A stretch of DNA of 63,867 nucleotides, filler included, from Craspedostauros australis (taxonomy: Eukaryota), in the NCBI GenBank assembly GCA_030167865.1. It is 12 parts of 12 records of this genome, joined end to end, with 100 filler letters (N's around TTAATTAATTAA, not from the genome) between each part and the next. Parts side by side here need not be neighbours in the genome. Positions count along the whole stretch, not along the records: positions 20,265 to 37,666 come from JALAGF010002224.1; 11 more parts are not named here. The stretch is one strand, 5' to 3'. Of this stretch, positions 1 through 63,867 are shown piece by piece (positions within the stretch are counted from its first letter, which is position 1; the number at the start of each line of letters is the position of its first letter). The notes beneath the pieces were generated by a model. That model had not been told where the DNA came from and did not search any database. It saw nothing but the letters and a program-made list of their open reading frames with translations. Position numbers and translations under genes: made by a program.

Positions 1-276
1 GATGTCTGCAGGAAATCTCCTGCAAACAACACTGCCAAGAAACATGTCCTGCATGATTGTTGCCTCTTCATTGTCTTCATCATCATCTTCATTGTCTTCA
101 TCAACTTAATCATAAAATGCAAAAGTTCACAACTCAAAACACTCTTCAAACACAGTACAAATCAATTGCATTCACTCTCGTCTTCCCATCGTAAACTCTG
201 ACACCAAACGACTTCATCAGTCGGTCCGAGTTGCGACATTGAACGCTTGCTCAAGGCAACGCAACAAACAATTTTC

Positions 277-1900
277 TCACAGCAACAAAANNNNNNNNNN
301 NNNNNNNNNNNNNNNNNNNNNNNNNCAACAACAACAACAACAAACGATCCAATCCGGATTTGTTCCATCTACGGGGACATCTCGGACACGCGAAAAACGA
401 CGCGAACTAACGCAATTTAACTCTGGCTGTCTCTGTGCCAACCGGAAGGACCTGTCAGTTTTTGCAGAGAAGGAATGGCTGCGAGCGAGACCGGGGCGCT
501 GTCGGCCTCGGGACATCGGTCTTGACGATCCCTGCCTCGTCAGGCCCATACCTATGCTCATGCGCGTTGTTGTTCCTGAGTTTGTGCCACCTTCCGCTCC
601 ATTGTTCAGGTCCATGACTTGCTGCTTCATGTTGCCTTGCTGCGTGTTGGACGCATTGAGACTACCGACCTTCAACTCGGACATGCTGCCCTGCATCGAT
701 GATCTTCTGCGTGGCATGTGGTGCGATCCAGGCGCAACGTCTTGCACCACGAACTGCGTGACCTCGATCATCCGTGTGGAATCATTCATGGAGTTGAACG
801 TTTGCACGTCAGCGGTGGCCGACTTGCCATTGTCATTGTCATTGATGCAATTGGAATTGTTTTGGTAATTGTTGATGGCATCAGCATCAGGAGCATCACG
901 TGAGGTCTGATTAGCCGGTTCCATGTCTTGGAAGAGATCGCGTTTCGAATCCGAAAACATGTCCATCTGCTCGCCCGCGAATAGATCATCGTAGCTGATG
1001 CCGAGAGTAGCCTGAGAGAAGTTCGCCACCGAACCGAGTCGCTTCAGTTTCTGATTTGCCCGTCGCTGCTGCTGTTGTCGCAGCCGTTCTGCTTCCTGCG
1101 CTTGCTGTTCCTCCTGCAGCTTTTGCCATCGCCTTTCGAGGGTTCCGTCCTGCAAATCGCTGAGCGCATCGTCCTGTATCTCGCGGTACACCCATGACTT
1201 GAAGAAGACGCGCCGCGAATACTTGGCCATGATGAAGGCATCGCGCTGCTCCAGGTTGGAGCGGACGTGCGGTTTCAGCATGCCCTCGGCCTTCCGCACT
1301 TCGTACTTGGCCTCGAAAGCCTTGTTGACGCGCTGGTTGCCTCCGAGTTCCAAAGCCAGCACTTCCTTTTCTTTCCCTGTTGATGTGGAGGCAATCAGAT
1401 TGTTGGTGGAGTGCGGGTGGGAGTCGGTTGGAAGTCGGTTGGACGCAGGTGCAAGTAGAAATCAGGTGATGCATGTGCAAGCGGGCGAGTGAGTGTAAGT
1501 ATAAGTACAAGTGCAAGCACAAGTGCACATGCAGGCTGGGCATGAACATGTTCTGACAACCAGACAACGGCACGAGTATCCTTGATACAAGACAAGACAT
1601 CCCGGCTTCGCTTGCCTCCAAACGGAACTTACAGTCATCCAAGGTGACGCTCCTGACGAAGCAGATGTGCACGCCCAACCTCCTGTGCGCGCCGGAGCAA
1701 TGGAAGCAGCAGAATGCGCCCAGAATGCGGCTGTCCGTGGGGGAATCCGGCGGTGGCACGATGAGGGACGCCCACGTCGGCTTCTTGTCTCCGCAGTCGC
1801 AGCACAGCTGGTTCTCGGGGAGGTTGGCGACCGCCTTGAGCCGCAGCTTCAGCTCCTTCTGCGAGGGTGGCGCATCGTTGGTGGTGTCATTCGATGCCAT
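277..1900 (-). CDS. ArfGAP-domain protein (2+ exons; 3' end uncertain because of the N gap at 291-325)
   Basis: Exon 1900-1633 encodes CCDC...WAS...CFHCSGAHRRLGVHICFVRSVTLDD. A GTAAGT...CAG intron at 1632-1377 restores LDD-W-KEKEVLALELGGNQRVNKAFEA...RDAFIMAKY. The C-terminus is low-complexity. Confidence 0.88.
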
Positions 1901-4323
1901 GGTGTTTGGTGCGATGATGCCGCACGCCGAGTTCAATCAATGTCAACCCGTTGTGTATAATGGATCGTATTCGTGCGAGTTATGGATGGTTCGATTCCGC
2001 GGTGCTTGCTTTGCCTTGGTTTGCTTTGCTTTGCTTTGCTTTGCTTTGGTCACAAGATGAAGGCCTCTCGATTGATGTTCGGGCGGAGCTTCTTATGATC
2101 TACTCAAGCTCAAGTCCAAGCTCGTAGAGCAGTTGTGGTTGCAGAGGAAGGTGTTTGCTCTGCTTTGTCCCACTGCATGCATCCGTGCAAGAGCGTGAGG
2201 ATGTGAGGATGTGAGGATGGCAGCATGTGAAGACGGGAACAAGAACGTGGCAGTTCCGCGAACGACACAACCACCGAGAGTGGAAGGAATTGGAAGATCG
2301 GCAAGGGTGTGGAGGTCTTTAAGCCCTGAAGGAATTCGTCACGCTCTACGATCTGCATGGTGGCGCACGCAATGCCGTCCACGGATGTTCACGAGCCTCC
2401 GGTGTGACCTGTTGGACGTTGTTGTCGTCGTCGTCGTCGTTGGACGCAGTTTCCCTTTGGATCGATCCTTCCAGGGTCAAATGGTTGTAAACAGATCGTG
2501 ATGGTGACATGTTCTTTAGTTTTACCGAGATGTCCCACTGTAGACTGTTGGGATTCCCGTTTTTCGTGGGCGTTGGTATCCAAAAGACGATGGAACTTGT
2601 CATAGGTCCAAAGGAACTTAAGCGTGAGGTGGGAAAAACGTTTTATCATTCATGACTTGTGACTGCGAACATATTCCTTATTTATCCTCGCCACGCATCG
2701 GTCCCGATGTGCAACAAAACCGGCGGAATCATACCATAACTCGTATCTCCGATCATTCCTCCCATCTCCGACACTTTCCTGTTCCTGACAATCTGCGGTT
2801 ACTGTTGGTGACCATGATGTTCCTGCGACACTCTCGTCACAACATCAGCAATACCCGCACCAACACGCACAACACTGTACGAGCTACCATACAGCCTGCT
2901 CACAAAATAAACGAGTGCGATAGCTCGTCGTTTTGTTTGATGAATTGGAACGAAGCTCTGTGATGATTCCTTCACAAACATTTCCAGGAAGTCTTTGTCC
3001 GATCAGTGACCATTTCGATTCCTCTCTTGTATCGTTCACCTTCTCTTCATCTCCTTGGTTTGCGAGCTACGACTATGATACGTTCTCTCACATGTTCCGG
3101 CAACCAGATAGGTACGAGCCATGGCACGACGAAGGCATCCGTCAACGACGTGCGTGGACCGAAACAACGCCTAGGGCATCGCAAGCACCACTTCAACCAA
3201 CACTTCAGCCCACACCAAATAGAATTGCCTAGCAGCTTCTGATGGCTTGTATGCGTAGTCTGACTTTGTGATGCTTTTGCCAAAGGCCGAGGAACTGGCG
3301 GAGTTGAAACGTCTACTACCTTCCATGGCTGTTGTTGGGGGATCAATTCAATTCCGGCAATCGTCGCAGCACCTCCGATTCGTATAGCTCGGACGATGGC
3401 GATGCTGCTGATGACGATGACGATCGTATCCCCGCATCCATTCGCGCAGTTGCTCTTACCCAAGACAATTCTTGTCGCTCTCATGGTCGAATAGCCAACA
3501 CACGTCTGCGTCTTGTTCACACCAACAGAGATGAGATCGAAGCGCTTTTCCAGCGTGGGAGAACGACCATTATACGATCTGCTCCACAGTATGGCGCAAC
3601 GGCCCAGACAAGCATTCCGGTCCCCAAACAGCGCAGGCGGATCCGGGTTGATCTATTATACGAGCTACGGTAATCGCTGTTTGAGTACCCACGAGCTACG
3701 GATGCGCACTCCACTCGTCATATCGAAGGCAAGCCGATCTGGTGTGCATCCCAGAGAATACGCGTATCGACGGCATGCTGCATACCATCAATGTGGTGTT
3801 GAGCGCGCAGAAGCACAAGAATGCAGCCGTTCCAAAAAGCACTGCAGACAGAAATCGACGTGGGCGATGGAAGCATCTTGTATGGAGATCCTCATCGTGC
3901 ATCGACAGACAAGAATAATCTCTGTCTCGTTGACTTCTTCCTACGCTCTTGTCTCAAATCAGAAGCCTACAGCTATTGAATCCATCTGATCAATCCCGTT
4001 GAGTCCCACGAACAATTCCCGATTCCAACGCAGATGAGACAAAGTTCCGACGGATCTTTCGCACAGACAACATCACGGTCACCATCGTTGTTTCACTCGC
4101 ATGTTGGATCAAACGCCAACGACATCATCGTCGACGATCGGTCATACTTTCGGAGTAGTAGTACTTGCAGAGCACTTGCAGAGCACTCGCACAGAGTAAC
4201 GGGAGCTCCACGAACATCGCAAAGCCGCAGCTCATACTCTGCTGAACATCAACGAGCAACAACATTGATCATAGCGACATCAGCGACAGCAAAGAGATAC
4301 TAACAGAGACACCAAGCATCACC

Positions 4324-6485
4324 ATGCGAGCCTTCGCATGGATCCTGTGCTGCTTGGCAGGCGCAGCCACTTGCACACCAACAGATGAGATCTTGGATGC
4401 CGTTGCGGTGCTGCAAGCCAATGGGATCTCCACAGAGGCGCTGTGCCATCCCACCTCGCGTGCATTCGAGCCTGCGTTGATGCGTTGCGGCAGCAATGCG
4501 CAGGCTCCAGCGGACAGCAGCATGCTGCACCGATTCGTGTTTGAGCCGAGACCAGCCAGGCTGTTGCGTCATCGGCAGTTGGAGGAAGAGTCAGGAGGAG
4601 CCACAGCAGGAGGAGAGGAATCGCATGACACTTGGTTCCTCGTTTCCCACGCCTTCGGCGCCTTCTCTTGCGTTTGCGTGGCGGCGCTGGCGGCCGGTCT
4701 CACGATGGGACTGCTGTCACTGGATCCGCTGCTGCTGCTCATCAAGATGAGGGCGTCCACGAGCAGCAAGGAACGCAAGGATGCGGAGAGCCTGCTGCCC
4801 ATCGTCAAGCAGCACCATCTGCTGCTCGTCACCTTGCTGCTGCTCAACAGCATGGCCAACGAGGCGCTTCCGCTCTTCCTGGAGGTCTTGGTCAGTCCCT
4901 TGATGGCCGTCGTTCTCTCCGTCACCTTCGTCCTCTTCTTCGGCGAGATCATCCCGTCGGCCATCTTCACGGGGCCCAACAAGATCGCGCTGGCTGCCAA
5001 GATGGCGCCCATCGTCAAGTTCGTCATGTGCCTGCTCTACCCCATCTCCTACCCGATCGCCAAGATACTCGACAGATACCTGCACGAAGACGATGACGAT
5101 GGCCATGGCAGCGGTGCCGATCTCTTCAACCGCGGTGAGCTGTCGGCCCTCGTGCGCATCCAGTACGAGGAGCGCATGGCCGCCAAGCAGCAGCGCAAGA
5201 AGGAGAAGAAGGAGCTTCTCACCACGCAGCATTTGGGTGGTCTGGATCTGACGGCCGTCGGTGCTGGTGGGGATGCGTCCGTGGCTGCCGCAATCCGCGC
5301 ATCCAAGCGTGAGGCCACGCGTCAGCAGAGCAACGCCGCCGTGGCCGCAACGGCTGCTGCGACAGCGTCCGATGCCAACCTGCAGCTCACAACGCCACAG
5401 CAATCCCAAAACGAGCGCACGCAAAGCACCAACACCATCGGAACGGCCACCAACAGCGTCTTTTCCGCCAAGAAGTTCGCCTCCAGCATCCACGTCGACG
5501 AGGTCATCATGGTCGAAGGCGCGTTGGCCATGAAGACCAAGATGGCCATGGACGTCTTCACGCCCTTGCACCGCGTCTACGCCATCCCTTATCACACGGA
5601 ACTCAGCGAGCGCCACATGGTCCAAATCTACAGCCGAGGCTTCAGCCGCGTTCCCGTCTTCGAGATCAATCCCAACAAACCCAAGGATATCCACGCCATC
5701 CGCGGCATCCTCATGACGAAGCAGCTCATCGTCGTCAATCCGAACGACTGTCGCCCCGTAGAGACGTTGCCCTTGGCCGTGCCCATGTGCGTGTCGCCCA
5801 AGATCAATCTCGTCGATCTTCTCAACCTCTTCCAATCCGGCAGCAACGGTCATATGGCGTTGGTGTGTGCGCGGCCGGAGCGTGCCACGGAAGCATTGAT
5901 GAACGAGCAGGCCGTGCCCGACGCGGCGGGGCTCATGGGGTGAGTGATTCTTGATGTTGCTTTACTTGTACCGTGTTGCATTGTGTTGCAATATGCTGTG
6001 GTGATTGAAGCGTTGTTTAGATTTGTTGGAGTTGTTGTTGTTGTTGTTTTCTGGTAGACTGTCATCTCTCCATCTCTTTCGGCACTCACATTCAAAATCA
6101 CTCCTAATTTCCACAACACACCACACCACTTCAATTCTACAATCCGACTCTTTGTCCTCCCAACTTCCATCCCAACTCCCATCACAGCCTGATCACCATC
6201 GAAGACGTGCTGGAGGCCTTGTTGCAGGAACAGATCTACGATGAGACGGACCGCATGGAACGCGACGCCGCACGCATCGCACGATGGACGAGCCGCAAAT
6301 GGAAGGCGTACGTGCGCAAACGCAAGGCAGCACGTGCAGAAGCAGAACCCGAAGTGTCCATGGAGGATGTAGTGGTGCATGTCCTGCACGATGAAGCGCT
6401 GGGGGAGCACACGCCGCTGGTGCCGGGCGAGAAGTTCGAAGATGAGATTGTGGAAGGTCGGAAGTCGTTCTTTGGATTGTTCTGA
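4324..6485 (+). CDS. CNNM/DUF21 + CBS metal transporter (~637 aa, 2 exons)
   Basis: DUF21 motifs AGLTMGLLSLD, HLLLVTLLLLN..ANEALP and FGEIIPSA; CBS motif GFSRVPV. A GTGAGT...CAG intron at 5940-6187 restores GLITIEDVLEALLQEQIYDETD. N-terminal signal peptide followed by an RQL motif. Confidence 0.93.
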
Positions 6486-6682
6486 TCCTGAGGGCGCAAG
6501 CATACTCGCGTATCGTGCTGGTATGGTAGAATGAATAAGAGTTAAGATAATATTGTCCAGTTACAAATACTCGCATGGTACGTGTTCTTGCCGAGGTTGC
6601 TCTAATATGTGAGTAAGATGTGGTCATATATGAAACACGAAGAGAGGCAGAGAGAGAGACCACCTTGCTCTACTCAACTTGT

Positions 6683-7672
6683 TTACCCCGAGCCCTCTCC
6701 TGATGATACCAATCGCACGCAGAATCGTTTGAGCATCTCTCGACCAAAGGGAATGTACGATAGACAGTACCTTCGTGTGGCACGTACGAACAAGCAGAAA
6801 AGAGATGGAGTCACATGAGTATTGGTGGATGAAATGGATGGAGAGGATGAAATAGGTGAGAAAGAAAAGCCATCACGGGTAGGAAGGAACGGCACGCCTT
6901 CAATCATCGCGCACACGCACGCATGCATATATGCATGCCATCCATATCTCTCTCTCCCCTTTGCACTCCCAATCAGCAGAACAAGCAACGCCAACGCCAA
7001 CGTCCAGATGACTCCACAGGACCATCTCACTTCAACTTCACCCTCTCAGTACCATATCAGCACTCTATCAGTGCAGTCTATCAGTGCACTCTATCAGTAA
7101 CCTATCCGTACTCACCATGTGATTGCGATGTACTGGATGATGATAAGAAGGAAGAGCAGAAAGCCTCTCATCACGAACTTGGGCAGGAACAGCAAAATGA
7201 TGGTGATCCACATCGACGACAGGTACATGATGGAAGCACCGCGCCTGGATTGATGCCACATGCGCCTGACCTGCGACGTGGGTCCCGTGAGAAAGCACGT
7301 GCCGCACAAGGCCAGGATGTTGCCGATGGTGACGTGCACGACGATGGGGACGGGATCGCCCGTGATGAGGGACCGGAATCGGAGGAAGGAACCGAAACTG
7401 AGGATGTAGCCGCAGACCATGCAGGTGGCGCAACCCAGCATGCGTTCGCGCAGGCTGAGCTGGGGCATCATGGCGGCGAAGGCTTCGAGGCATCTGAGGA
7501 TGGGGTTGTTGGAGTCGTCGGCGGCGCTGTTGTTGCCGTTCGATGGAAGGCGGTCCTGATGGCTCTCCTCGTCTTCGTAGATTCCGTAGTCCATGCCATC
7601 GTCAGTGTCCTGACTTGCGGATGGCATGAGCCGTCGGTAGTCGACGCTGAAGTTGTTGCCGAACACGTTCAT
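6683..7672 (-). CDS. SFT2: Got1/Sft2-family vesicle transport protein (~214 aa, 2 exons)
   Basis: LSLRERMLG...FLTGPTSQVRRM...IMYLSSM with four hydrophobic segments. Intron 7115-6771 (GTGAGT...AAG) restores the family motif WYCLSYIPFGR. Confidence 0.9.
7047..7106. repeat. Degenerate ~13-bp tandem repeat (CTATCAGTGCAST) inside the SFT2 intron
   Basis: About four imperfect copies are visible directly. Confidence 0.6.
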
Positions 7673-8920
7673 TGTTGATGCTGTGTATTATATTATACTA
7701 ATGTGCAATTATACAATAATAATGGAATAGTACAGTAATAGTACAGTAGTAGTTGTTGTAATAGTCAGTGTGATAGTTGTTGTGATAGTCAGTGTTCGAT
7801 GTTCGCCGCGCGCTCTTCGATTCTTGTGCTCTCTCTCTTGTTGCTATTCTCCTTTCTTCTTGCTGGTGTTGGTGTCGTGGATGCGGTTCTTTGGCGCGGC
7901 GGCAATGCGGGTACTTGTGCACACGAATGAAGGCGATTGCGATCGCTGTGTCGAGAAAGGCGAAGAACTTGTTGCGCCATTTTCGGTCCTGTCACAGAGT
8001 TTCTTGTGACGTCATGTCGAATCAAGTCAGAACTAACAAAGTAGTCAATGGGACTTTATCTGCTCCTCGCCGACGTTCGTGAACGCTTCGCTCACCTCTT
8101 CACTCTGCTCTCCGAACGCACAACGCGAACAGGCGACCCTCCGCGAGGATGCCAACAACAGGAAGAAGAACAACAACGCAGAGAACGAGAACAACGATTA
8201 CAACGACAACAACGACAACAACACAGATCAGTGACAACGACTGTGAAGTCCTCGCCCTTCACAACGGACATTCCTTGGCATGCATCGAGGCAGCCCCTAG
8301 CTCGCACTCCATTCAAACCCCCCATCGAATAGAGTATAGCATTCTCAATAGATCATACGCGTCCCCATACCAACGTTATGCACATCAATGCCCGGAGCGA
8401 CGAATGCTCCATCCAGCTCCTCACCACTCAACGGATAATGGCATCGCCTCTCGTTTCGTTTCAAGATTGAGCAGAGCAACGTTCATCACCTGCCTCCCAT
8501 CCTCACGAACACTCTCTCTCTCTCCATTCGTTCACCCACACAGAGACAGCGGCAGAAAGAGAGAGAGAGGGTCGAGTACGCGTCCTTGCAAAGCAGAAGA
8601 CGAGCTACCAATAGAACAGAGGGGAGACGGCGAAAGTGCACATCGGTGGCTGGCCGTGGTTATATTCAAGAGAGCACTGGTGCAGAGAAGCGACCACATA
8701 TTGGTTGGCACTTGCGCAGTGCACTCGTGACGCTCCGCAATTGATGTGTGAGGACTCCTGTTGCCATTATATCTGTAACCTGACCCCACGTACTATTGGA
8801 AGTACAGTAGAGTACGCAATTCGCCATTGGCCTCGCTTCCTTCGCCTCTCCAACCACACCGACACGGGTGCACCCAACAGAGCAACATAGAATAGCACTT
8901 TCAGCAACAGCAAGCTTACC

Positions 8921-10465
8921 ATGCCAAAGCGAAAGCAGCCACCTCGCCGGCTGCCAACGTCACCACAGAAGCCACCAAACACTTCCAAACGGCCCAAACC
9001 GAAGACCACAGCCACCAACAACCTCCATGCCAAAAAGCGATTCCTGTGGTCCAACGACCTCACCCGTGATTTCACGTCTGCCATATTCCGGGTGGGCTTG
9101 CATCGCACCAACTCACAGCAGCTGCATGCGAGATTGCGCTGTTTCTTTCCGCATCTCACTTTGCAACAAACCGAGGAGGTTCTGGGACGGTATGCGAATG
9201 CCATTCCATCACCGCCAATCCAAGCTCAAGCTGCTGGATTGCTGTTGCCTGGAGGCGGCTTGCATGCTGGTACAAGCACTGTCGATCCACCGCAGCTTCC
9301 CGACCTCATGCAAGGCAAGTGTCATGCTGACACTGCAGTTCAACGCTCAGCACGTACGTCATTCAACAACAGAAGTGGCGGCGACGACGATAACAACGAC
9401 GAACCATCCGGCAACGCTGCATCGGCTTCGATAAAAAAGACTTCGGCACTGCCAACCCCAAAACAAGAGCAGGCGAACAATTCAAAGCCACCGCCAACAG
9501 CACAGCGAGCAAATCCAAAGGCACCACCAAACCTGTCGTCAGTGGCTTCATCCTCGTCATCATCCTCCATGCAGAGCGTTTGCCAGTACCTGCCCGAATC
9601 GCAACTGGACGCCATGATGAGGACCCTGCAGGAAGCCACGTGCTGCACTCACGCCTACCTCGACAATAATGCCACCGAATCCAAGAACCCGGCGACCAAG
9701 CAAGCATCCACAACTCATCCACCTCAAGATGAAGCAAATGACAACAACGACGACACGAACAACAAAACTGATGATGCGCGCACTTCCACGGCGAACGCGT
9801 CTGCACCAAACGAAGGGTCTTCCTCACAGCCGCAACAAGCCCCCGCCGCCAAACGCGCGGCAGCGATACCGCAGCATGAGACAACTGTGCACGCAGAAAC
9901 GCTGCGAAATAATGTGCCTATTGCAACAACGACCAACACGACAGCAGTAACAAGAACAACAACACCAGCGATCAAAGCATCAGCATTGAAGGAATCGTCG
10001 ATGTTCTCCAACGGGCAACGGACCTTCATGCTGCCGCACTGTTCTTCTCAGCAGATTGATTCCAACAATGGCATCGCGATGGGACATCTCATCGGTCTCT
10101 ACTTCTCTCTCTACGAAGAACTGTGTAAGAAGCGACAAAAGCAACACCGGCAGCGGCAACACGAACGGCAACGGCAACAGCGATCCAGCCCCGAGCCCAC
10201 CGAAGATGATGCCCGCACAGCCACAACGGTCCCCATCTGCGATTCACCAATCGGACAACAACCAGATCCGCCCATCACTCCAAACAGCATCATCACCATC
10301 ACACCCACGATCGTGGAATCGCACTCCAAAGGACGACGCAACCTCGAGGCTTCCGGCAAACTGAATCACGCCATGGAATGTCAGCAGGCCTTCCGCCATC
10401 GTCTCCATGCTCTCAAACAGCACGAGCTCAGCAAGTACGCGCGGCACCATTCCACGCAGGAATAG
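8921..10465 (+). CDS. GARP/SHAQKYF-class Myb-related protein with a degenerate recognition helix (514 aa)
   Basis: KKRFLWSNDLTRDFTSAIFRVGL matches the first helix of GARP Myb domains. Downstream helical blocks are IAMGHLIGLYFSLYEEL and HAMECQQAFRHRLHALKQHELSKY. There is no SHLQKYR motif. Confidence 0.7.
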   Translation: MPKRKQPPRRLPTSPQKPPNTSKRPKPKTTATNNLHAKKRFLWSNDLTRDFTSAIFRVGLHRTNSQQLHARLRCFFPHLTLQQTEEVLGRYANAIPSPPIQAQAAGLLLPGGGLHAGTSTVDPPQLPDLMQGKCHADTAVQRSARTSFNNRSGGDDDNNDEPSGNAASASIKKTSALPTPKQEQANNSKPPPTAQRANPKAPPNLSSVASSSSSSSMQSVCQYLPESQLDAMMRTLQEATCCTHAYLDNNATESKNPATKQASTTHPPQDEANDNNDDTNNKTDDARTSTANASAPNEGSSSQPQQAPAAKRAAAIPQHETTVHAETLRNNVPIATTTNTTAVTRTTTPAIKASALKESSMFSNGQRTFMLPHCSSQQIDSNNGIAMGHLIGLYFSLYEELCKKRQKQHRQRQHERQRQQRSSPEPTEDDARTATTVPICDSPIGQQPDPPITPNSIITITPTIVESHSKGRRNLEASGKLNHAMECQQAFRHRLHALKQHELSKYARHHSTQE

Positions 10466-11189
10466 AGTCGAGCAGGCGAGGCCAATTGTGTTCGAATGAC
10501 AGATTGTGAAACGATGCCCCTGTATCATGGAGTGAATACGACGGGATCGTGGAAGTGGTGAGCGGATAAGCCGCGGAGCAACGCGCGATGGAAATGGATA
10601 GAGCATGTGGAGTACGATCTACGAGTGGAGGACTCTGCGACCACTCCACTGGTCTGGACCCCACGATCGTGGAGCCTCACTGCACGAGCTAGCTCGCATG
10701 GTAGCGTGATGACACTCATCGCAATATTCCTCATGACTACAAGTGTCATGGGCGTTAAATTGCCAGTATTATGACGTTCGATTCGCCAACCAAATGGCGC
10801 CGAATGACAGCTGTCACTTCGCCATCTGCCGAGGAAGAAAGTGCATGTCTTTTGCATCTTCGGTTGCGTTCTGTTCTTGCAAACAGCACCAAAGAGAGGC
10901 GGAATGGATTGATTGGTTGGCTGGTGGTGGCTGCAACGGCGGCTGTGCCCAATGCTCGCGAAGGAGTTCGTCGGTTGTACCATGACCCACACACGCCACC
11001 CATCCCACCGCTCCTTCTCTCTTCGCCCTTTTGCTTCGTTTGTTGTTCTCTTCTTGTTCGGCGCAGGAGGATGCAACTGCAGAAATGAATCGCATTTGCA
11101 TCACAAAATCCAGAATCACATCCGCAGCCTCCGCTGATCGATTCATCACTGCCATCAACATCTGTATCTGTATCAACATCTGTATCGCC

Positions 11190-12512
11190 ATGCTGCTTTC
11201 ATCTCTACTGCCATGCATTGGCATGATCCTCCTCTCGCAAAGCACCAGCGTGGATGCTGCCTTTGCGGTGAAGCAGAGCCATCAGCCTCCGCACATGTCC
11301 CTGCGATCCAGCACCAACGCCAACCAGGACACCAAGAGCGATGCGGACCAGATCATGGGAGCCGGCGGCGGATTGCCCGTCATGCCATCCGGCGACCGCC
11401 GCCTCTTTGACCCCGACACGGACGGGCTGCGCGCCGATCATTCGCTGAACGAGCGCCTGGCGCAGGGCAGCCACTACATCTTCCACGAGGAGGCCGCCGC
11501 TTCCGATCCGACCTCCACGGGAGCCGATGCGCCGCACTGGATGGAAGCCCAGCACTTCCTGGAGCATCTGGATGCCGACGGCGCCGTGCCGCTGAACTTC
11601 GCCAAGCCCACCTCGCCGGCCACGGCCACGGTGCTGGGCAGGACGCCGCTGATCACGAAGGACTCGCCCGGCGATATCCAGCACGTCATCATGGAGCTGC
11701 CGGAAGGCATGCATTACGTCGAGGGACAGTCGCTCAGCGTCATCCCGCCGGGATTCGAGACCAACAAGAACGGCAAGCAGCGCGCCCACAAGCCAAGACT
11801 CTACAGCATCGCGTCGACAAGGTACGGCGACGTCCTCGACGGCCGCACCGTCAGTCTGTGCGTGCGACGCGCCGAGTACGTGGATCCCGCCACGGGTCAG
11901 GTCGATCCGGCCAAGAAGGGCGTCTGCAGCAACTTCCTGTGCGACGTTGAGCCAGGCACGAAGGTCCAGGTCGCCGGTCCCATCGGCAAGACGATGCTGC
12001 TGCCGCCCATCACCGACGCCGCCACTTACACGCCGCAGGCGACCACCGAAATTATCATGGTGGCAACGGGAACCGGCATCGCGCCATTCCGCGGCTTCCT
12101 GCACCGTCTCTTCGTGGAGAACACCGTGGCACGTCACATGCACCAGGCCAAGGTCTGGCTGGTCCTGGGCGTTCCCACCACCGGCAGCCTCCTCTACCAT
12201 TCCGAACTCATGGCGATGCAGCAGAATCCAAAGAACGGACACTTGCTCGAGCTAGACTTCGCCATCTCGCGCGAGCAAACAAATCAGCAAGATGGTGGCA
12301 AGCGTTACGTCCAGCACGTCCTCACCGAGCAGGCTGACAAGCTGCTGGAGCGATTGGACAACGGCGCCCATATTTACTTCTGCGGACTCAAGGGGATGAT
12401 GCCAGGCATCACCGACGCCTTGGAGCAGCTGTGCATCCGCAAGGGATTGGACTGGAAGTCCAAGTTCGCCCAGTACAAGAGCAACGGGCAGTGGCATGTG
12501 GAGGTGTACTAA
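11190..12512 (+). CDS. petH: Plastid-targeted ferredoxin-NADP+ reductase paralogue (~440 aa, intronless)
   Basis: PRLYSIAS, GVCSNFLCD, MVATGTGIAPFRG, AISREQ...KRYVQ, YFCGLKGM and C-terminal WHVEVY. Signal peptide MLLSSLLPCIGMILL...DAA-F (ASAFAP-like). Confidence 0.92.
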   Translation: MLLSSLLPCIGMILLSQSTSVDAAFAVKQSHQPPHMSLRSSTNANQDTKSDADQIMGAGGGLPVMPSGDRRLFDPDTDGLRADHSLNERLAQGSHYIFHEEAAASDPTSTGADAPHWMEAQHFLEHLDADGAVPLNFAKPTSPATATVLGRTPLITKDSPGDIQHVIMELPEGMHYVEGQSLSVIPPGFETNKNGKQRAHKPRLYSIASTRYGDVLDGRTVSLCVRRAEYVDPATGQVDPAKKGVCSNFLCDVEPGTKVQVAGPIGKTMLLPPITDAATYTPQATTEIIMVATGTGIAPFRGFLHRLFVENTVARHMHQAKVWLVLGVPTTGSLLYHSELMAMQQNPKNGHLLELDFAISREQTNQQDGGKRYVQHVLTEQADKLLERLDNGAHIYFCGLKGMMPGITDALEQLCIRKGLDWKSKFAQYKSNGQWHVEVY

Positions 12513-12763
12513 GTACAAGCACAGGTGTGAGTGCGAGTAGAGCAGGCGAATGAACCTTGAGTTGGGCACTGTGCCATGCTTCATCAACGTAAGCTCGAGT
12601 GCTTGTACGAGTACGTTTCTACTTCAGTCTACTCTAGTTCAATGAATGAATAAGCGCAGGAGCGAATGAATAGTTACTCAGCGTAAATGCATCCTCATTA
12701 TCACGCTCGTCATTACGTGCTCTCTGCGATTTCATGTTGCCGTCATGCTCCAAAAAAAAGTGA

Positions 12764-14140
<1,377 letters not shown>

Positions 14141-14626
14141 TTACTGGCCACAACCGTTAGAAGACGTTTGAGTAACAAGTTCAAACATGGCAAACCAAAC
14201 ACTCGGATGCGCTTTTTGCGCATCACATGTTCCTCGTTCGAAGACATCTCTGTCTCCAAAGAGTTCTGCGTCAACCAGATCGATGAGTCGATGAGTCGAT
14301 GTCGGGGTCCATGTCCGCAAGAGTAGATCGTAAGACCACAGCCCATCTTCCGTACTCCACAATGGCGACATCTTTAACTGCGAGCAAGCCTCTGACAGAA
14401 CCACCGAGTCGTCCATGCTCCTGATTCGGAATGAACAGAGAACAGAGACCAGAACGAAGTTCAAAACTCCACTCCATGCTGGGTAAGTGCCTCAAGGTGA
14501 TCAAGCTCATCAATGCCAGAGTTTTGTGGAGTGTGTCGCGGAGTGGGCGTTCCTATTTTATCACCCACCTCATCCCAATCTCGTCCTTGCCACATCCAAT
14601 CAATTGGCTTCACTGTTGCCGTTCTG

Positions 14627-15877
14627 CTATTTGGTCTCCAATGATCGAATCTTCTCCAACAGAGAGGACCGGTCCATGTCCTCTTCCAACATCACATCAT
14701 CTCTTTTCTCCAACCATTCATACAGCTCATCGATCCGAAATCGATCAAATTTGTCTCCAGTTGTTTTCGTCAAGTCCTCACAACTTGCACACAGATGAAT
14801 CTCCCTCATCAGCTCAACTGACTCGATCAGTTGACCGGCCTCACGTTGACGCCACACCTCTGTCATATTCTTCCCCACCACCTTGATGCACTCTTCCTTC
14901 AGCACACAGCAGCTGTGTGCATCTGCAAATAACAGAAGGTCGACGCATGAAGTCAGGTGGAGATACTTCGCTGTCAACTTCGTCTCCAGCAAGATCTTGA
15001 GCTTCCAACAACCGAAGTGGTTGGCGACGATCAGCAGATCTTGCAATTGACGTTGGGTCGTGTCATCTGCAAGGAAGGATGTATCATCAGCGTAGATGAA
15101 ACGAAGCATGAATCGGAAATGGTCGGGGTCGATCGTTGGAAACGAGATTGACTTTCCGTCTCCATCTTCCTCCTCGACAGTTGTAGCTTCGTCAAGGATT
15201 GATTTCATGGCTGGTGCTCCTGCTAACACGAATGAGGTGTTGGCCTTGATGTGTTGTTGCTGATCGCCGGAGCCAACAATGAAGGTGATGTCGGCGAGAG
15301 TTCCTGTACGAAGGATCTTGAGCCGTTCTTTGTTGAAACTTAGGGATGGAGTCCAGCGCTTGCCGATGTGTTGAAGGTGATCGAACTTGATGTGAATAGA
15401 CAGAATGTCATCATCGAGTCCATAGTCGAGCACATGGTTCATGGTCGTAACTTTGTCCCATCCCCATGCGCTACTTTTGCCCAAACGATATGTTCTTTCA
15501 CTTGTCGTGTTGGTGGTACCCAACTTGGGAATCGAGGCTGTGTAATTGGCAGAGTACTCTTCACCCAACAACCATGACGCTTCGTCGAGACAAAGATGAA
15601 TCCCAACATAATATCCTTGAGGTGAGTCGGAGTCTTCCTCTGGCTGTGCATCATCTTTTGAGAATTTCAGCTTCAACTTCCATCGAGCACCGCCACACTC
15701 AAAGACAGGAGAGAATTTGTCCGTGTCTCTCTTGTATTTGATCTCAGAGAACTGATGGAACTTCACGACAATCAAGTGTTTCTCATGGTCATCATCGTTG
15801 TCGTCATTCTCTTTCTTTGTTCGCTTGTCGACGTGTACGACCTTCATGGTCTCGTTCTTGTTGAGTGGTTGAGACAT
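14627..15877 (-). CDS. MATH + BTB/POZ (SPOP-like) cullin-3 adaptor
   Basis: MATH motifs SPVFECGGARWKL, YVGIHL and AWGW. BTB motifs ADITFIVG, FRFMLRFIYAD, LLIVANHFGCWKLK and LLLFADAHSCCVLKEEC. Confidence 0.88.
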   Translation of the reverse strand: MSQPLNKNETMKVVHVDKRTKKENDDNDDDHEKHLIVVKFHQFSEIKYKRDTDKFSPVFECGGARWKLKLKFSKDDAQPEEDSDSPQGYYVGIHLCLDEASWLLGEEYSANYTASIPKLGTTNTTSERTYRLGKSSAWGWDKVTTMNHVLDYGLDDDILSIHIKFDHLQHIGKRWTPSLSFNKERLKILRTGTLADITFIVGSGDQQQHIKANTSFVLAGAPAMKSILDEATTVEEEDGDGKSISFPTIDPDHFRFMLRFIYADDTSFLADDTTQRQLQDLLIVANHFGCWKLKILLETKLTAKYLHLTSCVDLLLFADAHSCCVLKEECIKVVGKNMTEVWRQREAGQLIESVELMREIHLCASCEDLTKTTGDKFDRFRIDELYEWLEKRDDVMLEEDMDRSSLLEKIRSLETK

Positions 15878-16209
15878 CGTCGAAGATGATGTGTTTCTGA
15901 AACGAGAATTAGAGAAAGTGAGGTATGGAGGAAGAGACGGATGGTTGGAAGGGGGACAGATGAAGGGTACATGAGCGGTTTGTGAGCAAATTGTGGAATC
16001 TGATACCATGGGAACCGCGGTAAAGACCATATATTGGTCGGTTTGCCGATGGGACTCCGATAGTAGTCCAAGTAATCCGTTGCAACAAATTAGACTATCT
16101 AGAAGGTACTACCGTAGACAACAAATCGTCCTAGTGTGATCATGGTGATTAGAGTTATTCGTTAATAGTGTTATTCTTGTTCGTGTGTTGAGGGGTGGTC
16201 GGGATAGTC

Positions 16210-16459
16210 TCACTCGGTCTCTGTGCTGTCGTCATCGCCCTTTTTCAAGTTCGCAGGTGCTGGTGTGGCTTCGAAATCGCTGTCGCTATCGCTGTCCATG
16301 TGGAGGTCGATCAACACAACCTCACGCTTTCTACGCTTCGTTTTAGCGATGCGCGGTGCGCGGGCGCAGGAGGGAACAGGAGGCGGCACCACAACCGAGA
16401 CGGGGACAGGAGGAACAGCCGCTGGGCTGGAACGGCATGCCATGGCACGGGGAGCACGT
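16210..16459 (-). CDS. Possible 3' fragment of an unknown gene, cut by the contig end
   Basis: Open frame with KRRKR (NLS-like), VVLIDL and an acidic DSDSDSD tract. It has no start and no recognisable domain. Confidence 0.25.
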
Positions 16460-16559
16460 NNNNNNNNNNNNNNNNNNNNNNNNNNNNNNNNNNNNNNNNN
16501 NNNTTAATTAATTAANNNNNNNNNNNNNNNNNNNNNNNNNNNNNNNNNNNNNNNNNNNN
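16460..16559. other. Artificial contig linker
   Basis: N44-TTAATTAATTAA-N44, which gives stops in all six frames. Confidence 0.97.
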
Positions 16560-18810
16560 CGGTCACAACTATATGATCTATATTATGTTTGAGTGCGATG
16601 GTATGGAGGTATGCTTGCGTTTAGTGCTCCCATGGAGGTCGGATTGATATTTGACCACTCGGATCCCCAATTTCGGTGGCAAGTTTGGTCAATTCTGGTT
16701 CCAACGCTTGCGTCATTATGACGTCATGGACGGTTGGGACACTTCTTTGGAACAACTCGACCATGAAAACACGCCAACCAGAAGCCAAAAAACGTCCGTG
16801 AATGATGGGGGTGCTTGATGGATGGCATCAGTGCTCACCGAGAAAGAGAGCAACAGCCACCAAACTTAAGGATGGTATATATAAACACTATTCGATACTA
16901 TAACTTAAATATGAGTACAGGATGGCCCATACGAGCTGAGTGCGGAGAGTTGGACCACGGTTGATGCTGTTTCTGGCCTGTTTTCGTTCGGGACTTACGT
17001 AGAAAATGTACTAGATTCTACAGACCATTTTTCGTGATCCAAAAATCGCCAAAAATCGCCAATGGCGTTGGCTACAGCCGTTTGTTTGAGGCACTATGTC
17101 TCGGCAATTTCCAGGTACTCTGCTGCGAGTGGACATGGCGGGCCTCCTCTGCCTTGGCTCCACATTGAGAAGGGGAGCGGCAGATCGGAGGCAACCTGTT
17201 TGTGCCTCCTTCCTTTCTTGCACTTTCTTTGCAGTTTGGTGTCATGGTTGCTGAGAGAAAACGCACAGTTCGCCGACCTGTACAAGCCCGCCGGTACCTG
17301 TGGATCGTGTTCGTGGTGCAAGAACAGATATCAATGCACAGCGCAGAGTTCAGAGTGCAGAGTGTGGTAGAGTTGTGCACTCGATTGCTGGCAATGCTGC
17401 TACATTGATGTAGTGGTGACAAATCGGCGCAATCAATCGCCCTTCCATCTTCATGCATCCATCCTCCTTTGACACTCCTGTCTTCTGTTCGACAAAATGA
17501 AATGACCTCGCTATGGCCCCACCGCAGCTCACTCCCATCGTCATCATCCTGTCGGTTGGTCCTACCCGCATCTCTTATGCACTTATTTTTGTCAATGCTT
17601 TGGAGGTGGAAGCGCGAAGAACTAAGCACACGTATCAGAGATGAATTGTGAGGTGCCCACAAATCCACAGTTAGCACATGTCACGCACCATAACACGGCT
17701 CCTGCATGTACGTGCGTGCCACGCGAACAACTAATGGGCACGTATGTACTCGCAAGTGCCAATACTCTGTCGGTAAGCAGGCAGGGTGCGTGGTTTCTTA
17801 CCAGCGGAAGATCTCGCAGCCAGACTAACAACGTGGCAGAGCGCTCTGCTCTATCGTCCCCTGCTCCAGTCTTCATTCTGTCCGCTCTGCCGTCCTGCAT
17901 TCCCCATGTCACCGTAGTCGCTGGTGGTTCGTGGACACCATCTGCTTTCGTACAACAAGAGCAGTTGCCGTCCAAGCAATGATCACGAATGTGGTCGTCA
18001 AACGCTAAAAAATCCTCATGGCCCACCATCACACAAGACCTTCCCATCCTCCCAAGACACACAATTTATACACTTCGTTGAAGTTGCTGTGGGACACGCC
18101 TACGAAAGTGCACTCGGTGCCACGGACAGTCCTGCGGCGGAGAATATCACTCCGAGGAGGGACAAAACAGGAAGCAGGAGATTCAGCGGGTGTGCGTGGG
18201 CGCTGCCAGACTATCCGTGTTGTACGAGCCATGGCATGTGTTGGGGTACAAGAGGGGCGCAAAGGTATGCACGGTGTTGTGTGGTGTGGCGTGACACCAT
18301 CTGCGGGGAGTTGAGGGAAATTGACATCCGTGACATATCTCCACCCGTGATTCGACATCTCAGAATCGGATCGAACAATCTCGAATGTTTTGCAACACAA
18401 CACAAATCAGCTGTCTCGATTTCACAAAACTGATTGTTGTTGAGAACTACTACTACTGTTATGTTTGGTGTTGATGTTGGTGCAAGATGCGATTGTGCAC
18501 TGTTTGCACTAGGATGTGGCTTCATTGGGATGGATGGACATGTCATCCTTGGTNATGTCCTTCTGCTTGTGCGCTGCAGCACGTCGAGCACGTCGCACCT
18601 TTTTCTTCGCAATTGGCGTCGCCTTCACCTTCTTGGTATCGCGGACACAAAGAGCAAATGCATACATGACATAGAAAATGGGCATGTCATCGTCATCAGA
18701 ATCATCCTCGAAGACCTTCACAACACGATCAGGGTCTGCTTGAAAATGAAGAAGAGTGATGGGATCGTCATCCTCGCCAACCTTGGCGTACCCGTTTTCA
18801 GGATCCACAA

Positions 18811-18910
18811 NNNNNNNNNNNNNNNNNNNNNNNNNNNNNNNNNNNNNNNNNNNNTTAATTAATTAANNNNNNNNNNNNNNNNNNNNNNNNNNNNNNNNNN
18901 NNNNNNNNNN
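18811..18910. other. Artificial contig linker
   Basis: N44-TTAATTAATTAA-N44. Confidence 0.97.
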
Positions 18911-20164
18911 AGCTGAGCACCAAGTACAAGGACAAGGTCAACAAGGACACCTGGCTCGCCGATAGCAGAGCTTCGTGTCACATGGTCAACTCGGACGCCG
19001 CTCTCTTCAACGTGCGGCACATCAAGTCCTTCGTCCAAGTGGGAGACAGCACGAAGCTGGACTCTCCCAAGATGGGATCCATTCGCTTGAAGGTCAAGCA
19101 GCGAGATAACACTGGCCACATCATCCGGCTCGATGACGTGAAGTACACACCCAAGATGGCGGTGAACCTTTTCTCCACGAACAAGGCTCTGTACAACGGT
19201 TATCAGCTTGGTAACAACGGCATTCTGATGGACATCATCAACGGATCCGGAACAAAGATCGTGTTCGACCGAGTCTTCCCCACGTCCAACGGATTCATCA
19301 CAGGAGTGCAGATGCATCCCATCATGCCAACAGACGACGATAAGGCTTGCACAGTCATCGTCAAGAATCTATCCAAGGAGATCAGCGCGGTGAACTTGCA
19401 TCGAATACTTGGCCACGCGCCACTCGAGATCATGAAGCGGACAGCCGCTCAATACGGATGGAAAATTATCGGCGAGATGCCGGTGTGTCGCGACTGCGCG
19501 GTCGCGAACGCAAGAGTGAAGAACATTCCAAAGACAACCATTCTGAGAGCAACTCGCCGTGGCGAACGTTTCTTCATTGACATTAGTTCCACTAAACACA
19601 TAAGCTTCGGAGATAAACGCTACTGGACTCTGATCGTGGACGACTGCACGGATCACTGCTGGAGTTTCTTTCTCAAGAACAAGAGTGATCAACCAGGATA
19701 CATCAAACGATTCGTCCAGACGATCAAGTCACAGACTGGTGACCAACAGATCATCTTCCGAGGTGACAACAGCGGAGAGAACAAATCCACGAAGGATATT
19801 CTCATCGATGCAGGACTCAACGTGAAATTCGAATTCATGGCATCGAACACGCCGCAACAGAACGGCAGAGTGGAACGCAAGTTCGCGTACCTCTACACCA
19901 AGATCCGCTCCATGCTCAACGGAGCACAACTCGACAAAGAGTATAGGCACGGCTTGTGGGCAGCGGCTGCTAGCACTGCCACCGCCATTGCCAACATCAC
20001 CGTAGCGAAGAACCAGAAGGAGTCACCACATTGACAATTCTTTGGCAACGATCCACCATATGCGGATGCACTCCGCACGTTTGGAGAGGTGGGTGTTGTG
20101 AAGACTACCTATGGCGGGATTACCGCCAAGCTCAAGAATAGAGGAGAAGAGATGGTGTTCATCG
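18911..20164 (+). mobile_element. Ty1/Copia pol fragment (protease, pre-integrase HHCC, integrase), inactivated
   Basis: WLADSRASCHM (protease DSG changed to DSR), LHRILGH...CRDC and FIDIS...VDDCT...RGDNSGEN...PQQNGRVERKF. In-frame TGA at 20032-20034, after which the frame continues LRTFGEVGVV...KLKNRG..MVFI. Confidence 0.93.
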
Positions 20165-20264
20165 NNNNNNNNNNNNNNNNNNNNNNNNNNNNNNNNNNNN
20201 NNNNNNNNTTAATTAATTAANNNNNNNNNNNNNNNNNNNNNNNNNNNNNNNNNNNNNNNNNNNN
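20165..20264. other. Artificial contig linker
   Basis: N44-TTAATTAATTAA-N44. Confidence 0.97.
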
Positions 20265-20474
20265 TCTGTGGATGCTGGTGATCCTTTCGCTGCTGATTGC
20301 GACTGTCGTTGTTACTGGCGACAATGCAGATGAAGATGCAGATGGAGAGGAAGATGGCCTTGGTTCTGAGGAAGATTGATGTTTGTGGTCCTGTTTGATT
20401 GATGTCCGCAATTGTGCTTGATTGCGTTGTTGTTGTTGTTGTTGTTTCTTTCGCCACCACGAACATCTGGTGTC

Positions 20475-20668
20475 CTGAAACGCTCTGCGGTTCACAGGTT
20501 CTCTGTGTAACCTTGGGAGTTGTCAGGTTCTGGTGCGGTCTCTTCGAACCCTGTGTTACTCCCAGTCTTTGTGTTCTGAAACGTTCTGTGGTTCACAGAG
20601 GATCCCATTTCTTCGTTCTTCGAAGTTGTCAGGTTTTGGCGCAACCTCCTCGAACTCTGTGTTGTTCC
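20475..20668. repeat. Imperfect ~100-bp tandem duplication
   Basis: CTGAAACGYTCTGYGGTTCACAG at 20475 and 20576; GTTGTCAGGTTYTGGYGC...TCGAAC at 20519 and 20625. Confidence 0.7.
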
Positions 20669-21240
20669 AAGTGTGACGCCAATAAGAAAACGGCCACGAT
20701 TGATCAATCGCCACATTTGAGTGGAGATCCAGGTTCAAACCCATGCCACCTCCACTCACATGAACATGTTGGCACGAGGATGTTGCGCACAGTGATTGAG
20801 CAGTTGCAACATGTCACGCGAAGTGCCGTGTGTGTTGTGTTGTGCTCTCCTGCGTTGTCCTCTCCTGTGTTGTGCTGTGTTGTGCCATCATCCAGTGTCT
20901 GTACTCGAACAGGTTCATTCTCACGTGTTCGTCAACCAGTGGAACCAGTGCCAAACAGGATAGAGCACAGCAGAACCGAACCCAGGATCGTCCGATTTCG
21001 TTCTGGGTCAGGGAGGAGTCATCCACTCGAGGCGACAGTGCTGGGACCGGGTGCAATACTCGCTCATTTAGAATTCAACTACACCATGCTACACTATACT
21101 CTGCAATCCAATGCAGCTCCATATCTACAAGCACATGGACCAATGCAGCAGAGTACTCCAAACACCCACATCGACTCGTACTGTATCAGTCCACACATTC
21201 CACTCTGTCCACTCTAATCCACTCTGCTCTATTCTATTCC

Positions 21241-21300
21241 ATTCCATTTTACAACATTCCATTCTACGACATTCCATTCTACGACATTCCATTCTACGAC
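21241..21300. repeat. 15-bp tandem repeat ATTCCATTCTACGAC x4
   Basis: One degenerate and three perfect head-to-tail copies directly downstream of the fabI stop codon. Confidence 0.9.
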
Positions 21301-21303
21301 ACT

Positions 21304-22130
21304 CTACAAATCAGAATCCACCGCTGGACCACCAACGATGCTGTACCTGCCATCCACATTGATCGTCTGACCTGTGATGCCCCTCCCACCCATCGACAAG
21401 AATGAAACCATGTCCGCAACCTCATCTGCCGTCACATTGCCCAACGGTGCACGCTCCTGCATCTCCTGTCGCATAGCTCTAAAGTTGGCAATGCCACCCT
21501 TGGCCACCACCGTGTTCATGGGACCCGCGCTGACCGCGTTGACAAGCACAGGTGTTGTCTCCAGTGCCAGACCGCGCACGATGGATTCCAGGCTGGCCTT
21601 GGCCGGTCCCATGACATGATACGATGGGATGGCGCGCACGGCTCCCAAGTACGCCAATGCTGTGATGGTGGAGTGGCGTTCCATGTGAGGTTGTGCATGT
21701 CGTGCCAGTTCGATGAGGGAGTATGCTGAGATGGCATGGGCCTCTTGATACAGTAGTCTTCGAAGGTGGTGTTCAGCAAGGGTCGGTGCAGGTTGTTGGC
21801 AAATGCCACGGAATGCACGATGGCATGCAATGGACGATGGTGTTGTGACACGTGTTGAAAGAGTTTTGGGATATCGTGTTGGACATCGCAAATGAGGCCA
21901 GCCAGTGATGGATGTTTCTGTTGCTGTTGTGTATCATGTTGTTGTTGCTGCTGTTCGATGTGCTTGTGCATCATCCGTTCCACCTTTGCATCGATCTTTT
22001 CATTCTGATACGTGAGGATGACATCGTAGTTGTTGTTGAGGAAGGAGCGAACGCAGCTCCATGCGATGGATCTGGCATTCGCAACCCCCAAGACCCATGC
22101 GAGCGGTCGTTGAGCTTGTTGGATGCTCAT
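21304..22130 (-). pseudogene. fabI: Bacterial-type enoyl-ACP reductase FabI, frameshifted by a 5-nt insertion
   Basis: One frame has GVANARSIAW, CDV and VHSVAFA. Another has AHAISAYSL, YLGAVRAIPSYHVMGPAKASLES, VNAVSAGP and ITGQTINVDG. Removing 5 nt from 21749-21755 gives a continuous 273-aa ORF. Confidence 0.88.
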
Positions 22131-22807
22131 TGTTGTGGTGTGCTCTGCAGCGAGAGTTTCGGATGCAGAGCGACTCTCTCATCTGGAATGCTTCGTGATG
22201 TGGTCTCCATTGGAGCTGATCACGCTTGCAGCCATGTCCAACGCAACTCCGATCTCAGTCACAACCATGAAGATCGCAGAGGTGTTGATGATGTCGATGG
22301 TTTGGTTGGAGCCTGTATGCCGCAAAAGAAAATATGTTCCACCGCAACTCCTTTTATCGATTCGTTCGACTAAAAATATATACTATTAATGGGTATATTG
22401 CCATGAATCCCTCGTTTCACGATTTTGGAATCTTCAGCTCCCGAATCTTCTTCCGGGTCGTTGCCAGGTAGTGCCCGGTACAGAATCTCGCATTGGTTTG
22501 GGAACTACGCCTCATCGCATGGTGTGCCATCAACTATGGCAGTTCGATTCATTGTTGCCGTCGACAAGACCTTGCTTCGTCTACCCACCACGGATACTCT
22601 CTAATAAGAATCGCGTTGCTTGCTTGCTTGTATGGATTGGAATGTTCTTATCTTGGCTTAAACTGTGTGCATGTGTCACGACGCCTCTCCTCCCGTTGCT
22701 CTTTCTATTGTATGGGTATGTATCGTTCGAGGACTGAGATGATATAATACTTTTGATGCATTCCTTGTTGTTGGCCTTCCTCCTTTGTGCATGCCATTGG
22801 CATTTGC

Positions 22808-25090
22808 TTAATACGTCGCCTTGGCTCTCAGAATGACAGCGGCGTTGGTGCGGAAGAAGAGGAACAGCGCGAACATGGACAGCCAGTACCACCATGTGTC
22901 ATCCGGGTCGGTGTTGTTGTTCTCCAACACATCCACACAGAATTCTTCCGCCGCACCAGCCTCGCACGAACCGAATTCGTAGGCGAACATGAGACGGGAG
23001 GCGTAGGTCAGGGAGCACAGGTACTGTGCCCATCGCACGAAGGGTGGAATGAGCTCGATGGCGATGAAGAGTCCGGAGAAGTAGAATTGCGGCACGACGA
23101 TCAGCGTGAACAGGGCCGAGGAATTCTTTGGATCGTCGAACATGGCTCCCAGGTTGATGGCGACGGCGGTCGAGGTCATGGCCAGGGCGTACGAGACGGC
23201 GAAGTATTGTCCGAATCCCATCTGGACGTCCATCATAAAGTAGGTGATGATGCTCTGGATGATCATGGCAGCGAACGTGGTGATCGCTTCGCCCCAGAGA
23301 TGCGAGATGACGTACGGGACGACGGAGTAGTGATCGGTGGAGTATTCGCGCAGGAAGACGGGGCGTTCGAGCGCGAATGTGGCGAGGGCGGTATTGGCTT
23401 GTCCCATCATCGTGGAGATGAGGATGTTGACGAGGCCGCCGAGGATGGAGTTGACGACGGACTGTTGTTCGTTGCGTTAGAATTGCGTTGCGTGTGTGTT
23501 GGTGTGCGTGTGAAGGTGGATGGGAAGTACATGAAGTGTGAGAATATGATTTTTGGTTGTTCATCGTTGGTCGAAGACAGCCAGCATCAAAGGGAAATAC
23601 ATGAATGCACGCATGCTACTTACCGGCGATGTACCACGATCCTTGCCAGCGATGCCCAAAAAGATGACACCGAAGACGAGAGACATGAAGCACGTGATGC
23701 AGACGTTGATGATGAGGGAGGTTGGATTGCGCACCAACGAGATCATCTCTCTGTAGTTGAGCATGTTGAATTCGGTGAGCAGGGAGACGTGCTGACGGTC
23801 CGGCATCACCAATTCCGATTTTGGCTTTTCAATGATGGTCGGCAGCTGCTTGCCGTTGTTGAAGAATCCTGCCACTTCGAGTTCTTCGACTTCATTGAGC
23901 TCCGCGACTTCGATGACGTGATCAGCGGGGTTGGTCTGATTTGGGATTGGGAATCCGCGCGCCGTGAAGTCCATGTCGAGCTCCTTGACCTTGCCCTGGT
24001 ACATGACGCGTCCCTTGTTGAGAAGGAGGAGGTTGTCGAATTTGCAAAAGATGCGGGACGATGGCTGATGGATCGTGAAGAGGACCGTGTTGCCTTGCTT
24101 CGCGACCTGATCCAGCAGCCCCATGACTTGGCTCGCGGCGTGGCTGTCCAGACCCTGTGATTGCAGCGCGTTGATGATTGAGGTCGGCAAGATGGGATGG
24201 AATAGAATTGTTAGATCGCATGTCAATGAGGTGCATCGTGTCCGTCGCAAAATGGAAGGCAAAAACAGAACAATACTGCGCAATCAGTCCATGCAGGATG
24301 GCTCATGGCGATGGCAAGAAGAGCAAGACCGCAAACTCACCGACGTCGGTTCATCGAGAAAAATGATGCTGGGTGACGAGACCAATTCGACTCCAATCGA
24401 CACGCGTCGCTTTTCGCCACCCGAAATTCCCTTCTGGTACTTGCCCCCGATGATGGTGTCGGCGGCGCGTTCCAGTCCCAAATGACCGATGAGCTCATCG
24501 ACCAGCGAGTTGATCTTCTCGTTCGTGGTCGACCGCGGCAACCGCAGCCTCGCGCTGAAGTAGAGCGCCTCGCGCGGCGTCGAACTCTCGTGCAGGGAAT
24601 CGAACTGCGAGACGTACGCGAAGGAGTTGCGGATGGCGACGTTGTTGGGATTGATCTTGACACCGTCCAGGTAGATGTCGTGCTCGATGTTGATCTTGCC
24701 CCTGCTGGAGATGCGCCCGGCCAAGGTGGAGAAGAGGGAGGTCTTGCCGGCTCCGGAGGCGCCCATGATGGCCGTGGTCTGTCCACCCGGCGCGCAGCCC
24801 CAGGCGTTGTTGAGGATGTACTTGTCCACCTGCTTCTTCTTGCCCATGAGCTTCATGGTGACGTTGCGCCAGCTGAGGTCCTGCTGCTTGTCGCATTTGA
24901 ACATGCTGCTTTCCTGCATCATGGCGCTTTTCTCTTTGGTGCTGTCGAACACCAGTTCGGCCTCGTCGCCCAGCTCCAAGTCATTCACGACGTCGGATCC
25001 TGGCTGCTGCTCTTCCGCACCCATTTCGACGCCTTGGACGCTGGTGTCTTGGAGTTCTGTGTCAACTGGTTGTTCTGTGATGAGTGTCAT
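22808..25090 (-). CDS. ABCG (White-type) half transporter, ~644 aa, 3 exons
   Basis: Walker A GASGAGKT, signature ISGGEKRRVSIG, FLDEPTS|GLDS across intron 24340-24155, and TIHQPS. Intron 23623-23462 is followed by an ABC2 membrane domain (ERPVFLRE, FSGLFI..ELIP). Confidence 0.94.
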
Positions 25091-26744
25091 TTTGTCTTTG
25101 GCTTTGTGGTGTGTGTGCGGATTGTCAGGTGTGGGAGCTGGTCAAGTGGTGGGCTCTTGTGTGTCTGTCGTTCTATTCTGTGCTGTTCTGCGAATGTGTG
25201 TGCTTGTAGTGACTTGGTTGGTTGTTGTCTGTGTTGTGGCAGTTGTGATGGTTGTGATGGTTGTTGTCTTCGCTGTGGGAAGTTTTTATGGACACCTCGT
25301 GTCTTTCTCTCTCTCTTTCTCTCTCCATCCACACCACGACCACTGTCGTCTTTCACATCTCTTCCATCCTCCCGTGTCATCTCCTCCCTCCCTTTCTTCT
25401 TCCCATCATCACACACAAGTGTTGTTGGTGCGGTGTCGTCGAAGATCAGCTTCGGTGTTGCTGCGTGGAGCTTCTTGTCGTGGTTGGAGCAACATTGCAT
25501 TGCTCAGCGATGTCACGCACACTTGAGCCATGCTCACTCTTGTGCATGCGTTGTTCGTCAAAGACGGACTGACGTGGGTCATCGAACAGTGCGTTGGACG
25601 TTGATAAATCCATACTTGACATCACTTAACGCCATGCAGACAAGTTGTCACTGTTCTGTGACTCGTGGACTCGCATGATTCCCACATCGTTCTTCTAACA
25701 AACACTCTTGCAAACCGGTGTACCACGTGGTCTTCGTCAACTCTTGTTCAGAATGGTATCTTTGAGGGTACCGGTCATCACATTTGATGGTACTGCGGAA
25801 GTCCTCAATGCGGTTTTTACTTGTTTACTATTACTGAATCGACTGCGATGACCCCAACTCTCGACAAACGTGAATGGTTTGGACCAAACAGCGCCAAAGC
25901 CAACAACAACAACAACGGTGGTGGCTGAAACAAACAACGACAAGAACAACGAGGCAACAGAACAAAGTGAGACACTGCGAGAAGGTAAGGAACAGCGCCA
26001 CCAGCAGCGCCAACAGCAGCAGCCAGCGCCGCAACGGGAAGACCGAGGCAACGCAACGATACCAACATCACCATCTTGTCTGGAAGGTGTGTTGAACGAT
26101 GATGCGTCGCGTGCTTGGGCTTGGCCTTCCTGGGTTGGATGGGGTGACGATGACGACCAGGACTACGACGACGATGATGATGATGACGGGGGCATGGGAG
26201 TGATGATCGTTTGGTGGAGGAGGAGGTGGAGCGTCGTGATGATGTCGATAGGCGGACATTGGAGACCAAGTGGATGTTGTTCATCAACCTGACGGCTTTC
26301 CTGTGTGACGCAGACCAACCGACTACCTAACGTCGACCACGGCACGGCGTCAGCGTTCGTAGACGATGATCGATGTGTGCCAGGAGATGGCGTTTGTTTG
26401 CAGCGAGCACATCACATCAATCCAACAACATCGGAGGACATTTTCTCACACCAACTTGTTGCTCATTTCTGGACTCATGCTCAATCACGTCATGCTGATG
26501 CAACCAACAAACGAACGCTTGGATGGATGGATGTGTGGCTGAATCAATTCATTGATGGACCGTCCCAATCAATACCTTGCGCCACTGGCTGTGCTCGTGC
26601 AATCATGTTGTCCAATCTCGACATGACTTGGTTGGTTGATGGCGCTTCCTGAAACTCTGTCTCAATCCACGATGATGACAACGGCGACAACAACAACAGA
26701 ACACAACGAGTTTTTACACCAACACACAAATATAACTGCACAAA

Positions 26745-27176
26745 ATGGTTGAGAAAGGAAGCCGTGGAAGATCTCTTGCCGCCGGAATCAAGCACAAGGT
26801 TTCGGCCGGTCTGCCAACCGCTGCCGTCGTGAACTGTGCTGACAACTCCGGTGCCAAGAACCTCAGAATCATCGCTGTTTGCAATATTGGAGGACGCCTG
26901 AACCGTCTCCCAAAGGCCGGATCAGGTGACATGGTCATGTGCTCCGTCAAGAAGGGAAAGCCAGAGCTCCGAAAGAAGGTCCTCCCAGGTATCATCGTCC
27001 GACAACGCAAGTCCTTCCGACGCAAGGAAGGTGTCTTCATCCACTTCGAGGACAGCGCCGGTGTCATCGTCAACAACAAGGGTGAAATGAAGGGATCTGC
27101 TGTTTCCGGACCAGTCGCCAAGGAATGTGCTGAGCTCTGGCCACGTATCGCCTCCAACGCAGGATCCATCTTGTAA
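26745..27176 (+). CDS. RPL23: 60S ribosomal protein uL14 (eukaryotic L23), intronless
   Basis: [31 protein letters not shown] and [28 protein letters not shown]. Confidence 0.97.
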
Positions 27177-27724
27177 GCGGCGACTCGAGCAAACAAACTG
27201 AAAACCTAAACAAATCCTATACCCCCACTTTATCAGTCGTTGTTGCACAACCGTGTGCTGTGCAGCAGGAAATATGAACCGCAAGGTTGTACTCTATCCA
27301 TGCCAGGGATGTTGCGGTGCATAGGGTTGCACGACTATTCCACCTGCAGAGCATCAAAGCCAAGGATAGTACAAGAAACTCCAACACAATCCAATTGCCT
27401 GAATCCGAGTCTAATCTTACCTGTAGACATTGATGGACACGATGGAACCAATCAACGATGAGAACCCTTCGGATGCAAAAAACGAAGTGATGCCAAACGG
27501 AACACTCCACATCAGCGTCACACAGCGCATCATCCTCGCGGAAAGACGTCACTCGCGACGTTGCTGCACCGCGCAAGGGCGCAAATCCAAGGAGAGGGGC
27601 TGTATCTTTCCATTCTGCTGCTCAATCGTACTCCCGCAATCCACTGCATCACCCACAAATCAAAGACTTTGGCAATACATCATCTCCAGACGACTCTTCC
27701 TCTGCTCAAGTCCAATCCACGACC

Positions 27725-28732
27725 ATGAAGTACACCATCTCCGCCGCGGCGCTGTCGCTGTTCCTGCTGTCTCTCGCGGATCCAACAACGGCCTTCCTTC
27801 CCATCGGCATGCACTCGTCGACACGATCCAGCACAGCCCAGCATGCCTTCTGGAGGAATTCTGATGACGCAACTCGCAATGACGAGAAACGCAACACGCT
27901 GGCAGCCACGATCGTGATGGCCATCGCACTGACGTGCAGCAGCCCAGCGTGGGCCGTCAGCGGAGGTGGTCTGGATTATGCCAACATCGACATCTCTGGA
28001 CAGGACTTCGGTGACGGGTCCTACAAGGGCAAGGACTTCACCCAGGTCATTGCCAAGAACACCAACTTTGCCAAGTCCAATCTGCAAGGATGCCGATTTT
28101 ACAAGGCCTATTTGGTAGGTTCGGTTGTTCTGTGGCGTATGTGTGTAGCGTGATGTGGTGTGTTGCAGTGCGATGCAGTGCGGCACATGGCGATGCGGGA
28201 TGAGATGGCCTCGTGAGGTCATACTGAGTTCGGTGGGCACCAGAGCATACTGGGTTACGATTTGTTCAAGGACGGGATCTCATCTTCGTTTGCTTCCTTG
28301 CCTCCTTTCTCTCTATCTCCCCTGCTGTTTGCGTTCGCTCCGTGGGGCATGATGTGGATTCATCTCTTCTCTCTAACCCCACAAACTCAATCACAATGCA
28401 ATCAACGCAATGCTCCAACACATACTGCATGCATTTGAACCGCAAACTCACGCTCCCAACAAAAACAGGTCAACACCAACTTCGAGGCCGCCGATCTGCG
28501 CGGTGCCTCCCTCGAGGATACCAGCATGGATGGCGCCAACATGAAGGACGCCATCGCTGTCGGTTCCTATTTTTCCAAATCCATCCTCGATGTTGCCTCC
28601 GTGGAGAATGCCGATTTTACCGATGCTCAATTTCCGCTCAAAACGCAACCGCTTCTGTGTCTACGCAATGATCTCACTGGAACCAATCCTGTCACTGGCG
28701 CTGATACCCGAGAATCGGCGATGTGTCCGTAA
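27725..28732 (+). CDS. Thylakoid-lumen pentapeptide-repeat protein (~217 aa, 2 exons)
   Basis: Signal peptide plus TA-FLP, then a hydrophobic lumen signal ending AWA. A(D/N)Lxx repeats are joined across a GTAGGT...CAG intron at 28115-28468. C-terminus GTNPVTGADTRESAMC. Confidence 0.9.
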
Positions 28733-28968
28733 GCATTGATGGAGAGAGAGAAAAAGATAACGGCAAATCGCAATCGCAATCGTAATTCATTGGACAGCAG
28801 CTACAGCAAATGAATTATCGTCATGCATGGCAATCACATAGTGCCACAAGACAAACAGCTAAACACACAGGCACACATACGCACGCAGACTCATGCACAA
28901 AAAGAGAGAGAAAGAAAGAGAGACAACATATTCTGCAAGAGGACGACACCTACTTTCTCATTGCTTGT

Positions 28969-31900
28969 CTATTCGTTCTGTATGCTCGCTTTGGACTCGT
29001 CGTCCGTTATCCCGAATAACTCGAGACAATGTTGATGATCGGCTGGATGTCCCCAGCCACCATACCCCTTGCGTGCCTTGCGAGTTTTTTTCACCGGTGG
29101 CGTGGAAAGATTGGCATTCGTCGGCACCTCGAAGCTCATCATCAGCTGTTTGCCCTTCACGATGTTGGCTTGTAGGCGTTTCATCATTGCATGCATGTTC
29201 TTCTCGTGCATGCCACCTTCCAATCCAATGTGGATGGCCTGCGGTTTGGACGGCGATACAACGTATTCAGGAAGGATACCCTTGGCCATGAGATGGACCA
29301 TGGACCAGTCCCTGTCGCAAAGTGTCACAGAGTAACGGAGAGCAGGGGATGTACGAATACGAAGGTTTGGTACCATGACGTTTGAAGCGCCCGGTGCCAT
29401 ACAAGACGAAAATGGAAGGAAGACAAGAAAGCAACAGCAGCATCGCTGTGAGTTTGTGTGCTGTGATCGATCCCATGCGTGCACTCTGCCATGCACTCTT
29501 TCACCCAGCCAGCCACCCATTCGTTCATTCATTCATCTATTCATTCATCCGGTCGTTCATGATGCCCATTGATCAAAAAACAGCACCTACCAGTTGTAAT
29601 CATCAAACGTGCAGTACTCTTTGGCACCCGACCGGATCTTGGCATAGATAGCACGATCGATCGCCATCGGCCCAGTCACGAACACCTTGTGAATGAACTT
29701 GTTCACTTCAAATCGTTTGCCCTTCAGCGTCGATTGCATGAAGCCTTCGGTGGGATCCAACGTCACGCCAAAGTACCGTTCGCGGTATCCACCTCGATCG
29801 ATGGCGCGGTAGGCCTCGACAAGGGTGCGATAGATCATCGGCGCGATGACGTAATCCTCCTCCAAAAACAGAAAGGCACGCGCGTTGCCAAGTTTGACGC
29901 TGCCGAAGACCTGATTGAGTAACCACGTGAAATGGTGCTTGCAGCATGTGATCTTGGCCTCGCGTTTGTGAAGGTAGGTGTCGCCAGCGTAGTCGATGTT
30001 CAATTTGGGATCGTCTCCAGGGAAGGTATCGGGATGTTCCAAGCAGGAGAATGGATGAAAGACTTGGATGATATCAAACTCATCTTCTCGCTTCAATTCT
30101 TCGACGAATTCCACAACCTCCGCAACTCTGCCATCGTGCGAAATGATGACGGGGACTCGATCTCGCGGAAAGTCGGACTGGCGCAGAGACGCAATGGCCT
30201 CCTTCAGATAATCCACGCGTTGGTACACCATGTACACGAACGGAAATGTCTCCGTGGCAAAGTTGATGGGATCAGGTCCCGACGATTTCTCGACGGTCTT
30301 CTCCTTCTTGGCTGGCATGTTGACGGGGGTAATCTGTCCCAAGTTGCTCGCATCGATCTTGAGATCCTCAAAGCTTGCTATTCCTCGCAATCCACCGGTA
30401 CTTTTCGGTTGTTGCGTCACCTTGCCAAACATCTCCAACGGATGGTTCAATTCCTTCCACATTCGCTTGGCCAGCGGCGTGATAATGAACTCAGGTGCCT
30501 CGGTATCGTAAGATTTTCCGTCCTCAACTACGACACGCAGACGCGTGCGTGTGGGCACGTTATCCGTCACTCCCTGCGCCAACCCACGCGCATCGTCCTG
30601 CTTCAGGCGACGGTCCAACCAAATGTCGATCGATCCTTCCTGCAACGACGCCGCGCCTTGCGCATGTTCGCTGAGCACCGTCAGGCGCTGATTCGAATCT
30701 TCAATCGAAGCATGCGTTGGCATGGGGAAAACCTGGGACTGGATGGGCATGTCGTCACGGAAATAATGCGTGTCGAAGTTGTATCCATTCAAATCCGTGT
30801 GGAAGACTCCGGCATTGGCTATATCTCCCGAGAAGCGCACAAACCATTCCTCATTGGCCGTCTGCAAGTCGGTCTCGTAGATGAAATCGATGACCGTTGC
30901 AGATTCCCCATTCGGTGGTTTCTTCACGACGACGGTGCGTTTCCAAAACTCCGTCTCAAGCACGTATCCATCCTCCGAGATGGTTGATTCCTGAACATCG
31001 TGATGTTGGAGCTTGCCGGGAAAGAAGAGGTAGGCACCGCCCTTGCTCACCTTCCAGACCATCCATTCCTCGCGGATGGGATGCGTCATGAGACCGTTCT
31101 CATCGAATTGAACCGTGCCTTCGCCGCCGCCAGGCACTTCGCACGGTAACTGCGCCAATTTCGTCTTGCGCGGCGGGACGACAACATCACCGCAGACTTG
31201 ATCGAACTCCACCGGATTGTAGACAAGGATCTTTGCATCCGGAGCGCACAGATTCTGGCTCAACCCGCGCGGCGCATCGGACTGCCAGCACGCCTTGAGG
31301 GTATGCAGATCAAATCCATGCCCGTCCACATCACCCAACAGCTGAGGTGCGATCTTGCTTTGCAACGATCCAATGGCGGCATGGATGCGCTTGGCGTAAT
31401 CGAGGACGACGTGCGTTTTGGCCGTGCCCGTGACGCCATCGTGATGCTGAAAGAGACTGAGCGCACGCCGTTCGTCTTGCAGATCCGTGCGCGAATACCC
31501 GAGCTTGCTGGCCGCGAAGAGAAGGCGTTCCAATTTCCGATCCAACGCCTTGTCAAAGATGCGCGACGTGAAGTAGCCGCTCCAGTAGTCCTGCTCGCGG
31601 TCGGCGTACGTGAAGAAGCTGCCCTTGAGGATGGGTGGTTCGAATTTGCCCATGACGGCCTCGAAGTATTGCGACAACGTGCCAAACTGGATGGACACGT
31701 TGTCGACATTGTCGTTGATGTAATCAAAGATACGCTGATAATTCTCAAACTGATAGTCGGCCTCACGCACGGATTGGTACCGAAAGTCATCGCCGAGCGG
31801 CGCCAGCACGACGTTGGATCGATACAGGTTGGCCTTCTTGCGGTACTGATCCAACAGCAGAAGCGACCGCTCCTCCACGTTGCTGTCATCAATCGGCTTG

Positions 31901-33258
31901 ACGTTCTTCTTCCACGGACACTTGCCGTAATTGGCGAAGCCGCCCTTGTTCTTGCTACCGCCGTTGTGAAATCCTTGCACGCGCGCAAAATCGAATTGGC
32001 AGCACACGCTGGGATCGGGGCCACACGTATGCGGTACGTCGTACGAGAAGAAGGGCATGGTGTGCGTGAAAATATCGTGCTGACCATCGTTGTCCCACGT
32101 CTGGCGCCACATGAATTCGAGCTGCTTGTGCTTGGCCAGTTCCTTCTTGACGGCGTAGTGGACGCGCTGGATGAGCATGCCGTGGAAACCGTACTTTTGG
32201 AGGAGATAGGCCATGGTAGGGGAGTAACCGAAGGGATCGATGGACCAGCCGTATTTCGGCAGATATTCTTTGCCGCCAAAGGCGGACGTGATGAAATCGT
32301 GGCCTTCCTGCAGCTGGATCTCCATGGCGTAAAGCTGCGTATTGGCCTCATCGGGTTGCACCCACCCGCCCGTGACGAACTCGAGCTGTCCATTGGCCAA
32401 CAGTTGCTTCGTGAGCTGCTGCACATCGGCTGACTGCTCCTTCCACCACCATTCGAAGTAACTGATCTCGGCCCAAATGAACTTGCGCCGCGCATCCTTG
32501 GCCAACGACTCCACGACGCTGGATAGGATCGTCTTGGTCTGAGACTGGAAGTACTGATCGAACGTCTTGATCCAACCCGGATCGCAATGCGAATGCGGTA
32601 CGACGAAGATCTGGAGGGGACGCGAGTCGTCGACGGGTTGCACGTCCCATCCTTGCTTCCAGACGCCGCCGTCGGGGTTGTCGAACGGGAGCGTGCGCGC
32701 CATCTGTCGCATGTCGATCATCTCCTTGGCGTTGGGCGTGACTTTGGGTGTGGCGTGGATCGGTGACGTGTGCGTCGTTTGCGCGATCTGTGGCACTTTG
32801 TGCATGTCTCCCTTCTGCATAACTTGCTGGACGTTCGCGATCATATCGTTCGTATCCACATGCTTGCTCTTTGTTGTGCGCATGAGGAAGACGGTGAGGA
32901 CGATCCAAATGCCAATGAGCAAGCAGAGGACGAGCACCATGCAGCATGTCAGCAGGCGACCCGACTTTTTGTTCCTGTCGGACTTCTTGCGCTTCTTTTT
33001 GGATTGTCGTTGCCGTTGTTTGTGGCCGTGCAAGTCTGCGTGCTGTTGGACGCTATTGTTGTTGTTTTTGTTGCTGTGACTGGCGGTGGCTGCATTGTGA
33101 TCCGGCTGCTTCCCACTTCTGCTTTTGGCTTCATTCCTGGAAGAAGGATGTGATACGTTGGAGGTTGGCGGAGTGATGCATGACAGATCGACGCTGTTGC
33201 CGCTGTTCACGCCAACATTCGCGTTGCCGCTGTTCTTCGTTCTCGACCGGATCGGCAT
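28969..33258 (-). CDS. Golgi alpha-mannosidase II (GH38) fused to N-acetylglucosaminyltransferase II (MGAT2/GT16), ~1336 aa, 2 exons
   Basis: Type II TM LLTCCMVLVLCLLIGIWIVLTVFLM. GH38 motifs VVPHSHCDPGW, WSIDPFG, PLGDDF and LFQHHDGVTGT. In the same ORF, MGAT2 motifs IISHD, QVFHPFS...FPGDDP, HKREAK..CKHH and FLEEDY. Intron 29590-29312 restores CTFDDYNWDW, and the last exon has HIG..GGMH and GGWGHPADHQHC. Confidence 0.92.
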
Positions 33259-34007
33259 GGTTGCGGATTGCCAATGAAGAGGGAAGAAGAGGAGGGCGCC
33301 GCGGAAGGAAGGAGAGAAAGCAGGAGTGCTCGTTGATGGATGCTGTCTCCTTCGCCTTGCACTCAAAGATTCAATGGCCTATTCTCCCCATCCAACGTCC
33401 CAACAAGGCAGTTTGCGAGAGAGTATTATACTTCGGAGCTTCACTCTGCCCTCTATCTCTCTGTCTCTCTGCTTGATGCCTGGGTTACGGATGACTCTAT
33501 GTTGAATGTACAATACGAAAGATGTAATAGGCAAGACCAGTGGCAACCAGGTCTCGACACAGAGACGGAGGTGCGGGCTCTCCAAGGAGAGGTGATGGTG
33601 ATGATGATGACTGCGTCTTGAGTGAAGGCTCTGCTCTTGTTTTCTCGCATTGTCGCTGGTTGGTTTTGTGTTGCTGTGAATCGTCACACCATTCATTTCT
33701 CGGTTTTTGGTTATCCACGACTCGGATGCTTCCAGTCTTTTTGCGACATTTTTCTTCCCTCTTGGGGTGGGGACTTGGTTCAATCCGAGCATCCAAGCAC
33801 ATCTCCTCCATCATTCATGTACAATCTGCTGCGAACGTATGACATGGGCTGCACTACATGGTTACATTTCAGCATAAGTTTATCACTATGCTGTGCTGCT
33901 GCTCCACATCTTCACAAAGTGCGGTGTTCCACCCAAGCACGATCTATGCATCGCAACCCAACACGGTCGTACTCGTGGATTTCATGCTATCGTTATTCTT
34001 CTCCAGT

Positions 34008-35126
34008 TCAATCCGGCATGCGGGACATCACATCGCGGATGATGGCGATATCGTAGGGATCTTCGTCATACCGATCGAAACAGCTGCGGCACATGACATA
34101 CCCTCGTCCGCGACAGCTGGAGCACTGCACGCTGCGTCCACCCATGGCGACGTACGTTCCCACGCCGTCGCAGTTGGGACATTCTGCACGTCGTGTGTCA
34201 TTGCACACTTGGCATGGCTCTTCCTTCTTCTTTTCTATGGTTTTCGCACCCAAATAATCCCAAAACCCGCGCGCCAAATTGCCGTTAGCGGGACCGCCCA
34301 GGAAGTAGACGGGGAGGATCCACAGCGGAAAGAACCCCGTCTCGCCTGCATCCGTGTAGTGGTACTGCTGCAGCAGCGTGATCAATGCCACCTCTATCAG
34401 CGGCCCGCCCAGCCCCGTCGCGGCGCTCGTCACGAATCCGCTGCGCGTGTTGTCCAATCGCCAGAATCCCACGGCCGCGATAGCCGACATCACGTTGAGG
34501 ATTGTGGTGCGGTCGTATTCTCCAGAATAGAAGAGGATTCCGCTGAGCCAATATTGGAACGTGAAGATGGCGATGCCGACCATGATCTTGGGTCCGGATG
34601 GATGCAGCGCAGCGTCCGTCTTGTCCTCCAGGATGTGATCCAACACGATGTAGAGCCAACCGATCAGGAAGCCGGCCAGTCCGAACAGTTCGGGGACCCA
34701 CCAGGCCGTGGTCAGCGCCGGAAACTCGGGCGATGTGCTCCACAGCTGGAAGATGATCGGGTTGTCGTATTGCAGCACGTGGAAGGCGCTGTGATAGGCA
34801 TCGAGGAAGGGTCCCAGGATCGCGCCGGACAGCGTCATCAACAATGAGAATTGTGCGGATCGAACGGGACGTTCTGTGATGGCGGCGTGCCATGGCACAT
34901 TGTTGTTGCTGTTGTTGTTGTCATTCGATGATGCCTGCAATGATGTTGATGATCGAGTGGACCACGATGGAATTGCCAATGTTGGTTGTGCGGCTTCTTG
35001 TGATGTTGCGATTCCTCTGTGTGGCCGAATCGGAAAGGATGTCACATCCGAAACAGCGGCAAGGCAGAGCAACGCCAACGGCAGCAGCAAGCACTTCGTA
35101 CCATCACGATAGTTGCGCATCCGCAT
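34008..35126 (-). CDS. Plastid-targeted multi-pass membrane protein (plant INSIG-like family) with a C-terminal DnaJ-type Zn finger, ~372 aa
   Basis: Signal peptide ending VTS-FP. Membrane region GAILGPFLDAYHS, WWVPELFGLAG, GGPLIE and PLWILPVYF. Zn finger CQVC-x7-CPNCDGVG...CSSCRGRGYVMCRSC. Confidence 0.72.
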   Translation of the reverse strand: MRMRNYRDGTKCLLLPLALLCLAAVSDVTSFPIRPHRGIATSQEAAQPTLAIPSWSTRSSTSLQASSNDNNNSNNNVPWHAAITERPVRSAQFSLLMTLSGAILGPFLDAYHSAFHVLQYDNPIIFQLWSTSPEFPALTTAWWVPELFGLAGFLIGWLYIVLDHILEDKTDAALHPSGPKIMVGIAIFTFQYWLSGILFYSGEYDRTTILNVMSAIAAVGFWRLDNTRSGFVTSAATGLGGPLIEVALITLLQQYHYTDAGETGFFPLWILPVYFLGGPANGNLARGFWDYLGAKTIEKKKEEPCQVCNDTRRAECPNCDGVGTYVAMGGRSVQCSSCRGRGYVMCRSCFDRYDEDPYDIAIIRDVMSRMPD

Positions 35127-36512
35127 GATGTCCTTGGTGTACGAGTATGCGTGGGTCTCATTCAATGTCTCTGTTGCTGTTCGCCTTTGGTTTGGATCGC
35201 ATCGGCTTGAGTTGATTTGACTTGGTTGTCTGGTGATGCGACGATGTGTGGTTGGATGGTGTTTGTCGGGTGATGTCGGTGGACATTTCATGTGATGGTT
35301 TTCGATGGCGTCATATCCGAGTCTATGGAAGTAATCTAGATGCTTTCGGCGTCGTACCATCGTGTCTACATCCACAACAACTACGACCTATGTACATCGA
35401 AATCAATTCCGACATCTTGTTACAGCATGTCTGATTCTCCCATACCTCTCCGATCCACCACATCCATCACACCTTCACAGCACATGTGCAATCTTATTCT
35501 ATATTGGATCGTTGCACTTCCGCCACACCGGGGCAGCATGCCATCGGCACGAAACGATGTCCAATTGACCTCTCACGCAGTGCCATCTCGCCTCCAAGAT
35601 TGGAGTTGCTGAGGGTTTGACACGATTGCCACATGCCATGGAATAGCGCCATCAGAGGACCTCTGGCAATCCATTTGGCGAGATGGCAATGGCCGATCTC
35701 CGTTGCGACCGAATGAACAACCGAGTCCAAGTCATTACGAACACTCGTGATTGTGTCCCACTTCGCACCCCAAGTTTCTGGCGGTTTCTCTTCGTCCAAA
35801 CGAGAGGCCTCCCATGTTCGTCGCTAGCAAGATCGTCGATGCCCAGAGTGAACCCTGCGTCGCGACTCCGCCTGAAGTCTTGGCCGCATTACGCACGATC
35901 GACGTCCGAGTATCTTTGGCCACTCGCGGCCTCACTACCTGCTGCTGATTTATTGTCTTGGATCGGGCGTCTGGCTCTTGATTCCGCCAAACAGTCCTCG
36001 TTGGAACATAGAAGAGCAACAAATCCACCACTCAGTGAATCTTGGATGTCAAGACAGAGCAATCCGTTCTGTTTCATTCTCACAAAATCCAATGCGAACG
36101 CAAACACAGATGATGCTAAGGACAAGGTCACGTAAGAGGTCCACGAACAGCACCGCAAAGAAGGCGAGCGTTTCTCATCTGATCGTCTGTGCACACGAAG
36201 CAATCACTATCCTCTCCTCTCCTCTGCTACATACTCCACTCTGCTCTGCTCTACTCTGCTATACTCCAATCTTTCAACTCAACTTGACTTGCTTTAACTC
36301 ACCTCCAGACTCATCTCAACTCACGCCAGCGCACCGCACTCCAGCGTAGTTTCAATCTCTTTGCTTCTCCCTCTCTGCGGTGCTATGCCGCTCCCCAAAG
36401 AAAGTGAGCGATCTCTTCGCCGAGATTGCAAATCTCAGCATGTCTGCTCATAAAATCTCGATCACAATTACAATCATCCACATCATCAATCACAACAGAA
36501 CATCAATCCATC

Positions 36513-37666
36513 ATGACCATCCTTAGCATCAAGAACGAGATCGTCGCATTGGTTGTGGCAAACAGCCTCTTCTTCCATGGCGTCGATGCGTTGCTGGACA
36601 ACGCCGTCGCAACCGGTGACCACAACACCATCATCGACGATGTGCATGCGTCTCGCAAGAAGCTGAGACACGGACTCACCAATGACCATGCGCACGTGCA
36701 TAAGCACGACGGCTCCGATGGGCTGAATCACGCGGAGATGCTCGAAGCATACATGGCACAAGGCACGCAACTTCGCACCCCCGTTCGTCATCAGCAGGCA
36801 TCGTTGTCAGTTGCTGGCGGAAAGCCATCTCAACTGATTGACGTTGGCCGTTTGCAAGGAAATCCGGCATTCGATGCCGACGCCCCCACGTTGGATGCAA
36901 CAGGTAAGCCCATGCCACGCAAGCTCAAAAGCTCCAAGCACTCGGCAACTGTGTCATCCAATGAAGACAACTCGGTCGACACGCCAACGCCGACTTCTTC
37001 CGGAGATCGCGCCTCGACAGGAGCATCGGGAGACAATGGTATCCCAGTGGTCACCGGGCCAACTGGAACGTCCGGAGACGCTCCAGAAACCACGACGTCT
37101 CAAGATTCCTCCGGCGGAGACGCAACCTCGGACTCGGGTGATGGATCGACCTTCTGCTTCACCGGAACGGCTACAGGCGTCACCGCAGCCTGTTCATCGG
37201 CCAATGTCAACTGCTGTGTCACACCAGATGGTGCCTCCCGCGATGCATGCGGCTGGGCCAGCCACCGACATGTGCGAGTCTGTGCCAACTCCTGCAACGG
37301 AGATGGAGCTTGCATGTTGGGAACAGATGCAACCACCAACATCGGTTTTGGATTCGTTTCCTGCAACGGTGAGGACGCATGCGCCAGCTCCGTCGGATAC
37401 GTCGAGAACAATTCCTGCAACGGCGAGAGAGCTTGTGATAGAAACATTGGACACATCGCCAAGGGCTCCTGCATTGGCGAAGACGCTTGTGCGAGCAACA
37501 AAGGCGACATCCATACCAGATCCTGCATTGGGATCAGCGCTTGTGTCTACAACTACGAGAGTGTTGGGACAGGATCTTGCCTTGGCGAGAGAGCCTGCAC
37601 CTTCAGCTATCGCGCAGTTGGTGACAACTCCTGTGTGGGACCATCTGCGTGCGAAGAGAGCTTGGG
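36513..37666 (+). CDS. Secreted protein with an S/T/G/D-rich linker and tandem SCxGxxAC repeats (3' truncated)
   Basis: Signal peptide ending GVDA, then RKL-KSSK. Seven SCxGxxAC units, mostly with an 18-aa period, run into the contig end. Confidence 0.8.
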
Positions 37667-37766
37667 NNNNNNNNNNNNNNNNNNNNNNNNNNNNNNNNNN
37701 NNNNNNNNNNTTAATTAATTAANNNNNNNNNNNNNNNNNNNNNNNNNNNNNNNNNNNNNNNNNNNN
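37667..37766. other. Artificial contig linker
   Basis: N44-TTAATTAATTAA-N44. Confidence 0.97.
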
Positions 37767-38014
37767 ATCTGGAGAGCAGAAGGACGCCTACTGACGTTGA
37801 CAGGATGTCATCATGTCACCACATCGACATCTGTCTCCAAGTCAGAGCAGGAGGCGAAGATCCGATGACCAAAGGGCATCAAGATCATGGATACAGAAGG
37901 TGAACTTCAAATGGTAAGTACTCATGGAGTAGGAGCCAGTACTGAATGAACGGAGTGTCGAATGCGGAGTATGCATCGAACACGGAGTATCGTGTAGCAC
38001 GAGCACACGATGTT

Positions 38015-38040
38015 GAGAGAGAGAGAGAGAGAGAGAGAGA
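38015..38040. repeat. (GA)13 microsatellite
   Basis: Direct reading. Confidence 0.95.
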
Positions 38041-38250
38041 ATACAGAGAGGAGCGAGAGAGCATCTCGCGTACCGACTCATAGTTGGAGACCGAATCTAT
38101 GAAACAGATTGAAGCACTGAGAGCATCAGGCAAGAGAACGGGCGTACACCAAGAGGATTGGAGTGCCAACGTAATGAAATAGCAAACGAACGACTATCAA
38201 CGAACACCATCTTCCACGATCGTAGGTTACCGTGAGCGGAACTTGCCAAC

Positions 38251-38996
38251 AAACACCCGCCCTGAGTGCTCCTTCGCAATCAATCAGTGTGCGCGCTTTT
38301 GCAATGATCCCAAGCAACCACACGAACAGGCCCTCAAACGCATCGGGCGCTACCTGCTCGGCACATCGCAAGAAGGTCTCCTCATCAAGCCCTCATCGCA
38401 CCGCGCTTTGGACTGCTATGTCGACGCAGACTTCGCAGGACTGTGGAATGCGGAAGACAACCAGGATCCAACGTGCGTCAAGTCTCGCACAGGGTTCGTC
38501 ATCATGCTTGGAAACATGCCCATCATCTGGAAGTCCAAGTTGCAAACCGAGATCGCCGTCTGCACTCAGGAGTCCGAATACACCGCGCTCTCCACGGCGA
38601 TGCGCACGCTGGTCCCTTTCCGTGAGACCCTGCGTGAGATCACTTTGTGCTACGGCATACGCGCGCCAGAACTCTCCGACCTCACTACCATCCACGAGGA
38701 CAATCAGGCAGCCATCGCGCTCGCAACCACTGAGCCAGCCAGAATGACTCCTCGCTCCAAGCATATCGCTGTGAAGTACCACTGGTTCCGCTCCCATCTC
38801 CGCAAGGGTGCCGTCGAAATCAAGCACGTATCTACAGACAAGCAATTGGCTGACATCCTCACCAAGGCCCTCGCTCGCGTCAAGTTTGCCGAGGCTCGCC
38901 AGCTCCTCATGGGTTGGTAACATTTCGTTTCCTTTTCCCATTTCGTGTTTTCGCTCATTTTGTGAACCCCATTTGTCCATTGAGGGCGAGTGTCGG
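38251..38996 (+). mobile_element. Copia (CoDi-type) RT C-terminus and RNase H, with a candidate PPT/LTR start
   Basis: NTRPECSFAINQCARF, KRIGRYL, YVDADFAGLW, KSRTG, WKSKLQTEIA...ESEY, HEDN, RSKHI, QLADILTK, ending LMGW-stop at 38920. Purine tract GAGGGCGAG is followed by TGTCGG at 38991. Confidence 0.92.
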
Positions 38997-39448
38997 AGTC
39001 CATCGAGTCGTCTCGGTACCCGTGACTGGGGACTCGGTGGAAGATACCAATCAACAAATGGCGCCAACAACAAGTTCGCGCCGAAAAACACAACTCCTCC
39101 ATCATCATACGACTTCTGCCATGTTCATTGAAGCTTCAGATCCTCAGACGATGATGCAACATCTTCAAGCATCGTCATCCTTCGTTCGGTCAGCAGATCG
39201 ACGACGTCAGAGTCATCGGTCATCCTGTTCGATCACCGCTCTACTAAAACTGAGAGCCTGCATCTCGTGCTTCCGCACGATGCATGCATGCCCTCGTTCA
39301 ATCTCGCACTGCAGTAGAAGACGCAAGTCATGTATTCATAAATCAGCCTTTCACACTATTACAAGACAAACAGCGTTACTGTGTTGTAAATTATTGCTGA
39401 GCGCAGTAGTACGTACGCATACGCATATGGTGCACCCGATCCTTCCAC

Positions 39449-40915
39449 TCATCCATCCCACATGACGTCCGACAAGCCCCGTTCTTTCACATACTGATCG
39501 ATGCAGGGTGTGCCGCAACCCATGTCAACCCACATGCAATCCAACTGATTGGCGGCACCAGTGAGCCGCTCCCCCGCAACCGAACAAGGAAAGACGGCGG
39601 TGTGGGCACAGCGATCTTGAATGTCGCGCAACGCATGACGCAACCGCATAACGGCAGAATCGACGCGTTTGCGTCCGATCTTCTCGATGGTGCGATCGAG
39701 GCTCTGATTGGCGACCTCGTGCAGCAATCGATCCCATCGTGACATCTCGTGCCATGTGGTGTTGTGTTGGAAGAAGTCGCGCATTCCCGGCGTGACGAAG
39801 CTAGGGATGATGTGGAAACACTTGTATTGGAAACGGCCGTCGTCGAATCCGCCGCTGACCTTGGCGCTGAGGAAGAGGATGTCGTCGAGGGGGAGATTCA
39901 AGAGGTACTGCAGCACGACAAGGGACTCCTCCATGCGTTCCGTGATCGCGATGAAGTCGAAATCCTCTATGATGGCGCCGACGGTGTAAGCGTTCGGGTT
40001 GATGGACCTTTCCTCGATATGTGGCGGCACCGCTGGTTGTCGATGCCGCAGCAATCGCAGATAGACACTCTTGAACTTCAGCGGATTCTTTATGATGGTG
40101 TCTTGGAAGTTTGCATCCGACGGTTCCACCTTGCCTCTGGAGACATGGAAATGAAAGAACTGGCTGATGGCACGCTTGGTGGGGTTCCGTATGACCGTCC
40201 ATAGAAAGGATGCTGCTTGATCGCGATTTGGGACGGTCGTGATTGCCGTGCCGTGCTCGAATCGCACCTTGCACATTGTCGGGAAGTTGGGATTGTTCTT
40301 TTCCTTGTTCTCAGGCAGACTCTGTCGCACGGCGACATTCCTGGCGATGCGTAGATGAATGCCCGCGAATGTCGTGCTGCCCGTCTTCGGAGGCCTGATG
40401 TAGAGGAGCCCATTCTTCGTTTTTGTTCGTGTTCGCCAGTTCTCTGAATCGATATCATTGTTTGGTTGGAAACATGGCAATGGCGGTAGTGCTTTTGATG
40501 ACGATGCTGCCACCGCTGGTGAAGTAGATGTCGATGGTGAAGATGATGATCTCCAATTCCCATCCCACCGTCGCTCCCATACTCTCGGCTGCAAATCATG
40601 CAGATCGAAGATCTGATTGTCATCGCTTCCCACGATGAAATCAAGATTCTCGCTTTTGGGACGTCCGCTGTTGCCCATCGCCAATGTGCTGCCTGACTTC
40701 AATCCGGATGGTTGGCTTCTTCGCTCTGCGTCGCAGGGTCCGGAGTACATCATTTGAAATCCAAAGAACTCCCATCCCACAAACAGAGTGCCGATCGCCA
40801 GCAGGATGAAGAAGTTGGTGCGTGCGTTGAAAGCACGACGCGATCGTTGCGTCGCCTCCAAAGTGCATGGAGCGCTGCCAGCCTTGCCATTGAGGCTTTG
40901 TGAGATCGATGCCAT
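39449..40915 (-). CDS. Golgi-type sulfotransferase-family type II membrane protein (~488 aa)
   Basis: TM FFILLAIGTLFVGWEFFGF, 5'-PSB loop PKTGSTT, 3'-PB IRNPTKRAISQFFHF, and FDFIAITERMEESLV. Confidence 0.85.
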   Translation of the reverse strand: MASISQSLNGKAGSAPCTLEATQRSRRAFNARTNFFILLAIGTLFVGWEFFGFQMMYSGPCDAERRSQPSGLKSGSTLAMGNSGRPKSENLDFIVGSDDNQIFDLHDLQPRVWERRWDGNWRSSSSPSTSTSPAVAASSSKALPPLPCFQPNNDIDSENWRTRTKTKNGLLYIRPPKTGSTTFAGIHLRIARNVAVRQSLPENKEKNNPNFPTMCKVRFEHGTAITTVPNRDQAASFLWTVIRNPTKRAISQFFHFHVSRGKVEPSDANFQDTIIKNPLKFKSVYLRLLRHRQPAVPPHIEERSINPNAYTVGAIIEDFDFIAITERMEESLVVLQYLLNLPLDDILFLSAKVSGGFDDGRFQYKCFHIIPSFVTPGMRDFFQHNTTWHEMSRWDRLLHEVANQSLDRTIEKIGRKRVDSAVMRLRHALRDIQDRCAHTAVFPCSVAGERLTGAANQLDCMWVDMGCGTPCIDQYVKERGLSDVMWDG

Positions 40916-41485
40916 GTCCAACGTCTGTGGAAGCAATGAGAGAATGGCGCTTGGAATAGTATCCGACAGCGATAATGGCTGTAGTGGTGGCGGCAACAAA
41001 CCGAGTCGTTGCCGTCTGCTTCTGCAATCACCCGCTGTTTATCCGTGTAAGGCTATCTCTTTGTGCAAGGATTGCGTTGTAAGGATGTATCAGGCTCTCT
41101 CCGTGATGCAATGTAGCAGCATGCAATGGCATGCAATGACATGGAAGAAGAGGTTGCGAAGGAATACGAGCCCCCCGAGTGAGTCGATCAAGACTTTGAA
41201 ATAGACCTCGCAACTTTTTTCCTGCGATTTCAAAACTAAGTACATATTCCCAATCCTCGTAGATCTAAAACATATACCAATCCATTCCAGATCTGAGGTT
41301 GGCCGTATTTTAAGTTTTATGGACCGATGGATGTGCGCATTTTTCGATCTCTTTCGGGTTTCAGCTGTTTGGCTACGACTACATCGATCCAACTTAACCC
41401 TTTGCTGTTCTTTGTTTCAGCAAGGTTGTTCCCATTTTGAATTGTTTAGTCTCTTTTTCAGGCGTTCCGATCAGAGCATCCAACA

Positions 41486-41585
41486 NNNNNNNNNNNNNNN
41501 NNNNNNNNNNNNNNNNNNNNNNNNNNNNNTTAATTAATTAANNNNNNNNNNNNNNNNNNNNNNNNNNNNNNNNNNNNNNNNNNNN
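41486..41585. other. Artificial contig linker
   Basis: N44-TTAATTAATTAA-N44. Confidence 0.97.
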
Positions 41586-42940
41586 GACTTTTGCTTGCGG
41601 AAAGACGATTGCATCGTATCCTCCTCATCGCGGTGCTTGTGCAGCACGCGATGCTTGGAACGCGTGGAGGTGGACACGATCTCGCTGCTGCTGTGATTGC
41701 TGTCGCGAATGGAATCGGCACGCCGACGTCTCGTGGCGCTGCGGCTGCGGTGCCTCTTGTCGCTAACGTTGTTGCTGCTGCCTTTCTTGCTTTTGGTGGG
41801 AGCGGCCTCCTGCGCCGCAGATTTGTCCGTGTCATTGCGTTTGTTGGGTTTGCGTGCGGCGGATCGATGGCGCGATCGCGTGGATTGGTTCTTCATTTCC
41901 GTGCTCTCGCGAGATGAAGATTTCTTCGCGCGGGAGGATTTCGGCTTCGACATATCCATAACATCGCTCTTTGACGGAGTCTTCTTCAACGATTCTCCGT
42001 TCTTGCTTTCGCGTTTGCGCGATGATCGATGCCTCGATCGAGTTGACGGTTCTGCCGTGGTGGCTGTCACGGCTGTTGTCGAAGCGTCTTGCTGCGGCTG
42101 ATCACCCACGGACAACTTGCGCGAGGATCGGTTCAGGTCACCCTTTCCGCGCGTCGAACGGTGACGTGATCGCGTGGATGGATTGGTGTCATCCATATCC
42201 TTCTTGCGCGACGATCTGTTTCTGGAACGGCTGGATGGATCTGCGGCATTGTCCAATGCCTCTTCCGCCACCTTCTTCAGGTCGCGTTGCTTCCGCGACG
42301 ACTTCTGCCGCGCCAATCTGCCAGTGCGGTTTGGCGTTGACGAGGTGGCATCCTGCGAGGCCATGCGTCCGGCAGGGTCGGGTGCGCTCTCCTTGCGCCG
42401 TGATGACCGATGACGTGACCCTGATCGCAGAGCCGCCTCCACCGCATCGGCATTGATATCAGATTTGCGCTCGTCACGATTGCTGCGGCCAACCTTGTGC
42501 TTGGAACGCGAGGATGGTTCCACCTCTTCCTCATCCTGGCTGCTGCGATGCGACGAACGAGTCTTGCGACGAGTGGATCGTTCGCCTCGTGCGGATGCCT
42601 CACGAGCGTCACTTGGATCCAGCTTCGAGGATGATCCTGTCTTCGTGCGTCTCGATCGGCCCTCCTTCTGGTGCGACGATCCCAATTCGTTCTGATCCAG
42701 TGTGTGTTGATGACGCGATGACTTGCCACCATCGTCCTTCTTGGATGTCTTGTGTCTGTTCCGCGTTGATGGCGACTTCAAATCACGATCATGGTTGGAC
42801 TTCTTTTCCAGGTCGGGAACGAGCAAGTTACCTTGGGCGCGCAGGCGACGCGACGATCCGCTCTTCTTGTGGCTTGTGCTACTGGGTGTCTGGCTGCGCG
42901 ATTGTGGGCTGAAGATGGTATCCGATTCGGACGGCGACAT
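41586..42940 (-). CDS. Disordered S/R/K-rich protein fragment with repeated STRSRHRS-like motifs
   Basis: Open frame of about 450 codons running to the contig end. No globular domain recognised. Confidence 0.6.
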
Positions 42941-43020
42941 GAGGGTGGAGAAGCTATCTGCGTGCTTCCCTCCCCTTGACGATGCGGCCGTGATGGTGCT
43001 GTTGTGAAGATCCGATGTCG

Positions 43021-43120
43021 NNNNNNNNNNNNNNNNNNNNNNNNNNNNNNNNNNNNNNNNNNNNTTAATTAATTAANNNNNNNNNNNNNNNNNNNNNNNN
43101 NNNNNNNNNNNNNNNNNNNN
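43021..43120. other. Artificial contig linker
   Basis: N44-TTAATTAATTAA-N44. Confidence 0.97.
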
Positions 43121-44232
43121 TCATTCTTCAATTTCTACTCAGTTCACCGTGTAGTGGCATGCCTTCATATTTCTGCACGATTGGATGTCTTGCCTCTTGG
43201 TGATATGCTTGTTTCTCATGCATGGTTGCTCGTTTCTCACACATGGTTGATAGGTCACATAACATAGTCATCAGACTCTATCACATGGGCTCTGAATCTC
43301 ATCATGTGATCTCCGAATCTCATCATGTGATCTTCGAATCTCATCATGTGATCTTGGTCAGTCGTATTTTGGTCCCATATCTCAATTTTCCATGTTCTTC
43401 CGAGCTCTCCATTATTTTCTACTTAGAGTCACGATCAATCACACATTCGCCAAATGACGGATCCAAGATTCTCATTTTGGACGACCGAACCCAGTCCCAC
43501 ATTTTCCAAAATAATCCGTCTGTCTCGACACCCATCCTGATTGATCATGGCTCATACTCTTGTTTCTTGTCTCCACTGCCTTACTTCATTGCTCCTTGTC
43601 GGATTGCTGGTACAAGTCTCTCATGAATGCTCTCTTTCACGTTCTTCGTCATTGGGTCAGCGTAGTTCATCTCTGATGGGACAAATCTGACTTCCATCTC
43701 TCCGCTCTGGACCATCTCCTTGATGAAATGATTCGATACATCAATGTGTTTGGTCCTGACTCCAACCTGCTGGTTCCTGGTCATGAAGATTGCGCCAGTG
43801 TTGTCTGCATGCAGCACAATGTCTGTATCCAGACCAGTCATCTCATCCAAGAGCATCTTCACGAATTTGCACTCCGTCGCACAGAGCGCCATGGACACGT
43901 ACTCTGCTTCCGTGCTCGACAAAGTCACACTCTTCTGTGTCTTCGATTGCCAGCTCACCAGACAACCGCCAACCGTCACGATGTGTCCGGATATGCTTCG
44001 ACGATTGTCCTTGTTGGTTGCGTAGTCCGAGTCGCTCCAGGCTTCGACGATCATCTTCTGCGGCTTGCGCAGCTTGATCGCGTACTTTCCTTCCTTCGCG
44101 ATCTCTGCTTCAATGTAGCCGATGACCCTTGCCATTGCTTTCCAATGTGCCTCAGTTGGGTGCTCCAGATGGGATGCAAGATCTCTGATTGCATTCGCAC
44201 ACTCTGGTCCAACCTTCTTCATCATCCACAAG
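43121..44232 (-). mobile_element. Copia RT end and RNase H (stop at 43581), plus probable PPT and 3' LTR from ~43530
   Basis: HWKAMARVIGY, WSDSDYA..RRSISG, SWQSKTQKSVTLSSTEAEY, DNTGAI, RTKHID and NYADPMTKN. AGGATGGG is followed by TGTCGAG at 43530. Confidence 0.92.
43294..43354. repeat. 21-bp tandem repeat GAATCTCATCATGTGATCTYC x3 within the putative LTR
   Basis: Direct reading. Confidence 0.9.
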
Positions 44233-44332
44233 NNNNNNNNNNNNNNNNNNNNNNNNNNNNNNNNNNNNNNNNNNNNTTAATTAATTAANNNNNNNNNNNN
44301 NNNNNNNNNNNNNNNNNNNNNNNNNNNNNNNN
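44233..44332. other. Artificial contig linker
   Basis: N44-TTAATTAATTAA-N44. Confidence 0.97.
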
Positions 44333-44513
44333 TTCAATCCCGCTCAAACTCTGAGCAGTCGGTCATTTGACTAACTAGACTAAATCTTAACACGACTAAT
44401 AGGAATACTAGTTTGAAGTAATAGCGTTCAAGCCCAGTGAACCGCATCAATCGGCCTCATCTGAAGCTGGCAGTCCACAAGGCCTACTCCGGTTCGTCTA
44501 CAAACGTGGCCGA

Positions 44514-45502
44514 ATTCCAACTATCTACATGGCCAAACACCAACTACAATATTGACTGGCGATACGACTGATATCTCTCACATTTCGGAATTCAGGTGGT
44601 TCGACTTCGTTTGGTATATGAATCTCCAAGGAGCAAATATGAACACAAAACATCTTGGTCGCTACCTCGGCCCATCAAAGGCCGTGGGTGAGGCGATGTG
44701 CTCGTACATTCTCACATCTTCTGGCGCTGTTGTTTCTAAATCCTCTGTCATTCCTTTGTCCGATGTTGACCTCAACAGTGAAGCAGTGAAGCAACAACAA
44801 TCCGACTTCATGTCCAACTTACAAAACAAATGGAAAGATCGAATGGCAGGCATCAAGCCAGGGGACGACGGAGACGACGTCGACGACACAGCTGAAGACA
44901 TTGCTTTCCTGGAACAGACTACATCATTGGAACCTTTGTTGGAGCCAGCTGACGCCGATGAAGATGCATACGATCGATACCTGTCCGCTCGAGTCAAGCT
45001 ACCTGTGGGTGATGACATCCAATTTGGTACAGTAAAGCGCCGAAAACGCGATGCAAGCGGGAAGCTGATTGGTCACTCACATTCAAATCCACTTCTTGAC
45101 ACGTCCATGTATGAGGTTGAATTTGTGGATGGACACAGCGAAGTGTTCAATGCGAATCAGATCGCAGAAAATTTCTACGCGCGAACAGATGACGACGGAT
45201 ACACAACACTCTTGATGGAGGACATCATCGACCATAAACGACTTCCTACCGCTGCAACCGCTGATGACAAGACGACCACGAAGACGACCAAGGGATGGAA
45301 GCTGTGTGTGCTATGGAAAGACGGATCTGCATCATGGATTCATTTACGAGATGCCAAGGAGGCTGATCCTGTGAAGACAGCCGAGTACGCAACCAACAAC
45401 CAGCTCACCAACGAGCCTGCCTTTCGATGGTGGGTTCCTTACACAATGAAGCGGCGTAACCGCATCCTGATGGCCAACCGCAAACGATACTTCCGACGGA
45501 AC
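44514..45502 (+). mobile_element. Diatom CoDi Copia fragment: post-integrase region with a chromodomain-like segment
   Basis: LHGQTP..LTGDTTDIS, LGRYLGPS..VGEAMCSYIL, NPLLDTSMYEVEF.DG, ANQIAEN, IIDH...TTKGWKLCVLWKDGS.SW and EPAFRWWVPY. Confidence 0.88.
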
Positions 45503-45602
45503 NNNNNNNNNNNNNNNNNNNNNNNNNNNNNNNNNNNNNNNNNNNNTTAATTAATTAANNNNNNNNNNNNNNNNNNNNNNNNNNNNNNNNNNNNNNNNNN
45601 NN
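45503..45602. other. Artificial contig linker
   Basis: N44-TTAATTAATTAA-N44. Confidence 0.97.
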
Positions 45603-46952
45603 GTACTATTTTCGCTCAGGCGGGTCTTATTCAACAAAGAAAGCTACAGTCGATTGAGTCGGACATCGCCGTCGCTCTGCTCGTGGTTTGTGCGGTATCG
45701 TCTGTCCATCGACCCTCATCGTTCGGATTCTGCCAGATTCGTGAATTGGCACTAAATCTGCACATTCAGTGGTTCGAATTTCTTAGTCATGGTAGTCGGT
45801 GCAGTTGAAGTCGTGTTTCAACATTTTTTCGTGTCTTGCGGGGCTGCGTGTCGCAGTACCCAAATTTGTGCAGATTTAGTGCCAATTCCCAAATCTGGCC
45901 GAATCCGAGCAATGAGTGTCGATGGACAGACGATACCCCACAAACCACGCGTAGGATCCACGTTGAGCAAATGACCGCTCCGCACAGTCATAATTTTCAG
46001 AACAGACAGGTTTCACCCCCCAACACCTCCGGTCACGTGAAAAACCTGCACAGAGTGTCTGTGCACGCAGACGGACATAGGCCAGACTGTGTCACAGACA
46101 ACCTCAAAACTTGTTCTGACAGCACACAGAATGACGATCGTTGTACGTGGGCTTCTGTTCGCATCGAAGGACTTCAAAACCCGAAACTCGCGCCGCCGAA
46201 AATGGGTAAGAATTGCCACCACCACAACAACAAGGCGGAAGACACCACTGAAAAAGAGATAGTGCAACAAAACCTGAGTGTTGTGCGAGACTTCTTCGTG
46301 TAGTTGCAACAGCACAAAGACGCACACACGGATTCAAACAGACACGAAGTCGAGGAGACCAAGAACAACAAGGCGCTGCTGTGAATGTGCCCGTAAATCA
46401 CTCTTTTGGGACCTTCCTTGTTCTGCACTCGCAAATGCATCCAAGAGAGCGCAGCCATCGTCGTCATCATCATCACTATCATCCACACCGACATCGTCAT
46501 CGTCATCGACGTACCCACAGCACTCAACCTTCAGAACCACCCACGCCTTCTCCATACCACACAGTCCCCATAGCGGTGTTGGTTGGTTGAGGAGCACTAG
46601 CGGAGCCGTTGAGACAAAACACGCACACACAGACACAGACTCGTACACAGACGGATTCATCGCAGGTAGCGAACAGGGCTGCTGCCACCGCACAACTCGA
46701 TAGCATACAACAGCACACGATCCAACCCTGTTCGGAGGCAACCGAAGGAATCAACGCTGAACGGAGCCTGACTGGAGTCCTCACGAAGGCACAACAAGAC
46801 AAGACAAGGTGAGCAGAATCAAACATTGTTGTTGCTATTGATGACACCAACACTCATAACAACACTCACACCAACACCACAACTCCACAGTTTCTTGTTG
46901 CTGTCGCCTTTTCGCCTCCAATCACTTCCGCCGAACGGCTGTCAACAGCAAG

Positions 46953-47641
46953 ATGGGCGACGACGCGCCGACGGCTGAAGATGATCAAAATACACTTATC
47001 GATCTCGACTCAATCTTCAACAAAAAGGAGTTCTGGGCCGACATGTCGAACTTGGATAAGGACAAGGAAGCACAAAACCATCTGGAGGAGTGCGCCACCA
47101 AGGCCCTGAGGAAGGTTGGCGTCGTCGCCCCCGATGAGACCCGCATCAAGACGACGAGCCGACAGATTCGTTCGAAATGGGACAACTGCCGCAAACACGT
47201 TTGCGTGCAGGTGCGCAAAGGCCTTACCGCTGCACAACTGTGCGGCAATGTTGAGGAATACGCCATTGATCAGAGCTCCACCTCGGTGTCAACGTGGCTC
47301 CTGACCTTCCTTCGTGGCAAGAATGCAATCCCCCAGTGCATCCTCGACGCTATCCAGGAACCCAACGACGATGATCATCTTATCGTTGACGGTAACCCAC
47401 ACCAGTCAGTTCTCAACCTGTTGAAGGAGATCCGCGGTGAAGACCCCAAGGGCTTTCGTGGTCTGAAGTACACCTCGGACATCATCCACCAAAATGAAAC
47501 TGAATTCGCACACTTCATCGGCAACCCCAACTTTCGACATGCAGGAAAGACCGACTTGATCCCCAAACAAGTCTTCATCCAAGCGCCCACACCAACAGGC
47601 ACCCACCAGGACGAGCGGGTCCATGTGTACCACGAAGAGAG
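46953..47641 (+). CDS. Hypothetical protein fragment (3' truncated), possibly element-associated
   Basis: Open frame of about 230 codons with coding-like composition. No motif recognised. Confidence 0.4.
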
Positions 47642-47741
47642 NNNNNNNNNNNNNNNNNNNNNNNNNNNNNNNNNNNNNNNNNNNNTTAATTAATTAANNN
47701 NNNNNNNNNNNNNNNNNNNNNNNNNNNNNNNNNNNNNNNNN
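47642..47741. other. Artificial contig linker
   Basis: N44-TTAATTAATTAA-N44. Confidence 0.97.
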
Positions 47742-48495
47742 GACACAAATTTGACACAACGGATTTTCGACCAAAATTTCCGTTCGGAACGGAAAAGGTA
47801 AGAAAAGTGGAGATTTCTGATTGGTTGACGGGTGTCGCTATTGTTAGAGACTTAGCGTGCGCTAATATGACGAATCACAGCATACTATTGACACAAATGT
47901 AGTTATACCGTCCAAGTGCGTATGAGAGAATAACGGGTGAACGATGCACATATACACGTACATCTCGACATCTACTCACATGTACATCTCGACAACAAGA
48001 TTTTATTCTTGGAACTGTGAGCATGAGAGAGACATGACATGATCTCATGCAATTGCAAGTGAAATTAACACGGAGACAACATGACAAATGTGTGTGTTAC
48101 TGCGTGAAGATGAGTTGCAAAAGGTCAATGAACAAAACACCGCGATACCCCGTGTTGTGAATTACGTCTTCTCACAATGTTGCTAGTAGTACGATCACAC
48201 GATTGATCGTATTCACTTGAGAAGGTCTTGGTAAGATTCGCACGTGTCACACCCAAGATCCAAGTCTGTCTTGATTGGGCAGAGTGGTTCATCTTGGCAA
48301 GAAATCAATTTCCGCGACATTTTGGATCTGTGATTGACGGGAAAACGGTTCTTGCGACGCGAAATGTGACACAAATTTGACACAACGGATTTTCGACCAA
48401 AATTTCCGTTCGGAACGGAAAAGGTAAGAAAAGTGGAGATTTCTGATTGGTCGACAGGTGTTGCTATTGTTAGAGATTTAGCGTTGCGCTAATAT
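47742..48495. repeat. ~127-bp direct repeat (47742-47868 and 48368-48495) containing two palindromes
   Basis: The copies differ by 4 substitutions and 1 indel. Each contains TTTCCGTTC-G-GAACGGAAA and TTAGCG-T(T)G-CGCTAA. Confidence 0.92.
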
Positions 48496-50194
48496 AAAAG
48501 GATGAGAAAGCTTGGTTAATTGAAGCTTCGAATGTCACCAATGCCAAATTGGTGGAGGAAGAGGGTTGGGAGTGCTCCGTTGTGAACGAACTTGGCACGA
48601 CGGTGAAGGAAGACCATGAGTAGTCATGCCAACCAGTACCAGTGGATACAAAAAGGCAAAGATGAGGCGTAAAGCCCAGAAGAGTGCGAAACAGAATGAA
48701 GCGAATGTGTTCAAAACAGCCCTTTGCAACAACCTCATTGAAACTGCTGACCACAACACGAAGTGGAAGGATACAACTGCTGCTATGGATCTTCCTCCTG
48801 TTGCAACCCCGGCTTGCACCGCAAAGAAGACTTGATCGTTTTGGCCTATCCCTGACTATGTGTTGGCAGAGCTGAACAAAATCTGTGTACTTGCTTGCCA
48901 TGACTCGAGGAACAGAATGTCAGAGTACGACGCATGCCAACAACTGATGACGATGGAATGGGTGAAAACAGACTGGTACGCTCAACTACACGTATCACCA
49001 CTGAGAGTAAAAGCATGTCTCACCATGGACTATCTCAAGTTCAAAAAAGAACAAGAAAAGAAGTCAAAAACCACTGAAACGATGGAGTGCACAATGGTAA
49101 GTATGACTGCGAGCGCCAGTGCGCAACCACCACTCCATGATTTTGGTTGCGACGAAGAAAAATGTGTACGGTGCAAAGTCAAGGAAGACGACATGTTGCA
49201 GTAAACCCACGATGATTTGCATCCACATGCGGCAAAACAAACAGTCGAAAGTGCGGAAACATTGAAGGAAAATGTGGCGTGGAAATTGTGAATCGTGTCA
49301 GAAGCAGATCGCAAGCAAGAAATAATTCAAAATGGGAACAGGTGTGACATCATCAGCGAGTTTTGGCGATGCCCAGCGAGGTCTAAGGAGGGTCTACAAC
49401 GATTAAGAACAAAAACTATCGCAAGGTCCATAACTTTTGAAACACAACTCTCCCGATTTTTAAATTAAATATCCCCTCGACAGAATTTTACGTAGATTCC
49501 GAATATGTACTTATTTTGTAATGTTTAAGTCACGATCAGGCACGACTGCACCTTCGTTCACTCGAGTGGGTCATAGACAATACCCTCCACTACAAAAGAG
49601 GGCGAACTATGTGTTCATCCCTGAAATATGCAAATCACTACATGCGAATCCTGAATGAGGTCGCGCGGAATAGGCTTGAGATTGATCGGAACCCTGTTTG
49701 GCAGTGGAGGATCTTTCCAGTACACATCAGCACCTGGAGTTGGCACCCGGACTCCTTTTACCATCAAACTGCACGCCGATTCTTGTTGCCCTTTGTGTTG
49801 CCGTCGTCTGAAGAGGCCTATTTGGAGCTTTTGGCTGATTTGGGAGTTTTGGCTGATTTTGCACTTGGGTATGTTGCCGTTCCGAGGTGCGCAGAGGGAT
49901 AAGGAAGAGGGATGCGGAGAATACGATCCAAGATGTCGGCATCATGTATGGCGTATGATTGTATGGGAGGGACATTTGTTGACGTACATAGGGCCAATCA
50001 AAGGCAAATAGAGACATTGTTAGATCAATGATTGGCACGAGGACGGGCGGGGTCGATACTGAAGAGGGAGAGGGTCGGATTGGATCTGTTGCTCGGGATG
50101 GAAGCATTGAACACAAGGATTGTGCCATGTGATGCACCCGTACAATGCATGCTGTCGCAACACAAGAAGAGTAAAGCAGAGTGCTGGTATTGAC

Positions 50195-50470
50195 TTACGC
50201 TGCCTTGGCGAACTTGCTCGAACTTGATGTAGAACCTTTCATGCTCATCTGAGCATCTTGAAGGATACGGTCCAGATGACGCATCTCCTCTTCCTTCATC
50301 CCGAGGAAATCGTTGCCCTCGGTTCCTCGTTGATGCATGGGACGCACATCGTCCTTCACTGTGATATCGACGATTGAATTGCGACGGAGTTTGGTTGCCG
50401 TAGATGCCTGGGCTTGGTGATTCGTGGCGTGAAGGCATAGCAGGCAAGCTGCGATGAGCAATGTCTTCAT
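50195..50470 (-). CDS. Small secreted protein (91 aa, or first exon) with RIL-Q..MSM and KxxK motifs
   Basis: Signal peptide MKTLLIAACLLCLHA..AQA, then KLRR and HLDRILQDAQMSMKGSTSSSSKFAKAA. The stop overlaps a GTAAGT donor-like site. Confidence 0.6.
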   Translation of the reverse strand: MKTLLIAACLLCLHATNHQAQASTATKLRRNSIVDITVKDDVRPMHQRGTEGNDFLGMKEEEMRHLDRILQDAQMSMKGSTSSSSKFAKAA

Positions 50471-51330
50471 GGTGAAGGCTGGTGTGGATGCTGCCATCTT
50501 TCGTCGAGGGTTGGTTGAAATTGATGAGAGGGAGGCGCACTGTTGCTGTTGGAATTATGGTATCGATCTCGCCATTCATGATGTCGATCCTGACCTTGGC
50601 ACTGGAACAAGCAGAAGATGGCAAGCCCGAGGATACATGATCGCACTGCGGAATCGGTTTCGTACCTCCGTTGAAAGGGCCCCAGCGCCTGAAGATTGCG
50701 CGCAGGCTTTGTACCAGAGGCCACTCACTCGCCTCCACTATGAGGAAGTCTCTGGTCGTTGCATCGACATCAAGTTGTTCTTTCGCTTGAGAATTGATCG
50801 ACCAGCGTTCGCGTCGCGGTGCTTGTAGGTCGCAGTCTGCCTGTGGAGATGCTCGCACACACCATACTCGAGTATGTGATGGATACACCGATCGTTGATG
50901 CATCAATTCGCCTTCACGCTGCGGTGCTTGTGGGTCGCACTCCCCTCCGACGAGTGTGAAGCTGCTCGTCTGTATACCATGCCATGCCATGCCATGCCAT
51001 CGTATAATGCGATGGATGCAATGATCTTTCATTTCAGAACAGTGCGACTATGCGCTTGTGATGTGCGCAGATGTTCCCATGTTGTATCGTTTCGCCATCG
51101 TCGAAATGCAGTATCCAGCCGCTGGAGGTGTCGGAGTGTCATGGTGGCTGCTCACGCGAGTTGGCGCGCTGGGGGTGGTTGAAGTAGTCGCCGGCAGCCC
51201 CGGAGGCTCGTGGAAGACGGTGTCGCAGGAGTAGGGAGTATGGAGTGCTGGTGTCACTCCTGATTAGATATTCCACTGCGACCTCTGCTGGATGTAGTAC
51301 CTACCACTGCAAGTGCAAGCCCAAATACAA

Positions 51331-51354
51331 GAGAGAGAGAGAGAGAGAGAGAGA
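51331..51354. repeat. (GA)12 microsatellite
   Basis: Direct reading. Confidence 0.95.
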
Positions 51355-52046
51355 GCAGAGTAATGATACTTCTGCCAACACACCATGATGTGCCAGATCT
51401 CATGCGTTGCCGATGAAAGGATGGCTCGGAGATCAGACCAAACGTCAGTACCACAATCACGAAACAGATCATCGGTGTTCGGTTTTTCTCATCAACCTCC
51501 CAACTCGAAATGTGGGCTTGGGCCATCTCTCTTCCCAAACGCTTCGCGCACGTATTTCTTGACTGGATCCGTGCACGTCTCCGCACACGCGGAAATATCA
51601 AGACCAAGTTTCATGAAGCTCAACAAATACTACGCTGCTGTTGGTTTGCCAATGCGAAAGTGTCGATGCTTAGAATAGTTTGCATTATCTATGTACGCAC
51701 GTCCGTTCGCATGGCTGACGTGCCTTGGGTTGATTGCTCACCCATCGGCGATTGCGGTACCGATCTATCGTGTGTGGTTGTTGGGATAGGGAATATTCAC
51801 AGTGATTGTCAATGCGCAAGGCAAGAGGGACAAGGATGCTGATCCGCCGCGCACCATCCCACTCATTGTTGGGGAGGACGGTGAGGACGAGGCACGACAC
51901 ACGATTGTGGTGCTCCGACACGGCGCTGCTTGCGTTGCGGTTGGTATAGTGGTAGTGACTGGTGGTGCGTCATGTATGGTGTGTGGTTGCTTTGTGGTTG
52001 GTGACAGTTTGTTGGGTTTCCGCTGCACTAGCATGATGAAACTCGT

Positions 52047-53781
52047 TTAGTCAACACGGGCGTAGAAGATACCCTTGGTGAGGATCTTCTTTGGGACCTT
52101 GGAACCCATGTCAGTGTCAGAAAGCTGGGTGGCGACGAAGACACCTCCGATCTCCTGCTCCTCGGCGTTGACCTTGTTGACCTCCATCTCGATACGTCCG
52201 CTGGTGACGTCGAAGACCTTGTTGTTCTCCTTGAAGAGCTCATCGTCTCCCTCCTCTCCGGACTGGAGACCTGGAAGCGCGACGGCCATGTCGTATCCGG
52301 TGGTTCCACCACGTCCCTTAGGGTCGAGGAAGAGTCCGGTACGGTAGGATGGAGTGTTGAAGTCTCCTCCCATCTGGAAGCCTGGGGTGAAGGCTGGGCC
52401 GGATCCCTTGGCGACGAGGTCCTTGACGGTGAAGAGGAATGGGACGCGCTCGCCTCCTGGAAGCTGCACGGTGGTGGCGGCGTAGTCGATACCCTCCTTC
52501 TCCTTGAAGACGATCTTTCCGGAGGAAGTATCGAGTGGGCCCTCAACACCATCGAGGGTGTATGTCTGGCGGGTCATGACCTTGGAGTTGACGAACTTCT
52601 TCTCGGTCTTTCCTCCCTTTCCGATCTCCTCCTCGACGGCCCAAGCCTTTGGCTCGATGCACATATCGACGAGCTTCTGGCCGCTCTTTGGCGTGATGCT
52701 GTCCTCGCCGACGACCTCTGGGCAGCGGTTGGCAAGGCCGGTTCCCTTGACCTGGAGGTAGGTGAGCTCGTTGAGCTCGGCCTTGGTGATGGCGTTGGCT
52801 GGCTGGCCCATCAGGGAGAAGGCGGCGACACCGGCAAGGGCGATCTTTCCGGCATTGGCGAAGTCCTGCTTGGAAAGCTGGAGGGCGGAGTCGCGCTGCG
52901 CTCATCCGAATACACAGTGGTGTGTGTGCGCGTGTGGATGCGTCCACCGATGGATGAGATTAGCGCCATCGCGGGATGCCATGGTGAACACGTTCCATCC
53001 AACACAGTAATGCGCAAAGCGGTGACATTTTGTTTGAAATGCCAGTGTTGTGGCAAGTGTTGTAACCCGAGATTGATGCATTGCGGAGCGCCATGGTCCA
53101 GTGCATCCAGCGACATCCGCAGCAATTGCATGCAATTGTATCAAGTTGAAGATAGAAGGGGAAAAGATTTGAGTGAGTATTTGTTGGCGATGATGAGGCA
53201 AGGTTGTCAATGCACTGGCAGCCCAATACAGGATGGATCGACGATGCTTCTGATCGCTCTTCCTCGCCGTGGTTGGCGATAAGCGGACCGCTGCGAGGAG
53301 AACGGATGCAAGTCTTTCATGTCGTGTATATCCATCCATCCGTTCGTCCATTTAGACATCCATCCAATCATCCATCACCAATCAACAGCCGAACCACCTG
53401 ATGGCAAGACGTGTGATGACGTCGCCCTGGCCATCACAGTCGTCCGCGCCATCATGGCATGCTGCCGCTGTTGAAGGTTGAACTCGGATGCTCCTGATGT
53501 CTCAATGGGCGTGCGGACTTCGACATGGTTAGGCTTCGGCTTCCGTTTGCGGCTGGCTTCGGATGCATCATTCCATCAATGCGTCGATCCATCAACACAG
53601 TATCCACCCTCTGCGTCTTCGCTTGTCACTGATCGAGGACGGGGGCGGTTGACGGCTTGGACGCAAGGGGGATGGATCGTGCTGGTTGTCGTAGCTGTAG
53701 ACTCACGCTGGAGGTGGTGGATGGGGCAAAGGCAGAAGCCGATGCGAGGAGGGCGAGGGAGCAGGCGGCAGTGAACTTCAT
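52047..53781 (-). CDS. psbO: Photosystem II oxygen-evolving enhancer protein 1 precursor (307 aa, 2 exons)
   Basis: Exon 1 (53781-53707) encodes MKFTAACSLALLASASAFAP. An 811-bp GTGAGT...CAG intron spans 53706-52896. Lumen signal ends PANA. Mature motifs are LTYLQVKGTGLANRCP, PGGERVPFLFTVK, PSYRTGLFLDPKGRG and SDTDMGSKVPK. Confidence 0.97.
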
Positions 53782-54093
53782 GATGGACAAAAGGTGTGAC
53801 TGTGTTGTTTTTGTGGTTGTGTGGCGATGGGCAGCGAAGGGAGTTCGAGCAGAGACACAAGGAGCGTCAGCGACGATGGGAGAAGAAAGGGACGGCGGTG
53901 CTGGTGCCAGCGAAAACAACGCGACCGACACAAACCAATCCACAACCGCAGCTCCGATACAACGAAGGAAACATCAACCCAAAAAAGGAGACACAACAGC
54001 AGGCAGCACAGATCCGCGGATCCGCAACAACACAGCGCGCAGTCGAAACCGGGTTGACACGGCTGCGCGACATCACCAAAAGAGTCCCATGAT

Positions 54094-54103
54094 TTGACGT
54101 CAA
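54094..54103. promoter_or_regulatory. Palindromic bZIP/aureochrome-type site TTGACGTCAA upstream of psbO
   Basis: Perfect 10-bp palindrome with TGACGT on both strands, ~310 bp 5' of the psbO ATG. Confidence 0.4.
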
Positions 54104-55412
54104 CCACGCATGTGGAAGTTCCACAACCAACTGGATATGCCATTCTTGAAGTCATATCTTGGTTGTGTCGTTCAGAAAGATATGAGATTCCCTCTTGTCG
54201 CTCTGCTGCAACTGGCAAATGGAATCCCAAATGACAGTTCGGACCAATCCGTTTTGGAGGCCTTTTCTTCCTGAACTTTTGGAGTGGCATTTAGTCCATT
54301 GAGTCGTAAGTTCTCTTTGGTCGATCAGGTCCAGAGGATTCGTTGTGACACCAACTGCCCAATCAGAATTTCGGCTTCTTGAAGTCACCAACCAGCTTGG
54401 TAGTTTTGTCTCATGAGATTAGAAGGGTGCAGAATATAGTAGTAGACATTCTCACTGTTCCACCATGCGCGCTCGTGCTCCAAAGTCCTGTAACACTATG
54501 GTTCTCTACGCACGCGCAGTCCATGAAGATTACAATTATTATATTTGTATGTCGTGATAGCAGAGCACTCGTATGATGTCCTCCAACGTTGAACATATCA
54601 TTAAACATATCTGTGTTGCGTCTGCTGGGGGGCGCAGGGACTGCGGAGCATGTATCTTTGGTACTCGACGCACCTGCCAGGCATGTACTGGTTCAGATTG
54701 TCTTGAACGGTAAGGAGAGAGAATGAGAGGACGCATCCAGAATGTCGAGAAAGTAGACGGAGCAAAACGTGGCAGAACAGCGCGGGAACATGCACAATAC
54801 ACTTCTGATGCCGTGGAAGAGATGCTACACTTTCGTTAGTGTTTGTGCTTTTTAATGGATTAGCGTGAAATTGAATTTCAATTCTGTGTATGGTGTTGGT
54901 AAGCGGATGTTTGGTCCGCGCAGTAGTCCTATCCATGCTCTGTAGATACTCCTGCTTAGATCCCCGAGTTGGAGATTGAGCAAGCCCCGTGGCTCTGTTG
55001 CTTGATTGGTTCCTTTGTTGTTTCAGTGCGGTTGCTTTGGTTGTCTGAGGTTTGCGTTGCCTGTTGTCTGTTGCGTCCAGGATTGTGTGGGATCGCGAAA
55101 GACTCTAGTTTTGGCACACTCGTGCGCAAGCCCAAGCAATCAGCTCGTCGGCCACAAAGGGAGAAGAAGAGAATGTGGCTCTCTGTCTCTCTAGGCTGCT
55201 CTTTGTATGCGTATTTGTTTGTTAGGATTGGCATTCGGAGGTGGAAATGTGAAGATCATCGCACTTGTGCGCCCATTGCCGCAATACATGTATCATATGT
55301 AACAACGCGCGCACAAGGTTGTGATGGACATCTTCCTCACTTCCTTCCTCCTCGCAATGCGCAATGAGAAGTGTGGTTGCTGTTGATGGTGCTGTTGCTG
55401 ATGTGCGCCTGT

Positions 55413-55931
55413 TTAGGTCCCGTAGCCAAGGCCAAAGCCCAAGGCGAGAGACAACAAGCAGGACGCGATGGCAGTGCCGTAACCAATCTGAACCTCGTCA
55501 TCATCCTCCATGTGGCCGTAGCCGTAGCTCTTCTCCATCAACATTTGATTGTTCTGCGGTGGACCACCTGACTGCTGTGGCATCGTCACCACGTAGTTTG
55601 GAGGCAACGCGAAGGCGAACGCGGCTGCTGCATCACCTTGGAACTCTGACTTCTCTTGCTGTTGTTGCTGTTGTGGTTGATGCTGCTGGCTGGGCTGTTG
55701 TTGCTGTTGCGGCTGCTGATGGGCGTGATAAGTTGGAGATTCATGCTGCTGCATCGTCTGTTGCTGTGCATGCGCCGCTTGCTCCTCTGGAACATGATGC
55801 TGCTGCTGTTGTTGCTGTTGCTTCGGTGTGCCTGCCGGAAAGACGGACCGTCTCTCCTTCTTCTTGAGCGAAAAGGCATCGGCACGCGAAACAAACACAA
55901 CCAGCACCGCCAAAATCGAGAACAGTCTCAT
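55413..55931 (-). CDS. Unknown 172-aa protein: signal peptide, Q/H-rich body, C-terminal TM helix
   Basis: MRLFSILAVLVVFVSRADA-FS (ASAFAP-like), poly-Q tracts and C-terminal IGYGTAIASCLLSLALGFGLGYGT. Confidence 0.7.
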   Translation of the reverse strand: MRLFSILAVLVVFVSRADAFSLKKKERRSVFPAGTPKQQQQQQQHHVPEEQAAHAQQQTMQQHESPTYHAHQQPQQQQQPSQQHQPQQQQQQEKSEFQGDAAAAFAFALPPNYVVTMPQQSGGPPQNNQMLMEKSYGYGHMEDDDEVQIGYGTAIASCLLSLALGFGLGYGT

Positions 55932-56935
55932 GGTGAAGTAGGTACGTGTCCAAGTACGTGCGAGTCCAAGAACGAGAATGCTAACTTCTGCACGTGTGTT
56001 GGCTCTCTCTCTCTCTCTCTCTTTGCTTTTCTTTCTGTTTCTGTTTCAGCTACTGCTCAAACAAGTGCTGTTGATGATGTTGCTGATGTTGCTGATGTTG
56101 TTGTCGCTCTCTCTCTCTCTCTTGTGAGCAAGTTGTGACAACAGAAGAGCACGAACGATGTTCTCTCTGCCACTCTCCTTCTCTGGAATGGCTCCGCTCT
56201 TTTGGCCTGGTTGTTATGTTCGTTGTTGTGATTGTGGTCGTGGTTGTGATGGTTGTTGCCGTCTGTCTGGTGTGTGGTTGTTGCTGTCTCTCGCAGCTGC
56301 TGACCTTGTTTTTGCTGCCTTCGTGTTTTTACCGCAGCGACGCCGGTTACGGTCAATCACGATCAGCGAGGGACCTCGTGTCGCACGGAAGCGCGTGTTG
56401 ACGCCATGTTTCCTCACACACAAGTGTGAGTGATTCTCGCGAACGTCGCCGAACCACGATCCAGTCTTGTATTATCGTGAATAAACCATCATCGCGCTTT
56501 CAGTCTGCACGATTCACAAGCTGTGGGACACATCAAAGCGATCTGATTGGCTGATACGGTGATGGATGTGATGAATCTCCTTTCCCGATTTGCGAAACGC
56601 CACAACGTGAAAACTGTCACAAATCTCCGCTCTCGGTCTGCAAATAGTGAAACCGCAGAGGCGTGTTCTTGGCCCACACTACACTATGGTGGTACGACCC
56701 ACTCACGCGGGCACGAGCTGCTTCACAGACTCTGCCGCAAATCGAGTAGAGCACGATCTATTGGACACTGCTTTACAACTGCTCTATCCGGACGCTACAT
56801 CATTTGCGATCACTCCGAAACTACTGCGCAACTATTCTGCCCTGCACTGGTCACGTCATCGCGATGAGATCCAGCCACAGTTGCTCCTCCTTCCGAGCGC
56901 GTCCTTCCGACCATGACTTGACGGGTGCACTTGCA

Positions 56936-59900
56936 TCAACGTTGCACGCAGAGAGGATCCGATGGGTACAAGTCGCAGAATCGGACGCCTGGGCATGGAT
57001 CTCTGTCGACGCTCAAGAAGATCCTCCCGTCCAAAATTCGCTCTTTGTCGATTCGAAAGTTGTAGTCCAGTCGGCACTGGATGTCGTCCATGCACCGGCA
57101 GTTAGGCCCTGACGATAGCTGCCCATCGTCGATGTAATCCACACCTTCATGGCCCTCGCAGAATCTGAGGCACTCAATTTCATTCTCGGCGACTGTAGAG
57201 CCGCTCTGCGTCATGTTCTGTCCGTACAGAGAGTAAAAGTCTCGCGACCACCGCCTGCCCGTGAAGCAAAGGTAGTCGTCAGGCCAGATGTCGCAGAAGC
57301 CCTCTTGTGGGCATTCCGGAAGGCTTGTCTTGGAGAACATCTCCCATGCTGGGACGGTACTAATGCTGATTCCGGCCCCCCACCGCACCTTGCACTGCAC
57401 GTTGTCGTAGCATGTGCAGTCAGGGCCAGGCACCTGGTCAAAATGGTCGAACGAGACTGCATCGTGCTCCGCGCATTTCTGCATACACTCCGTGAGGCCA
57501 GTGGCGTTCACAGATTTGGCCACCTGCATGTTGTCTCCGTAGATAGTATGTCGCGATTGACGTACGACGTTATTCGTGAAACATAGATAGTCATCTGGGT
57601 TGACATCGCAGTAATCCCCGCCAAGACACTCGTTCACAGGATCCTTCATGAACAGCTGCGCATCGTCGAATTCCTCCGTGTTCACGTTAGGGCCCCACCT
57701 TCGGAGACAGTCCACGTTGTCGTAGCACACGCAGTTGTCCTTCGATTCTGTCGGCGGCGCTGTGTACATGACGGCGAAAGAATCGGAACAGTGCCTCAGG
57801 CAATCTCCCAGGTCGCCCAACTCCGTGGACTTGGTGATCTGCAGATTATCGCCGGTGAAGGCTTGCTCCTTGTACTGCGCCGTATTGCCGGTGAAGCAGT
57901 ACGGACTGGTCGGGAAGGTATGACAATGGTCGGTTGGGCATGTATCGATGCTGGACTTTGCCAGCAGCCGTCCTTTGGGCTTGAAGTCCGCACCCACGCG
58001 ATCGCTACCCCATGGGAGCATGCAATCGATCGATCCGGAGTCGAAGCACAAGCAGGACGGCTCATCCTTGATACTGTCCGGGTCCTCTAGTGGCTCAGTG
58101 AACTCGACAGCGAATGAGTCGATGCAGAACTCAAGACAGTCTTCGAGGCGATTCGTATCCTTACTTTTGACGGCTGTCGCATTCATGGGATCGAGAAGGA
58201 AGGTGCCTTCAGTTAGATCCCTCTGGTATCCTGTGAAGCACAGAGGATCCAGCGGGTGCCTGTCGCAGTAGGTGAAATCGCAGATCTTGGCCTGGTCTTT
58301 GCGCTTGATGAACCCTTTGCCTGGAGCGATTTCGGCGCCGCTGACCTGCGGGGCCCATGGCAGGAAGCACTCCATGCCAGCGTAGCAGAAGCAGTTGTCC
58401 CCGCCTCCTATTTCCGACAGATATTTAACGGCGTCGACGTCGTCTCCTGCACAGTATCTCAAGCAATCGGTTTCATCAGATGCCCTGCGTTGCTTGATGA
58501 GTTTCAGCGTGTCGCCATGGATCGCCTCCTCGTTGTTGAGCTTCGCCTGGTTGGTGTAGCACAGATAATGACTTGGCTCTATCTCGCACAGCGTCTGACT
58601 GCACGTTTCGATATCGAGCTGGCTGTAGGTGAGACTCGCAGTCGAGAAATCTTGCGCAACATTATCATCGAATGGAGCCAGGCACTGGGCTGTGAGAAAG
58701 CAGGAGCATTCCCCACCCATGCCACTGGAAGGGATGAAACTGGAGGCGACGTGGCCTAAATCGGAGCAGAGCTCCCAGCATCCTTCATGTCCGGCCTCGT
58801 TCGAGAGTAGAGTTGACGTGCCAACCAAGATGGACTGGCTCGAGTCGTACTGAAAGGGAGCAAGGATGGTGGGGATCATGCTCGGCGTTGCGGTGCTTGG
58901 CTCGGGCGTTGGTGGCTGCGATGGAAAGGAAGAAGGGGATGAGGTTACGATCCCTGGTGTCGGAGCGCTGGTGATAGCAACAACTGCGCCCTCGTTCGAA
59001 CTGGTTGAGCCATCGTCATTCGTGAGAACGACTCCGACGATGACGCCGACAGTGATCAGAATGATCATGAGGAAGATCCCGCAAAGGACAAACCAGACAG
59101 ACCGTGTGCCCAGCGATGATCGGTACTGGGCGCCGTCTTTCGGTGTGCCCGTGTCGTCGATGTGACGGTCGGAACTCTGAAGGTGGGTGGATGGTCTGGT
59201 CCTTTCCTCGATGATAGTCGCATGCACCCTCGGCTGCCCGCGTAGTTCCGCCAGCTCATCCTGCAACGCTTCGATGTCGCGCTGGTGAGCTCCGGTGCTC
59301 GTTTCCTCCACGACGACGGCCTGGATCAGGTGGTCGGCACGGCTGGAGTTGTCGAGGTCCAAGCTTTGGTTGTCCATTCCCCTCGTTGATATGCTCGGGA
59401 TGACGGCATTCTGAGAATCTGAAATGCTTCTTTCGCTGCTCTGGTCATCGGATGGGTAATCAGGATCATCTAGCCCCGCCACGGCAATCGCGCCGATTGG
59501 TGGGCGAGATGATGCGTCTGAAGACCTTCTGGAAAACGATATCTGCACCTGTTGCTCGTTTTCAGCCGCATCCGTGGGTTCTTCTCCATCGGAGGATGGA
59601 CGGCTCGCCCACGATGCCACTTTGCTCTGATGGTGAGGGCGGCGATGATGTCGTTGGCTGTGGGTCGGAATTTTCTCATCCTGCTGCTTCTTGGCGAACG
59701 ATAGAGATGGACCGGCCGTTGACGTGGCGAGGTAGATTCCTGCACGGGACGGCCTCGGCTGTCTCCTCGCATCTGCGTTCATCGTCGTCTCGGGCTCTTC
59801 ACCTTCCCTGCGTTCAGTCTGAGATTGCACTCTCACACGCTGGTACTGTTGCAAGGAGGTTTGCCTTTGTACAGGTGCTCTGGTGCTTGGATTCTCGACA

Positions 59901-60217
59901 GATCCAAAGGATTGCGACGTTTCGCCTCGCGAAGAACGTTTGACCGCAACGATGTCATCGATCACCTGCGTCTCTGTTGGTGTCTCGGTGTCGATGTCCG
60001 TTTCGGCATCGTCGCCGTCTTCTTGACAAGAGGCATCATGAACATCATGGGGAGAAGCGGAATCGGCCATCGTGTTGGAATCTGGAGTCATGAGATCCGA
60101 GGTGCTGCCAGCATCGCCGCCTCTTCCCTCATCGTTACTGTTTGTCTCGCAGTCACCTTCGCTTTCGTCGTCGTTCGTCACCAGCTGGAGTACCTGTTCG
60201 GAGGATAGCCCATCCAT
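56936..60217 (-). CDS. Type II membrane protein with six tandem ~105-aa 8-Cys extracellular repeats (~1093 aa)
   Basis: Disordered N-terminus, TM SVWFVLCGIFLMIILITVGVIVGVVLT, P/T/S stalk (TSAPT, PSSFPSQPPT), then repeats ending CxxxPxxxxC(F/Y)T. Start at MDGLSS is inferred. Confidence 0.85.
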   Translation of the reverse strand: MDGLSSEQVLQLVTNDDESEGDCETNSNDEGRGGDAGSTSDLMTPDSNTMADSASPHDVHDASCQEDGDDAETDIDTETPTETQVIDDIVAVKRSSRGETSQSFGSVENPSTRAPVQRQTSLQQYQRVRVQSQTERREGEEPETTMNADARRQPRPSRAGIYLATSTAGPSLSFAKKQQDEKIPTHSQRHHRRPHHQSKVASWASRPSSDGEEPTDAAENEQQVQISFSRRSSDASSRPPIGAIAVAGLDDPDYPSDDQSSERSISDSQNAVIPSISTRGMDNQSLDLDNSSRADHLIQAVVVEETSTGAHQRDIEALQDELAELRGQPRVHATIIEERTRPSTHLQSSDRHIDDTGTPKDGAQYRSSLGTRSVWFVLCGIFLMIILITVGVIVGVVLTNDDGSTSSNEGAVVAITSAPTPGIVTSSPSSFPSQPPTPEPSTATPSMIPTILAPFQYDSSQSILVGTSTLLSNEAGHEGCWELCSDLGHVASSFIPSSGMGGECSCFLTAQCLAPFDDNVAQDFSTASLTYSQLDIETCSQTLCEIEPSHYLCYTNQAKLNNEEAIHGDTLKLIKQRRASDETDCLRYCAGDDVDAVKYLSEIGGGDNCFCYAGMECFLPWAPQVSGAEIAPGKGFIKRKDQAKICDFTYCDRHPLDPLCFTGYQRDLTEGTFLLDPMNATAVKSKDTNRLEDCLEFCIDSFAVEFTEPLEDPDSIKDEPSCLCFDSGSIDCMLPWGSDRVGADFKPKGRLLAKSSIDTCPTDHCHTFPTSPYCFTGNTAQYKEQAFTGDNLQITKSTELGDLGDCLRHCSDSFAVMYTAPPTESKDNCVCYDNVDCLRRWGPNVNTEEFDDAQLFMKDPVNECLGGDYCDVNPDDYLCFTNNVVRQSRHTIYGDNMQVAKSVNATGLTECMQKCAEHDAVSFDHFDQVPGPDCTCYDNVQCKVRWGAGISISTVPAWEMFSKTSLPECPQEGFCDIWPDDYLCFTGRRWSRDFYSLYGQNMTQSGSTVAENEIECLRFCEGHEGVDYIDDGQLSSGPNCRCMDDIQCRLDYNFRIDKERILDGRIFLSVDRDPCPGVRFCDLYPSDPLCVQR

Positions 60218-60851
60218 GGTTGGAGAGGACTTCGTCGAAGATTGTGATGTGGCTGCGCTGCCTGTTTGTGATGTGGTTGGGAGATGGAAGGCGAGCAGAG
60301 CGTAGATAGTAGTACAGGCAATGCGATCATGTCGCGCTGCAAAGATTGGAGACCGTCGGCACGATGCTCGTCCCAACGCTCTGTGGAGATGTGCTGCGGC
60401 CTTTGGTGCTCGCTCTCTTGCACTGCCCTCTTCCCTCACGAGCGCATCTGCCTTTCCTTCGCCCGCTTTGTCTCTCCAGAATGTTTTTTTCTGGGAGTCA
60501 TCGTAAAAGTTACAAAAAACTATAATTTGCTTTTTTGCTGACATCACGGGTCCCATAACAAGAGCACAGAAGAGCTGAGAACACAACGACCACTTCGACT
60601 AAATCAAAACGAATACAATTGACCCACTCGGCCAAACTACAACACAATCCGCCTCAACACCAACAATCTGCTCGAACATCAAGAACAAGTGAGATGGCTA
60701 CTTTGAATATTCCTCCTCAGAAGGTTCTAATTTGGCTATATTTCTTCGATTCAACAATGTTGGCGCACCGGTGTGGTGTGTTCCGTCCCCTACATCAAGT
60801 CGTGATCAACGACCAGTTGCCACACATCCCATCACATCACATCCCACCAAT

Positions 60852-60951
60852 NNNNNNNNNNNNNNNNNNNNNNNNNNNNNNNNNNNNNNNNNNNNTTAAT
60901 TAATTAANNNNNNNNNNNNNNNNNNNNNNNNNNNNNNNNNNNNNNNNNNNN
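60852..60951. other. Artificial contig linker
   Basis: N44-TTAATTAATTAA-N44. Confidence 0.97.
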
Positions 60952-61187
60952 GTTCCAGTCTCCCTTTTACATCCATCGTTCGCCATGCCAGTTCGTCAAT
61001 CCACTCAAACCATGTCTCACGATTAGTCTGTCCGTTGTCCGTCATACTCTTGACACACAGAGGAGGAGGTCCACAATGGACTTGGGAGCGTGTCCGACTT
61101 TGATAGATCGGTCAGTCTATTTTTGGTATTCTGGGAGGTGCGGCAATCTAGGATAATACGACATAGTCGCACCCTCGATTCCTGACA

Positions 61188-62210
61188 CATTTGTACTTGC
61201 AGCATCTGCGGCCGCGTGGGATGGCGTCTCGTTTGATCTTGCTGTACACTTTGCGTGTGTCCATGGAGTCGAACTCCTTCTTGATGGCTGCTCGATATCC
61301 CTTTCGATGAATGGGATCTGGGTGATTGAAGGCTCCGTCGAACGTTGTAGGTTCGATGTGCTTCTCTGGCTCCTTGTTCTCGTCCTGCATCGATAATCCG
61401 ATATCGATCGCTGGTACTTCGGTGATGATTGCGTTCATCCCGCATAGTCCTGTTGTGCTATGGTGAGTGATCTCGATCTTTGCTCCTTCGTCTTCGATCT
61501 CTTCGTCATCTGTAGTTTCGTTGTTGGATTCGTCAGTTATTTCATCACTGAGTTCATCACTGTCTTCATTGGATGACGATTTGCTCTCATAGCCTTCTTC
61601 CTTTCGACCTCGTTCATTGAAGTCTGCGAGCTCACGTAAAGCTCTGGGAATACTCTTCCCTGTAGTCGGCTTGGGATTAACTTCTCCCTTCCTGCCTCGT
61701 GCTTCGTGACGTCGGATTCTCTCCTTTCTAGCCATGTCACGCTTGCTTGGTGGAGGTCTCGATGGTGTGTCATGTGTAGACCTCGCTGGTGTGTTCGGAG
61801 GAGTAACGTCTGTATCATCGACGGCTTCGTCGCCGGATGGTATGATCTCGTCATCCTCATGATTAGATTCGCTCCGATCTTCCTCGTCGTTGTGGATTAG
61901 TTGAGTTACTACTCCATTGTCCTCATCATCCTCATCATCCTCATCATCGCTGTCTGATAAGATGTGATACTTGTTCGTGTCAGCAAAAGATACTCTCTTC
62001 GCTTCTGATGTTCGACGCACTGCCGTCCTTGGCATTGCTCCCTTCTGTCCAATGGTTGTGAAGCCGTCTGCGTCCGTTGTTCCTACTTTGCTGGATATGT
62101 TCGGTGCTGATGCTCAGCCACGGAACTGTCCGTATGATTGGTTGAGCCATTTGATGTCGCGAGAACAGACCAGTGATTTGGTTGATGATCTGTACATGTT
62201 GTAGACATAT
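61188..62210 (-). mobile_element. Copia pol fragment (post-integrase linker to RT start), inactivated and interrupted
   Basis: VYNMY...SRDIKWLNQSYG, then an in-frame TGA at 62116-62114, an acidic linker and EPTTFDGAFNHPD...AAIKKEFDSM..RKVY...RRCCKYK. RT similarity ends abruptly there. Confidence 0.85.
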
Positions 62211-62292
62211 AATCGGAATTCCGACAAACCAAACCAAAGAAAAATAAAAACTAATTAATCCCCTAACACAACACAAACAACAGCAAAGCAAA

Positions 62293-62645
62293 ATGACTTC
62301 GAACAACCAACCCAACACGAGCCACCGCGAAGAGACCGAACCCGAGGAAGTACCAACTTTGGAGCCTCCGACCAAGGAGCCCGACAAACCCCCAGCCAAA
62401 GGAAGTATAGATGCAAGCAACCAGCACCGAGCTCGACGGCAAGCAAAAAGAGCGATCCCATACGACGGCGGAATGGAGGAGAACGACCCCGACGATGTGT
62501 CCATCACATACAGACCTNGATCCAACACGTTCAAGACAGCAGCCAACAAGACAGGCGTCGAAGTAGTACCATTCGAGAAAGCCACCGGCGACGGATCCAT
62601 CGACAGAGCTGCGAAGGCAGCATGGAGGGCGCGAGCGATATGGTA
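62293..62645 (+). CDS. 5' fragment of an unknown ORF (possibly the start of another mobile element)
   Basis: ATG after an A/C-rich leader, open to the contig end. No motif recognised. Confidence 0.3.
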
Positions 62646-62745
62646 NNNNNNNNNNNNNNNNNNNNNNNNNNNNNNNNNNNNNNNNNNNNTTAATTAATTA
62701 ANNNNNNNNNNNNNNNNNNNNNNNNNNNNNNNNNNNNNNNNNNNN
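62646..62745. other. Artificial contig linker
   Basis: N44-TTAATTAATTAA-N44. Confidence 0.97.
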
Positions 62746-63867
62746 CAACGTCACCAACCTGCATGGCCGATCTATATCCAGTCTCCAGATCCTTGAAATG
62801 CTCGTGGTGAGGTCTACTCCATGAGAAAATGTAGGAGCTGGAGCTCAAGTACGCTCTGCCAGCCATTGTCTTTCCTTGCGTGACGTCCAGCATCTTTCTC
62901 GCGAGGAGGGCCAGGCGAGTTGCAGTGCTGTAGTCGTTCATGGTCAGAGCGATCACCGCGCGTGATGTCAAAGCAGTAACAGAGTATTGGCACAGGCCAT
63001 GTTTCTTGAGGAGGCGGAGTTGCCCGCCCATGCAGGCAAGGATGAGCAATGTGTTCTGTGTGATGAAGGCTTGCATTGCAAGCTTGCTCAGAATCTTCAT
63101 TCCCATCTCCTTGACAGAATCAGTCATCAGCGGGAGATTCAGGATCGTCTCGTCGCTCTGNCCCTTGATGAAGTTGNTCATGAAGCGCCAGTCCTTGGCG
63201 GCNTGAAGAGCGAACCACCTCTTGGGGANGATCTTGAGCTCCTGGGCCACGCCNACCAGCAGCTTCNCTGCCTTGTCATGCTGGTGNTGNCGGGTGAGNA
63301 TGTCGGCCATCGGTATGTAGCATGGGAGTCGTTCCTCCAGCGTCTTCGCTCGTTTCAGGACGAGATTGAACATTGACGTGGCGACATCGTAGTTGCCAAG
63401 GGCAGCCTCCGCGCTTCCTCTGGCACGGGACAGGCGCATGGTGATGCCGTGGAAGTGCTCGCTTTGGTTGTTGCGAACGAGCCGGAAGCCATGGTAGGCC
63501 TTCTCCAGGTAGGATGCGGCCAGGGAGAGCGCGCTCTTGGCCAGTGCGATCTCNCCGACTTGGAGGTTGAGGTTGACGAGNAACAGAGNATCCTTGGTCG
63601 GCACACTGTTGAGATGATCAGCCGCGATGAAGAGCAGACCGTCATCGTTCTGGACGATGGGCTTGGCCGTAGCAGTGCCGTCCTGAGAGCTGCTGAGCCG
63701 ATTGTACATGTTGAGGATGCTGCGCCCGATGGCCCTGCGGAGCTTGTCGCGGGACTCTCCGTCTGGGATGACGCTGCGAGCTGCCTGCTGGATGCGATCA
63801 TGAGCGAAGCGGTAGCTTGCGGCGCCGATGGTGTTGGTCAGCAGCCCTTCGAGAACCGCCTTGTCCA
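62746..63867 (-). CDS. Internal fragment of a STAND/AAA ATPase (COG3899-like) helical-repeat protein
   Basis: YRFAHDRIQQAA, FIAADHLN, LNL..EIALAKSA...AASYL, LPLMTD, HGLC.YS and GYRSAMQVGDV. Both ends are missing and there are about a dozen single-N ambiguities. Confidence 0.8.

Follow-up and report, generated by a model that had tools for sequence, protein, structure and literature searches.

A Craspedostauros australis gene for a probable type II membrane-anchored fusion of Golgi alpha-mannosidase II and GnT II

We herein describe, in a 63,867-nucleotide stretch of Craspedostauros australis DNA (filler included; hereafter the window), one gene that probably encodes a single-pass type II Golgi protein in which an alpha-mannosidase II (Man II; GH38 class II) module is joined through a flexible tether to a GnT II (MGAT2; GT16 beta1,2-N-acetylglucosaminyltransferase II) module. 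In animals and land plants, Man II and GnT II have separate genes, and the two enzymes have to come together in the medial Golgi. A Man II-GnT II fusion is already known, and our locus is confirmatory: a 2025 review describes a Man II/GnT II with both functions from P. tricornutum (Phatr3_52248) and from five other diatoms, and states that biochemical data on it are missing (Front Plant Sci 2025;16:1669918, PMC12507850). To this we add unfused relatives from Attheya and Epithemia, a tree that fits one origin of the fusion near the pennates, an intron beside the codon of the catalytic base and strict conservation of both active sites across 28 fused proteins.

The gene lies on the minus strand and consists of two exons, whose spliced product, obtained by translation and a splice script, is 1336 aa long:

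29591..33258, minus strand: exon 1, residues 1-1222 plus two bases of W1223 (open frame, translation, spliced length)
29312..29590, minus strand: intron, 279 nt, GT..AG, phase 2 (sequence, script, spliced contig)
28969..29311, minus strand: exon 2, third base of W1223, residues 1224-1336 and the stop at 28971-28969 (Pfam MGAT2 profile 256-349)

The minus-strand stop-to-stop frame (29587-33378) comprises 1263 codons, with the first ATG at 33258. The original prediction had placed a Man II-GnT II fusion in one uninterrupted frame, as the 1263 codons with their GH38 and MGAT2 Pfam matches bear out, and had given the spliced protein 1336 aa, the same length as we obtain from exons 29591-33258 and 28969-29311; this length is counted from the first ATG, taken as a provisional start. 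A single stop, TAG at 33379-33381, divides the gene frame from an upstream in-frame ORF, and GT..AG introns able to remove it, which could account for the longer published P. tricornutum models (1453 and 1498 aa), number 21 in-frame candidates of 54-219 nt, none of them outstanding. As neighbours the locus has a pentapeptide-repeat gene and a weak INSIG-like ORF, and no N-glycan gene cluster was found around it.

The phase-2 intron had been proposed to restore the motif DDYNWDW, and the motif, starting at residue 1219, does span the splice. Moreover, a 1064-letter contig of X1 (one public run, whose RNA status is only guessed) aligns to 28963-29310 and to 29590-30305 with 0 other letters, and the 279 bases that it omits, with CT..AC ends on the plus strand, are those of the predicted intron. 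As to where transcripts end, this spliced contig begins upstream of ~30250 and reaches the stop. Altogether, X1 contigs cover 28963-30305 (spliced: some of the linker, then the GT16 module and its stop codon) and 30469-30628; their coverage stops at 30628 upstream, with a gap at 30306-30468, and says nothing for or against one transcript or GH38 expression. Retention of the intron leads to a stop one codon past W1223. Because the unspliced product would hold the full Man II module and a GT16 module without D1224 and H1250, splicing might toggle the enzyme between Man II alone and Man II plus GnT II and so set the extent of N-glycan processing. We give this idea very little credence; many homologues are called uninterrupted here and hence appear to be without the intron, so any such switch would be lineage-specific.

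The predicted protein is organized as follows:

32956..33258, minus strand: cytosolic tail, residues 1-101, low complexity, Lys/Arg-rich at its end
32881..32955, minus strand: transmembrane signal-anchor, residues ~102-126, single, type II by its positive-inside flank
30424..32613, minus strand: GH38 Golgi alpha-mannosidase II module, residues 216-945 (Pfam, phmmer against PDB, invariance in 28/28)
32236-32238, minus strand: predicted nucleophile D341 (alignment to Drosophila GMII)
31786-31788, minus strand: predicted acid/base D491 (alignment to Drosophila GMII)
30253..30423, minus strand: linker, residues ~946-1002 (~57 aa), hydrophilic, unconserved, without a GH38 or MGAT2 profile match
29591..30252, minus strand: GT16/MGAT2 module, exon 1 part, residues 1003-1223 (Pfam MGAT2, 5vcm alignment)
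29854-29862, minus strand: EED motif, E1133-E1134-D1135 (alignment to human MGAT2, 5vcm)
28972..29310, minus strand: GT16/MGAT2 module, exon 2 part (alignment to 5vcm)
29308-29310, minus strand: D1224, equivalent of the human catalytic base D347 (5vcm chain residue 319, offset 28)
29230-29232, minus strand: H1250, equivalent of the human Mn ligand H374 (5vcm chain residue 346, offset 28)

In a Kyte-Doolittle scan, residues ~102-126 formed the only segment above 1.6 (peak 3.07); this one hydrophobic segment, behind a Lys/Arg-rich stretch, agrees with the N-terminal type II transmembrane segment proposed at the outset, the topology here being read by a hydropathy heuristic rather than by a dedicated predictor. 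Every GH38 and MGAT2 motif that had been named was located in the spliced translation, at residues 222 (HSHCD), 340 (IDPFG), 489 (GDDF), 604 (QHHD), 1040 (SHD), 1079 (FPGDDP), 1131 (FLEED), 1219 (DDYNWDW) and 1307 (GGWG), and the linker, placed by the original prediction at ~30420-30250, maps to residues ~946-1002 and is matched by neither profile.

The claim that the GH38 domain keeps its Zn ligands, nucleophile and acid/base stands on Pfam matches, on alignment to Drosophila GMII (dGMII) and on invariance in 28 of 28 homologues. On exon 1, Pfam matches were obtained to PF01074 Glyco_hydro_38N (E 3.3e-77, 260 bits, cut-off 25), PF09261 Alpha-mann_mid (E 1.5e-16, 60.7 bits, cut-off 31.1) and PF07748 Glyco_hydro_38C (E 7.5e-13, 49.6 bits, cut-off 25; profile 98-206 only). 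A phmmer search against PDB returned Drosophila GMII at E ~1e-168, the jack-bean enzyme at 3.9e-66, lysosomal GH38 at 6.9e-39 and others at >1e-6; judged by sequence, Golgi Man II is nearer to the module than lysosomal and other GH38 enzymes are. H224/D226, D341, D490-D491 and H606-D607 align with dGMII H90/D92, D204, D340-D341 and H471-D472, and the Zn ligands assigned in this alignment are H224, D226, D341 and H606. Residue D341 of the fly enzyme, aligned with D491 here, is its acid/base. The roles of the dGMII Zn ligands and of the nucleophile D204 follow a supplement legend of the 2025 review (PMC12507850).

The C-terminal domain, which had been assigned to the MGAT2 type, gave significant matches to Pfam MGAT2 (PF05060) both on exon 1 (E 2.2e-29, 103.1 bits, cut-off 27; residues 1003-1222 on profile 25-254 of 349) and on exon 2 alone (E 2.3e-6, 27.4 bits, cut-off 27; profile 256-349), so that the matches of the two exons adjoin along the profile. 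By sequence, human MGAT2 was found in PDB at E 1e-14 to 3e-16 (5vcm, 3e-16), with the exon 2 product aligned onto residues 319-413 of the human chain. E1133-E1134-D1135 aligns with human E259-E260-D261, and exon 2 has D1224 as its first complete codon. The roles of the human residues, EED and His for Mn2+-UDP and Asp as base, have been described (PMC7014118), and E259-E-D261 and H374 are also named in the supplement legend of the review (PMC12507850). The loop-helix-loop segment that distinguishes GnT II from GnT I (human 181-224; PMC7014118) is present in the 5vcm alignment, 16 residues shorter. Fold comparison was made on P0066, a diatom-type homologue 59% identical, and not on the spliced protein of the window: an AlphaFold model of its MGAT2 domain (pLDDT 84.5, pTM 0.85) had human MGAT2 as all of its top six PDB matches (E 4e-22 to 3e-21, TM 0.62-0.73), followed by GnT I (E 6e-11). 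Hence, the diatom-type MGAT2 homologue is predicted to adopt a GT-A fold closest to that of solved GnT II.

The fusion occurs widely in pennate diatoms. Each of the 63 long relatives (672-2139 aa) found to bear the MGAT2 part carries GH38 domains too, and those that are named are all pennate diatoms, including Nitzschia inconspicua, Seminavis robusta and Mayamaea pseudoterrestris; among the relatives returned, none exceeds 60% identity to the window's protein. The GH38 part is matched as well by 92 of 250 stored MGAT2-bearing proteins. In full-length fused homologues, neither module varies in its catalytic residues (28/28); of 18 checked sites, 17 are invariant, the remaining one being D in 21 proteins and E in 7. 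We also considered that the fusion could be an artefact, two neighbour genes having been merged by chance read-through or mis-assembly. We found no support for it, the sole weak point being that no X1 contig joins both modules; against it stand the unbroken 1263-codon frame, the recurrence of the architecture in 63/63 long relatives, which come from independent assemblies and from several named species, and the GH38 matches among stored MGAT2-bearing proteins, and we regard it as effectively refuted.

Long, hydrophilic, unconserved tethers are often accessible to proteases. The linker is of this kind (its equivalent in the 28 fused homologues spans 33-163 aa and is unalignable), and a cut within it, or a second internal transcript, would leave two separate enzymes in the cell; the unfused type II relatives from Attheya and Epithemia show that a GT16 module can work with an anchor of its own. 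However, a module freed in this way would be without a membrane anchor, the sole hydrophobic segment being 102-126, and an in-frame hydrophobic start near the linker is absent. Moreover, the fused frame is retained in every one of the 63 long relatives, and for Phatr3_52248 the review claims a single transcript through the RNA-seq of Ovide et al. 2018 (PMC12507850). Separate enzymes thus seem distinctly improbable to us, and we keep to the reading of one anchored chain.

A careful tree of 45 rows is consistent with one origin of the fusion near the base of the pennates, and the separation of the modules in Epithemia is apparently later than the fusion. It replaced a quick tree of 61 rows, in which fused rows lay mixed with unfused ones (9 changes) and which was set aside, many of its rows being ambiguous fragments. 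Short MGAT2-only matches were mostly rejected as unfused genes, 13 of 18 lying on contigs <3 kb, as was a 427-aa 'standalone' MGAT2 whose 90% cluster also contains a fused protein of 1365 aa. In the careful tree, the diatom-type clade is set apart from canonical MGAT2 by a branch that is both long (1.3 changes per column) and fully supported, and closely related GT16 domains occur in other architectures, e.g., MGAT2+GT61+GT7, and as several unfused paralogues together on one contig. The N-glycans reported for P. tricornutum are oligomannosides with little fucosylated paucimannose, and a GlcNAc-terminated biantennary glycan has not been reported among them (PMC9300197); the 2025 review ascribes the absence of GlcNAc-terminated glycans to later trimming by hexosaminidase, a postulate (PMC12507850). 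Along with the 16-residue deletion in the GnT II-specific loop-helix-loop segment, these branch lengths, architectures and glycan profiles could point to a real fusion whose GT16-like module is not a canonical GnT II, and uses another acceptor or donor, or serves the mannosidase in glycan binding or retention. Yet the EED motif, the base, the Mn-binding His and the acceptor-binding motif DDYNWDW are invariant or nearly so in 28/28, which argues against a dead domain; MGAT2 is the best match by structure and by sequence, far ahead of GnT I and POMGNT1; and the partner enzyme makes the substrate of GnT II, so that the canonical step is the simplest explanation. We consider a non-canonical module rather unlikely.

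Taking the C-terminal module as GnT II, we postulate that GnT I would act first to give GlcNAcMan5GlcNAc2, from which the GH38 module (Zn held by H224, D226, D341 and H606, nucleophile D341, acid/base D491) would remove the two mannoses of the alpha1,6-arm, one alpha1,3- and one alpha1,6-linked. The tethered GT16 module would then use UDP-GlcNAc to add a beta1,2-linked GlcNAc onto the freed alpha1,6-mannose, yielding GlcNAc2Man3GlcNAc2, with H1250 and the EED residue D1135 binding Mn2+ and with D1224 serving as base. The fusion would set Man II and GnT II at 1:1 and in the same cisterna, and possibly the glycan is handed directly between the modules; we infer both activities, their substrates, the Golgi location and any channelling. 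As a natural covalent fusion, the protein lends itself to asking whether flux rises when enzymes of consecutive glycan-processing steps are tethered. It also locates a putative GnT II absent from earlier diatom pathway tables. That such a GnT II is easy to miss, as had been anticipated, can be seen from P. tricornutum 52248, listed in a 2021 paper with GH38 Pfam domains only (PMC7864949). The finding is relevant to the glyco-engineering of Phaeodactylum-type hosts for biopharmaceuticals, and the conserved sites, the unfused relatives, the one-origin tree and the intron position provide handles for biochemistry.

Among known systems, the type represented by Phatr3_52248 corresponds to the window's protein: according to the review, it has a type II anchor, an N-terminal GH38 Man II and a C-terminal GnT II, the same catalytic residues are listed (H90, D92, D204, H471, D472; E259-E-D261, H374, DDYN/W346), and the proposed pathway is identical (PMC12507850). 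The P. tricornutum models differ in length, 1453 aa in one source (PMC12507850) and 1498 aa in the other (PMC7864949), as compared with 1336 aa from the first ATG here. Drosophila GMII (PDB 1hty, 1qwn, 6rpc and others) is, like the diatom protein, of the type II Golgi type, shares its Zn ligands, nucleophile and acid/base, and aligns nearly gap-free over the N-terminal catalytic half (query 3-454 on chain 33-487), whereas the C-terminal beta-domains of the diatom GH38 module are ~235 aa shorter (~120 + 115, between and after the aligned blocks) and the diatom protein bears its GT16 module at the point where the fly enzyme stops. Human MGAT2 (PDB 5vcm, 5vcr, 5vcs) has its EED, D347, H374, DDYNWDW and GGWG..DH..C all present in the diatom module, which covers Pfam profile 25-349 over two exons, but the two are only ~25-30% identical and the diatom module, which lacks its own anchor and stem, is joined by a tether to a mannosidase. 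The unfused type II proteins of Attheya septentrionalis (MMETSP transcript, P0115) and Epithemia clementina (KAL7566138.1, P0107) belong to the same diatom-type GT16 clade, share 39-45% identity with the window's domain, match Pfam MGAT2 over its full length, and carry their own N-terminal hydrophobic anchor and a stem of ~100-150 aa in place of any GH38 part.

The original prediction that one gene joins Golgi alpha-mannosidase II (Man II) to GnT II was confirmed by the reading frame, the splice, the Pfam domains and the matches to solved structures, and the sequence evidence favours its functional interpretation. The gene comprises two exons, with the frame and intron placed as follows.

29587-33378, minus strand: stop-to-stop frame of 1263 codons, first ATG at 33258
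29590-29312, minus strand: intron of 279 nt, GT..AG, phase 2, seen in the sequence and in a spliced contig

The residues ...DDYNW lie right at the end of this frame, and GTAGGT comes next in the DNA; behind an AG at 29313-29312, reading resumes with DWSMVH... and runs to the stop at 28971-28969. Joining 33258-29591 to 29311-28969 yields 4011 nt and the anticipated 1336 aa, and the motifs named beforehand all lie at their predicted places in the spliced translation. The phase-2 intron was borne out by a 1064-letter contig of the public sequencing run X1 (RNA, at a guess), which matches 28963-29310 and 29590-30305 with 0 differences and skips exactly the 279 intron bases. Since the MGAT2 profile is joined seamlessly across the exons, the splice gains independent support. 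Beside the uninterrupted frame and the many fused relatives, an artefactual origin of the fusion appears most improbable. If the intron is retained, a stop follows one codon past W1223, and the resulting product would lack both H1250 and the catalytic base D1224, which exon 2 encodes in its first complete codon.

Pfam domains of the spliced protein
Residues 216-551, exon 1: Glyco_hydro_38N, E 3.3e-77
Residues 558-634, exon 1: Alpha-mann_mid, E 1.5e-16
Residues 778-891, exon 1: Glyco_hydro_38C, E 7.5e-13
Residues 1003-1222, exon 1: MGAT2, profile 25-254 of 349, E 2.2e-29
Exon 2 alone: MGAT2, profile 256-349, E 2.3e-6 (27.4 bits vs cut-off 27)

The MGAT2 match proposed for the C-terminal part is therefore significant in both exons. 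Among solved structures, the GH38 part matched Drosophila Golgi alpha-mannosidase II (dGMII; E ~1e-168) by far the best, with the jack-bean enzyme (3.9e-66) and lysosomal GH38 (6.9e-39) well behind, and the C-terminal part matched human MGAT2 (5vcm) at 1e-14 to 3e-16. A hydropathy scan revealed a single hydrophobic segment (residues ~102-126) behind a Lys/Arg-rich stretch, which indicates a putative type II signal-anchor. For the fold, a diatom-type homologue of 362 aa, modelled from an alignment of 30 rows, stood in for the window protein (59% identical to its exon 1 part over 217 aa). The model (pLDDT 84.5, pTM 0.85) had human MGAT2 chains as its six top PDB matches (E 4.2e-22 to 3.2e-21, TM 0.62-0.73), followed by GnT I (5.8e-11) and then POMGNT1.

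Catalytic residues and their aligned counterparts (human MGAT2 number = chain number + 28)
H224, D226 (Zn site): dGMII H90, D92
D341: dGMII D204
D490-D491: dGMII D340-D341
H606-D607: dGMII H471-D472
E1133-E1134-D1135: human MGAT2 E259-E260-D261
D1219-W1225 (DDYNWDW): human MGAT2 D342-W348
D1224: human MGAT2 D347
H1250: human MGAT2 H374

PMC7014118 assigns the role of catalytic base to human MGAT2 D347, and Zn and Mn ligands are given in the supplement legend of PMC12507850. Of 18 sites that are catalytic or belong to a motif, 17 do not vary among 28 full-length fused proteins, the window's included; at the remaining one (D1220), 21 proteins have D and 7 have E. The linker (residues ~946-1002) matches neither the GH38 nor the MGAT2 profile, and the equivalent segment in these proteins ranges from 33 to 163 aa with no conservation. 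Thus, selection acts on both active sites, and the tether is no more than a tether. Cleavage of this linker, or the production of separate proteins, is distinctly unlikely in our view, with GH38 and MGAT2 lying in one frame here and together in all 63 long relatives found.

A search with the MGAT2 part among proteins of 672-2139 aa gave 63 matches out of 1096 candidates, all 63 carrying PF05060 together with GH38 Pfam domains, and at most 60% identical to the window protein; named sources were Nitzschia inconspicua, Nitzschia sp. Nitz4, Bacillariaceae sp., Cylindrotheca fusiformis, Mayamaea pseudoterrestris and Seminavis robusta. Library-wide, HMMER matches at E<=0.001 numbered 277, of which 46 reached E<=1e-30; proteins of canonical MGAT2 size began at ~1e-16 and continued downwards, and by script 92 of 250 proteins matching the GT16 part also match the GH38 part. 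Two Fragilaria crotonensis records (KAI2496116.1 and KAI2496118.1, 140 and 534 aa) share a 90% cluster with a 1266-aa fused protein, hence the fusion probably extends to araphid pennates. Public annotation seems to divide the fused gene in this species and in Fistulifera solaris, whose P0079 is a 309-aa MGAT2-only record starting inside the domain.

Some close relatives, 39-50% identical, are unfused: they have a Met start and a hydrophobic stretch at the N-terminus, and no similarity to GH38.

Attheya septentrionalis: MMETSP transcript, 529 aa
Epithemia clementina: 568 aa on an 889-kb contig, plus a 365-aa second copy
P0248, P0110 and P0111: three MGAT2-only genes (521, 484 and 543 aa) on one 1,357,660-base contig
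Corethron pennatum: partial sequence

The three genes on one contig group with the Epithemia clementina proteins, which suggests a local expansion of putative unfused diatom-type GnT II paralogues. Most remaining short MGAT2 matches are probably fragments rather than unfused genes (13 of 18 lie on contigs < 3 kb). Our careful tree held 45 rows (28 fused, 7 confident unfused, 10 canonical MGAT2 outgroup); 16 rows of an earlier set were left out, namely 10 ambiguous MGAT2-only rows, P0233 (the same sequence as P0115, the Attheya transcript protein), P0108, P0077, P0090, and two outgroup rows on long branches (P0133 and P0163). The diatom-type domains form one clade (100/100), with an MGAT2+GT61 protein and Attheya as its earliest branches, and one group (83/94) unites all 28 fused rows with the Epithemia-type and P0096/P0088 unfused rows. 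The fused label needs at least 3 changes, only 1 of them forced by strongly supported branches. With moderate support and a root on a long branch, this fits a single fusion that followed the divergence from a centric lineage like Attheya, and separation or duplication later in a few lineages. In two further proteins, P0237 (1105 aa, ending at a contig edge) and P0121 (905 aa), a diatom-type MGAT2 relative is fused to other glycosyltransferase domains. One chain matches MGAT2 (9e-30), GT61 (5e-9) and galactosyltransferase-type GT7 N/C (5e-12, 4e-7); this MGAT2+GT61+GT7 protein occupies a basal position in the diatom-type clade, and would be another multi-step glycan-enzyme fusion in a eukaryote.

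The fusion is already known in kind, and possibly from this very locus. According to a review of 2025 ('An overview of protein N-glycosylation diversity in microalgae', PMC12507850), the P. tricornutum Man II/GnT II Phatr3_52248 has 1453 aa and type II topology, its single transcript suggested by RNA-seq (Ovide et al. 2018, cited there), with homologues predicted in five further diatoms and the remark that 'Biochemical data are still missing'. PMC7864949 (2021) lists 52248 as Man II (1498 aa, GH38 Pfams only) and reports Man II as not found in Thalassiosira oceanica. The fusion goes unmentioned in the accessible parts of PMC9300197, PMC7773692 and PMC9826595, and the literature searched yielded no pre-2025 report of it and no assay. 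Against these 1453- and 1498-aa models, the window gene gives 1336 aa from its first ATG; its 5' end is unsettled, which we counted against our preferred reading. In frame with the gene, beyond a lone TAG (33379-33381), there is an ORF of 143 codons that includes six consecutive His and two Met in frame and has no Pfam match; it could belong to a longer 5' exon structure like that of the published models or be merely 5' UTR. The surroundings are as follows.

33379-33810, minus strand: this 143-codon ORF
34008-35387, minus strand: upstream neighbour ORF, 459 aa, weak INSIG (E 1e-5, 25.7 bits, under the cut-off of 28)
27491-28153, plus strand: pentapeptide-repeat ORF, weak (E 1e-3)
28439-28732, plus strand: pentapeptide-repeat ORF (E 9e-9)
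24284-25141, minus strand: ABC-transporter ATPase piece (E 1.4e-23)
36408-37718, plus strand: DUF7640 ORF (E 2.9e-16)

The two pentapeptide-repeat ORFs are probably exons of one gene (27491-28732), which converges with the fusion gene from its 3' side; 28700-28894 lies under an X1 contig of higher depth. The window holds 1017 N in 37 runs, mostly pairs of 44-base blocks with 12 bases between them, found in a dozen places (e.g., 16460-16503 / 16516-16559 and 37667-37710 / 37723-37766). None is inside the fusion gene, and they resemble a repeated element of which stretches have been masked.

Taken together, we consider a bifunctional, membrane-anchored Man II-GnT II the likely reading. Such an enzyme would perform both steps after GnT I, and the fusion would secure co-location and equal dosage of the two activities. 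Counted against it are the expected glycan, unreported for P. tricornutum in the part of PMC9300197 available, and the divergence of GT16, whose loop-helix-loop, specific to GnT II, lacks 16 residues; a GT16 module of non-canonical specificity or role is, beside the retained catalytic residues, rather unlikely. The bifunctional reading also has to accommodate a GH38 C-terminal half (window 30424-31350 approx., residues ~635-945) that, by alignment, is ~235 aa shorter than that of dGMII: between the aligned blocks there are 166 residues as against 286 in dGMII, and past them ~29 as against 144. The GT16 attachment point falls approximately where the last beta-domain of dGMII would be.
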